A stretch of DNA of 64,000 nt from Styela clava (lineage: Eukaryota), in NCBI RefSeq assembly GCF_964204865.1, contig NC_135251.1, positions 24,366,001 through 24,430,000 on the forward strand, written 5' to 3'. The notes beneath the pieces were generated by a model. That model did not search any database and was not told the origin of the DNA. It worked only from the letters and a program-made list of their open reading frames with translations. The position numbers and the translations under genes were made by a program. This document shows positions 1 through 64,000 of the stretch, piece by piece. Positions within the stretch are counted from its first letter, which is position 1; every line of letters begins with the position of its first letter.

Positions 1-320
1 TTATATGGAAATGAGGATTTTTCCAAATATCCAAAATTTGTCCTAATAATAAAGTAGATTTTCTAATCAAGTTGAAAACTTGTAAAATTGGTTATACTCA
101 GTACAATTAAAAAAGATTTGTGAAGTTCATGGTTTTAGGTATAAATTGCAATATTAACGTTCAAGAAAATTGTTATTTTGAGCAAGTCTATGCAAATACC
201 TGGTTAACTATTCCCGTACCCGATATAGACTGGTAACTGTACGAGAGATTGTGGTTAATTATGGTGTTGAATTTTATTTTTTTAAATTGTTATATGCATA
301 TGACGCTAATACTTGTTTAG

Positions 321-9456
<9,136 letters not shown>

Positions 9457-9898
9457 ACTGTGATAAGATATTGTCCTGAATAATACCTAAATCAAAAAAA
9501 AAATAGATTTATTAGCATTTTCTATCTGATATCTGGCAGTGTGAGCACATAAACTACGGGCTTCATGTGGCTTGAAATCATATGAAGTTGTCAGTGTGAA
9601 CAATGTTATTATATAGTCATTCTTGCTCTCTTCCATTCTAATATAAGACATCGTGGATCCAGTACCTCTGGTGTAAATGGTTTTATAAAATCCAATTTAT
9701 GTTCCACTTTGCGTTTGACTTTTGTTTTGGTAAAAGCATTATGCATTGGGTGTCAATATTGGCGAATGTTGCTAGAAGCCATTGTTCAGGAAAAAAAAGG
9801 TATTCAGTTGTTGAGAAATGAATCAATCTCCAGTGCAGTGGCTGTCAAACTTTTTCAGCTTGTGGCAAAACTCTAAAAATCTTGTCGCACATTCTATT

Positions 9899-10862
9899 TA
9901 GGCTTACCATATTTCTAAAGCAAAAAAACGGAACTGCGCGGATCGGACAAGCCAACCTAGGTTCGATTCCAGAGGCTTGGTAATAGTTTAAACGTTTTCC
10001 ATACCACTGTGGGCAGATTACGGGCATCAAAATTAGCTGTAAATCCTAATAAAATATCCAATATTGGTCTTTGCTTCAAATAATAGAAATCATTAGAAAA
10101 CATGCACTTTGTTTGCGGCTTTTCAAGGATTCAACGACAGTACAGTTGGGTGGTAAAATAACGTATCATGACTAGGGCTGGGAATGATTAACCGGTTAAC
10201 CAATTTTAGATGGTTAACGGTTACGATTTATTTTAACCGATAACTGACATCTCGGGTACAAATCATTTTTATACTGTACAATTTCTTCAAAAATGATTGA
10301 GTCATCGCAAATTTATCTCCTGCGGCATTTAATTCAAAAAAATATCACTAACTGTGTGGGTACCAATAAATGTGAAAAACAACCAAGTACCAAGATTGCT
10401 TATTCTGAAAATTTACAATAATAAAGGCAGAATCGATTTTCGGTCAAAATATATTTTCCACAATTTTATTGCAGAATCGTATATTCAATGTCATCCAACA
10501 AGTGCGCAGATGATGCCGTTTTTCTTTATATCTCGAAGTAGAATTTGTACATCGAACACTGTCACAAAACATTGTCACATAAATGACGTTTGATAACAGA
10601 ATCGAGTTTTCTGAAATACATCCACGTGTCCGAACAACGCTGCATAACTCTTGCAGAAGAGCAATCATGTTCTATCTCGAATCGTGAATAATTTTGAGCG
10701 ATATCGGGGTAAGATCAAGCGAAATTGCTTTCTAACCATTGTGACGTAACACGCTTAAATTATTACGTCAAACGTCACGCTACGGTTAAAGTGTTTTCAC
10801 TGAAATTCCCAGCCCTAATCATGACATAACAATTTTTCTCTCTATCTGAACTAGTGAAGTGA
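9899..10862 (+). mobile_element. Partial copy of the TAGGCTTACCATA hAT-type MITE family, interrupted by another MITE
   Basis: 9899-10150 aligns by eye with 13909-14165, and similarity resumes after 10825 (aactagtgaagtga). Confidence 0.65.
10173..10817. mobile_element. hAT-type MITE (nested)
   Basis: TIR TAGGGCTGGGAAT...ATTCCCAGCCCTA with a perfect TSD atcatgac. Confidence 0.9.
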
Positions 10863-11237
10863 CCCACATTCTCTGGCCTTGAAGAGATAAATACACCCGC
10901 TTATTTGTTATTGCTCTTCTGTCGAACTGGCTCATTTCTTCGGCGTGAGCCAGCCTTTTCTGAATACTGTAGTCTTTAATAAAAGAGCACTTCGAATTGG
11001 TTAAATAATGAATATCTATACTTTTGTGTTCAACGCTTTCCCATCAAATAACCTATGCGCTATGTTTATTAATAAAAATCCCTCAAACGAAAGAACCGAT
11101 ATATATATAGGCTGAAATGGATGTAAAAAATACTATTATTTTACATTGTAGAAATATTGGTTGTATATCCTGATTGGTTTGTTATTAGTTGAAAGGAAAC
11201 AAGGAACCAACCCGCAATTTTTCAAGATATTGGGACT

Positions 11238-11430
11238 GGTTCCATTACATTTGAACCCACGTACATTTGAACCCATGACAATTGCACCTGTAGGCCTATG
11301 CTATTGCACCTATGGAATTTTTTTTGTTTCACGGATAGTTAAACCCATACTAACCCTAACCCATGGGTTTTAGCACCCGCATATAGATTGAACCCGTGGA
11401 TATACCCATGGGTTCAAATGTACGGTCACC
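11238..11430. mobile_element. Short MITE-like element with TTGAACCC repeats and an internal TAACCCTAACCC
   Basis: Imperfect inverted ends ggttccattacatttgaaccca and tgggttcaaatgtacggtcacc. Confidence 0.55.
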
Positions 11431-11948
11431 ATTGGAACTAAATGTAGTTTGGGCGCTCAAATACGTTATTGGAATATTGTGCAATGAAGTACAGTACTTT
11501 GACTGCAGTAATGTACGAACGCCTGTATTTGGATGTTTATTCAAGCGTTTTCTAGCTATATCTTCCACAGAAATAATTTCATCGTCGATGAAGGTTGCGT
11601 TCGCTACATCGGCAATACAGCCTTATCTTTATGACCTGTTACGAAACGTGTGGGAATATACAAATGTTGTGTTACTTTGGAATATAAATAGCAAAACAAG
11701 GGGTCTATGTAAACACCGTCTTTTGCATTGTCATTATGCGAGCCTGATGTATTTAGAGCGCGAACGTAACATTGTCTGCATCTCATAGCTTATTCGTGAT
11801 TGGAAAAGTCAGTTTGAGGCTTTCTCACTCGACAAGACGCTTTACGCGATCACACTCATTACCGACTGGGGTGTTCTTCTCTTTCGTATCTGCGTAAATC
11901 ATGAATATATAAATGAAATTATTGGTAAAAGCAAAGTATTCGAAGAAG

Positions 11949-14509
11949 ATGAAACAGAAGATTGGGTTCGTGGTGCTTCTTCAGGCCTTACAGGTCTTGG
12001 CGGCGCCTGAGCTGATGTCACAATGTGATGGGAGTGTTACGGTATGTGAAGGAATCGTCATAAAATCTTTTCATTCGTATAAAATAGTCTAATTAACAAG
12101 ACTAAAGCCTATTGGTTGTGAATACACGTAACACTTTTTAGAGAAATATTTTTGCATGGAAATTATATTGAAAAAATATATCATTGTGAATGAACGAAAA
12201 TTAGCCGCTAACTCAGTATATTCGACGAAAATGTTTTCTTGGTGCAACAAAAGCGGAAAGTTCAGACAAACAATGCTTTTGTTATAAGTGTGTACATACA
12301 ACCACTTTAATAAAAAAACTTAATAAGAAATACAAATCGGCAACATTTGCTTTTAAATGACATATTTACACTCAACTAACTCAATCAAATATTCCAAAGG
12401 AATCCGTTTATTCTTACAATGTAAATACATTGGATGATCAAGCAGTGGATTTGGGTCTGTTCAACGGATCGATTGCTGTTATCATGAACTCAGCATGCTT
12501 CTGAGGTTTAACACCGACCATGCTACCCGGCATGAATGCACTTCTCACGGTGAGTATATTTACCCTTTGAGTAATCATTCCAAGATGCATAATATTCAAG
12601 CCACCCCCAAATACCACTAGTACATTACATGCAAAATTTAAAAAAAATCTGCTATATTGCAATGAAAAAATGAGAACAACCAGATGCCGAACAGTTTTGA
12701 ACCGCAGAAAGGATAATTTTTTAAATTCATAAATCGCAATGAAACGTTTCTATTCTATTCGGTGGTGATTCCAGTTATTACATAAAATTTAGAAATCTAT
12801 TGTCTAAAGCCCCTGCCAACGCTCAAAACAAGAAAGTTAGTAATTATCCAGTCAGGGTTAGGAATGCAGGTTGAGCTGGAAATTCAAATTTTCTAATCAT
12901 AGCTGACCCTAACCCCAACTGGATAATTTGGTATTTTAAAACTTTGCGGGAGTGTTTTTCAAACTTTTCAAACATTAGTGGCGGAGGTTGGTACAAAATA
13001 TACAAATTGTCGATACGCTAACTTATATGCTAGTGTACATGGCACATCAATCAAAATGAAATATGTCTAGTCAAAATGACTAGTCGACAGCGCATACATA
13101 GTTTAAATAATAGTGGCCTTTTTTAACAGAAATATGAGGAAGCCGGAGTAGTTGGTCTAGGGTTCCCCTGTAACCAATTCAAAAAACAAGAGCCAGGGAG
13201 GCCCGATGAAGTGATGAATTGTTACGAGTTTGTTCGTCCAGGGGAAAGTTGGGCACCACACAACTTGTACAACATCTTTGGTAAAGTCGACGTCAACGGA
13301 GTATCGGCGCACTCACTTTATAAATTCTTAAAGGTACTTTACTTTGTTTATGTTCAATTTTCAATACGCTGCGTGCGTTCTCGTAAGCTAACTGCGACCT
13401 TCCTATATCTGATACAGCACCTGATAAACTCCCTTTCAATATAATCACCATTTGGCGTGACACCGATACAGAAATATGACTTAAATGAAGGTTAAAAACG
13501 ATAAAGTGGTATAATTTAATATTTGGTTGTTTTCCGCAAAACCTTGAAGCAGTCATGTGGATATACTTAGATAATCATAAAATTCTTGGTAACTGTATAC
13601 CTATGGCATTCAATGCTAAATTTTCTTAATAAATTCTTCTATTGCAACAAGGCTTCTTGTCCCGCGGTAACAGAGAACATCGGTAATAGACAACTGATGT
13701 ATTGGGATGATATAGATGCTCGCGATGTCACATGGAACTACGGAAAGTTTCTCATCGACTCTACCGGAAAACCAAGGTAATTCATATGACTGGAGATTTC
13801 AAATCAGAACCGGTTATTCGATGTCTGAAGCTAAAAAATTGAAAAAATAGGTTGATTACGCTTCCACTCGAAGACTTTTGACACTTAGTAATTCAGTTGC
13901 TCTATTCATAGGCTTACCATATATCTGAGACAAAATAAAGGGGCAGTACGGATGGGACGAGCCAACCTTGGCTCGATTCTGAGGCTTAGTAATAGTTTAA
14001 TCTGTTTCCATGCCTTTGTGGGTATATTACGGTCGTCAAAATTAGCTGTGAATCATATTAAAATATCCGCTATTGGTTTTGCCTTCAATAATGGAAATCC
14101 CCTTTCAACACACTTTAGAAAACTTGTTTTTTTTTGGCATTTTGATGATTCAGCGACAGTACGGTCGGGTGTTAACGCATGGCTCATACTTTATATCATA
14201 ACTATGGCAATATAATCTAAACTAGTGAAGTGAGTTGCAAAGCGGTGGTAAATCAGCTACCTCAGTTATAAAAAAGTTTGTATCATTATTAAATGAGAAA
14301 TTGTTGTCATACTGCATGGACGGGACATTTAGGTCAACCGGCCGGGACGGCGGGACAACATGCTAAAATCGGGACGTATGGTAAGACTATCTATTCAGTT
14401 ACATATCCCATTATTTTTCAGGTATCGATTCGGACCTACCGTTACACTTGATCAGCTCTACCCGTATGTAGATGAGCTTATTGAAGAACGAGATGATATG
14501 ACCAAGTAA
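11949..14509 (+). CDS. GPX: Secreted selenocysteine glutathione peroxidase (GPx3-like). Exons 11949-12041, 12400-12549, 13130-13333, 13652-13776, 14422-14509; Sec codon TGA at 12502-12504
   Basis: Signal-peptide-like N-terminus MKQKIGFVVLLQALQVLA, then NSACF-U-GLT, GFPCNQF..QEPG, VRPG, FGKVDVNG and WNYGKFLID. All splice phases are compatible and a SECIS lies downstream. An alternative in-frame ATG is at 11913. Confidence 0.93.
13909..14389. mobile_element. hAT-type MITE in the last GPx intron
   Basis: TIR TAGGCTTACCATA...TATGGTAAGACTA with a perfect TSD tctattca. Confidence 0.88.
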
Positions 14510-14625
14510 ATGTGATGATTTGACCCCGAAAATATATTATTAATTGTTATCTTTCATAATTTACATCTCAAAGGCATTCATTCAACTTCAAGTTATGAAA
14601 TAATATCTGACGAATTTAACCGCCT

Positions 14626-14680
14626 GCATTCATGAAGGCAGAATCTTAAACGTTTTGCGTTGGTTTTGTCTGACAAATGT
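14626..14680 (+). promoter_or_regulatory. SECIS element (type 2-like) in the GPx 3' UTR
   Basis: Helix I gcatt/aatgt; core ATGA(A)...(T)GA; helix II GGCAGAATC/GGTTTTGTC; apical AAA; mini-stem acg-ttttg-cgt. AATAAA follows at 14785. Confidence 0.88.
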
Positions 14681-14931
14681 CCTATTTCGGCCAGCACTTG
14701 TGCATTCGTGCGTGTCGATACGGCATTGCAGGTAGCTCTGTCGAGATGTGTTTCTATAATTTGAGGCTGTGCCAATTGAGATTTAATAAAATCAAATCAC
14801 TATTTGTCTGAAAATCTGTGTGAAGACGGGTTCATTGTAGCCAGATCGATAGGACGCATGTCACTGTGGGTGAAGGGGAGGGCGACACAGAATGAACAGT
14901 AGGAACTACAAAATAATTGGTGTCACAAATA

Positions 14932-15183
14932 TAGACAAGAGAGCTATGCTCAAATATATGGACACGTAGCGCCACCCAGCGGGAATAATTTTGATGACGT
15001 CATAGCCTTCTGGAGAAAAATTTTATCTTCAACCACTGAAAATTTCAAAGCAATTGGTCCAGTATTCGAAGAGAAAAGCGATTTCTTCAAAACGTGTCAA
15101 AGAACAAGGACACTAAGAACAACAATAAGAACAACAACAACATAATAGTAAAACGAGCGCTATGTCCACTACGTGTCCAATAA
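14932..15183 (+). mobile_element. Short dispersed repeat, possibly Helentron/DINE-like; a related copy is at ~20397-20765
   Basis: Starts ACAAGAG, has an inverted ggacacg/cgtgtcc pair and an (AAC)n tract near the 3' end. The second copy shares acaagag..ctcaaatatat and aacaacaacataata. The family assignment is inference. Confidence 0.5.
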
Positions 15184-17486
15184 CAGCATCGTATATATAT
15201 ATATGTATATATATAAAGATCCCAGACATATTTCAATGATAACCACGTAAGATATATATATATATATCCTGCATTCTGGAAAAGTACTAAATTCCAACAA
15301 ATTTGTAATTTGGCGGATGTGTTAAGTTTTGGTTAACAGTCAATTGCGAATTAGACAAGTATATTTACCTTGATATAACGCAAAAAGAAAGACTCTGACT
15401 AAAATTTACAGATGTGTGTAGACAACGACCCGCACTAGACAACTTTTCTTGATTCTCGCGCGTCCATAATTATTGGGCCAATGTATCGTTTGGCTGAAAT
15501 GTTTTTTTTTTCGTTATTGTTGGAGAAAAATCGCTTTTATCCGCAAACAATGGAACAATCGACCACATTTCTATGCTTGAAGATTGTTGAAGTCGCTGTA
15601 AGGATATACTGTATATTACTTTTTATAATTTCGTATGGGGCGTGTTTGCAGGAAATTTTTCTGGTTAATTTAAATTTATGTGAAATTTAATATGGAGTAT
15701 AGAAAAACTTTATAACGTCAACCTTGTCTGCCTTCATCACGCTTGTCTACCAATCTTGTCTGCAAACTTGGTTTTGATGCTAAGCTAGAACGCCGAACCG
15801 TACCGGCACGGATGATCTTCATGTCCGTATATTTTATCATATTACTTTCGCTTAATTATCGGTCTGTATGCAAGTGTTATTTTTATGTCTGATGTATCTT
15901 ATTTGAGCTCTAAGCCAAATATTGGCAGCTTGTCTTCTAGCTCCCAACAAAATGCATCAAATTCCATTGGAAAGATGTTTCAAGATGTTTTAATTTTACA
16001 TACAATTATTAGCGCTTCGATGATTGGTTGCAACTAACTTTTTTGTGACTTTTTGACAATGTGTAAAAATTAAAAATACATACAAGTAATATATATATTC
16101 ATAATTAATAATACAAACAGTTATTTATGCGAATGTTCAAATAAATAAATATTTTAATAATACTCATACAAGTGTCAAATATACACAAAAAAATTTATTA
16201 AAATAGCACAGGCTTTTGATTTCAATTTTATCATTATGAAAATAAACTCAATTTGCTGAATGATTGGCTAGGTAAAATTGCCAAGATTTTTTTGCATATC
16301 GCATATGGTATAAGAATTAGTAAATTACGAATAAATACTATTTGCTTAAATTTTGTATTCATATACAAATGTGGTATTTATCATAGGCATTCATATCAGG
16401 TATTCAGATAAACATATGATGAATTTAAATACCGCTGGAAATGCCATAAAAGTTCCATTGTCCTGAATATTTTAATTTATCTTCAATGACAATGCGAACC
16501 GGTAATTTTGCATAATCTCCGATGACGGAAGTTGAATAAATAAATTCTATATTCAAATGAACTCGGAAAGTTTTATTATTTTTATTTTTAAATAAACTTA
16601 TTATTAAAGCCAGCTCCATTATTATATTTAAATTCAGAGCAACGCTCTGTACAAACTGGTATAATATTTGTACCACTTGTTGAGTTCAAATTTCAGTGAA
16701 AACTTCAATCGTTTTTAAAAAGTAATTCTAAGCGCACCACTCATCAGACAACTATATTACCATACACAAAAAACTCAGCATCACTGATGCAATAACTATC
16801 ATCCTATCATCCCTTATCAAAATGTCTGTTTGTGCGCGTTTGAATTGGTGTCTTTAAACCAATTGTTTGTAAAAACTCTATTTTTAATTACGCCGTCTCA
16901 TATGCATTGAATTGACAAATTCAATTTTCGGATGTAAAATTACGCTGCAAATACCTGCAATTATAAATTTGTTTTGATTTGAATTATAAAAACACAAGCG
17001 GAAATATGCAAAATTACCCAACACACAACAAACAAAAAATTTAAATTTCAAACAATTGCACATACCGTGCCATCTGGTATTAATCGTGTCAGGCAACTAG
17101 GAAGCTTTGCTTTATGAAAATTTCTGAAGGCGATGCAACATAATAGATTTGTTAATTTGAACGACAGCAGCTAATATACTGAAAAATATTCTTGCTTCCA
17201 GCACAAAAAACTTCGTATTTGGTTTTAGCAACTCCATTTGTAATCAGTTGAAAATGGACGGAAAAACGATATTAAACCCAATAATATTTGTACCTTCTTG
17301 ACCCCACTATAGCTTCCAAATATGACATTTTTTTAGTATTAAGTAAATTTACAACGATATTGGGTTTCTAATATTTTCCTTGTGGAGAAGTGATTCATAG
17401 TAGATATGAACCCAGTACTTGACACGCAATGTGCGGCTGGGGACTCTGAGACTAATGTATAATAATTAACAACAATCGCTTATTTC

Positions 17487-17876
17487 TAGGGCTGGGCATT
17501 TTCGAATACCTGATGATTTCAGAATTGATCGAATTATTTTTTCGAATCGAATCGAATCTCGAATACTTGGAAGGTATGAAATTGTATGTAACTTTCTTAT
17601 CATTTTAGGTCCTCCAGACACATAAATTACTGAAAACATAGAATACATCACTGACAATAAAAAAACACGTTTTCATCAATACCTCAATACAGAAAAGAGT
17701 CATATGTCAGAATTGTGTTGAAAAAATATGGCTTCAATCAAAAAAAATTGAGAAATTTACCTCGACCATTGGTAGAAAGAGTGAAACAAGATGGCGGCGA
17801 TTCGAAAATTTGCTCTAAACCGATTCGAATAATTTTCGATTCGATTCGAATATTCGATTCGAAATGCCCAGCCCTA
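17487..17876. mobile_element. hAT-type MITE
   Basis: TIR TAGGGCTGGGCATTT...AAATGCCCAGCCCTA, perfect TSD cttatttc, TTCGAA-rich subtermini. Confidence 0.9.
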
Positions 17877-18496
17877 CTTATTTCCAAATCTAAAATGGTA
17901 ATTTAGCAATCTACATTTCCAGTATTATGGAGTTTAAAATGAGAATGACACAACCGATCTTTGGATATAATGCAATGAAAGCATGTACATATAACCACCT
18001 ACTTTGAACGTACGAACACATTTGACTAAATCTCGACATTATCATGACTGGAAAAATTGTTGATGTTAGTGTAATTTGTATGAAGATTGTTTAGAAAAAA
18101 TATATATATACATTAGATCTCAATATTAAAAAGTATTCCGTGTAGGTTTTAAGAAAATGGTTTTCGGTTAGCAAGCCAACCCTCGCTATGAACCAGGAAT
18201 TAACCTCAAATGGTCTGTTGGGAAATATTACCAATACAAATTTTTGTTCTCAAACAATTCCCATACATGATTTTGTAAAATAAAATATGTTACAAAATTT
18301 GAATACGAAAGTAGAGAACCTTTATCTATCAAAGTATGGACCAATTGTCCGCTATAGATCTTTTAATATTCTAGGGAAGACTTCTGAAAAACGAATCATT
18401 CACTTGCACATTCCCCACAATGTGCTATTGTCTTATTGGCGATAAACAATAATGCCAAACAATTCCCCAAATGATGCAAAATAGTGGATTGTAGTG

Positions 18497-18581
18497 TATA
18501 AATAGTGGAATGCGACAACAGCAATCCACTTCGAGAAGATATTGCCTTTACTACACGTAGTTTTGAAACATAAAGATACAG
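18497..18581 (+). promoter_or_regulatory. TATA box and non-coding exon 1 of peptide gene A
   Basis: gtataaatag, then a leader conserved with paralog B (caacagcaatccacttcgagaagatattg), ending at the donor cag|gtatgt. Confidence 0.7.
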
Positions 18582-19039
18582 GTATGTATATTAACAAAAT
18601 ATTTCGTTAGCATGTTGAATTACATTCGTGTTACAGTAAATATTGCCAGTCGTCATTTGCTGTAGGCCAACTTGACAGTAAATAAACCCAGATAATAAAT
18701 GTTCACTATGTTTGTGTGTTGCGTGGTATGTTCTATATTTTCAACTAGTGGAAAAAACAACATTTCAGGCTTAACACAGACAGACCACATTAAACAGAAA
18801 AGACACGTGAAGATTTTTCGACAATTATCTCTTCGATTACATCGGTTCAATTTCACTTTTGTGATGCATCAACTAGATCAAGCATCAAACTAGATCAATC
18901 ACTAGATGATGCTTTGATCAAGTTTCTTCGCGTTAATCTAAATACAATTTAGTTTATTGGTATTAGTCAAACATTGACGTCGTCCAAGAGAAATTATACA
19001 TGGCCATTAATTTTATTTATATCACAACAGGTTTGCAAA

Positions 19040-20027
19040 ATGAAGCTGGTTATTGCCCTTGTTCTTGTTGCAATTTTTGCATTCGAGGAGAGTGACGCAC
19101 GATACGTAAGTAGAGGAGCCTACAATATTCAAGTTCGACAAGTCGCGTACTGGAGAAATCGTTACAGCGCACTTGCTAGAAGTTACAATGCACTCGCAAG
19201 TAGATGCAGAACTGTGAGTTACACCCGGTACAACAGACTACTTGCAGGATACCGCAAACTGGTGGCGTTCGTGAATCGCATGCGTGTCGCATCTCACAAT
19301 ATGCATAACACTCACAGGTAGGATTGCTAGGTCTAAAATTGACCAATTGTTTCAATATTGGATTCTTGTTTGTATTAATCAAAGTCGAATAAATACATAT
19401 TATACCGATGAAAGACGTGATGCCGAATCATCAGTTATTTAAATAAATTATTCAAATCTCTCGTCCTTTATATATACATTCCGCCAAAAGTACTCGATAC
19501 TTTAGGATTCCACATTCCTGGGCTAATTCACATCAACAAAATAATTGGTAAATAATCTAAGAATCAATAATTTTATTATATCATGAAATCTCTCGCAAAT
19601 TTCTAAAAAAATTTAACAGACGTATTGCCGGTGGAGACGAAGACATGCCAGAAATGCAGCTTGTTGAGGTATAGTCTATTTATATAGAATAAGTTAGTAA
19701 AATGTTGATGGAATCATTTACAAAATTCGTTCAAATATAATAATGTTTTATTTGTACGCGAAGGGTGAAGGTCAAATATTATAAATCACAATACACGAGT
19801 GATGGGTAACTTATATACATCTATATACAGGACTCAGAAGACATGAATGAACTCCTGAATTTGCTTCCTGAATTCAACGAAGATGTCGACGACCTCCCTG
19901 CCTTGAGTAAGACAGAAAATATTTTCAGAATTCATTTTATTGCCGTAAACCCCTTATTTATTTATTTATTTTACTTTCAGCCGAAGAGGTCGAACAAGAT
20001 GAAGAAATTGAGAAATCCGAAGACTAA
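19040..20027 (+). CDS. Secreted cationic/anionic peptide precursor A, 149 aa, antimicrobial-peptide-like. Exons 19040-19317, 19620-19668, 19831-19906, 19981-20027
   Basis: Signal MKLVIALVLVAIFAFEESDA, then an R/Y-rich segment RYVSRGAYN...THRRIAGG, then an acidic tail DEDMPEM...EKSED*. Splice sites and phases are identical in the paralog. Confidence 0.88.
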
Positions 20028-21499
20028 TCGATTTTTCCAGGCAAGCATAGATGACAGAAAAATTGCAACTGAAACTGTGATTCGTATATGTGCTGCTCAT
20101 TTGGTTATTGTTAATTTAGTGCAAAATAAACAGATCCATCTTTTGATGATGTTTATCCTATAATCCAGATCGACTTAAAAAATTTAATAATTGATTGGAT
20201 TCTTTGTAATTTTTTTTCGAGGTGGGGGTCGTCGAGGCATGGCGAAGGCGAATATATATATATGTATTTATAAGGTGGATATACACGTGTAATTATCTGC
20301 AGACACATGTTAGTCCGGGCATTTCATATCTGATATCCTCGACAAAATCAAACCCAAAATTGCAAGTGTTAGGTAAAAACACATTAAGTGTTATTAAGAC
20401 AAGAGAATGATTCTCAAATATATAGTCACGAATGCCAAAACATTTCACATCAACGGCAGCTTATCCTCAGCTTAACAAAACAGGTATCGGAAAACTTTCT
20501 CGTAGCACAATTTCGCAAAATCAACACGGAAGAGAGTCGTCACACTTTGCGGATCAATAACGGGGTTCCCATTAAAAAAATAATATACAGTAAAATTTAG
20601 GATGAAATATCAGTCGTTATTGGATTTATATAAAATTTAGAAGAAAATAAAAGTCAACAATCTTTAATCACTGAATATTTCAATTAACAAGAAGAAAATA
20701 CCAACAAGAAGATCAACAACAACATAATAACAAAACGCCCCATACATACCTTTCTTGTCCAACAAATAGCAAAATAAACAAACTTAAATACAGCTTAAAT
20801 GGTGTATAGTACATTTTATGCCAAACCCAAACTAAAATCAGAATGTACGCGGAGTACAAACAACTGCGCTGCTAATTAGTAACTATGACATGCTAGTAGT
20901 TGACGTTAGACATAATTTACTGATTGACGTGACCATGGATTTCGAAACACTGATGAGAAGATTGTGATCAGCTCCCAATATTTCGGCGCTGTTTTTACCA
21001 ATAAGTCGAGTAAAAACTGCAAAACTGCAAAACAGGTTGCCAACATGTGCAACGATGCAAAAGCAGTCCATGTAATTCAAATTCCCATCAATCGCTTGCA
21101 GAGCGATGAGTATATTTCAGGTTTGAAGTAATATAAAGTTGAAAGTTCAAAATGAATTATAAAGTTATGGTTTACACCGACATTCAATGGATGGTGCCCA
21201 CTCCCAGGCCTTTCTTTGTTTATATCTGTAAAAAAGGAAATCAGCAGTAAGTCAACAATTGTAATTTGAACTGCCGCTCAGACATTCTTCCGCTCAGACG
21301 CATGGTTTGTCAGCATTGTTGTTTCCCCGACCTTTGACCCTAGGCAAATTCTCTCTATACTTTAGCCTTACGAATGTTTTCATGCTTATTATGGAATTGT
21401 TTTAGTGAGTTAGCGCTTACAAACTGGTTAAATGATAAAAAACGTCAAATATTAATAAAAAAAATATTTAACCACGTGTCGCTTAATTTAAGGTATTGG

Positions 21500-21957
21500 T
21501 AGGCTTACCATACGTCCCGCTTTTCAGCGTTTTGTCCCGCCGTCCCGATAAGTCAGCCAAAAGTCCCGCTTTTCCAGCATAATACACAAACATGTTCTCG
21601 TTACTGTTGTTTCTGTGTAGCGCAGCGCTAGCCTACTTACTGAAGATGAATGCGTTCGTTTTCTGCTGATTCCCATTGATGGCAGACGTATCGCATGTAA
21701 AACCAATACTAATTAGTCTAAATTCGAATTATTTGTACCGGTATCGTTAACGTCAATTCCTTCCTATTTTTCGAACTGAACCCGATATTTGGACAGAGAA
21801 TATGCGCATGAAATTCCGATAACAATATGGTCAATAAACACAGCCGAGATAGCTTTAAATGTAGGAATGTAGGCCTATGTAGTAAAATCGGAAAATGTGA
21901 AGTTATGAAAACACAGCTAAGGGGTCGTTGTCTTTCGAGAAAAATATGGTAACCCTA
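21500..21957. mobile_element. hAT-type MITE
   Basis: TIR TAGGCTTACCATA...TATGGTAACCCTA, perfect TSD ggtattgg, GTCCCG subterminal repeats. Confidence 0.88.
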
Positions 21958-23680
21958 GGTATTGGTAGCTGAATTTTAGACTTGTCTATCGCAGCTTTTT
22001 CGTAACTACGGTAACTAATATTGCAACTAAGCTAAAGCTCCTACGAAGTCATAATGACAATTAAGTTATATGATTTTTAACCAATTTTTGGAAACAAAAA
22101 TGAAAACTGACAAATAACACGCAAAACTAAGAAAACGGGGCAATGTTTAAAATCAAGCTTAAATATCTGTCTGAGCGGTTAGACAAATTTCAATTGGTGT
22201 GCTCGAGGAAACATTCATTGTCTCGTTTTCGTGGTTTTTGCGAGTTAATTTTTAGTTTTGAGTTGTGTTTCCAACAATAAGTTGTAAATGAAATAACAGA
22301 ATTAAAAATCATGTCTTCTGAAGAGTTTTAGTGTAGTTGAAGTAAATAAAAGTTTCTCCCCAGTCTAAAATTAACTATCAGAACCTTCACGTGGTTGAAT
22401 ATTTTTAATGAAAATAATGGCCTTGTACATGTAAATGTGATTGTAATCGCTGATTTCAAAACACTCTCAAAAGAGCATCAAAAATTTTTCATTTAGCAAA
22501 CTTTTTGTATTTTTATACTTTCAGTGTATTTACATTTACTTATAACGTAATTATGATCTAGAGAAAAGTAGGTAAATATGGACATTTACGCTCTGTAAGA
22601 TCAAAATTACTTGCTGCAATGTGCATTTATTAATTATCTCAGGACAATCAGGATTTAACGGTGTAAAATTACAATTCAATCAGAAATTTTCTACAATTTG
22701 AATGACAAAAACAAAAGCGAGAATATGCAAAACAACCTAATACACAAAGAACAGAAAATTTAAATTCTAAACGATTGCTCTCATCGTGCCATCTGGTATT
22801 AATTGCGTCAAACAGGAAGCGTTGCTTCATGAACATTTCAATGCAAAAATATAACTCAGATGTGGCTTCAAATCTCTTATTTTATTTATATTACAACTGT
22901 TCTTTTTAGATTTAAAGTTATTGTTTATATTTAGGAACGCTATTTTAAAAAGCGAACCCGTGAATTTTGTACCCGCTATATCTTCAAAATATGACATGTT
23001 TTTGCACATCGCTAAAAATTGGATTTTAGTATTTGTCTTGCGGAGAAGTGATCCATACTAAACCCATCTCAATACTTGACACGCAATGTAGGGAGATGGA
23101 TTCTGGAAGTTCATTAACAAACATTTTCAAATAATTGTCTACGTTGAAAATCTAGTATACACACATTTCACTGAATCTCGATACTAATATAAAAATCGGA
23201 ATGTTTTTGTAACTTTACTAATGAAAAATGTGTGGGTTTCGGCATTGTGTATATTTCTTTATGCACGTCTTTTTTTAAATTATCAAATCGGTTGTGAAAT
23301 AGTTTACAGTTAGTAGCCTGAGCCGGAGCGATTGCCAACTTCAGGAAATAAACCAGGAAATAACCGCAAATGGTCTGTTACAAAATTTTGTTCATACAAA
23401 TGAAATCTCTCGAACAATTCATACAGAGTTTTGTGAAGATCAAAGCGTTAAAAAATTGGAATTCAAAAGTAGACCATCTTTGGATATCAAATTATCAGCA
23501 GTGGATCTTTGAATATTTCCGGAAAGCCTTATAATTTACAAACAACAGAACAACTCGAAATTTTGAATAACTGATCATTCGTTTGCATATTGCGCACAAT
23601 CTGTCATGGTCCTATTGCTTATAACAATAATTCGATTTTAATAGAAAGTTCTTAATGAATGCAAAATAGTAGATGGCAGT

Positions 23681-23765
23681 GTATAAATAGAGGAATCCGA
23701 CAACAGCAATCCACTTCGAGAAGATATTGTCTTTACTACACATTGTTTGGAAACATAAACCACAG
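23681..23765 (+). promoter_or_regulatory. TATA box and non-coding exon 1 of peptide gene B
   Basis: gtataaatag plus a leader homologous to gene A; donor cag|gtatga. Confidence 0.7.
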
Positions 23766-23854
23766 GTATGAATCTAATCTAATTCGGTTTAATCTAATAC
23801 TTCGTTCAGAGTATATAGACATTTTTTTTATTTATGTCACAACAGGTTTGCAAC

Positions 23855-24873
23855 ATGAAGCTAGTCATTGCCCTTGTTCTTGTTGCAATTTTTGCATTCG
23901 AGGAGAGTGACGCTCGATACGTGAGTAGAAGAGCCTACAATATTAAAGTTCGACAAGCCGCGTACTGGAGAAGACGTTACATCGCACTCGCTAGAAGTTA
24001 CAATGCACTCGAATCTAAATGCAGAACTGTTAGTTACGGCAAGTACATCAAACTTCTGACGCACTACCGCAGACTGTTGGCGTTCGTGAACCGCATGCGT
24101 GCTGCATCTACCAATATGCACAACGTTCACAGGTAGGACTGTTATAGTAGGCTCAAACAAGCCAATTTTTTCAATATGGGGTATGCATTGTGTATGTGTT
24201 GAAGACAAATAAATACGTACTGATCAAGCAATGTGGTGTCGAATTATCGTTTTTATTTTTTTTATGTGTGTGTGTTACCACCATTGGAGTTATTGAGCAA
24301 CCTCGCCTATTATTCGCTGCATCAAAAAATCTCGTTAGCCTACTTCAAGATTCCATATTTATGGGCCAGTTTATACCAATGAATATAGTTGGTGAAATAT
24401 CTTAGTAAATAATAGTTTTATTATGTGGTGAAATTTCTCAAATTTTTCAATATAACCATGGCACATATGACTTTTTTAACAGCCGTATTGCCCGTGGAGA
24501 TGAAGACATGCCAGAAATGGAGCCTGTCGAGGTATAAATAAATTATACATTCATTTACAAAATGTATTTAATCAAATATAATATTTTTTACTATACAAAA
24601 ACAGCACGGATTAGTTTAAACTATAATAAATCACAGTACATAAGTGAACGCTAATTTATATCCATACAGGACTCAGAAGACGTGAATGAACTCCTGGATT
24701 TGCTTCCTGAATTCAACGAAGACGCCGAAGACCTCCCTGCCTTGAGTAAGACAGAAAAGATTTTTGGATTTTTTTTTATTCTCGTATCTCCTTTTACCCC
24801 CGTTTATTTGTTTCTTTTACTTTTAGCCGAAGAAGTTGAACAAGATGAAGAAATGGAGAAATCCGAAGACTAA
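23855..24873 (+). CDS. Secreted cationic/anionic peptide precursor B, 149 aa, paralog of A. Exons 23855-24132, 24483-24531, 24670-24745, 24827-24873
   Basis: Identical 20-aa signal peptide, cationic segment RYVSRRAYN...VHSRIARG, acidic tail, and the same exon lengths as gene A (278/49/76/47). Confidence 0.88.
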
Positions 24874-25391
24874 ACGATTTTTCCAGTCAAGAACAGATCA
24901 CAGAAAATTTGCAATCGGAAGTCCAATACTTTTATGTTGCTTATTTGTTTATTGTCAAATTATTGCAAAAAAAAAAGCAGATCCATCTTTTGATGAAGTT
25001 TATCATATAACCATGATCGAATTCAAATAAAATTGATTATTTGATGGAATTCTCTGTTTCTTATCAATGTCTTAATAGGGTCAGGAGGAATAGGATTTCG
25101 TGCCAATGTAATACAACGCCATGGAAACTACTGAGTGGATTCCTTCGCGACATGATATTTTAGATTACCAAACAGATCTCGTCAGGTGCTTCGTTCTGGT
25201 AATATTAGGCAACTTAGAAACATTTGGGAGGCAACATCAGGGTGTTGTAAATGTGAAAAACAGGGCTGCCGAAAGTTCGAGCTGTCCGCGCGATGAATTT
25301 TTGCAGTTTACCACAGGCCTACAAGGATGACGAGCTCAAAAAAGTGCTTCGTTCAAATCTGTTTGCGCTACATTTCGAAATCATTTGTATA

Positions 25392-26220
25392 ATATCGTCA
25401 CGCTAATAACCGAATTGCGTAAGTCATTTTTGGCGATTTTGAGTTTTTTATAAAATAGGTATTTATGTAATGCTGCGCACCTGTCTGTTAACTCAGATTT
25501 TATTTTAAGAATTCCGAAACCCATAAAAATGGAGATTTAGTATGACATGCACATTTGTGCAATTGTTTCGTCATAATGAATTATCATTATTACCGCAGGA
25601 CTATTGTGACGTCACAAAGGCAAAATAACCTCGGCGAAGTATTTTCGAGTTTTTGCATCTCGGATTTTAGCTTAGCGCGTATTAATTTAAATTTACACTA
25701 CAGTATAGGAGGACGTGCACTTGTGATATTCACTGTCCGAGTCCAATTCACCTTGGTTGGCTTTTATATTGGGTGCATTGCTGTTTTATTCTTTATATTT
25801 AATCTTAGTCTTATTTCGGTGGGTGTGCAGAACGTGTTATATCGATGAAATATATATTTTTAAACTTAAAAATAATGTAATTGAAACTGATTAGCTATTT
25901 TCTGGATTAGACATTGTAGATACTGAGAATTACATTCGTTTTTGGAATGTTTAGTTTTCAGGACTGGTGCATATAGTAAAGTTGCAAAATTGCGTATGTC
26001 CCCAAGTCATAGACACATTTCTGCCTAAGTCACAGTGCGCCATTATGACGTCACTCAACTGCGTCATACAAATTAACTTAAATCCGGCTACGATCAAAAA
26101 ATTGAACCATGGCAAATTATTGACTCTCAATGGCATAACAATATCATTAGACAGTTTTTTACGTTTTTCTCAAAATTGCTAAAAATGACTTACGCAATTC
26201 GGTTATTAGCGTGACGATAT
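25392..26220. mobile_element. Non-autonomous DNA transposon with ~50-bp TIRs
   Basis: atatcgtcacgctaataaccgaattgcgtaagtcattttt and its reverse complement ending at 26220. TA/AT at the junctions; superfamily not determined. Confidence 0.85.
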
Positions 26221-29118
26221 GTTATTCAATTTTCATGAATAATCAAAAATATTGTCATTTACGATCATCTCAGCAGTGATACAGAAAAATTTGTATTGCT
26301 GACTGAGTTTCCTGACATGACAATTTGCTGTACAGCTCTAGATAATCATCATTATCGTACAATTTATTTACAAAAGGTGGAGATACAAATATATTCAGAT
26401 AGGAACTGGTGGCAAAAAATATATATATATATAAATATATAGGAGTCTACGAAACAAACTTTTCCGCAGCTACAGTATAAACTGCTGTGGCACCCATAGA
26501 ACGATGTCGATAACGTCATGTAAGATGAAGTAGCACTAAACATCGGGTAGGAAGTCGCGTTGGTCAAATGATTTTAGCATGTATAGGATTGATCACGACA
26601 GAGACCGAAGACGCTTTAACAAAAAAAGCTTGCCACATAGAAGAGGAAATACAAAACCCATCAACCGAAACATCAAAAGAATAGGTCATTTAAATAATCC
26701 ATGTATATATATAGATGTTTTTATCAGGCGGCTATTTGATCGCACAAAGGCAAAATATATAAATGTTGAGCGTGTAGTTATTGGTTTGGGCAATTGCATA
26801 TTTCTATTCATTTAATTTCATTATTTTACATTTATTTAGTTTTCAAATTTATTTGTATTGTTGATCTCATTTTCTCTCGGTTGTTTTTATCATGCACTTA
26901 CTAGCATTTCTGGTTTGCTTTTGCTTTTGTAGTTAGGCCTACGATCCATTCTGATAGTATTTATTTCTGATACACTTGTATAACACAGGAACTTTCCAAT
27001 AGGTGGTACAACATTAAAACTTTTGTTTTAGTCTTAACTGGAAAATGGCATCCGGTGTGGATTGTTCATTGCAAGTCAGCTACGACCAGTGATTTCCCTA
27101 CACCCCCCCTATAGGGGGTGAACACCCCCCTAAAATTTCAAACACCCCCCCTAATTTTGAGGTGCGATTCCACACTGAGGGGTTCTAAACCGCAGTTTGC
27201 GGGCCAATTACGGCCCGCGTGACGATTTAAAATGGCCCGCCGAACTTGAGTGAAATAGTTTAACCCTTCATGTGATACCTTTTGAGTTTTAGATACCGTC
27301 TATTGTTACATCATTATCACAGTTTAAGCACGTTTATTTCGTAACAATTGAATTATTCCGGTATCTTATGTATAGGTATGGGTATTATGATTACACACTG
27401 CAGTATTTTAGATGTCAGCCATATATTAAGAAGTCAGATGTCACAAAACGAAAACTAGGAACTGAAAACAGACGTTTTTTAGATGAATGACAGCGTTTTT
27501 ATTTCTTTATTGAAAAGAATCAAACTTCAGCGATTTGTCTCCTTACAAAATATTTCAGTTCTGAAGGAACACAACATTATGATCAGTTGACGAGCGTATT
27601 TCAAAATTTAATTCATACAAAAGTCAAACAAACATGTTCAAAAAAACTAGAAATGTGTAACAAAACAAGCCATAAGTAGCCATTCATACAATGTCAGATG
27701 AGCAAGTAACTTCATTAGTCACTATCAGTTGCAAATTACTTGTTGAAACGTAGTAGTATATATGTACGGTTGAAAGCCGTGCTTGTTATCTATTCCCCGA
27801 GAATTCTATCAGCTAAATAATATAATTATTGATTTATATGCTAGGCTATTTTGGGCCTATTTCTCAAAATTTTCTCAGGGCGCTTAAGCGCGCCCTGAAC
27901 CCCAGCCGTGCCGTCCCGCACTTTTCCTCGCTCCCCTTTTCTGGCCCTACAATTTCATTCTGCTCTGGATTTTGGCTCGCCGTCAATCAACTTGGGGCCC
28001 CCCCATGTACATCGTTTCTTAAATACATACCATTTTTTAAGAATACAAATAGCCTAGTTTTATCTCTAATAGCAAATTATTTACCCCCCCCCCTAAATTT
28101 TGAAACACCCCCCCTAAAGAGAAAAGCTGGGGAACATACTGGCATATTCGGCAAGTTTGAGTGGAAATCCTATATCTGTGTATGGGAACACCGACCACAG
28201 AGATTATCAAATCAGCTTCAGCTTTCCTCAGTCAATTTGACAACGGATGAATTTAGAGCAGGGGTCGGCAAACTTTTGTCGCTCGCAGGCCAAATTTAAG
28301 GGTTGTAAGTCATTGGCGGGACGCATATATTTTTTGGAAAGTTGAAAACCGAACGGATGATACTTTTTATAATAAAAATCAAGCAGTGATACATCTCTCA
28401 AAAAGAATATAAATTTATTTCCCCATTGCATTGCATCTCAAAGAAATTCCATTTGAATATTTTTGGCACCATTGAACCCTTTGCACTTAGCATCAACTTT
28501 TCCGCGTTTTGTTACCATTTGTTTAATTATAATTAAATTATAGGTTCATTAAACGAGTAGTTGTGAATTTCATACTTGTTAGATTATAATATAATTTAGT
28601 CTACACTTGTCTCACAATGAATCCTGATACGTAAAGAATATAATCGTCAAAACAGCTGCTTTGCTATATTTTACTGACCATTAGTCGCAGCGTCAGTTAA
28701 TAGCTCATATTGGGGTTTTGTCCACACATGAGAGGCAACGGTTTTTGAAGTTTCGGGTTACGGTACAGAGCTCATTAAAAAAATAAACATGATATTTTTT
28801 ATTTCATTTTATTCAAAGAAAACGCAAAACAGTGGTACCGCCACCTGCACTGGTTATAATTCGCACAATTGGTTTTAGTTAAAACGGAGAGAGTGCGCCT
28901 TATAGTTCGTAAAATAATACAGAATGATAACCCTGCCAGTTCATTATTTCTACCTCTGAGTGTCGGAGGTATATTTAATACAAGCAAATATTTTCAGTCA
29001 TTAAGGAAAAATAGCACATCCAATCACGGATGCCATTCACTATTGATATGCTCCAGTACATAGTCATAGTGTAATAAATAAGTAATAAAATATGAAATTA
29101 ATTAAAGCATCTGCAGGA

Positions 29119-30978
29119 TCAATGTGTTGATTTCATAGCTATAAGATTTTTAGTCATGTCAAAACTGTTGCTGTCTGGCTGAAGACTAATTCTTTTGCCA
29201 TCATGGAGATCGGCACATAAAAACCCACTGCTGTCAATCCCAACTATCACACCTTTAGTAAAAACTTTGTTGCTTGGGTGAGAAATTTGAATTTCTTGAT
29301 TGCTGTGTATCCAGTATTTGTAATATAATTTTAGGAATTCGTCTGCCCCATTTACCTGATAAGAGTTTATCATATCCTCTAAACATGACAATGTTCGTGC
29401 TAAAACTTCTTCGCATGTTAAAGGTGAATATGGAATATTTGCTATTCTTATAGCATCATTGATACACTTGGTTGGAAAATCATTGCTGACATTAACTCCA
29501 CAACCGATCGTCGTAATCAGATTGTTATTGAACATCGTAGACTTGACCAAAACACCACCAATTTTAATGTCTCTTCCAATGTAAATATCATTTGGCCATT
29601 TTACCCGTAGATCTAAATTGACCAGCTCAGGAATTGAACGTAACGCGTGAACAACAGATACAGTTGTCAAATGTTGCAAAACAGACATACGTTGACCCAA
29701 ATTTGACCATTTAGATACTGACAATACATGGGAAAACATGGCCGTACCAATTGGACTTAACCACTTATTACCACCCCTCCCTTTACCTTGAGTTTGCTGT
29801 TTAGAAATACAAGTCACAGTAATGTCATTTTTATGTAACATCTTCCCTGTAAAAGGTTCTACAATGTCCATTGTAGAAGTGACAACATCTGAGTAAATAA
29901 TGGTTTTTGCAAATCTTTTTGTTTTCAAATTCTGTTGGAATTTTATCCAATCAAAATTTATTGAATTTGATGCCGATTCAGGATTCGGACAATGAAGGAC
30001 AGGTACGAATGGGTTTGTGGTATTACTTGATACCAATGACTGCATCAATTCACTCGTAAAACCTTGGACTTGCATAAATTTTAGGCTTGTTGAAGTGCCT
30101 TTCAAGACACATGATTCAGGATGGACAATATCCAAGTCTTTAAAAAATGCAGACAGTTCATCAGGATTTTCACTCAGGATAACACACGGTGTCTCTTTTG
30201 GAATTGACATGTTCAATTCAGACATAGTTGCAATATCCAACTCCCGGAAAAAGTAATTCAACAAAACTTTGCTATTTTCATCCACTGAGCAATCTTGACA
30301 ACAATGCTTGCCTGAGTCACAGCATGTCAACAAAGGCAGCGAGCAATGCAATATTTTCCCACCATTTCGAACTGATATTATTGCAACAGGATCCAGTTGG
30401 GAATCATTAAATTTTGAAGATAATACAACACTGTTTGACGCTGATTGAAAACTATCAGAGGATTGAAACACTCGCCCGCAGAATTCTAAAACGGGAGCTT
30501 CAGAAAATGGTTTGTTAAATTTATCTATGAAACAGCATTTATCAACAGGTTCTATGTCGCGAGTTTGGAATTTAAAATATTTTGCAACTTCCGAAGAAAA
30601 GCTAAGAATCTTTCCATGTAAAGAAAGGTACTTTTCGAGCAAAACAATTTCAGATTCATCCAGGTCAACATTTTTACTTGCTGTACTTGGTACAACTAAC
30701 AGTTGGCAATTGTCCATCCATGGAGCACTGGCAGCCTCTTCATATCGTAAACGATAAACAGCAAACTTATCTAACGGGAGGCATCTTTCTACAGCAACTG
30801 TAAGACAATCTTTTGGACAGTTTTGAATAGATTTTGGTTGGTATACCAGAATATTCGGAGGTTTCATTACTGAGCCTTTAGAATTATTAGCATTGATATT
30901 TAAAATTGGCTTGATATAACTCTGGTGTGCTTGAATACGTCTAAGCATTAAGATAGGATCAACAATTAAATTTGCCAT
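29119..30978 (-). CDS. HLCS: Biotin--protein ligase / holocarboxylase synthetase, single exon, 619 aa
   Basis: KPPNILVY N-terminal domain; biotin-ligase motifs STMD, QTQGKGRGGNKWLSP, KWPNDIY, KIGGVL, IGCGVNV; C-terminal LQPDSNSFDM..NLI. Confidence 0.95.
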   Translation of the reverse strand: MANLIVDPILMLRRIQAHQSYIKPILNINANNSKGSVMKPPNILVYQPKSIQNCPKDCLTVAVERCLPLDKFAVYRLRYEEAASAPWMDNCQLLVVPSTASKNVDLDESEIVLLEKYLSLHGKILSFSSEVAKYFKFQTRDIEPVDKCCFIDKFNKPFSEAPVLEFCGRVFQSSDSFQSASNSVVLSSKFNDSQLDPVAIISVRNGGKILHCSLPLLTCCDSGKHCCQDCSVDENSKVLLNYFFRELDIATMSELNMSIPKETPCVILSENPDELSAFFKDLDIVHPESCVLKGTSTSLKFMQVQGFTSELMQSLVSSNTTNPFVPVLHCPNPESASNSINFDWIKFQQNLKTKRFAKTIIYSDVVTSTMDIVEPFTGKMLHKNDITVTCISKQQTQGKGRGGNKWLSPIGTAMFSHVLSVSKWSNLGQRMSVLQHLTTVSVVHALRSIPELVNLDLRVKWPNDIYIGRDIKIGGVLVKSTMFNNNLITTIGCGVNVSNDFPTKCINDAIRIANIPYSPLTCEEVLARTLSCLEDMINSYQVNGADEFLKLYYKYWIHSNQEIQISHPSNKVFTKGVIVGIDSSGFLCADLHDGKRISLQPDSNSFDMTKNLIAMKSTH

Positions 30979-30993
30979 GTAAATTCAAGAATA

Positions 30994-31230
30994 TCATATG
31001 CTTGCTTTGTGAGTTGCAGAATGATTTGTTTTAATAAGTTTCTCTTTTTCTTTTTTGCAAGACTCTAAGATGTGCTCTTTATCAGTTAAAAAAAACAAGT
31101 TGCTGTTTTCTTGTTTTTTAAAAACCTTTCCAGTATTTTTCATGCTTTGAATTTCTCCCACCAATATATCCAAGCCATGTAAACGTTGCCGAGTCTCTAT
31201 GTCACCAGATACTTTAATTTCAGTAGACAT
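30994..31230 (-). CDS. ASDURF: ASDURF-like prefoldin-beta-type microprotein, 78 aa
   Basis: LVGEIQSMKNTGKVFKKQENSNLFFLTDK resembles the human ASDURF core as I recall it ([29 protein letters not shown]). Layout is helix, beta-hairpin, helix. A splice acceptor tttag|g lies upstream at 31256. Confidence 0.8.
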   Translation of the reverse strand: MSTEIKVSGDIETRQRLHGLDILVGEIQSMKNTGKVFKKQENSNLFFLTDKEHILESCKKEKEKLIKTNHSATHKASI

Positions 31231-32226
31231 TTATAATATAGCTGCAGAGTTGACACCTAAAACACAGGTATGAATAAACATCAGAACATGGTAAGCCATC
31301 GCTTTTTTATTTCAGGTTGCTGGTCCAGCCAGGTTTTGTATTTGAACAGAAGAACCGTCATTAAGTGTGGGAAGCTTTGATGAGGCTAATCTATGCAATA
31401 ATTTATTTACGGCTCTGAGCATTGCAGGATTGTTTTTTTAGAGCAATGACTTTGTTCAATTGATTGAATATTGTAACTAGCTCTGACCATCTTTTCTACC
31501 ACGTTGACTACCGGTGGTGACTCATGGGAGACAGTCCCATTGTTGCATCGTAATTCACCAGATATTCCTAAAGTTTTTGATTTTTTCTAGCATCACCGTA
31601 ACCTTTACACGTCCTTTACACAACCTGGACTGCAGCTGAGCCGTAACACTCTGTTAGAGCTGGAGTCAAGTTTATCATATCCAATGAAGCCGGACCTGGC
31701 ACAAATTATGGTGGCTTCCTTTTCTAACCATTGCATTATATTTCACATTAATAATTTTCCAATATTTGCTAATAAACTATTTTAAATCCAACATCATTGC
31801 TTTCAGCAAAATTTTTCTTGCCCTTTTTTGGAAGAGCGCATAAAAACTGAATTTGAATAAATTATTAATGATTGGTAAATGCGCTTACCAAAAAAAAATC
31901 AACGTGCGTAATGAGTTACGTAGATTTATCGTATTTTCCTCATTTAACAACAATAAATACCGCTGCATCGTGGTAGACTCATGGACCTTTCCCCGATCTT
32001 TGACCCCCGCAAAATTCTTTACCATTGCAAAATTGTCGGGGCTATTTTAAGAGTGCTTTTGCGAGTTGGCGCCTGTAAAATGGGGTATGTGTTTCAAACC
32101 ATCATTATGATTCATCGCATACAACAATCTGTACCGGTACAGGTAAAGAATTTTAGCCTAGTCTGTCTATCACAGCTATTCCTACACTAATTTTTTATTA
32201 CTGCAATTAAATTAGACCTCCTAAGA

Positions 32227-33118
32227 CAGTGGTTCTTAAAGTATGGGTCGCGACCCAAACATGGGTCGCGGAAGGTTTAAAAATGGGTCGCGACAAGGTC
32301 GTCACTGCAAGGGCAATCTAAGAGGAGAAGGAAGAATTTTCAGCTTTCCCAATGTTTCAATTTAGCTTCTAAACTCTGGTATTTAAAAATAATGAAATAT
32401 AAAATTTCATTCACGGAAAGAACTGTCTTGAGCTCATTGTTACATCACAATTCTGATATGCCAGTCACGTGTATTATTTTTATGGTATCGGTAACCATGC
32501 ACGTCGCTTGTCGTTGTGTTGACCGCGTGGAATGTCGTCTTAGTGGATTAAAATAACCAAAAATGGGTGTCTTTTTGGTAATGTAAATTGTAATAGACGA
32601 CGCAATGAAAAAGCTCGCTTCTCGACATTAGATTATTCAATATCTAGAGAAAATGTGACTTCATCTCGAGGCACCATTTACCGCGAACGAAGCAGTGTGT
32701 GCGCATTTGATGAGTAAAAAGTTGTATATTGCGAGAGATACCGAAGGCCAGCTAGGATGTCGTGCTTGCGACGGACAGCGGACGCCTTTTCTGCTACAAT
32801 TCGCGACAAGGCACTTGTGCGAGCGAGGATATTTGGCACTGACGGTTATCAAAACTAAGCTCGCAATCGCCTCGATACCCGTGACAACTAGCGTATTGCG
32901 TTGGGTAAAATAGAGCTGTGTATTGAAGATATAATGAAAAGGAAATTTCAGTTTCATCAATCTCACTGAGTCAATGGGCTGTTTCTAATAAATAGTTGTC
33001 TGTATTTGAGTCAAACTGTACTAACATTAAAAACACATTTTGCGTTATTTAGGATTGGGTCGCGAGTATTCATAAAACTCAGATTTGGGTCGCGCTCGAA
33101 AAAGTTTAAGAACCATTG
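32227..33118. mobile_element. Non-autonomous hAT (Charlie-like) element
   Basis: TIR cagtggttcttaaa...tttaagaaccattg; TSD tcctaaga/tcctagga; GGGTCGCG subterminal repeats. Confidence 0.85.
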
Positions 33119-34325
33119 TCCTAGGAAGACAGAGTGATCATTGAATTATCTGATTTATATTTAAGTTTCCGCATCACAACTGAAAACTAACCAATACAGT
33201 TCAAAAATTCGAAAACGAGGTAATGTTTACGACCGCGCCTGAAAATCTGTCTAAGTGAGAAAAGTGTCTGAGCGGATGCGAAAAGGGCAAGTGCAGTTTC
33301 AAGTATTTTGTGGCGTCTGCAGCTGCCGCAAAACCATGGCGGTATTTCCATACCATGGCCGCTACGGCCGAACCTACGGCGACTGACTTTTTAGCTGCCA
33401 CAAACCAATGACGAGCTGCCGTTACCGCGGCAGCAAATTGAAAACCCAATGGCAGGTAAAATATTGCTGCCGTAACCACGGCAGGTGGGCCGTAAAGACA
33501 GGGCTGTCCCTTATGGTGACAAATATTGGGTAAGTTGGAACGATTTTCTTATGGATACAGTTTTGACGGATTTGGGGGGGTTACGGTTAGGCTTTAAGTA
33601 GATATAATTCCGCATGATCAATTAAAATCTGGTACATTAATTTGTGAATATACCGTCAATACTGATTACTAAATACTGAAAAGCGCTATAAAACCTATGG
33701 CAAGAGCTGCCGCGGTTTATTCGTGGCAGGAGCTGCCATGAAGTGGTAAGAACTGCGCCTCGAAAAGGGAGCATTGTTACGTCACTTTTCGCAACTTGGT
33801 GATTAGCCAATGTCACGAAGTAAATAAGGAAGTCGATGCTCGGGGAAAGGTCCATTGGACAGACTGGCCTTTTAGGCAGGAGAGATATATGGTAAGAATG
33901 ACCGGACACTCGAAGAACGGATGTGACATCACAGTGTAAAAACATCTTATCCTTTTTAAGTGATCCGAATTTCAAAGCAGCTGTCTTGTGAAAATTGCGG
34001 TCCAATCAGAACAAAAACCACGATGATCAAGAAACTTTCCTGGAAGCCATCACCCTTATATCGAGACCCTTCGTCACTTTCGTTAAAATACTACGAATTT
34101 AGGTCCAATTGGCAATGAGATAAACAAACATGGATGAAAAATAAGAGGATTAATCCGATACTTGTCTTGGCCCTACATATATGTTTGGCTGTGGATAATT
34201 AAAGATATAAGTTTTCTTAAAACGAAATCAGCAGTATGTTATGGCTATCATTGAACACAACACTTCCCACAGCAAATCCCTACTAAATGGTCATCAATAG
34301 AAAACACCTAAATCTTCAATTTTCA

Positions 34326-34398
34326 TTTATTTAGCAGAATCAGTAAAAAAAATCCAAGTGTGCAATGCCAGCATATGATGCAGCCTTGGGGTGCAGAG
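34326..34398 (-). promoter_or_regulatory. PIE-like U1A-binding hairpin and poly(A) signal in the SNF/U1A 3' UTR
   Basis: Minus strand reads cUCUGCACc CCAAG GC UGCAU cau AUGC ug GC AUUGCAC a CUUGG, followed by AAUAAA 28 nt after AUUGCAC (AUUGCAC at 34366-34360). Confidence 0.55.
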
Positions 34399-34545
34399 TA
34401 TGAAAACAAATATCGCCAACTTACGATCACAAAAGAGATAGGAGAAAAAATATCAATTCTCTCCCTCCCAGTATTCCAAATACTTCATAACAATTTTGGT
34501 TCATCATCAATTTGAATCACGAAAAACACTACCTACAATGGCAGA

Positions 34546-37500
34546 TCATTTTTTAGCAAAAGTGACATGCATTGCGTGAGTTGGAGAAATTTTGAAACCT
34601 TCCAGTGAGTCTTTTGCAGATGCAGATTGTCCTTCATTATCGAATTCAACAAACGCAATGTCATGTCTGCCAGGAACCATACGTATTTCTTTAAATCCTG
34701 GGAACCTGAACATTTAACGTACAAAGTTAATCTTCTTAACTCATGAAACTAAAAATAACAGTAATATAAGAATTGACACTATCAGTTGTTGAACAATCCT
34801 TCCAAGCGAGCAACTTTCAGATAAATACCTGTTGCATAAAACTTTAAGCATTCCTTCATCTGTTTCCTCTGGCAAATTGTCCAAAAACAAAATATGATTT
34901 GGTGGATTGTTTCTGCCATCATCAGTTGGCTTCGTCCCAGGTACCACTACAAATGGCAAAATATGGAAATTGAACAAATAGCAAGAAAACAAAAAAATTA
35001 AATTTTTTAAAATCTAGTTTCAGACTAATTTCCATCTTCCATTCTTCAAGTTTTTAATAGCGATGTAATGAATCCAATTTTTACACATAAGTTGAATATT
35101 AATAACGTACAAACACTGCTACAAATAAATATCTTATCAAAGCCTACTTGGCATCATTCCTGGCATGGCTGCGGCTGCTGGTCCATTTGATGCTCCTTTT
35201 TTTGCCTGAAAGTGATGTAGATACATTTAAATAATATTTAAAACTACTGAATAACATGCAATGTTCCTAAGAGTTGAAAATCAACCTTGGATTTAGTTTC
35301 TTTCTTCTTTTTCTTCTTTGGTCTTTCCTGAAATGTTCCTTTGAGTTTCGCAATTATATCTGAATCTTTCTTGGAATAAGCGATTCTCTATACATCACAA
35401 GAAGCAAACAACAAAAATCAGTATAAATTGTTAAAAATATAAATTAACTTTTGTCAAATTGCACAGATATAGATAAAAAAGGGTTAATTTCAGAAGTGTT
35501 ACCATAGGTTTGTCGTAAAATGGAAAACCCTGCATTGAGCGTATTGCATTAGATGCACTCGATATTTCTTTGAAGATCACAAAAGCCTGCCCACGCATCT
35601 TCAATGTTTTAAGAGCCACAATGTCCAATATTTGTCCAAATTGTGAGAAGATCGCATAAAGTGACTTTTTTAACTCTGGAAAAAAATATTCATTATGTCA
35701 GTCAATTGCGCTGTTGTTAAAAAACTGACTGGGATATTTTTATGATAAAAACCACTAGGCCTACCCAAAAACTCATCTATTGAATACAGCAATATGGCTG
35801 GTATACCAGTATGCTGATTAGAGGTAAGATCGGGACCAAAAATTCCAGCCTGACCCGACCCCGACCCAACTGGATTTGCAGGCCAGACTCACCTGAGCCT
35901 GAATAATTAACTGGATTCGCAGGCCCGAGCCCGAAGCAAACCCGAAATTCTTAAAATAAGTCACGAAAATTTTGCAATGGTAAAGTATAGGAAGAATATT
36001 TCCGGGGGTCAAAGGTCGGGGAAAGGTCCATTACAGCTTTTTCTCCGTTTTACTCACATTATTTCTTTTATAACAAGTATTCCTTAGATTAGTATCCACA
36101 CATAGTTTTAGTATATATTTTTATAAAAAAAGTCAGCGATAGAGAAGCCCGACCCGAACATAATGATTGACATTTCAGGCCCAACCTTACCCGAATTTCG
36201 GGTCGGGCTTCAGATCTTAGCTCTAATGCTGATACAAGTCTATATTCTCTATAACTTCAGACAAAAAAATTGACATTTTACCACCCAAAATACTCTCAGG
36301 CTTGCAAATCCGCGCCCGAAAACGAGAGTCTAGGCATACTCTCGTCGACCTCCTAACGGAATTCGAAAGATTCAATGACGTCATAGTGACGTCACATATA
36401 CTCCCGTCCCAGGAAAATGTTACGCGAGTCAGGCACGAGTCAATGTGTCTAATTATATCTACGCACACACTATCTACACACCTACTTTCGCTCGATAAAC
36501 ACTACTCCGTCGGTACCCTCGTTCTGCGATATTGCTACTTGCGAGCGTCTCATTAAATACTAATCAAGATAGCTGCGTGCTCTGCGACGCCGTTTTCCCC
36601 GCACGACGTAAATGACCTAATTATGTATCGGGGTAATCGACCATTTTGCCATTTTGCAGGTTTTGCTGCAAACTGTGGACTGTGAATAACTCTCAACAAG
36701 TTACCCTACAAAGAAAATAATAACTCAAGTTTTGCAAAATAAAGGGAGGAACTTTAATAAACGGCAGTCGCCGTTGCCATCGCCTTTTTTTTTTTTTTTT
36801 TTAATAAACAAAACCATTCATGCAGTCTGGCATTTGCCGTACAAACTGAAATCTATAAAATAAGTTCGCATGTAGCAGATGAGTTCATGCAAAATAAACA
36901 TCGCACAGAAAGAACGAAATTGAATATTAAACGCTAATCGCCGCCCGTCGACTTCGCATCATTTAAAATGTATAAAAAGAAAGGTTAGAAATTGTGTCGA
37001 CGAACAAAGAAATGCGTGAGACGCTTTCAGGTTCACATATCACAGTTTTAGTCTTCTTCCGACGAGCTATCGTCGATGTTTATTAGTTGAGTCTGTACCA
37101 AGCTGGGCTTTGCCGTTTCCAACCCCCCTAAAATTGAATTTATACGTCGTTTCACGAGACCTCGTTCAGACGTCCCATCGCTTCCCATAGATCGGGCGGA
37201 AGCCTTGTTGACCAGATTTTCTCGAATGGCCCCGTCTTCGAACTGTTCTTTTCGTGTGGCAATTAATAGAAGATCTTTTATCATATTGTGTCCGAGATGT
37301 GATCGCCAATCAGTGAGAATTCGCCATAAACAACTGAACCCTCTTTCGACAACAGCATTTGAGAATGGTAAGCAAAGCACTAACTCGACAACGATTAACA
37401 AATTTTTATACGCCTCCTTTTTTCGCTGGTGCAACTTGTGCCAAAAGTCGGTAGTGCTCAAATCTTTGTAAACCTCATTTCCCTGGACGTCATACTTCAA

Positions 37501-40500
37501 ATCATCCCATTCTTTCAAGCATGCACCCTTCTCGCACCCAGCTGCGTGTAGAGGTACTTTGAAGTACTCAAAGACTTGTGAAAGATCCTGATTGCCATAT
37601 TCAGGGACGGACGCATTAATCCCGCCATCCGACATCAAGATTTCAGGGTTCAGCCATGATAACTTACTCAAAATGTTTTCTTGTTCTTCTATTTCTGTAA
37701 ATCGCTCGTCCAGGCAATCACGCAGATTTCTTATGCATTGCGATCTTGTTGTTTGGGATCTCTGGATGATGGTTTCCTCTGCAGAATGAAAAACCACGCT
37801 TTCCTCGTGTTCCAGGAGTCTGGCGGTCGGTGTTTCACGCCTTTTACAAGTAATGCGTATTGCCTTCGTTTGTCCACCATCTTCGTGTCTGGTAAAACGG
37901 AACGGAAGCGGAGTGCAATTTAGGTCGCCCCTGTCATAAGCATCGAGCGCTTCTCGCTCTGCAGGACCGCCGCGAAGTTCCATAGAAGTTAATTTCATTT
38001 TCAACCGTTTTATCTGCTTGGTAGCGTCAATAATGGATGACCCGTCATGATCTGATTGTATTGCGATTGACGTGGCAGATACCCAATTTACGATATCCTC
38101 GTATTGGCGACATAGGATATAGAACTTGAAGCTGTGAAGATTAACAAGAAATTTCTCAGCCTTCATATCTGACTCAGCCTCCCTCTGGTTAGTGAAATGA
38201 TGGATGTAAACAATCCAATTTGTTTTTAGCGCATGGAGTGCGTTGAGTGTGTGTGCCACAAATCTTGTGCCTTGCGACTTTGGTACACTAACAACCGCGG
38301 TCTGCAACTTTTCTGCCGCATTACATGCGGCGGCCCATTCTTTAGGGCTATTCCGAAAATGATAATATGTGTCAATAAGGAAGTCAATAACTTGTTTGAA
38401 ATGGGGGGTCAATGCGTCTTTCGATGCTAGTTCAATTCGATGTGAATAGCAATGTAGTTTGATTAGCCGACCAGGGCACACGTCCTCCCATTTTTTAAGT
38501 AAACCCGTTTTACGCCCAAAGTTAACAGCAGCGCCATCGGCGCCGGCCCCGATAATTTTTGAAGAAAAAGGCTTAATAAGTTCCACAAGATTTCAATGGG
38601 TGTCTCACAATTTGTTGTTATATCGGGAATCAGGAAACTCAACAGAGAGCGCAATGTAGCGTGGTACAAATTGTTAGCGTCCACTCGAACATATTCCTTC
38701 ATTGAAATCAAGTCAATTTCGTGTACAGCTGGTTTGCATTCGTGCGCTATTCTTATGTAAATTAGTTCCGACTCGTACGATAACTTGCGCTTGGCGACTG
38801 TTGACCCATCCACCATCCAGCTTAAAAAATTTACTTTTTTGTGCACTTCATTTCTCATTGAGGACAATATCTCCTCCGCGAGAATATGTATAAAGGCTTT
38901 ACAACCTTCTCTGTTACCATAGGACGTGGTTATTTTGCCGCCATTGTCTGCGCACAGTTGTAATAAGTCCGCAAACGCATTGAAAGGCAGTTCCTTCCTA
39001 GAGACATACAGTGAAGTACGAACAAGAGGTTTTATGGCGTTCTCCGCCCTCTGTTTTTGGCAGCCCCATAAGCGAGCGATACTTGTTTGCGTCGGGAGCT
39101 TCCCATTCTCAATTTCGACACACTTTAAGTGGCCCTCGGAATTGAGGTGTCGTTCTAAATTATATCTTAAAATCCAGTTGGTGCCATTCTCCCCGTAAGT
39201 CGTCACATCATTAACAACTTTGCCTCCATAGCCGCGCTGTATTCTGTCACAATGTTTTTTGCATACAATGCATGCTGCATGTACGACTTTGGTATTATCT
39301 TCGTTGAAACCGAACGTAAAACTGTCCTTTAATCTGTTTGGCCAAAACTTCCAGGCCGCTACAGAGACGGACCTTGATTTTTCCTCCATTTACTCAATCA
39401 TACAATTCATAATATCTCCTGTGGTATTTTTAAACAAACAAAAAAACGGTGTTACGCAAAGATACCCTTTTACCGGTAATTTACAACAAAACAGCCGTTA
39501 ATATAACTAATTAATTACACTAGCCCTAGTCTTACCGACATCTCATCTTTGTTAGTCTGCAACACTTCTATTAAATTCATAATACGCATTTGCAGTCTGC
39601 CTTATTACAAGGGAACATTCTGCATTCGCCAACGCCAAGTCGTCCGGAGGCGTGCCCGTGCTTGATTCCTCGCTTTTCGCTGTAATGTACTATTGTGACA
39701 TCATAAACCATCGCCCGCAAACGATTTTACGTCACTAAAGAATAAAGAGAGAGAGGCGGCGGAAAAAAATCGCCTCGGACTCTCGTGTACTGCTGGACGC
39801 GAGTAATGACGTTTTTTACGGGAGTAATAGCTAGACTCGGGTAGGGCAAAATACGCGAGTCTAGACTAGAGTATGACTCGCGTACTCGCGTAGATTTGCA
39901 AGCCTGTACTCTTATAAGAGTATATTAACTATAGGAATTGTGTATGCTGGTACGGGTTTGCATAGATACCGAACAAATACCATTGGCAAATTGGGTCTCC
40001 TGAAGTACGCGCCCTCAAGTACTTCTAGTGGGTGTAGCGCAGCGATTTTTGCTTATGATATTCCTAACCCTCACCTAAGTTCGTTACCCAAAAATTACAT
40101 CACTCGACATCACAATTGCGTCATAGAGCTTGCTAAAGTATTGCTACGATTTTCCGAAATAAACTATAATAAACTCACTATTGCCAGCGACCTCTCTCTC
40201 TCTCTTATCGTTATGACGGGAAAACGAGATAAATTGCTTGCTCGATTTCGGATGATTGTTTGCGCGACATACTGTATACTTTGGAGGGCCGTATGACGTC
40301 TCTGCGACTTCGCAGTGATGTAATTTTCGGATGTTGTACACAGGTAGGGGTTAGGAATGACATATGCAAAAATTGTTGAACCAGGCCAACTAGAAGTATA
40401 AGTGGGTGTGTACTTCAGGAGACCCTGTAAATTGGTCAACCATTCAACACATAGGCAGTAGAGATACCGTACTGAAATGGATCAACCAACTACTTCATTA

Positions 40501-40681
40501 AACAGTTCAAGTATGAGTTTATTTCGATCCCATAATCAGCATAACAGGAGATAAAATAGTTATTTTACAAAAACTAATGAATAAAACCTGAATATAACAG
40601 TTATATGAAAATCTCACCTTCCTTCTTAACTTTCTCGTTAAGATTGTTCACATAAACTGTGTTGTTGGGTTTAATATCCAT
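34546..40681 (-). CDS. SNRPB2: U1A/U2B''/SNF-family snRNP protein with two RRMs. Exons 40681-40618, 35675-35503, 35387-35286, 35205-35148, 34946-34829, 34705-34546
   Basis: [56 protein letters not shown], a Lys-rich linker, and [15 protein letters not shown]...IAFVEF...FAKK*. The RRM1 loop ([15 protein letters not shown]) is SNF/U2B''-like, so the SNRPA versus SNRPB2 name is ambiguous. Confidence 0.93.
35819..36225. mobile_element. hAT-type MITE
   Basis: TIR TAGAG(G/C)TAAGATC, perfect TSD atgctgat, CCCGA repeats. Confidence 0.85.
36297..39906 (-). mobile_element. Full-length hAT-superfamily DNA transposon (3.6 kb) in SNF intron 1
   Basis: 14-bp TIR CAGGCTTGCAAATC...GATTTGCAAGCCTG flanked by tactct on both sides (6 bp); internal transposase. 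Confidence 0.92.
37048..39389 (-). pseudogene. ZNF862-like hAT transposase split by a single frameshift near 38592 (about 780 aa if repaired)
   Basis: ORF1 has C..C/H...H zinc-finger-like residues and WMVDGST. ORF2 has [20 protein letters not shown] and the C-terminal dimerisation motif [13 protein letters not shown]...TDWRSHL. Adding one A in gaaatc joins the two frames (IENLVELIK). Confidence 0.85.
39993..40425. mobile_element. MITE with GGGTCTCCTGAAGTAC TIRs; a related copy is at ~57740-58095 in ATG14 intron 1
   Basis: Inverted ends gggtctcctgaagtac/gtacttcaggagaccc. Internal sequence (gacatatgcaaaaattgttgaaccaggccaact, gcttgctcgatttcgg) is shared with the ATG14-intron copy. Confidence 0.8.
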
Positions 40682-41313
40682 GATAACGTTGTAATAACAG
40701 ATTGTTGCTATCTGACATTCACCTCCGGCGATTCAACAAACGGCGGCACCTCAGTACTCGTGGCGAATGCAAGCCGAATCAGAACACACCGCTGGTGTCT
40801 ATACCTACCGCCTATGCGGAATAATAGTGTTCCCAAAAAATAAAAAAGTTGCTCGATTAAAATAGATATCCAAGCAACGACAGTGCCGACAGGCCTTATA
40901 GAAAACTGCAAAGACATAACGTAATATAAATTCTAAAATAATAGTAACTATATTTTAATATTATTCTGAATTTTAAAATCATATATAAAAAATATGTCAG
41001 GGTTATCTAAAAATTTCTTGATTTTTCAATGATGTTTGCAAAATTAGGAGCACGATTTCGTTTTGCATGTACTTGAAACTTTATTTTTTTACTGTCAAAT
41101 GTTTCAATTGTGATATTAAATTTTGAAAAAGTGAATTCTTTCAGTCAGTCCGGTAAAGTGTCAATCGAAACCTCGTTGATGAGAAACCGTACTCCGCGTG
41201 GGAATCAGTTTAAATAGTAAATGTTTTGCGCTGGATTAACAGTGAGGGCCAGTATAGTCTGTTGAAGCCCAGGCGGCTAGGATGAGTGGAATAAATGCCA
41301 GCACGCTGCAATC

Positions 41314-44300
41314 ATGAAGCCAACTATTGAGGTAAGTGGGACTAGAAATGAATAAAATGTATAACATTTTAATAATGTACTGTTGGTAGGGTCTCCCTAA
41401 AACCAGGCACTCGCGAATTCAGACACTTTTTCAGGCACCATTTCAGGCACTTTGATATTTTTTTATTTTTACCGTACGTCATTGGGATTTCCAATTTACC
41501 TAACAGGATAATTAGACTTTGACTAATTTTTTGCATCCCTATATTGCAATAAAACAATATTATTTCCAATTTATTAGGGTATAAATAATTTTTCAATAGT
41601 AAAATGTGGCAACATTGATTACAAAATATAGAAATCAGGCACTTGTGAAATTTCAGGCACTTGGTAAAAACCTATTTTACAATGTATCTGATTACTCTAA
41701 AGCAGAAAATTAAATATATACACTTTGTATGGTTGAATTTTCAACTTTTTAGTAAAATACAATACCGTTTATGACTGATGGAGGCGTGTCATATTTCGCA
41801 AGTGCCTGATTTTTCATTTTTCTCAGTGACAGTTGCCATATTTTTTCGCAATTATTTTCTTAAATTATTTGCATCAGCACTTACTATTCTTTGCTTTCTA
41901 ACGCAAATTCATTGTTCCACAACAATTTGAGCGCTATTTAATACTGCAATGAGCAATACCATTTGACAACATATGGTCAACCATCGTACTTTCTGGATTT
42001 ATTTGAAATTGAATATGAATAATAAAATCTGGCAACCTCAAGCACAAAATACTAAAACCAGGCACTTGTGAAATTTCAGGCACTTCGTAAAAACCTATTT
42101 CTCGATGTTTTTACTTACTTTGAAGCAGAAAACTAAAATATACACTCTTTTGTATGATTGAAATGACGTCTTTTTGGTAAAAAACAAGAACGATTGGGAC
42201 TGGTCATGAGGGGTCAAATTTCGCAAGTGCCTGATTTTTCATTTTTTTCGATAACAGTTGCCATATATTTTCGCAACAATTTTTCTAGATTATTTGCGTC
42301 AGCACTTACTATTCTTTGCTATCTAACGCAAATTCATTGTTCCACAACAATTTGAGCGTTTTTAATATTGCAATGAGCAATACCATTTGACAACATATGG
42401 TCAACCATCGTACTTTCTGGATTTATTTGAAATTGAAAATGAATAATAAAATCTGGCAACCTCAAGCACAAAATACTAAAACCGGGCACTTGTGAAATTT
42501 CAGGCACTTCGTAAAAACCTATTTCTCGGTGTTTTTATACACTTTGAAGCAGAAAACTTAAATAAACACTCTTTTTTATGATTGAAATGACGTCTTTTTG
42601 GTAAAAAACAAAAACGATTGGGACTGGTGATGAGGGGTCAAATTTCGCAAGTGCCTGATTTTTCATTTTTTTCGATAACAGTTGCCATATATTTTCGCAA
42701 TAATTTTTCTAAATTATTTGAGTTAGAACTTACTAATCATTGCTTTTTAAAATAAATTCCTAGTTCTACAACAATTTCAGCGTTTTTACAATGAGCAATA
42801 TTATTTGACAACATATAGATAAACATCGTACTTTTTGGATTTATTTGAAATTGAATAGGAATGATAAAATCTGGCAACAGCGAGCACAAAATACTAAAAC
42901 CAGGCACTTGTGAAATTTCAGGAACTTCGTAAAAACCTATTTCTCGATGTTTTTACTTACTTTGAAGCAGAAAACTAAAATATACACTCTTTTGTATGAT
43001 TGAAATGACGTCTTTTTGGTAAAAAACAAGAACGATTGGGACTGGTCATGAGGGGTCAAATTTCGCAAGTGCCTGATTTTTCATTTTTTTCGATAACAGT
43101 TGCCATATATTTTCGCAACAATTTTTCTAGATTATTTGTGTCAGCACTTACTATTCTTTGCTATCTAACGCAAATTCATTGTTCCACAACAATTTGAGCG
43201 TTTTTAATATTGCAATGAGCAATACCATTTGACAACATATGGTCAACCATCGTACTTTCTGGATTTATTTGAAATTGAAAATGAATAATAAAATCTGGCA
43301 ACCTCAAGCACAAAATACTAAAACCGGGCACTTGTGAAATTTCAGGCACTTCGTAAAAACCTATTTCTCGGTGTTTTTATACACTTTGAAGCAGAAAACT
43401 TAAATAAACACTCTTTTTTATGATTGAAATGACGTCTTTTTGGTAAAAAACAAAAACGATTGGGACTGGTGATAAGGGGTCAAATTTCGCAAGTGCCTGA
43501 TTTTTCATTTTTTTCGATAACAGTTGCCATATATTTTCGCAATAATTTTTCTAAATTATTTGAGTTAGAACTTACTAATCATTGCTTTTTAAAATAAATT
43601 CCTAGTTCTACAACAATTTCAGCGTTTTTACAATGAGCAATATTATTTGACAACATATAGATAAACATCGTACTTTTTGGATTTATTTGAAATTGAATAG
43701 GAATGATAAAATCTGGCAACAGCGAGCACAAAATACTAAAACCAGGCACTTGTGAAATTTCAGGAACTTCGTAAAAACCTATTTCTCGGTGTTTTTATAC
43801 ACTTTGAAGCAGAAAACTAAAATAAACACTCTTTTTTATGATTGAAATGACGTCTTTTTGGTAAAAAACAAAAACGATTGGGACTGGTGATGAGGGGTCA
43901 AATTTCGCAAGTGCCTGCTTTTTCATTTTTTTCGATAACAGTTGCCATATATTTTCGCAACAATTTTTCTAAATTATTTGAGTTAGAACTTACTAATCAT
44001 TGCTTTTTAAAATAAATTCCTAGTTCTACAACAATTTCAGCGTTTTTACAATGAGCAATATTATTTGACAACATATAGATAAACATCGTACTTTTTGGAT
44101 TTATTTGAAATTGAATAGGAATGATAAAATCTGGCAACAGCGAGCACAAAATACTAAAACCAGGCACTTGTGAAATTTCAGGCACTTTGTAAAAACCTAT
44201 TTCTCGATGTTTATACTTACTTTGAAGCAGAAAACTAAAATATACCCTCTTTTGTATGATTGAAATGACGTCTTTTTTGGTAAAAAAGAAAAACGATTGG

Positions 44301-47300
44301 GACTTGTGATGAGGGGTCAAATTTCGCAAGTGCCTGATTTTTCATTTTTTTCGATTACAGTTGCCATATATTTTTGCAATATATTTCATAAAATCATTTT
44401 CGTCAAAACTTAGTACTTACTATACTTTGCTTTCTCGGTAAAATGTTTTTTAAGACAATCCGATGTATATTGAGTGCTATTCTTATCGCTAATTTCAATT
44501 CGACGTCTGCCCGAAGGTGGTGCAAGTATTTATATTTGAAGTGAGTACATACCTCTTCAAAACGCCCAGATGGAAGATTGAACAAGTCGGAGTCAACAAA
44601 AATTCAATCACATTTGGAACGTTGTCGCACTGCATCGTCGCCACTCATATACTCTGAAATTCCGATGCATGAATTTTGCTTTCTGGAAAATAATAATTAG
44701 AGTGTCTGTTAAAGTGCGAAATGTATACGGGAGCACGTACAATATCAATGCTTCGTTTGCAAGCGTTGATATCATGATACATGTGAGAAAGTATCGAAAG
44801 CGAAATTGTGGAAGTGTAAAATTTGTATTCGGTAAGTCGGTGTTGCAAATGTGGGCATTTTCAGGGCGCTCCCGTAGTAGCCTATGTGCTCCAAGATGGC
44901 GCACAACCTATTACCTCTATCTTGGTACACATACTTTGTTCGGGTTGTGTGCCAACTTTGTGCACATACTACGGGAGCACCATTTTCTGCACAACCTATT
45001 CTGATGCTCATTCGCGACATGAAGAAACTATACGCCCGACATATAAAAGTAGCAAAATATACACAAAACCTTTTCATGTTTAATTTCAAAACTGACATTT
45101 AAAAATTTCAATTCTTAGATCTGTGGTTTTACCTAATTGCAAGATACGTAAATCATATCATGTCAAAATAGAACAAATAGTAAGGAGTTTCATTGGATAC
45201 TCAATATTTCTAATAATTTTCAAACTGAAAGCTTCGATTAGTGTTCACTCATACACTTCCTTTGTGAAGTTGTGTTTTTAATGTTTTATCTCCTTAATAA
45301 ATTTAAATTCAAATTTATATCCCCAATTACTGATGAAGAAAGATCTATAATCGAGAGTTTAATACGGCTTCTGTGACATTAAAAACAATTACTGTTTTAT
45401 GTTTTTATATATTTGTAACTTTTTGAATAACGCAAAAAAAAATTGTTGACTGACTACTGGCGTGTTGAATATTGAAGGATTTTTATTGTAACATTCGTTT
45501 AACGATGCTTTTAAGCCTAACTTTGGGCATATCAGCTACCTGATGTCATTCGCCGAGCGAATTTTGTTTAGGTGACATTGCCATCTCGCATTTACCATCC
45601 TGTAGCCATTCTTCTTATTTGGGAACTACGTGTTTTACAGTTAGCTGTTACAGCATGAAATAATGTACAAATAATTCTACGTAAACTATCCATGAAATCC
45701 ATTCCATAAACTATCCATGAAAAGATATTACAGTCAGATCTTCAGGTTGTAAAGAATATTATACAACAGCAACAGCAAGTGATTGAATATCTTTATTGTA
45801 GCCGTGGTTGAACACCGCTGGTTGTCAATATAGATTTTGCACAGGCTTTTATACATTTTGTGAACGGTAAATTATGTTCTATTAGGGGATAATGTGACTT
45901 GGATACGTATTATAAAAAATTCTATACGACATAAGTTAATTGTTTCTCTTATGTAGTTTATATGAAGTCATAGGCCAAGTTACATTATTGAAATCGTCGT
46001 CCGATAACAATTAAAACTGGAATTTCGAACTAATATTGCCAGAAGACAAATTAGGTTCTTTATAACAATGCGATTGTTGCTGCCTGGGTAATATATTACG
46101 TCGAAATGTTTATAACAAATTAGAAGAAGTTTCAAACCAATTTCAAGGGTTCCGAACATTACTATAAAGATGTCGTCTGAATAACTAATATTCTTTAAAG
46201 ATCTGTCAAATTTAAACCCGTATTTAAATAATACATATGTCATACTTTTGAATTAATAAAAATAAACAACACAATGTCATTCAAACTTTACAATATTCAA
46301 ATAGTTTTGCAAAAGCGTGATTGGTTTAATTAAATACCGATTTCCGGATGTAGATACTGATGTTAAAAGTTTAATTCCATTTATGCTAAGTGGAGCTCTC
46401 ATACAAACATTGACTTTTATAAAATAATGCAATAGGGAAACAACATATAAAAAAAAGACAAAAATTATAGAGATATGGCAACTACCATTGACAAAACCAA
46501 AAAATCAGGCACTTGCTAAATTTGCCACATTCCTACCAGTGACAGTTCTTCTCGTTTTGAACAATAAAAATACCAAATTCAGTCATACAAAATATGTATA
46601 TTTGGATTTTCGGCTTTAAAGTAATCAAAAACATCGGGAAATGGTTTTTTACAAAGTGCCTGAAATTTCACAAGTGCCTGATTTTAGTATTTTGTGCTTG
46701 CGGTTGCCAGATTTTATCATTCCTATTCAATTTCAAATAAATCCAAAAAGTACGATGGTTATCTATATGTTATCAAATGATATTGCTAATAGCATTATTA
46801 AAAACGCTGAAATCGTTGTAGAACTAGGTATTTCCTTTAAAAAGCAATGATTAGTAAGTTCTGACGAAAAAGATTTTATGAAAAGTATTGCAAAAATATA
46901 TGGCAACTGTAATCGAAAAAAATGAAAAATCAGGCACTTGCGAAATTTGACCCCTCATCACCAGTCCCAATCGTTCTTGTTTTTTACCAAAAAGACGTCA
47001 TTTCAATCATACAAAAGAGTGTATATTTTAGTTTTCTGCTTCAAAGTAAGTAAAAACATCGAGAAATAGGTTTTTACGAAGTTCCTGAAATTTCACAAGT
47101 GCCTGGTTTTAGTATTTTGTGCTTGAGGTTGCCAGATTTTATTATTCATATTCAATTTCAAATAAATCCAGAAAGTACGATGGTTGACCATATGTTGTCA
47201 AATGGTATTGCTCATTGCAATATTAAAAACGCTCAAATTGTTGTGGAACAATGAATTTGCGTTAGAAAGCAAAGAATAGTAAGTGCTGACGCAAATAATT

Positions 47301-50300
47301 CAAGAAAATAATTGCGAAAAAATATGGCAACTGTCACCGAGAAAAATGAAAAATCAGGCACTTGCGAAATATGACACGTCTCCATCAGTCACAAACGGTA
47401 TTGTATTTTACCAAAATGTTGTAAATTCAACCATACAAAGTGTATATATTTAATTTTCTGTTTTAGAGTAATCAGATACATTGTAAAATAGGTTTTGACC
47501 AAGTGCCTGAAATTTCACAAGTGCCTGATTTCTATATTTTGTAATCAATGTTGCCACATTTTACTATTGAAAAATTATTTATACCCTAATAAATTGGAAA
47601 TAATATTGTTTTATTGCAATATAGGGATGCAAAAAATTATTTAAAGTCTAATTATCTTGTCAGGTAAATTGGAAATCCCAATGACGTACGGTAAAAATAA
47701 AAAATATCAAAGTGCCTGAAATGGTGCCTGAAAAAGTGCCTGAATTCGCAAGTGCCTGGTTTTAGGGAGACCCCTGTTGGTAATTCTTTTTGATATTTCT
47801 TTATTTGTTATTTTTCATTTAAAAAAAAATGTATTTGTAACCAATTTCAGCGGCTAAAATATTTCAACTGGAAAATTAAATGCAAGTAAATCCAAGTCCA
47901 TGCTTCCGAACAATATAACTAATCCCATACCCGACTCGGAATGGTAACCGGACGAGAGGCCGTGGTTCGCCATATGGATAAGCCGTCTTATCGACTTTCC
48001 TCTCCCCCGGGATAAATATGTAAATCCTATCCTAACTGGAAAATTAAATGCAAGTGAACTTGTTAACCGTCATCATACCACACTCATTAACTCACACTCA
48101 AACATTAATAATTCCAATAATTCTTTTTTAGTCTCTGCCAGAGGAAATTTTGGAAAAGGTTTTCTTGAACCTCTCACCTTACCAAGAGTATGACAATGTT
48201 GCTTTGGTATGCAAACAGTGGAGACGAGTTATCGCAGGTGCTTGTTCGTGTTGACAATATACATGATTTGACATACGGCATAATTGTGAAGGGACCTCCA
48301 CTGTTACTAATAGAGCCCAGCTTGAGGGACATTTGATTGTGTTTTTCAAGATATAAGAATATTAAGCCATGCAATGCTGGATTAAATCGTCTTTTCAACT
48401 TTCCTCTCTCAGTGATACCGTAAATCTGTTCCTCCAGATTCTGGAATATTTAAGCCATGCAATGCTGCATTAAGTCTCTTTTCCTCTCCTCGAGATTAAT
48501 ATGTGAATCCTATTCTAAGGGTTAAATGTATTATTTCACCAGATTATTCACCCGTTTTCAAAGATCAAGTTCAGTAAAAGATAGCAACATGAATACAATG
48601 TGCTTGATTTTGCTAGAGACGGATCATGTACTAGGTTGTCATTTTTTCCTATTAATTGGGTTACCGAGAACAGAATTGTATCATTTCAACCAAGGGTCCC
48701 CCTCCCCCATTTTCCTTATTTGTTTTCAGTGTATTGAACTTGGCGTTTTTTCAGGGGTTGCAAGCCAACTGCAAAAACGTTTTGAAGAAGCTTTTAACAA
48801 TAGAAAACTCGCTTGGACAGAAGTTTGTTTGAATGTGTGAGTATTAAGAACAAAGCCTACGAATAACAAAATGTTTTAAAGTTGTCCAATCTATTATACC
48901 AGTGTTTTATGTGTGCCCCTAATCTCTAGATTTAAATCAATATCAGGGATGGCCAATATCGAATAGTTCACTATTTCGAATACATTCGAAATTATTTTTT
49001 TCGAATATGAAATTTTGAATACTTCGAAAATAAAATCCACTAATTGAAGCTTATCTAAATGTATGTAGGAATTTCCATACAATAAGCAATGGAATAACTG
49101 CTATCTAAAGTTACAACCTAGCCAAATTACCAGGCATTTCATATTTGCAGATTATTGCAGTATATATTTTATATACCATGAGTCATGTTAACAGAATTAA
49201 ATTAATACGACAATAGTGGGATCGATGATGGATTTGAATATTTGCGCAACACAAAATCATCCTAGTAAAACGCCCATACTTTTAAATACCAACAATTATC
49301 CAAATTATTTGTCAAAAAGCGGGATAAAGTATGAGGTATTTTTCCGACTTGTGACAATTTTTTCGTGAGTACAAAAATACGAATCAAAAATTAATTATAT
49401 TCGGGAACTTTACCACACATTTTAAGTCCGCAGATCGCCGTTGTATGTTTGAGTAATAATACTTTCATTATTTCATAAATATGAAAATAGGAATCAAAAA
49501 CTATTTATTATCGGGTAGTTTACCCACACATTCTAAGTCCACAGATCGCCGTTGTATTTTGTACATACGAAAATAGGAATCAAAAATTAATATTAATCGC
49601 GAGTTTGCCACACAATTTATGTCCACAGATTGCCGTGATATTGTGCCGAATATAATTAGTTTTTGATTCTTATTTTCGTACTCACGAAGTCCAATAAGTC
49701 CACATGGCAAATAGGACGATGTCTATTTTTAGCACTCAAAAAAGAGGTTTTTCCATATAGGCCTCCAATAAGACGGGTAGAAAAATTGTGTCCCTGTTGT
49801 TCAGTAATGCTGATAGGCTCTAATAATTATATAGCTTTAGAACCAGATCATGTTAGTTTGGTAGAATCATACTCACAGAATTAACTATTTTTAACAAATG
49901 AGCGGTTAATTTAAGTTGTAAAGCGGCAATCATTTTAGACAACCTATTAACCCGAATGTCGAAATAATTTTGGAATGTGATAAGTACTACACTGTACGTC
50001 CACAGGTTATTTCACAGCTGTGTTTTCCTATCCCTGTCGTGTTCTGCTGAATCGGCAAAACGAAAGGGTCACAAATCACTTTATCTCGGTGGCCGTGTTT
50101 CTCTTTAAAGTAACAATAACCAGCCTGCGATAAAATATCATGATTGGCAGACCCTAAGACCCAAATATAAGGTTACACAAATCATGCTTGGGAAGACTCA
50201 TGCGAATAATAAGCAGGTCACATAGAAATAAAATAAACATACTTTCTCAATTTTTCGACGTAATGGAAATGAATTTGTAAATTAAAAGCCACGTACACGA

Positions 50301-53300
50301 ATGTCGGCATTGTCCACCCACGCAAACGTGCAAATGTGTCGCAACACCATGCGACGTACAGTCGCACAGAATATAAACAATCAAAGTGCCGATTCTATTT
50401 CATCGTCATTACAATACGTGAGACAGCGTAAAAAGTCGTTTGAAGATTCCCGTTAAAGGAAACACCACGTTTACGGCGAAAAATGGCTACTATTCGGAAT
50501 TATTCGAAAATCAGCCGAAAAGGTATTCGAATACATTCGTATATTCGATTCGTTTTGGACAACCCTAATATATTTACTTCTCCACTTATTAACATAGGCT
50601 CTGAATACAATTGAAAATTGCAATATTTTTGTCACTTGATTTAATAATATTCATAAGGTTATCTCAATTAACTGACAAAGCATTTTTAATTTAGTGAAAA
50701 ATATCCTTATGTCTGGAGTGTTGAACAGCCACTCTTATTATTAATTAAAATTGAATTCTTAATCAATATACAACACATATCATTTCCAGGTCTCGTCATC
50801 CTGCTAATTCAAGCTTTATGTCACCAAGATTACTTCATTCTATGTGTTATAATGATGAAACAAGATCAGTATATGTGTTTGGGGGTCGGTCTGTTGGTTC
50901 CCAATCTGCTGGTTTCAATGACTTATGGCGGCTCAATATGCATACTAAACGCTGGGAAAGACCAATCATCTATGGTATAGAATTTTATTATTTCATATAT
51001 ATATATATATAGCATATTATTTCAGATATTTTAAATTTATCAGTTTACAGTTAACAAATTGCAATTGGAGAATAAATGTCCTTGACACATTTGAACGAAA
51101 TCTGAATCAAATGGGGATATAAGTGAACTAACTGTTTCCATGTATCCAATATCACGAAACATAACAATTTTCATTACTTGTTACTTTCAATCAACAGGTG
51201 ACTTTCCTCGTCCAAAGTTTGGCTGCTCACTTGAAAGTTACAAGAATGTTTTAGTGTTATACGGTGGTCGATCCATGCCTCGTTCAGCACCTTTCGTTTT
51301 GTATCATCCTGATTATTGTAGCGATGAACTCCACATCTTTGATACACATACGGTATGGTTAGACGTATTTTTATGCCATAGAGTGCACATTAGTACATAA
51401 TTGGTATTGATTTGGAAGGTTAGGAATTTCATAATTTAAATGACTTAATTATATAGTAAATATATATTATAGTTAATTATACAGTTAGTAAATTGTTAGC
51501 ATCTAGAACTAGTCCCATTTGGGTTGGGCCTAACAAATTTTCAAAATATCCAACTTGTCAGCTTTGTGCCAACTATGATATGGAGGTCTAATACATCTCA
51601 TTTATATCTAGAGTAAATGGAAACTGAAGCAGAGTATACAAGATGCCCCACCTGCCCTCTATCTGCATGGCAGCTGTATAGTAGCTAACCAATCTGAAGA
51701 TGGTGATGAATGTATGCTCATATTTGGTGGAATAAAGGAAAGAGGTGGTGGTGACAGCTCTGAGATTTGGTGCTTAGATTTACCGACATACAACTGGTGG
51801 AAACCTACCATTATCGGACCGCCACCAGAAGCAAGGTAATATCAAATTTGTGAGACAGAGACAGACATGTGTGTAGGGATGGCAATGGTTTGACTCTTCT
51901 TCGTTATTTTTACATATTCCTTCTGAATATCAGCAGCCTGGTGAAAAAAGCATTAAGTTAAACTCAACCATGATCACAATCTCAGGCTCAAGTTCCATGT
52001 CCACCGCCTCACCCAGGGTGTAGGAAATGCCGGTCTATCCAAACTATCGTAGCTATGTACTGAGCCTTGCTCAGAGTGGAATGGGTATGGATATGTCACG
52101 AAAAAATACTCTAAAATAGAAGCTCAAGAAGTGTGATAATCATCATTTGACATGCATTTGTACAATTACTTTACTATCCTAATCTCTATGGAGTTTCTAT
52201 AACAGGTTCTTATTTTCAGGCATATGCATACACAAGCTGCTTTCAGAAGCGAGTATACTTTTTCAAGCGCAGTTCTTATAGTTGGAGGAAGCACTACAGA
52301 AAATAGAATTTTGACAGATGCTTGGATTTTAACTCGATCAGGATTCAGAGAGTGGACTAGCACTTTACTGGCTATCCGGCCCGGACCACGAGATTTTTTA
52401 CCACAGATCAGTGTTTTTAAAAGAAGTGGAGTAAAGGTATTCCAGTTTTCTATTTTCAAACACAGCCTGAAGTCTCAAATTAGCGTAGATTAGGGTTGAT
52501 GGGACCTCAGGCATTCTTATCCTAGAGTTTACTTGTTATATAATGTGTAGTAACTAACTTTCATTCTGCTCCACGATAAACTGTAATACCATATAATAAT
52601 AGGTACTCCCGTAGTATATGTATCAGGTTAGAGTTAGGCCATAATTTCAGGTACAAGTACTACAGGAGTCACTTGGCTAGTCTCCGAACTCGTAATAGAA
52701 CTGAAATAGGGAAAATTGGAATAAAATTATAGCCGAACCCTCACCTGATACACATACTACGAACGTACCCAATAATATTGGTACAGCATGGCCACATATA
52801 CTCAAATGGCATTGGAAAAGTAAAACTCAACCATTTTTAATGCAAAAATTTGAGATATTTTAGTGTTGTTTGAATGGCAGAACATGTTTTTAAATGGTGA
52901 AAGCATTTTAAAAGAAGACATATACCGGTATATGATCATGTTTTATGTTGCATACATGCTATGAGGTACTTCTATGGGTCACGTTGATTAATATAATGTC
53001 TTGAAGCACGCATGTTCGCCACACCTGCATTTGAACGTATTCTAAGTGAGAGTTCATGAGGTCTTTTTTCCATTTGGGTTCAACTCTGGTCTGAAGACGC
53101 CGATTCAGTTTAGCATTATTACTTAGATTCGGATGAGTTCGGGTTTCTTTTTGTCATTCTCATTGAGAGATTTATTTCTAGGTTGGACAAAACCTGATTT
53201 TCTTTGGTTCTACTCCTTCAAATAAAGCATCATGTAAAAGAAAATCGATCAGAAGATTTTATCCGTATGAGGATCAAGGCAAGTTGAACAGATTTTATTT

Positions 53301-53704
53301 CAAAGTATCTCGTTATTACTATTGACTGTCATTTGTATTTCTTTTTTTTTTCAGAAATACAATCGGTATTAAATGGGGAATGTAACAACATTTTAGAACG
53401 ACATCGTAACCCTTTATGCGTTTACATCTTGGACTTGAGCAGAACTATATCAGATAATATTTTAACTTGGAAAACATCCCTGTCGGAAAATGACAATAAT
53501 GTGGACTGCAATATGCTGGGTCCGGATAAACCAAACTATCATTTAGCAGTTGTTGCAAGGGGAGAGATAGTCGTTCACGGAGATTTTCCTCTTGAAAATC
53601 CACAAGTTATCGAGCGAACCTTCAGACAGAGTCACAATTTTTTAAACGGAATGGGAAGTAATAAATGGACACCTCTTTATTTTTTATCTGCGAATATCAC
53701 ATAA
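41314..53704 (+). CDS. FBXO42: F-box/Kelch-repeat protein FBXO42. Exons 41314-41331 (tentative), 48132-48237, 48755-48836, 50790-50974, 51198-51352, 51612-51835, 52220-52436, 53182-53278, 53355-53704
   Basis: F-box [30 protein letters not shown]; Kelch blades [48 protein letters not shown]; C-terminal YILDLS and GEIVVHG. The first micro-exon MKPTIE is inferred from a strong gag|gtaagt donor in the matching phase. Confidence 0.85.
41801..44420. repeat. Tandem array of about six 418-425-bp units in the left arm of the foldback element
   Basis: Anchor agtgcctg recurs at 41801, 42226, 42650, 43068, 43492, 43910 and 44329. Confidence 0.93.
44863..44981. mobile_element. Small palindromic MITE; a relative is at ~52602-52770
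   Basis: ggcgctcccgtagta...tactacgggagcacc here; ggtactcccgtagtat...atactacgaacgtacc in an FBXO42 intron. Confidence 0.7.
47888..48033 (+). mobile_element. 5'-truncated SINE/LINE-like retro-insertion
   Basis: 22-bp flanking direct repeat aactggaaaattaaatgcaagt (47866-47887, 48034-48055) and a 3' ATCCT ATCCT tail. Related fragments are at ~205-265 and ~48470-48516. Confidence 0.7.
48944..50567. mobile_element. Older hAT-like element with internal degenerate ~120-bp repeats
   Basis: Ends cagggatggccaa/ttggacaacccta, TTCGAA-rich subtermini, repeats at ~49375-49700. TSD not clear. Confidence 0.55.
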
Positions 53705-53974
53705 TATATCTTATCTTTTTACCTTTTTATTGATTTTATTTGAGAATGTAATAAATTATTGGCCCCCTTTGTTTCTGTGGTTAAATTCAATAGTGAAGCT
53801 GCATGCCAGAAAAGAGCAACTTGCATCAAATATATATTCAAAGCTGACGGCTATGTATAGCTTCTTCTGTGTAGGCGGAGCAATCGCTCCGGTAGAAAAC
53901 AACTGCTCCTCCTACCTTATATCATTGGAATGACATGACCTGACCAGACTTCCAAGAGCATAATGTGCAGCGTG

Positions 53975-54945
53975 CAGGGCTGTCCAAGCGAACCAAATAT
54001 TCGAAACGCTAAGAGGAAACCACATCTGCAAGACGTCTTTTCTTGGGCAAGCGGCGGCGCTTCGAGTTTAGACTACTCTCGCTCCCGGCTTAATTGGTTT
54101 CCCAATATATCTCTCGCCTTCATTTTGTGATAAACATGTCATTCTTAATGCCCGCCCGGTGGCACGAGATTAGCCATTTCATGCATGGTCATCATAACTT
54201 AAAAGTTATCGGTAATGACGTTTTTGAGAGAGAACAAGGAGAAAAAAAGCAATTTAGAAAACGATAGTTCTATAAATAGAATCGAGCTGAAGCTGTTAAG
54301 TTAGTTATCATAGGGACTTGGTACAGGCAACTCAAAGCTGAAACAGGTCTTTTGGGATCCTTATGATGGCAATACTGTATTATCCATCTACCGGTATATA
54401 CCAAGACAAATAATTGCACTCTTGAATTTTGATGGCTGTTTTACAATAACAATATTATAGTCATCAAATTAGCTTCGAATTTGTTAAATGCAATTTTGAA
54501 TTTGAGCAACAGTTTTATCTATATTAATGGTTGTTATTATTTTGCTGAAAATTACACAAAAAAACATAACCCTAGTGAATAGGATTAAAATAGCATCTAC
54601 AGGCTTTACATGTCATATTAAAACTGAATCCATTAGAATTGAGATTGCAATTTTTGAATTGTGCAATTTTTACTCTTAACACGCAACAGTTTTCGAGACC
54701 CAAATTTTGGAGTCCTCCAATTATTTTGACCAGTTCATACAAGCGTGTGACTCCTTTCATAAATCTGAAACATTGTATTGCAAAATACCAGCAGTAAGTA
54801 AGATGTACCTGCACATACGTCACCACAACATCGAAGGGCAGGCGTTTATTGTGTAATAGAGACAGATTTAGGATTGCGCAATAATATTCGATTATTCGGT
54901 TCGATACGGCGAAATCATAAAACTATTCCATTTTGGACAGCCCTA
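53975..54945. mobile_element. hAT-like element between the convergent FBXO42 and RFC5 3' ends
   Basis: Ends cagggctgtccaa/ttggacagcccta; TSD not recognisable. Confidence 0.55.
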
Positions 54946-55212
54946 GTCAATTATTCTGTGCATTTGAGTACCACTTCCTGACTATTTGCTACCCAGGCCA
55001 ATGTTTCCACGTAAAAAAATATGCGATAACAAATAACTTGTAATTGTGTACAAGTGTATGCAAGGCAGAAATGATTTAAGACCTCGAGTTGCTTCTGCAC
55101 ACTATTACTAGTTTCTCCTCTTCAAATAATTTTTACCTTGCGAGGATGGCGAAATTGCAGAATCATCATTTCAGCATGGTGAACAGGGAAGAGCTTTGAA
55201 TGAGTTCGATAT

Positions 55213-56809
55213 TTAGTTCACTTCTTTTGCAGTCATATTTTTAGCTTGTTGGAATGTTGCCAAGAGAGCCGTTGTTTGTATTTTTTCACTTGCCCCTGCA
55301 GCCAACCTGTATTCAATGTCTGCCATCTTGTCCAAAATATGGATTTTCACATTTGTAGGAAAATCTATCCGATGCACAAAACTATGCATTTCTGTTAAAA
55401 TATCTTGTAACGCTATTCCCTTTTCTTTTTTAAGAACCGATAAATTCCGATATGCAACTGAAAATTCTTTATTCAGCATCCATTCTAGCATATCTTCGAT
55501 GTCGCTGCGCTTCGGTTGCCCTGTACATGTATAAATGGTGTCTTCCGAAACAATATCATGGGCCATTGAAGTACTTTGTAAAATGTTTAAGGCCCGCCTC
55601 ATATCACCAAATGACAATGCTAAAAGTGCCTTCATGCCATCTTCAGTGATATCAAGGTTTTCAGCATCAGCGACATGTTGTACTCGTGGCACCATTTGAT
55701 CAGTAGTCAACGGTCCAAAACGAAACCTTGTACATCTAGATTGCAATGCAGGAATTATCTGGAAAATAGAATAATATTACCACATTTGACTTACGGTAAT
55801 TGTTTTTGATCAAAAAATGCAAAAAAAACCTTGGTCAGATAGTTGCAAATGAGACAGAATCGAGTGTTGGCAGTGAACTTTTCCATGACTCTTCTTAATG
55901 CATTTTGTGCATCTTTCGTCATTGCATCAGCTTCATCGAGAATAATCAGTTTGAATCCCTTGTTGAATATGGTTCTTGTACTAGCAAAACTGAGAACCTG
56001 AAATAATTTATTAAATATTTTTTAATGAAAGTGAATCTATATTATTAATGTGTTTATATTGCAGTCATTGCCTGGTGTATATTTCAAGTTTAGTGACATA
56101 TTTTTGCTGTTACGGTGTTGATAATATTATCACTACTGCACTATGTTATGCTTTTAACATATTTATTGCGAAAAAAGGGAAATACCGAACAATATCATCA
56201 CCAAATACTCAAATATGACTTTGGCGTCAGTCAATACAATACCATGCTGCCATCTGTTTATACTGTTATAATAGTTTGGGGAAAGAAATATGAGGCTCAA
56301 AGCTGTCAATAATGCTGCTTTTGTATTTCTTTATTGCAGTATTGAGAAATCAAGTTGAAAAGAATCCAAATCAGAGTATATTACCCAAAAATTGTCAAGT
56401 TCGTATGAGATAAACATTTCTGTATAAACAGCAATTTTGCGAACCGACTATAAGTGCATTGTCATACCCAAAGTTGAGATCAAACTAACATATCTAGAAA
56501 TATAAAAATGGGCACCTTTTCCCTCACTACTCCAATTCCTCTATCGTCAGATGCATTCAATTCCAGCACCATTGAATTAAATTCCTTTTTTGAATAAAGC
56601 TGCTTGGCACATGCCAAAATTGTAGATGTTTTTCCGGTTCCTGGAGGACCATAAAACAAAAGATGAGGCAAACGATTTTCATCCATGAATTTCCCGATTG
56701 TTTTTAGAATGTCTTCATGAGAAATTAAATCTTCCAAACGTTGTGGCCTGTACTTTTCCACCCAAGGCAGATTGGGAGACGCAGGGGTAACCCCAGAGTC
56801 CACCCCCAT
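55213..56809 (-). CDS. RFC5: Replication factor C subunit 5. Exons 56809-56516, 55997-55830, 55758-55213
   Basis: [81 protein letters not shown]. Confidence 0.96.
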
Positions 56810-56893
56810 CTCGTTATTCTGCTTTTTGGCTACAAAAAATCGAAAAACATTAACTTTCAGCTCAATGCAACTTCCTCGCGCGGTGTTATTTGC

Positions 56894-56901
56894 TCACGTG
56901 A
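56894..56901. promoter_or_regulatory. TCACGTGA palindromic E-box (CLEAR-like) in the RFC5/ATG14 divergent promoter
   Basis: Motif lies in the 350-bp interval between the two start codons. Confidence 0.45.
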
Positions 56902-57159
56902 TCAGTTGACCGATGGATGAAAAATAGGCTTATCTTTTATTAGGTTTTGCTTGTGTTGTACGTTTGTTAATGACTCATTTATTTATATATAGTATTTTTT
57001 TATTTGAATATAAGTCATAAATATTGCGTATACACTAAATTGGTTTAGATCTATCGAAGAAATCATTCAAGCGTAGATCATTTTCTTTGTTTTGGTTCCT
57101 TTCTGATGCTCCACTAGGGCAAAATATTTTTTGGCATATCGTATGAGGTCTGGTTTTTG

Positions 57160-60100
57160 ATGGAGGATTTACATGAAAATAGTAATAATTGTCAAAATGT
57201 TAAAACGGAAAAGATCTTGCCACGTGTTATAAAAATAGAAGAAACAAATTGTTCAATATGTAGACGCGTAAGGAAGTTTTATTCATGTCGACAATGCAGA
57301 GAAGTAGATGGACATATGAGTTTCTTAACTCAAGAAATTCCTTCATCGCCAACTGGAAAGGAAAAACGGTTTCCTGGTTTTATATCAGGGTAGGTTTTGT
57401 TTACAAATATGTTTATACAGTATCTTTATATTTTTCAATATTACGTATCGCAGTTTGTGCTGTTTCCTAATTGACTTTATTTTGAAAAATCCAGATAAAA
57501 AATTATACAGAAAATCATGGCTTCAGAACATAATAACTCACTCACATTCATTTGAAGTGATAGAAAATAAAGAACTTCATTTCAAAGAACTTTTAACTTC
57601 GTGTCTTAATATTATTGGGTCTAGTCGAATTTGATACAATTCAACCGTTACTAAACCTATTGACATTTTCAAGATATATCTCTAGTAGGACATAGGAATG
57701 TTGTTAAATTAAATCACTGCCAATTCGGGTCAATGCCATCCAAAAATTACGTCACTTCGACGTCACCATCACTTCATAGGAGTTGCCGAAGTATAATTAC
57801 GATCGGCCGAAATGGCATCTGCGCCGCCGATAAGAACTTGCTAAAGCCGGCGATCTCTCTCCTATTGTGATCGTTGCGACGAGAAAACGAGAGAAATAGC
57901 TTGCTCGATTTCGGGTTATCGTCTGCGCGTTTTGGGCGACCATTGATACTTCGTTGGGCCTTATTACGCCACTGTGACGTCGGAATGACGTAATTTTTCG
58001 GTGACGTAGTCAGGTGGTGGTTAGGATTGACATATGCAAAAATTGTTGAACCAGGCCAACTTGAAGTGGATGTGGTACTAAACTATACCAGACCCGCCAA
58101 TTCTTTGTCTAATTTCAGACTGGCGAAATTTCAAGTTTCAGAATTGAAGAAGAAACGTGTTACATTGAGCGAAAAAGAAAAATTGTAAGAAAGTTTATGT
58201 TAAGAAAGTTTTATGTTATGTTCTGATGTTATTTTTGTTCTAAAATAGATATTGAGATAATTCAGATTTGTGAAAATCTGGTTGGTAGCAGTTATAAAAA
58301 AAACTCAACTATCTTCATCTGTCAATGCAAATATACTATAATTATTATACATATAATGAATCACCCATGTCTGATTTATATCTGTTTATATACTCCATTT
58401 TAGTCTAAAATGCTGCTGAAACAAGATGGAAGTATGTATCAGTTTGCTAAATTCTCGTTGTTGAAATGATTGCTGTAAAAAATCACTTTTTCAGACACTG
58501 ATAAACCTATCAAAATTTAGGTATTCACAGTCACAGATGGAGGAAGTTTTTAGAAAGCTATTGCTTTTTTTTAAATTTTTTTTTTTTCGACTTTCATGGG
58601 ACCTGATATTTCATCAAAAGCTTGTTGATTTAGTTTAATCGAAAGGAAATACTTTTTATTCATATTGCTCGACCTGCTCCATATTGATTGACACGCCGAT
58701 CTCGTTGGTGTCCTCGGGCCTTTTCTTGTGACATTTGTTAAATACATTTTAGTAATCAATTTTATTTCTACAGAGTTATAGAAGCCACTGAGACTCTCAG
58801 TCAAAGACAAAAATTGGTACAGTGTAAATTAACTTTTTTTGCACATAAAAAAATAAAAAAACAGACTTAACAACACTATTTCAATTTTTCCAGAGGGCAG
58901 ATATAATCGAGACAAAACTGAGAATAGAAACGTTAAAGAAGATGCGTAGAATCCAAATTGAAGGGATGAAAAAACTAGAAATGGAAAAGAAATCAGTTGA
59001 ATCAACGGTTGATCAACTGCACAGAAGATCTAAGAGAACCCAACTGAAAAAATCAAAAATCACTGATTACATGAATACCAAGAAGGTTAGATTAGATTTT
59101 GATAAAACAGGGCACTTAGATATCCTGCGAAGGGGGGAATCTTCTGCTTTTCTAATGTCAAGATGTAGAAAATATTGAACCGTCTAATATTTAATTTTAT
59201 TATATTTCATTTAATGTGGTATATTTTGTTTGTCGATTCAACTTATTGCAAGTGCTGAGTGCTGACTAAATTTTGTCTTGCTTTGAATGCTCATAGTAGA
59301 TCAATCAATCAGAGACGATCTGTAAAAAATTTACTTTCCATTTATTGATATTGCAACGTTATTACGTTATTATCAATCACAAGGTTCATGTAGAAAGTTT
59401 TGTCACTTTGTACTTTTTTCATCGGAATGTTTGTAGGGGGGGAATGAAAAAAATCGAAATTACTAAACTGCTTATCAATCATTTTTCAGTATGTTGTGGA
59501 AAAGGTTCATACATCACTACAGAAACAGAGTAAAGAACTTGAAATCATTGGCAAACAACAAATACAAGATCTTGTGACTCATATTTTTCCAATTGTTGGA
59601 ATATCACAAGATGAAACATTTGATAGGTAAGATTGTGTCAGGGATTCATATTTCTGAGTTTATTTTCATTTAGTCTCCACTCGTAATCACTTTGGAAAAT
59701 ATTCAAAATTTATCCCAATCGGGTAGGGAATCCCGATCTGGAATGATTTTAGTCGTTCCAAAAATAGTGAGTTCCCACAGAATGTTAGATATCAGTGGAC
59801 TTTGTTTGGAGCAAAATAATGTTTGCGTCATGTAAACAAGCATGATAGCATTATTATAGTGTTTTATTGTACTGATGTATAATTCATTACTAGATTGTAA
59901 AAATTTTAAAGAGAAAAATTTGTAGCCCTGTTTAATTAATTATTTGAGTCTCAATTAGGATCTTTCTTGAAGATTATCTAATTTCGTTTCTACTATATTT
60001 TTTGAACATTTAAGTTATGCTATCATTTCAAAAGATTACCGACCGTATTATTATCGTTTATTTAGGATATAAGTCTCCTATATTATAGTTTGCTTTTCTC

Positions 60101-62688
60101 AGGTTCTTATCCCCGAGTTACGGTCCGTACTTGATTTTTGTTTTAGTGACAAATCTTCAGATGATGAACATAACAGGGAAAATTCAATGAATTTACTTGA
60201 AGAAGAGTTGGCAGAAGCCAGACGACTTTCTTTTGTACATGGTAGATGGATATATGATCAAGTACGTAGTCAGATTGTTCAAAATGTCTTCCTACTGTAT
60301 GGAACAGGAATCATGCTGGAACATAGGAAACCCGGAGGGTCATGACTCCCAACTCAGGGTTGAAACAAATTTTTTCTCTGACTCCAGATCCGTTAAAATC
60401 ATTTTTGATATTCAAAACTTTGGTATATGCAAGACTTCTTTGCTAGACTGTTTAGATTGCTTTATTAAATTGACCCTATTTGAGTTTCTGTTGAAAATGT
60501 AACTTCTTTTATTACTATAGAAAGTGTGTTCTTGTTGTATGGCCAATGACCCAACGCTTATGCCAATAATTTTGATAGTTTGGTTCAAGTTAGTTATAGT
60601 AATCATTTTTATTTCACTAGAGAGAAGGACCTGACCTTGTTCGATTATCCATCGCATCTAGTAGGGTAAATGCACCTGCAGATGGAAATTATACAGCATG
60701 TGAAGCATGGTTGAAGTCAATGTTGTTATCTGCATCTGGTAAGTAATGTGGATTTCATGCATTGAACATACGAACATTCAGTTACAGACCTACACGAGTC
60801 TTGAGTAAATGGTTCAGGAAGCTGGTTGCATTCTTGTCAGTCATTGTTGCGAATATGAACAAGGAAGACTAGGATCGAGAAAATGCAGTTTCTTCAGTCT
60901 TTTCTTTAGATTATAATATTCATTTTTATACATCCGTGCCTATTTCATATTTCAGTAACATCCGAATCCACTGAAACTTCAACATCTTCATCTATTCATC
61001 GTCCTGAACCCCACCGATCATCGGGTGCCAGTATTTACGCAGCCTTGTGTCATGCAACTCATTTGATGCATACAATACGAAAAATATTATGTTTGCATAT
61101 GCCTTATAAACTGCATTACAGGTATTTCTTTATCTGATTTGTAAAAAAAATTGACAGAAAAAGTTAGTGTTGTATCACTCTTTTGTTGTGTAGTTTTATT
61201 TCCCGTCCAGCGTTATTGATGCAACAAACCGCTTTGCTGATTTCCTCCGGGATATTTTCATGCATTTTAAGGATATATTCCTTGCTCTTTCAATACATTG
61301 TATAATATACTAAGGAATACTATTTTAAAAAAATTCAATAGTTCAGAGTGATTGTTTCATTTCTCGTTTTTTTTAATCATATCAATGGCTACTTGTCTAC
61401 ATCATTTTTCGGAGTGAATGTATTAAATTTAAAGTATCATACAAATACTGTAATCAGATTGTATACAGTATTCTTTAGTATACTAGGACACATGATTACG
61501 TTTTAATATCTATTACTGTGTTCTAAACTTCAGACAGTTCAGTGTGGGTAATATGAACGTTCAAGAATTTCTGTGGAATGTGCATAAACTCAATGGGAAT
61601 GTTCTTTCACTTTGTCTTCGTAATGGAGTTCAACCTCAGCTAATTCATCCTTTGCATACACTTCCCAATATCCAGAATGCTATACAAATGTATTTACATA
61701 ATGGAGCCAGGTAAAAATTATGTCGTTACATTTAGACTGTTTAAAATTTTTATCAGAAAATAAATGTCATACCTTGGCATTGACACATATTGTACATTAA
61801 CTCACTGCCGGTGATTCAGGCAGTTGTAATATAAAGCATTATTAGTGGAAAATTTGGTGTTCATGGAGTTTGGAGCGAGAGTCATCAATGCAGAGCCAGA
61901 ATCAATTTTTCAATGGCTTGGAATCAGTGTCGGGGAAAACATTTCCACCACAGGCCACAGATATGCATTAAACTGGACATATATATTTATGTTGATGCAG
62001 TGAATCATATTGTGTGATTGTTTCAGATTTTCAAGGTGACGACTAATCATCTTCATTCATACTTTCAGTACTTCTCAATCAATATTAACTCCCGAGTTGA
62101 TTTCATCATTAGAAGAGGCTCTCGAGGAGAGCAGCGATCCTCTACCCGATGATGACGAGAACAGGATGGAGGATTCTCTATCTGAGTGGGAAAACTCACT
62201 TTCTGAAGATTGGGAATCTTTGATACCAAAGCAGTAAGATAACGCTTAAATAGCATTTCATTTAGGAAAGTCACATTAACAATGAATGGTTGAAAAACCC
62301 ATGATAACTATAAATGGTTTTAAAACATCAGAGCATCACTCACGTTCATATTTTATGAACATGATTGAAAATGTCTGAACTGAACGTAGATAGTGATTTC
62401 ATTTTATAGGTTATTGATGCTAATTTCTGGCAAATATTTCATGCAATTTTGACCTGTGCTAATAAATCTTCACATTTCAAATCTATCATTTTTAATAAAA
62501 AATGAACCAACCTTTTTGCTACCAAACTCTAATATAAAAACGTATCATTTTCTAGGTCTTCACTTGCCCATCAATACACATCTGCAGCTCCTTTCCAGTC
62601 TCAAGCCCAGTCTGTTGATATTAGTGAATCACAGGGACTTGTATCAAGTGCTGTTGCTTGGGTTACTAAAGGCTGGTGGAACAGATAG
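57160..62688 (+). CDS. ATG14: Beclin 1-associated autophagy regulator ATG14. Exons ~57160-57389, 58119-58184, 58774-58816, 58894-59085, 59490-59626, 60147-60261, 60621-60738, 60956-61121, 61534-61709, 62069-62233, 62556-62688
   Basis: N-terminal CSIC...CRQC cysteine repeats, coiled coil, LVTHIFPI, LAEARRLSFVHGRW, IYAALCHAT, KLNGNVLSLC, LHTLPNI, DWESL, and a BATS-like amphipathic C-terminus GLVSSAVAWVTKGWWNR*. Confidence 0.9.
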
Positions 62689-64000
62689 CACTTGTTTAAT
62701 TTTAAGTCTTTTTTACATTCAGTATTACTATGCCAGAGATGATTTTTAGAAAAAAAAATAGAGAATATCATATAATATATATTGATATCATTGTTAGATT
62801 CTTCTCTATAATAATTGGTGCTGCAATGACTTATTTGTCTGAATAATAAGAATCAATTTTTGCGATCAAAAAAGCTCTGTATAGTTGGGTATTGTTTGAT
62901 TTGAGTATGGATTAAACAAATTCAGTTCTTTGTATTTCCTACCTAATTTATCAGCTTGGTGTGTTTTAATTTTGAGGCAGTATGGCATGGATTTCTAGAT
63001 TTGAACTGTTGTTTTGTAATTTAAATTGTTCTGTCAATATTTCACTGTATCTGTTTGTATGGTTATTAGTGTTTAGTTTGTTAACTTTCTTGGTATTTGA
63101 ATTACTATTGATAACATAAAGAATATGAATTTGTACGAATAATACTGTTAGTTTTTAATTGCATATTAAATCCTAATAATAATGCCTATATTTGGTATGT
63201 GTTCAATGGCTTGATATACGGGTCATAAGAGCATTTTTCCCACCCCACCTTATGTATTTAGGAATTTCTGAAAAAAATGCCAATTCTATGCCGATATGAT
63301 TTTGTTTTGCTGTGCAAAAAAATACTATTTCCACAATGACTGTCAAACTCTTGTGTATTTTATGTTATTTTTAACATTAAAGTTGATTTTTTAACGCACC
63401 GTAAGTGGGTATTTTGTGGGAGTCTGTTTATGTCCACAAAGTAAATGTGAGGGAAAGTCTAAATTTTGTTCATCCCGCATTTCAATATATTCTGTTCCTC
63501 AAAATTCCTTCCGCTTACAGAACTACATTTTAGGGTATTGAAGATTGTCTATTTTTAAAATATTTTGAAGAAAGCTGTAGAACTATAGAAAAAGTCTGTC
63601 CATATTATGTCGGAAACATTTGGCCAATTCTGGTATAACAAGAACACCATTTTCGCTTACTATCGGTGGCAAGCTGTAGTGACTAAAACTAAGTTAAAGC
63701 TGTTAAACACCGTTCTGTTTGAGCAAACTTCAACTTTTCATACGCCGGTAAGCGCAGATGTATATCTGCACCTGGCAACTACCCCCTGAAAAGATCGCTA
63801 ATTTCTTGATAAAATAACAATTGTGACGCCAGAATATAAAATAAATTCATAAATCTGACTTGCCCAGGCTGTACTTTGGTTTGCTGATGTAGAATGTAAT
63901 TACTTCGTTCTCAATGTCTGTTTGTGGCCATGCGTAAAGCGTTTTTTTGATCTCCAGTGGAAATTTTTCGCGCTTTAATTTATTGGAGACGATTGACTGG

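What the first reader, a model, noticed from the sequence alone, without database searches (positions are those of the whole stretch)
18497..24873. Tandem pair of unrecognised secreted precursors with antimicrobial-peptide architecture
Seen: two 5-exon genes, each encoding a 20-aa signal, a ~78-aa Arg/Lys/Tyr-rich segment with almost no acidic residues, a Gly-Asp junction and a 51-aa Asp/Glu-rich tail. Known: ascidian haemocyte AMP precursors (clavanins, styelins, Ci-MAM/Ci-PAP) use the signal, cationic peptide, anionic extension layout, often with a Gly amide donor. Inference: this is a new family. I do not recognise the mature sequence, and it is much longer than clavanins or styelins. The ORF track hides the acidic tail because it is split over three small exons.
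Basis: partly seen in the sequence, partly recalled or inferred. Interest (0 to 1): 0.8.

Follow-up and report, generated by a model that had tools for sequence, protein, structure and literature searches.

The report
Sea-squirt cationic secreted precursor gene pair

Summary
Window 18497-20199 and 23682-~25046 hold two paralogous TATA-driven genes, each with one 5'UTR exon and four coding exons. Each encodes 149 aa: a 20-aa signal, a 78-aa basic Arg/Tyr-rich part (net +16/+18), a Gly-Asp junction and a 51-aa acidic tail (-22/-24). Every intron is seen as a GT..AG joint in RNA-like contigs from three studies and not in a DNA run.

NCBI already lists both as "uncharacterized protein" (LOC120336842/LOC120336841). 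No paper found names them, and there is no Pfam, PDB or other-species match.

They are not an isolated pair. They are a divergent branch of a Styela clava multigene family: at least 12 genes on C18 and probably 12 more on C3. The family shares a conserved signal peptide, the same intron phases, one Cys, an invariant Gly at the basic/acidic junction and an acidic tail.

This layout matches the documented ascidian cationic-helical AMP precursors, and the amidated clavanins use the same Gly-Asp junction. The cationic part here is far longer (about 77 aa, two predicted helices). Processing, tissue and antimicrobial activity are untested.

The scan noted similar cationic/acidic pairs before on other DNA of this genome (s1-819792, s1-810830).

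The parts
18497..18505 (+). Gene A TATA box (TATAAATAG) in a promoter conserved with gene B
   Evidence: Read in the sequence. The promoter and 5'UTR alignment is 83% identical overall and nearly perfect from the TATA box through exon 1.
18527..18581 (+). Gene A exon 1, non-coding 5'UTR. The start is inferred as about 25-30 nt after the TATA box; the end is at the donor GT at 18582.
   Evidence: In one search an X6 contig joins an exon-1-like piece (with the letters GAT between, specific to gene A) to 19027/19031. The start of transcription was not mapped.
19031..19317 (+). Gene A exon 2: ATG at 19040, the 20-aa signal and 72 residues of the basic domain. It ends in phase 2.
   Evidence: joint 19317->19620 in X1, X5 and X6.
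19620..19668 (+). Gene A exon 3: end of the basic domain, the Gly-Gly-Asp junction and the start of the acidic tail (R RIAGGDEDMPEMQLVE)
   Evidence: joints on both sides.
19831..19906 (+). Gene A exon 4: acidic tail with the conserved MNELLNLLPEF motif. It ends in phase 1.
   Evidence: joint 19668->19831; a loose end at 19906 continues with the letters of exon 5.
19981..20199 (+). Gene A exon 5: the last 14 codons plus the stop (20025-20027) and the 3'UTR. Poly(A) is added after 20199.
   Evidence: In one search a loose run of 23 A lies behind 20199 in X1, and the genome is not A-rich there.
23682..23690 (+). Gene B TATA box (TATAAATAG)
23712..23765 (+). Gene B exon 1, non-coding 5'UTR (start inferred)
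   Evidence: In one search the joint 23765->23846 is seen in X5 and X6. Low-depth contigs also start further upstream (23318 and 23428).
23846..24132 (+). Gene B exon 2: ATG at 23855, the signal and 72 residues of the basic domain
24483..24531 (+). Gene B exon 3: the junction (S RIARGDEDMPEMEPVE)
24670..24745 (+). Gene B exon 4: acidic tail (DSEDVNELLDLLPEFNEDAEDLPAL)
24827..25046 (+). Gene B exon 5: the last codons, the stop at 24871-24873 and the 3'UTR. The 3' end is inferred from homology with gene A's poly(A) site.
   Evidence: joint 24745->24827; contigs reach at least 25010; repeat D9.
15115..25030 (+). Two copies of a tandem duplication unit of about 5.3 kb (about 15115-20200 and about 20697-25030), each carrying one gene
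   Evidence: nine collinear direct-repeat families, 74-91% identical, with spacings of 4815-5719.

Best explanation
Each gene makes a secreted 149-residue pre-pro-protein of the ascidian cationic-peptide/acidic-propiece type.

Shown:
- Both genes are transcribed from TATA promoters, spliced as modelled and polyadenylated. Their transcripts are very abundant in one study.
- The product has a classical N-terminal signal and a 78-aa Arg/Tyr-rich part of pI about 11.7, predicted as two long helices with one conserved Cys.
- A Gly at the basic/acidic junction is invariant across the family.
- A 51-aa tail carries about the opposite charge.
- The pair belongs to a tandemly expanded family, so far seen only in S. 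clava, in which the signal peptide is strongly conserved and the cationic part evolves several times faster.

Inferred:
- After the signal is removed, the acidic tail neutralises the cationic domain during transport and granule storage.
- Cleavage at the invariant Gly, as in clavanin precursors where that Gly supplies the C-terminal amide, frees a polypeptide of about 9.2-9.3 kDa (residues 21-97). It may be amidated and may form a disulfide-linked dimer through Cys56.
- This cationic helical hairpin then binds polyanionic targets, most likely microbial envelopes. That would make it a host-defence effector, far larger than clavanins or styelins.
For: Gene structure and transcription.

Charge blocks.

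Helices: AlphaFold predicts helices at 25-58 and 61-96 (pLDDT 60-72) and a mostly disordered tail.

Amphipathicity: 59 (A) and 49 (B) 18-residue windows meet the hydrophobicity, moment and charge thresholds used to find Ciona LCAMPs. The top moments are 0.54 and 0.44 (thresholds from PMC7387483).

Junction precedent: the clavanin gene of this genome reads ...GFSHVF-G-DDQQ..., and clavanins are C-terminally amidated (PMC8719109).

Family membership:
- Invariant junction Gly and exactly one Cys in 7 of 7 NCBI models.
- Shared intron phases 2, 0, 1.
- BLASTP of the exon products against the C18 gene in L003: E 6e-9 and 5e-5.
- hhalign of the C2 profile against the C18 profile: probability 97%, E 7e-11.

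Selection: dN/dS between A and B is 0 for the signal, 0.74 for the basic part and 0.35 for the tail. Other family pairs show the same ranking.
Against: - Nothing here shows processing, tissue, inducibility or activity.
- The cationic part is 2-3 times longer than any proven ascidian linear AMP.
- Its amphipathicity is only moderate, and the thresholds it passes are lenient.
- It has a Cys and 149 residues, so it would have been excluded by the Ciona screen itself.
- No dN/dS exceeds 1.
- There is no conserved dibasic site, and the protease that would cut at Gly-Asp is unknown.
- The structure model has low confidence (mean pLDDT 55).
- With the signals removed, an HMM of the C18 proteins does not score the C2 proteins above block-shuffled controls (p 0.075 and 0.17). 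Much of the family link therefore rests on the signal peptide, the intron phases and the bridging gene L003.
Confidence: 0.45

Rival explanations
1. The protein is an unprocessed, secreted structural or matrix protein. It would act as a block polyampholyte whose Arg/Tyr-rich half binds polyanions (sulfated glycans, cellulose-associated matrix, mucus) or is cross-linked through modified tyrosines, in tunic, adhesive or mucus-net material. The acidic half would control solubility or coacervation.
For: - Contig depth is very high in one RNA study (at least 25,000, against 150-790 in two others), as expected of a bulk secretory product.
- All 8 Tyr, the Trp and the Cys are conserved between A and B, although 20 of the 78 residues of the basic part differ.
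- There is a weak, sub-threshold compositional match to mussel foot protein 3 (PF04202, E 0.32, 11.9 bits against a cut-off of 22).
- DOPA-type modification is known for S. clava haemocyte peptides (styelin D, as cited).
Against: - The Mfp-3 match is not significant and includes the signal peptide.
- At 10%, the Tyr content is far below that of DOPA adhesive proteins.
- There are no repeats, no Gly/Pro/Ser-rich low-complexity regions and no known matrix domain.
- An invariant junction Gly with a conserved signal and a variable cationic part is the pattern of processed effector precursors.
Confidence: 0.2
2. The protein is a secreted signalling or developmental factor, such as a metamorphosis-associated or cytokine/hormone-like polypeptide, rather than a direct antimicrobial. 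The cationic helical hairpin would act as a ligand and the tail as a pro-region.
For: - Several Ciona genes with the same layout were first named as metamorphosis genes (Ci-META4 and Ci-META6 in the table of PMC7387483).
- The printed Ci-META6 acidic helix contains an ELLLNLLKE-like stretch that resembles ELLNLLPE here.
- The run lists suggest stage- or tissue-restricted expression: only one run of the 2018 study is listed as holding it.
Against: - Tandem expansion to a dozen or more fast-diverging paralogues with extreme charge is unusual for ligands.
- No receptor-type constraint is visible (dN/dS 0.74 in the candidate ligand part).
- The resemblance to Ci-META6 was not tested, because that sequence could not be used in the tools.
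Confidence: 0.12
3. The intact protein is itself the functional form. The basic helices and the acidic tail would pair within or between molecules to form a compact or oligomeric charge-zipped particle, for example a storage or packaging protein of secretory granules, with no released peptide.
For: - The two halves nearly cancel in charge (+16/-22 in A, +18/-24 in B; pro-protein pI about 5.1-5.2).
- The tail is better conserved than the basic part (86% against 74% identity; dN/dS 0.35 against 0.74).
- The tail motif MNELLNLLPEF is predicted helical (residues 111-127).
Against: - AlphaFold does not pack the tail on the helices and gives it pLDDT below 50.
- Pro-pieces that are better conserved than the mature peptide are also typical of AMP precursors.
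Confidence: 0.1

Closest known systems
Ciona linear cationic alpha-helical AMP precursors (Ci-MAM, Ci-PAP and the candidates in PMC7387483)
   Same: - The order of parts is the same: signal peptide, cationic amphipathic helical region, anionic helical C-terminal pro-region.
- The signal peptide is conserved within a family while the cationic part diverges.
- Acidic residues sit right at the boundary, rather than dibasic sites.
- Some members carry Arg runs, as the C18/C3 relatives do.
   Different: - No sequence match appeared in any search.
- The precursor is 149 aa rather than 50-100 aa.
- The cationic part is about 77 aa with two predicted helices and one Cys, rather than 18-35 Cys-free residues.
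- Activity and haemocyte expression are unknown here.
Clavanin precursors of Styela clava (Pfam PF05452)
   Same: - Same species.
- The cationic peptide is followed directly by Gly and then Asp and an acidic extension.
- That Gly is the amide donor of the amidated mature peptide.
   Different: - There is no PF05452 match.
- The clavanin genes lie on C1 and have two coding exons.
- The signal peptide is different.
- Clavanins have a short acidic N-terminal pro-piece and a 23-aa His/Phe-rich peptide.
Styelins of S. clava and botryllin of Botryllus schlosseri
   Same: - Styelid haemocyte peptides made as pre-propeptides.
- The botryllin precursor has a similar length (158 aa, 23-aa signal).
- They are Tyr-bearing cationic peptides that can be heavily modified.
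   Different: - The mature peptides are 32-37 aa.
- No styelin or botryllin protein was among the hits of three database searches whose length windows covered them.
- A direct alignment was not possible, because no tool supplied their sequences.
Frog skin preprodermaseptin-type families (from general knowledge; PMC7387483 notes that LCAMP precursors have highly conserved signal peptides)
   Same: One conserved secretory signal exon and an acidic pro-region are combined with hypervariable cationic effector parts in a tandemly expanded family.
   Different: - In frogs the acidic pro-piece comes before the peptide and is cut at Lys-Arg. Here it follows the peptide and the boundary is Gly-Asp.
- The lineages are unrelated.

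Membership tests
Clavanin (Pfam PF05452) | Match to the family profile above its cut-off (21 bits) | tested here: not met
   There is no PF05452 hit for the exon products or for P0001-P0007, even at E 10. In the genome the profile hits only C1:10.538 and 10.574 Mb above the cut-off.
Clavanin (Pfam PF05452) | Cationic peptide followed by Gly (the amide donor) and an acidic C-terminal extension | tested here: met
   The junctions read IAG-G-DEDM and IAR-G-DEDM, against HVF-G-DDQQ in the clavanin gene. This is a resemblance in layout only.
Styelin / botryllin | Detectable sequence similarity to styelin or botryllin precursors | tested here: not met
   The searches of 5.8 billion proteins and of 1.84 billion representatives returned only S. 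clava 'uncharacterized protein' entries. The searches are limited by shared 5-residue words, and no direct pairwise test was possible.
Ascidian LCAMP-type precursor (signal / cationic helix / anionic pro-region; PMC7387483) | N-terminal signal peptide | tested here: inconclusive
   The sequence reads MK, then 13 hydrophobic residues, then EESDA with small residues at -1 and -3. The position aligns with the ...GDS cut region of the family. No SignalP was available.
Ascidian LCAMP-type precursor (signal / cationic helix / anionic pro-region; PMC7387483) | Cationic amphipathic helical region (18-residue windows with H 0-0.6, moment 0.1-1.0, charge +3 to +10) | tested here: met
   59 (A) and 49 (B) windows pass, all within residues 21-98. 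Helices are predicted at 25-58 and 61-96. The thresholds are lenient.
Ascidian LCAMP-type precursor (signal / cationic helix / anionic pro-region; PMC7387483) | Anionic (helical) C-terminal pro-region | tested here: met
   The tail has net charge -22 (A) and -24 (B). 31 (A) and 38 (B) windows pass the anionic criteria. A short helix is predicted at 111-127.
Ascidian LCAMP-type precursor (signal / cationic helix / anionic pro-region; PMC7387483) | Signal peptide conserved within the family while the mature part diverges | tested here: met
   Alignments are. dN/dS is 0-0.15 for the signal against 0.25-0.74 for the mature part in six paralogue pairs.
Ascidian LCAMP-type precursor (signal / cationic helix / anionic pro-region; PMC7387483) | Short precursor (50-100 aa) and a Cys-free cationic peptide, as used in that screen | tested here: not met
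   The precursor is 149 aa and has one Cys at position 56.
Ascidian LCAMP-type precursor (signal / cationic helix / anionic pro-region; PMC7387483) | Antimicrobial activity of the released peptide; haemocyte expression or induction | not testable with these tools
   The runs are coded and kept as contigs, so tissue and level cannot be read. No assay was possible.
Mussel foot protein 3 (Pfam PF04202) | Match to the family profile above its cut-off (22 bits) | tested here: not met
   The match scores 11.9 bits, E 0.32, over residues 3-50 including the signal. It is compositional.

The most novel reading that the evidence does not exclude
The pair would encode a new structural class of ascidian host-defence protein: a 9-kDa helical hairpin rich in Arg and Tyr, C-terminally amidated and possibly dimerised through Cys56. 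It would be the outlying branch of a Styela-specific superfamily of 25 or more genes on C2, C18 and C3. In that superfamily one conserved signal exon and an acidic-tail cassette, with fixed intron phases and an invariant junction Gly, have been combined with very different cationic effector domains. This would be an ascidian counterpart of the frog preprodermaseptin system.
Probability: 0.25. Interest if true: 0.7.

Novelty: new variant of a known kind. Interest (0 to 1): 0.5.

Why it matters
Styela clava is the classic source of tunicate antimicrobial peptides, the clavanins and styelins. Recent reviews still list only those for this species.

A tandemly expanded, highly transcribed and so far species-restricted family with the same precursor logic, but much larger cationic domains, would widen the known host-defence repertoire of the vertebrates' sister group. 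It would give a set of natural variants for studying salt-tolerant cationic polypeptides. It would also offer a clear case of a conserved secretory signal and pro-piece cassette carrying rapidly diverging effector domains.

If the proteins turn out to be structural, the family would instead be a new type of charge-block matrix protein. Either way, about two dozen 'uncharacterized' gene models would gain a testable hypothesis.

Tried and rejected
1. Named families. Pfam on the exon products and on seven full-length family models gave only sub-threshold noise: VPS51_Exo84_N at E 0.04-0.06 and Mfp-3 at E 0.32. A PDB sequence search found nothing.

2. Relatives in other species.
   - The word-seeded search with the exon-2 product, with a 13-sequence exon alignment and with a 7-sequence full-length alignment returned only S. 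clava proteins.
   - The exhaustive phmmer search of 1.84 billion representatives did the same.
   - These databases hold few tunicate proteins, so absence elsewhere is not shown.

4. Homology of the mature parts alone. An HMM of the C18 proteins without their signals did not score the C2 proteins above block-shuffled controls (p 0.075 and 0.17). I therefore do not claim homology of the cationic domains on sequence alone.

5. A genome search with the 25-aa exon-4 peptide found only the two genes themselves.

6. Fold search was not run. The model (mean pLDDT 55, a helical hairpin) would give meaningless matches.

7. Literature.
   - No paper mentions LOC120336842 or LOC120336841.
   - The supplements of the 2023 endostyle RNA-seq paper do not contain the ids, and the 2024 atlas has no supplements held as text.
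   - I could not identify the tissue of the coded runs.

8. Variants seen in RNA contigs near 19108-19287 were not interpreted. Several equal the gene-B state and lie near contig ends, so cross-mapping between the paralogues is likely.

9. Rfam found no RNA family in 18000-25400.

10. Joined exons. Spliced models were searched exon by exon. The full-length sequences used later are the public NCBI models returned by the tool. dN/dS was computed per exon and the counts were summed.

11. Styelin, botryllin, Ci-MAM and Ci-META sequences printed in papers or known from memory were not typed into tools, so the direct comparisons with them were left out.

Full report
**What is there**

The window belongs to Styela clava chromosome-scale contig C2. 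Between 18497 and about 25046 lie two head-to-tail paralogous genes. Each starts with a TATAAATAG box (18497-18505 and 23682-23690) and a short non-coding exon. A second exon begins 9 nt before the ATG and encodes the signal and most of a basic domain. Three small exons then encode the end of the basic domain and an acidic tail.

The intron phases are 2, 0 and 1 in both genes. My exon-by-exon translations agree with two public NCBI models of 149 aa. Both are named only 'uncharacterized protein': LOC120336842 (P0001, gene A) and LOC120336841 (P0002, gene B, one allelic difference, F15I).

The two genes sit in a tandem duplication of about 5.3 kb (about 15115-20200 and about 20697-25030). Coding exons are 84-91% identical and flanking DNA 74-79%. 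The promoter and 5'UTR are almost identical from the TATA box onward. The neighbours are unrelated housekeeping genes.

**Are the genes real?**

Contigs of three RNA-like runs from three different studies (X1, X5, X6) cover only the exons. They carry GT..AG joints exactly at the predicted borders of introns 2 and 3 of gene A and introns 1-4 of gene B.
- Intron 4 of gene A shows as a loose end at 19906 that continues with the first letters of exon 5.
- Intron 1 of gene A shows as a contig joining an exon-1-like piece to 19031.
- A 23-A tail follows 20199, where the genome is not A-rich.
- A DNA-like run (X10) covers the whole stretch evenly at about 50x and has none of these joints. The intergenic DNA has zero depth in the RNA-like runs.

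Contig depth on the exons is at least 25,000 in X1, against 150-790 in X5 and X6. This suggests very high abundance in that sample. Contig depth is a poor measure, however, and the runs are coded, so the tissue is unknown.

**The protein**

| Part | Gene A | Gene B |
|---|---|---|
| Signal | 20 aa | 20 aa |
| Basic part | 78 aa, net +16, 0 acidic residues | 78 aa, net +18, 1 acidic residue |
| Junction | GG-D | RG-D |
| Acidic tail | 51 aa, net -22 | 51 aa, net -24 |

The signal is MK, 13 hydrophobic residues, then EESDA. Each basic part has 15 Arg, 8 Tyr, one Trp and one Cys. The pro-protein has a pI near 5.1-5.2.

AlphaFold2 with the seven-sequence family alignment gives a low-confidence model (mean pLDDT 55). 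It has two long helices (25-58 and 61-96, pLDDT 60-72) and a mostly disordered tail with a short helix over MNELLNLLPEF.

The basic part passes the hydrophobicity, moment and charge thresholds that a published Ciona screen used for cationic amphipathic helices, with top moments of 0.54 (A) and 0.44 (B). The tail passes that screen's anionic thresholds. These thresholds are lenient.

There is no conserved dibasic site inside the basic part.

**No named relatives**

Pfam, PDB sequences, three searches of 5.8 billion proteins and an exhaustive phmmer search of 1.84 billion representatives gave only S. clava 'uncharacterized' proteins. No paper held by the library names the two loci. Reviews up to 2026 list only clavanins, clavaspirin and styelins for this species.

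**Not an isolated pair**

Searching the animal's own genome with the exon-2 product gave two weak hits on contig C18. Reading them showed the same gene plan: a similar signal, a basic Arg/Tyr/His-rich exon ending in phase 2, and three small acidic exons with phases 0 and 1.

A search with one of these found a 74-kb cluster of at least 12 such genes at C18:11.387-11.462 Mb. It also found two clusters on C3, at 7.75-7.77 Mb (3 genes) and 16.15-16.22 Mb (at least 9 genes). The C3 genes share the signal (...LVAILAF-x-x-GDS), a poly-Arg stretch and downstream acidic exons.

Evidence that links the C2 pair to the C18 family:
- BLASTP of the exon products against the C18 gene in locus L003 gives E 6e-9 (48% identity over 50 residues, running past the signal) and E 5e-5 for the exon with the LLxxLPE[FY] motif.
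- A profile-profile comparison of the C2 and C18 models gives probability 97%, E 7e-11 over 87 columns.
- The intron phases are identical.
- In all seven NCBI models there is one Cys after the signal and an invariant Gly exactly at the basic/acidic junction.
- A tree places the pair with L003 (support 90/86, long branches).

A caveat applies. With the signals removed, an HMM of the C18 proteins does not beat block-shuffled C2 sequences (p 0.075 and 0.17). The cationic domains themselves have therefore diverged almost beyond recognition. The link to the C3 clusters rests on the signal, the poly-Arg stretch and the layout only.

**Evolutionary pattern**

Between A and B the signal has 0 non-synonymous and 3 synonymous changes. 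The basic part has dN/dS 0.74 and the tail 0.35. Five other paralogue pairs show the same ranking: signal 0-0.15, cationic part 0.25-0.68. No value exceeds 1, so positive selection is not shown. All eight Tyr, the Trp and the Cys are conserved between A and B.

**Comparison with what is known**

A Ciona study (PMC7387483) reports the following:
- Most linear cationic helical AMP precursors of that ascidian run signal, cationic amphipathic region, anionic helical pro-region.
- Signals are conserved within families.
- Acidic residues, rather than dibasic motifs, flank the boundary.
- Five of five tested candidates killed microbes in vitro.

The clavanin genes of this genome (Pfam PF05452, C1:10.538 and 10.574 Mb) read ...GFSHVF-G-DDQQDNG.... 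Clavanins are 23-residue, C-terminally amidated peptides ending in HVF (PMC8719109). A Gly-Asp boundary with Gly as amide donor therefore has a precedent in the same animal.

Against membership of any named family:
- There is no profile or sequence match.
- The signal differs from that of clavanins.
- There are four coding exons instead of two.
- The cationic part is about 77 residues instead of 18-37.

**Most likely mechanism (inferred)**

The signal is cleaved after Ala20. The acidic tail shields the cationic hairpin during secretion or granule storage. Cleavage at the invariant Gly, with possible amidation, releases residues 21-97 (9152 Da for A and 9337 Da for B if amidated). This fragment may dimerise through Cys56, as single-Cys ascidian AMPs such as halocidin and dicynthaurin do (review text), and then acts on polyanionic microbial surfaces. 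I give this 0.45.

Rivals are an unprocessed charge-block matrix or adhesive protein (0.2), a signalling or metamorphosis factor (0.12), and an intact charge-zipped storage protein (0.1). A non-gene artefact is excluded by the spliced, polyadenylated, abundant transcripts and the constraint on the signal and tail.

**Limits and rules followed**

Full-length sequences used after one search are the public NCBI models returned by the tool.
- Sequences of styelins, botryllin and Ciona peptides from papers or memory were not entered into tools, so those direct comparisons are missing.
- The reads tool gave contigs only. Transcript starts, strand and expression levels are therefore not measured.

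**Verdict**

The 'AMP-precursor architecture' reading is reasonable and has precedents. The claim of a new two-gene family must be widened to a large S. clava family that NCBI already annotates, without a name. The scan had touched parts of this family before on other DNA (s1-819792, s1-810830). Function remains untested. Interest 0.5; novelty: new variant of a known kind.

Noticed in passing
window 21491-21968: A MITE-like element of about 454 nt lies between the two genes. It is flanked by a perfect 12-nt direct repeat (AGGTATTGGTAG) and has 13-nt inverted ends. DNA-run contig depth there is 23,000-68,000 against about 50 elsewhere, so it is a very high-copy repeat. It is weakly present in the RNA-like runs.
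   Followed up: partly
G000:C18:11387808-11461381 (loci L003, L006-L013, L015, L016, L033-L040): A cluster of at least 12 genes on both strands. Each has a conserved signal, usually a poly-Arg run and one Cys, a basic helical exon ending in phase 2, and small acidic exons. NCBI names the five models retrieved 'uncharacterized protein'.
   Followed up: partly
G000:C3:7750266-7770758 (L014, L019, L020) and G000:C3:16152866-16218758 (L017, L018, L021-L024): Two further tandem clusters share the signal peptide and poly-Arg start, and have acidic downstream exons. The first encodes a Lys/Arg/Val-rich stretch that looks like a classical linear cationic helix. The second encodes very short Arg/Trp/Gly-rich peptides. 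They may be the pairs described in earlier notes s1-819792 and s1-810830, but this was not verified.
   Followed up: partly
window 23318-23767: Low-depth RNA contigs start upstream of gene B's TATA box. In X1 one spans 23318-23767 at depth 717, against at least 25,000 on the exons. In X6 one spans 23428-23761 and is spliced to exon 2. This points to a minor upstream transcription start.
   Followed up: no
window 24493-24501: Gene B reads Arg-Gly-Asp (RGD) at the basic/acidic junction, where gene A reads Gly-Gly-Asp. The motif is probably incidental, since it is not shared.
   Followed up: no
L026 1486-1677 and L029 (G000:C1:10.573-10.576 Mb), L027/L028 (C1:10.536-10.540 Mb): Two clavanin genes, each with two coding exons. 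The second exon reads ...KSEEEK-LFKLLGRIIHHVGNFVHGFSHVF-G-DDQQDNGKFYGHYAEDNGKHWYDTGDQ. That mature sequence is not identical to the clavanins A-D printed in PMC8719109.
   Followed up: partly
window 9211-9456 and 13211-13444: Upstream open frames look like exons of housekeeping genes: the C-terminus of an AAA-protease-like protein and a glutathione-peroxidase-like exon. This was judged by eye only.
   Followed up: no

Follow-up and report, generated by a model that had tools for sequence, protein, structure and literature searches.

[quoted passage not shown] In Arabidopsis, ASDURF is a stand-alone gene (AT1G49245), uncoupled from ASNSD1 (PMC10893143). Approximately 20% of Ciona genes are organized in operons; among the operon genes 38% are single-exon, as is the 5'-most gene of 60% of the operons (PMC2760879). 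In Ciona operons without intercistronic DNA, the upstream gene's 3' end is paired with the spliced leader (SL) acceptor of the downstream gene, the upstream poly(A) site being the downstream acceptor AG, and mutually exclusive products were proposed for such operons (PMC1488885).

In the present study, we analyzed a 64-kb stretch of Styela clava DNA (the window, to which all positions refer unless another contig is named), in which the original prediction had placed a 78-aa ASDURF ORF 15 nt upstream of the ORF of HLCS on the same strand. The positions of both ORFs, the gap, and the absence of AG and of a poly(A) signal from the spacer were confirmed by reading the sequence directly. The features are as follows.

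31241..31258, minus strand: two candidate acceptors (3' splice or trans-splice sites) preceding the start of ASDURF (by consensus only)
30994..31230, minus strand: ASDURF orthologue, ORF of 78 aa with its TGA stop (by Pfam, alignment, AF2 and Foldseek)
31063..31095, minus strand: best acceptor-like stretch within the ASDURF ORF (by sequence pattern; use as an acceptor putative)
31001..31006, minus strand: last two AGs ahead of the HLCS ATG, inside the ASDURF ORF, 5-9 nt before its stop
30959..30997, minus strand: 12-codon out-of-frame mini-ORF, whose ATG (30995-30997) overlaps the ASDURF stop and which crosses the HLCS ATG
30979..30993, minus strand: 15-nt spacer without AG and without AATAAA or ATTAAA (by direct reading)
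29119..30978, minus strand: HLCS, holocarboxylase synthetase / biotin-protein ligase, intronless, 619 aa (by Pfam and RefSeq cluster)
28798..28979, minus strand: candidate poly(A) signals of HLCS, one ATTAAA (28974-28979) and two AATAAA (28808-28813 and 28798-28803) (by direct reading)

The 78-aa ORF is a genuine member of the ASDURF family. A Pfam profile search matched it to PF21975 (ASNSD1-SEP) with 31.8 bits (E 1.6e-7), above the curated cut-off of 27 bits; in a six-frame scan of the Styela clava genome the same ORF scored 30.1 bits and was the only match above this cut-off, and thus ASDURF is single-copy. Relatives found by phmmer (E down to 1e-10) all have the core Q-x-N-S-N-x-F-F, and the ASDURF core K-V-Y-K-Q-Q-x-N-S-N-x-F-F-L is present in the Styela protein. 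In an alignment of 24 sequences, the family-invariant residues E26, Q40, N42, S43 and F47 are all kept. The AF2 model (pLDDT 84) has a helix at residues 5-29, strands at 36-39 and 46-49, and a helix at 51-76, and beta subunits of prefoldin filled the first ten Foldseek ranks (TMq up to 0.77, rmsd 1.4 A), with E-values of only about 0.02. The predicted fold is therefore a helix, a beta-hairpin and a helix, as in prefoldin beta. The identity proposed originally was thus borne out by the profile score, the invariant residues and the predicted fold, and by homology Styela ASDURF most likely acts as a beta-type subunit in the PAQosome's prefoldin-like module.

Other searches with the 78-aa protein gave little. 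A word-based protein search found no match, and the same search with a family alignment as the query found nine proteins only; a sequence search of the PDB gave only chance-level matches to cytochrome b562 fusions. The exact sequence is not in the collection of 15 billion proteins searched, and thus ASDURF appears to be unannotated in Styela clava. This fits the original suggestion that so short an ORF had been missed by annotation, as RefSeq does have named Styela clava entries for HLCS and ASNSD1. The ORF cannot be extended within its exon, because an in-frame TAA (31231-31233) stands directly ahead of its ATG. The context of this ATG had been described as weak, a view that the data contradict: with A at -3 and a close likeness to the contexts in which VMA21 and ASNSD1 of this genome start, it is typical and adequate, and the HLCS ATG (T at -3, G at +4) is the weaker of the two.

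The downstream ORF matches the Pfam families BPL_LplA_LipB (E 1e-19) and BPL_C (E 3e-6), and falls in the same 90%-identity cluster as XP_039260480.1, annotated as biotin--protein ligase-like from Styela clava. HLCS is also single-copy, with one match in the genome, and four relatives in Logan (P0002-P0005) begin at the same aligned Met.

Styela and vertebrates have the same family (PF21975), core motif and fold, and in both ASDURF is the upstream of two conserved same-strand ORFs. However, the partner differs. ASNSD1 of Styela clava is an intronless gene on another chromosome-scale contig (G000:C8:13264183-13265889), and neither the profile scan of the genome nor inspection of this locus revealed an ASDURF ahead of it. 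The sole ASDURF adjoins HLCS instead, so the vertebrate arrangement behind the name, ASDURF upstream of ASNSD1, does not exist in Styela clava. The gap of only 15 nt is a further difference from vertebrates, and ASDURF has one exon in Styela and four in human (PMC10187264). As in Arabidopsis, the same prefoldin-like subunit is uncoupled from ASNSD1, although Styela ASDURF is an upstream cistron and the Arabidopsis gene stands alone. In a metagenome scan for ASDURF relatives, two of eight loci (L008 and L012) have ASDURF followed by ASNSD1, and none has HLCS as the partner, although these short contigs from unknown taxa say little about tunicates. The original prediction was therefore right that the partner is a different one, but its reading that the uORF arrangement was kept or re-evolved goes beyond the evidence. 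Special uORF logic is not needed for the new partner, because ordinary tunicate operon formation suffices.

Chance adjacency of ASDURF and HLCS is not plausible: assuming approximately 20,000 genes in 377 Mb, a rough estimate of the chance that a single-copy element lies 15 nt or less upstream of a gene ATG on the same strand is about 4e-4. The pair has the spacing by which operons are recognized in a tunicate genome (neighbours on one strand with a gap below 100 nt), and both ORFs encode conserved proteins, as is required of a bicistronic mRNA. It resembles the Ciona operons without intercistronic DNA in that it is a tunicate pair of nearly touching same-strand genes with unrelated functions, single-exon, and with a small 5'-most gene (PMC1488885; PMC2760879). 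However, no AG follows the ASDURF stop, so that no site can serve as both upstream 3' end and downstream acceptor with the upstream ORF intact; the Ciona scheme would truncate ASDURF, and use of an SL in this species or at this locus is hypothetical. A second very tight pair, VMA21-SNX25, lies on another contig of the same genome (G000:C17), its ORFs 9 nt apart on one strand. It has likewise a small upstream ORF (105 aa in VMA21), a large downstream ORF and a similar A-rich start context. In contrast to ASDURF, VMA21 ends in TAG, and the AG of this stop, 9 nt ahead of the downstream ATG, can act as both acceptor and 3' end; the TGA of ASDURF offers no such site. In keeping with a tunicate host, cellulose synthase and GH6 domains lie 2 kb apart on one strand in the Styela clava genome.

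We tentatively propose that ASDURF and HLCS are transcribed together as one unit, after the manner of a tunicate operon, and we read the pair as a variant of such operons, not as proof of a conserved uORF logic. This reading is preferred because operons, which are rich in single-exon genes, hold approximately 20% of Ciona genes, and the VMA21-SNX25 pair is counted in its favour. Since no 3' end fits a 15-nt spacer without AG and without a poly(A) signal, any RNA that expresses ASDURF must run into the HLCS ORF. From this geometry, and because the last AG is upstream of the ASDURF stop, the ASDURF message would be structurally dicistronic. The pre-mRNA may be handled in two ways. If it stays unresolved, and cis-splicing or SL trans-splicing sets its 5' end at about 31256 or 31241, the RNA would give ASDURF. 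Alternatively, trans-splicing at an acceptor within the ASDURF ORF (31065-31078 or 31001-31006) would give a monocistronic HLCS mRNA. Such alternatives would match the proposal of mutually exclusive products for Ciona operons without intercistronic DNA. Resolution of the Ciona type at the junction itself is impossible, because the ASDURF stop is TGA and the last AG is inside its ORF; cleavage at either AG in 31001-31006 leaves ASDURF without its stop codon. HLCS could be translated by way of trans-splicing to an acceptor inside ASDURF, by reinitiation or by leaky scanning.

Acceptor-like sites do exist ahead of both ORFs. At the site named originally, a pyrimidine-rich stretch leads to TTTTAG|G, with the AG at 31257-31258, the exon start at 31256 and a pyrimidine fraction of 0.70 in the 20 nt upstream; this is a candidate at the consensus level, and a second one has its AG at 31242-31243, the exon start at 31241 and a pyrimidine fraction of 0.60. 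Within ASDURF, the stretch 31063..31095 consists of a T8 run (31088-31095), a branch-like CTGAT and then AGs at 31077-31078, 31075-31076 and 31065-31066. The internal candidates are weak, being AAG or GAG or having a poor pyrimidine tract beside the AG, and the T8 run may be due to coding alone (the conserved N-L-F-F-L). No SL RNA gene was found in the Styela clava assembly with patterns based on the Ciona SL: the 18-nt SL-plus-GT pattern had two one-mismatch matches and its reversed control three, a chance-level result; the 16-nt SL itself occurs twice, close to the chance expectation, with no GT after it; and an SL-plus-Sm-site pattern had no match. The weak internal acceptors, the explanation of the T8 run by the FFL codons, the TGA stop where VMA21 has TAG, and the failure to find the SL RNA gene are counted against the operon reading. 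We also considered that the spacer, which resembles the Ciona SL, might be a spliced-leader relic from a retroposed HLCS cDNA. This was rejected, as the 16-mer from the spacer is scattered over the genome in unrelated contexts (78 matches against 24 for a control) and has no common flanks.

The chief alternative, possible but rather unlikely in our view, is a purely bicistronic mRNA in the style of vertebrate ASDURF-ASNSD1, a precedent described previously (PMC13303939; PMC10187264). Most ribosomes would translate ASDURF and a minority would reach HLCS by reinitiation or leaky scanning, the low output being adequate for a catalytic enzyme. The spacer without AG and the TGA stop are in keeping with this, as a cut at the junction would damage ASDURF. 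So is the RNA itself. Its 161 nt about the junction are rich in A, and 199 of 200 shuffles were more structured (z +1.81), a property in favour of scanning or reinitiation; the same folding gave no stable structure at the junction, and a search of the window against Rfam gave no match. However, eukaryotic reinitiation is disfavoured by a long upstream ORF and a short gap, and here the upstream ORF has 78 codons and the gap only 15 nt. Leaky scanning would mean bypassing four AUGs on the way to an HLCS AUG with T at -3: that of ASDURF, which has A at -3, and three more at 31178, 31143 and 30997 between the two start codons. SL trans-splicing is moreover a ready alternative in tunicates. The specific version in which HLCS is translated by termination-reinitiation across 15 nt after 78 codons, so that ASDURF would have been an upstream cistron twice (of ASNSD1 in vertebrates and of HLCS in a tunicate), we regard as improbable.

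Overlapping transcripts that are initiated independently, with an HLCS promoter inside the ASDURF ORF or a short way upstream of it, and an ASDURF mRNA that reads into HLCS, are compatible with the geometry, and the sequence does not bar an internal start site; this is nevertheless quite improbable, since no evidence of a promoter was seen, the ASDURF ORF is short (237 nt) and constrained by coding, and the recurring tight same-strand pairs of this genome fit operons better. It is very unlikely that the ORF is a silent relic or just a part of the HLCS 5' leader, at most a regulatory uORF with an irrelevant peptide. Its absence from the protein collection searched would agree with that, but it is the sole ASDURF of the genome, intact, with all invariant residues and a confident prefoldin-beta predicted fold, and a relic in decay would hardly be expected to retain all of them. 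Least credible of all is an ASDURF-HLCS fusion protein. Although both ORFs are in one frame, with starts 252 nt apart, a common frame has a one-in-three chance of arising by accident, and two in-frame TGAs (the ASDURF stop at 30994-30996 and another in the spacer at 30985-30987) would have to be read through or spliced out; the spacer has no AG for a mini-intron, and the HLCS start in RefSeq is the same Met as in the four relatives.

A probable subunit of the PAQosome is thereby recovered for Styela clava that was missing from the protein collection searched. The presence of ASDURF apart from ASNSD1 and next to HLCS in a tunicate argues against an obligatory functional link between ASDURF and ASNSD1. 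As the AG on which the Ciona scheme relies is missing from the ASDURF stop, this locus would allow a clean test between internal trans-splicing and true reinitiation in the expression of a tunicate downstream cistron. If the pair is merely a compacted operon, it would be an ordinary though unusually tight example. The termination-reinitiation version, if true, would imply that selection favours expressing ASDURF from a leader position, for instance so that its output is coupled to the downstream enzyme or that enzyme is throttled.

The original prediction, that an ORF of 78 aa is followed after 15 nt by the ATG of holocarboxylase synthetase (HLCS) on one strand, was borne out by the ORF coordinates. 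The features of the junction are as follows (window coordinates; ORFs and spacer as read from the sequence).

30994-31230, (-), ASDURF ORF, 78 aa, ATG start
31178, (-), further ATG, out of frame, 12 codons
31143, (-), further ATG, in frame
30997, (-), further ATG, out of frame, 12 codons, overlapping the HLCS ATG
30979-30993, (-), spacer between ASDURF and HLCS, exactly 15 nt
29119-30978, (-), HLCS ORF, 619 aa, ATG start

A TAA codon lies in frame directly 5' of the ASDURF ATG, so that this exon holds the whole of the small ORF. The two ORFs share a frame, with their starts 252 nt apart and three further ATGs and two in-frame TGA codons in between. As claimed, the spacer has no AG, and both AATAAA and ATTAAA are also missing from the 15 nt. 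The exon start at 31256 fits an acceptor-like site, and a second AG gives a start at 31241; both are consensus matches only. The context of the ASDURF ATG had been called weak; with A at position -3 and a close likeness to the VMA21 and ASNSD1 starts of the same genome, it counts in our view as typical. The weaker of the two is the ATG of HLCS, which has T at -3.

The small ORF is a member of the ASDURF family. As had been anticipated, it matched the Pfam profile PF21975 (ASNSD1-SEP) with 31.8 bits, above the curated cut-off of 27 bits. When phmmer was run in full against 1.84 billion representatives, 26 matches came out at E <= 1e-3 (best 1e-10), of which 24 were retrieved, leaving out the coiled-coil-like multi-stretch matches P0129 and P0137. 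All but one of those retrieved are short proteins with a common core of approximately Q-Q-x-N-S-N-x-F-F-L, the other being a hagfish fusion model (P0136), and all invariant residues of the 24-sequence alignment are present in the window ASDURF. The AlphaFold2 model from this alignment (mean pLDDT 84) consists of a helix (5-29), a beta-hairpin (36-39 / 46-49), and a second helix (51-76). A Foldseek comparison with the PDB placed prefoldin beta subunits in each of the first ten ranks (TMq up to 0.77, rmsd 1.4 A), with E-values of only ~0.02 for a protein of this small size. The exact 78-aa sequence was not found in a collection of 15 billion proteins; thus, the ORF appears unannotated, in line with the expectation that annotation often misses such short ORFs.

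The large ORF is holocarboxylase synthetase, with Pfam matches to BPL_LplA_LipB (E 1e-19) and BPL_C (E 3e-6), and its cluster includes XP_039260480.1, named Styela clava. Four Logan-derived relatives (P0002-P0005) begin at the same aligned Met-Ala, so that 30978 is a conserved HLCS start. The gene is intronless and single-copy in the genome.

In vertebrates, ASDURF is an upstream ORF of ASNSD1, over four exons (PMC10187264; PMC13303939). In a six-frame PF21975 scan of the Styela clava genome (377 Mb, 380 contigs), the window ASDURF was the only match above the cut-off; two other matches (~18 bits, E ~0.9) were dismissed as noise. The sole Asn_synthase locus of the genome is an intronless 568-aa ORF on another contig, C8.

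G000:C8:13264183-13265889 (L004:652-2358), (+), ASNSD1, intronless

This ORF is ASNSD1 by its Atlas name, is identical in sequence to XP_039249743.2 of Styela clava, and is colinear with hagfish ASNSD1 (55% identity over the C-terminal 231 residues, E 7e-83). An acceptor-like CTGTAG lies 12 nt before its ATG, and no ASDURF-like ORF was found upstream. Because the only ASDURF adjoins the single-copy HLCS, and ASNSD1 on C8 is without one, the proposed change of partner is correct. Both ASNSD1 and HLCS are intronless, and either may have arisen by retroposition.

The canonical order, ASDURF then ASNSD1, was found on two metagenome contigs (L008 and L012). A hagfish model (P0136 / P0147; Myxine, UniRef), "ASNSD1-like isoform X2", joins an ASDURF N-terminus to an ASNSD1 C-terminus, and is probably a gene-model artefact of the bicistronic locus. 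Arabidopsis has ASDURF as a gene of its own (PMC10893143), and thus ASDURF without ASNSD1 is not unprecedented. Among 57 papers mentioning ASDURF, neither an HLCS partner nor a tunicate ASDURF was found in the titles and the texts examined. Another metagenome contig (L011, Ga0115102_10036526, 52-2961 +) carries three same-strand ORFs with gaps of ~90-150 nt, namely a PACS-1-like ORF, an RPB11/RPAC19-like subunit, and, at the contig end, an ASDURF-like ORF with no Pfam match at E 1e-3; such spacing may reflect a polycistronic unit or a very compact gene order in a marine eukaryote.

Upstream of ASDURF, on the same strand, are exons of a U1A/U2B''/SNF-type RRM protein (34546-35628, (-)), with the last coding exon ending at 34546 and AATAAA at 34326-34331. 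With ~3 kb between this end and ASDURF, the distance is too large for a tight operon. Most of the intervening DNA looks transposon-derived from its nested inverted repeats: a ~908-bp element (32219-33126) with 22-nt terminal inverted repeats, 91% complementary, is enclosed by a second inverted pair (24 nt, 88%; 31981-33855), leaving ~725 nt of unique sequence upstream of ASDURF. Farther away, two long ORFs (512 and 308 aa; 37048-39389, (-)) overlap each other; by eye, the C-terminus resembles a hAT-type dimerisation region, which suggests a transposase or a domesticated one.

The assembly also contains a cellulose-synthase domain and, 2 kb beyond it in the same orientation, a GH6 domain, a pairing that is a hallmark of tunicate CesA. 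In Ciona, operons hold about 20% of the genes; 38% of operon genes are single-exon, as is the 5'-most gene in 60% of operons (PMC2760879). These operons leave no DNA between cistrons: the poly(A) site of the upstream gene coincides with the spliced-leader (SL) acceptor of the downstream one, and mutually exclusive products have been proposed (PMC1488885). By analogy, the ASDURF-HLCS pair fits this profile. A comparable pair in the same genome involves VMA21, which has a second paralogue on contig C1 (L033).

L032 (G000:C17:8039701-8042889), 1408-1737, reverse complement, VMA21 stop and downstream ATG

Between VMA21 (105 aa) and the start codon of a long downstream ORF there are 9 nt. The VMA21 stop is TAG, and the AG in it can double as acceptor and as 3' end of the upstream gene, just as the Ciona scheme has it. 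In contrast, ASDURF ends in TGA, and thus this solution is unavailable at the HLCS junction; the TGA stop is what sets the locus apart.

Since the 15 nt hold no processing signal, there is no place for a separate ASDURF 3' end ahead of HLCS. By this geometry, any ASDURF-coding RNA must run on into HLCS, and a bicistronic mRNA would be required for ASDURF. The leading explanation of HLCS expression, to which we give a little less than an even chance, is SL trans-splicing to an acceptor within the ASDURF ORF. The final AGs before the HLCS ATG (31001-31006) fall within this ORF, so that cleavage or trans-splicing there would strip ASDURF of its stop codon. Within the ORF, the stretch that looks best as an acceptor has a T8 run followed by CTGAT and by AGs at 31065-31078; against such a reading, the T8 run codes for the conserved FFL motif, and pyrimidine content is mediocre at the internal AGs, which stand in AAG, GAG or TAG contexts. 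In the genome, the 18-nt Ciona SL-plus-GT pattern gave only one-mismatch matches at chance level, the 16-nt SL occurred at chance level and never with GT after it, and an SL-plus-Sm-site pattern had no match.

The other remaining route, to which we give a lower but still appreciable chance, is that HLCS is translated off the dicistronic RNA through reinitiation or leaky scanning. Of 200 dinucleotide shuffles, 199 fold more stably than the A-rich junction RNA (30920-31080, (-); z +1.81), which is mildly favourable, but an upstream ORF of 78 codons, a gap of only 15 nt and four AUGs to pass all weigh against it. An internal promoter driving HLCS is improbable, and readings of the pair as a relic or a fusion are more improbable still. 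As for the suggestion that the uORF arrangement was kept or re-evolved, the partner has indeed changed, but a more fitting description of the pair is a tunicate operon-like unit of unusual tightness, with a junction that is not resolvable in the canonical Ciona way.
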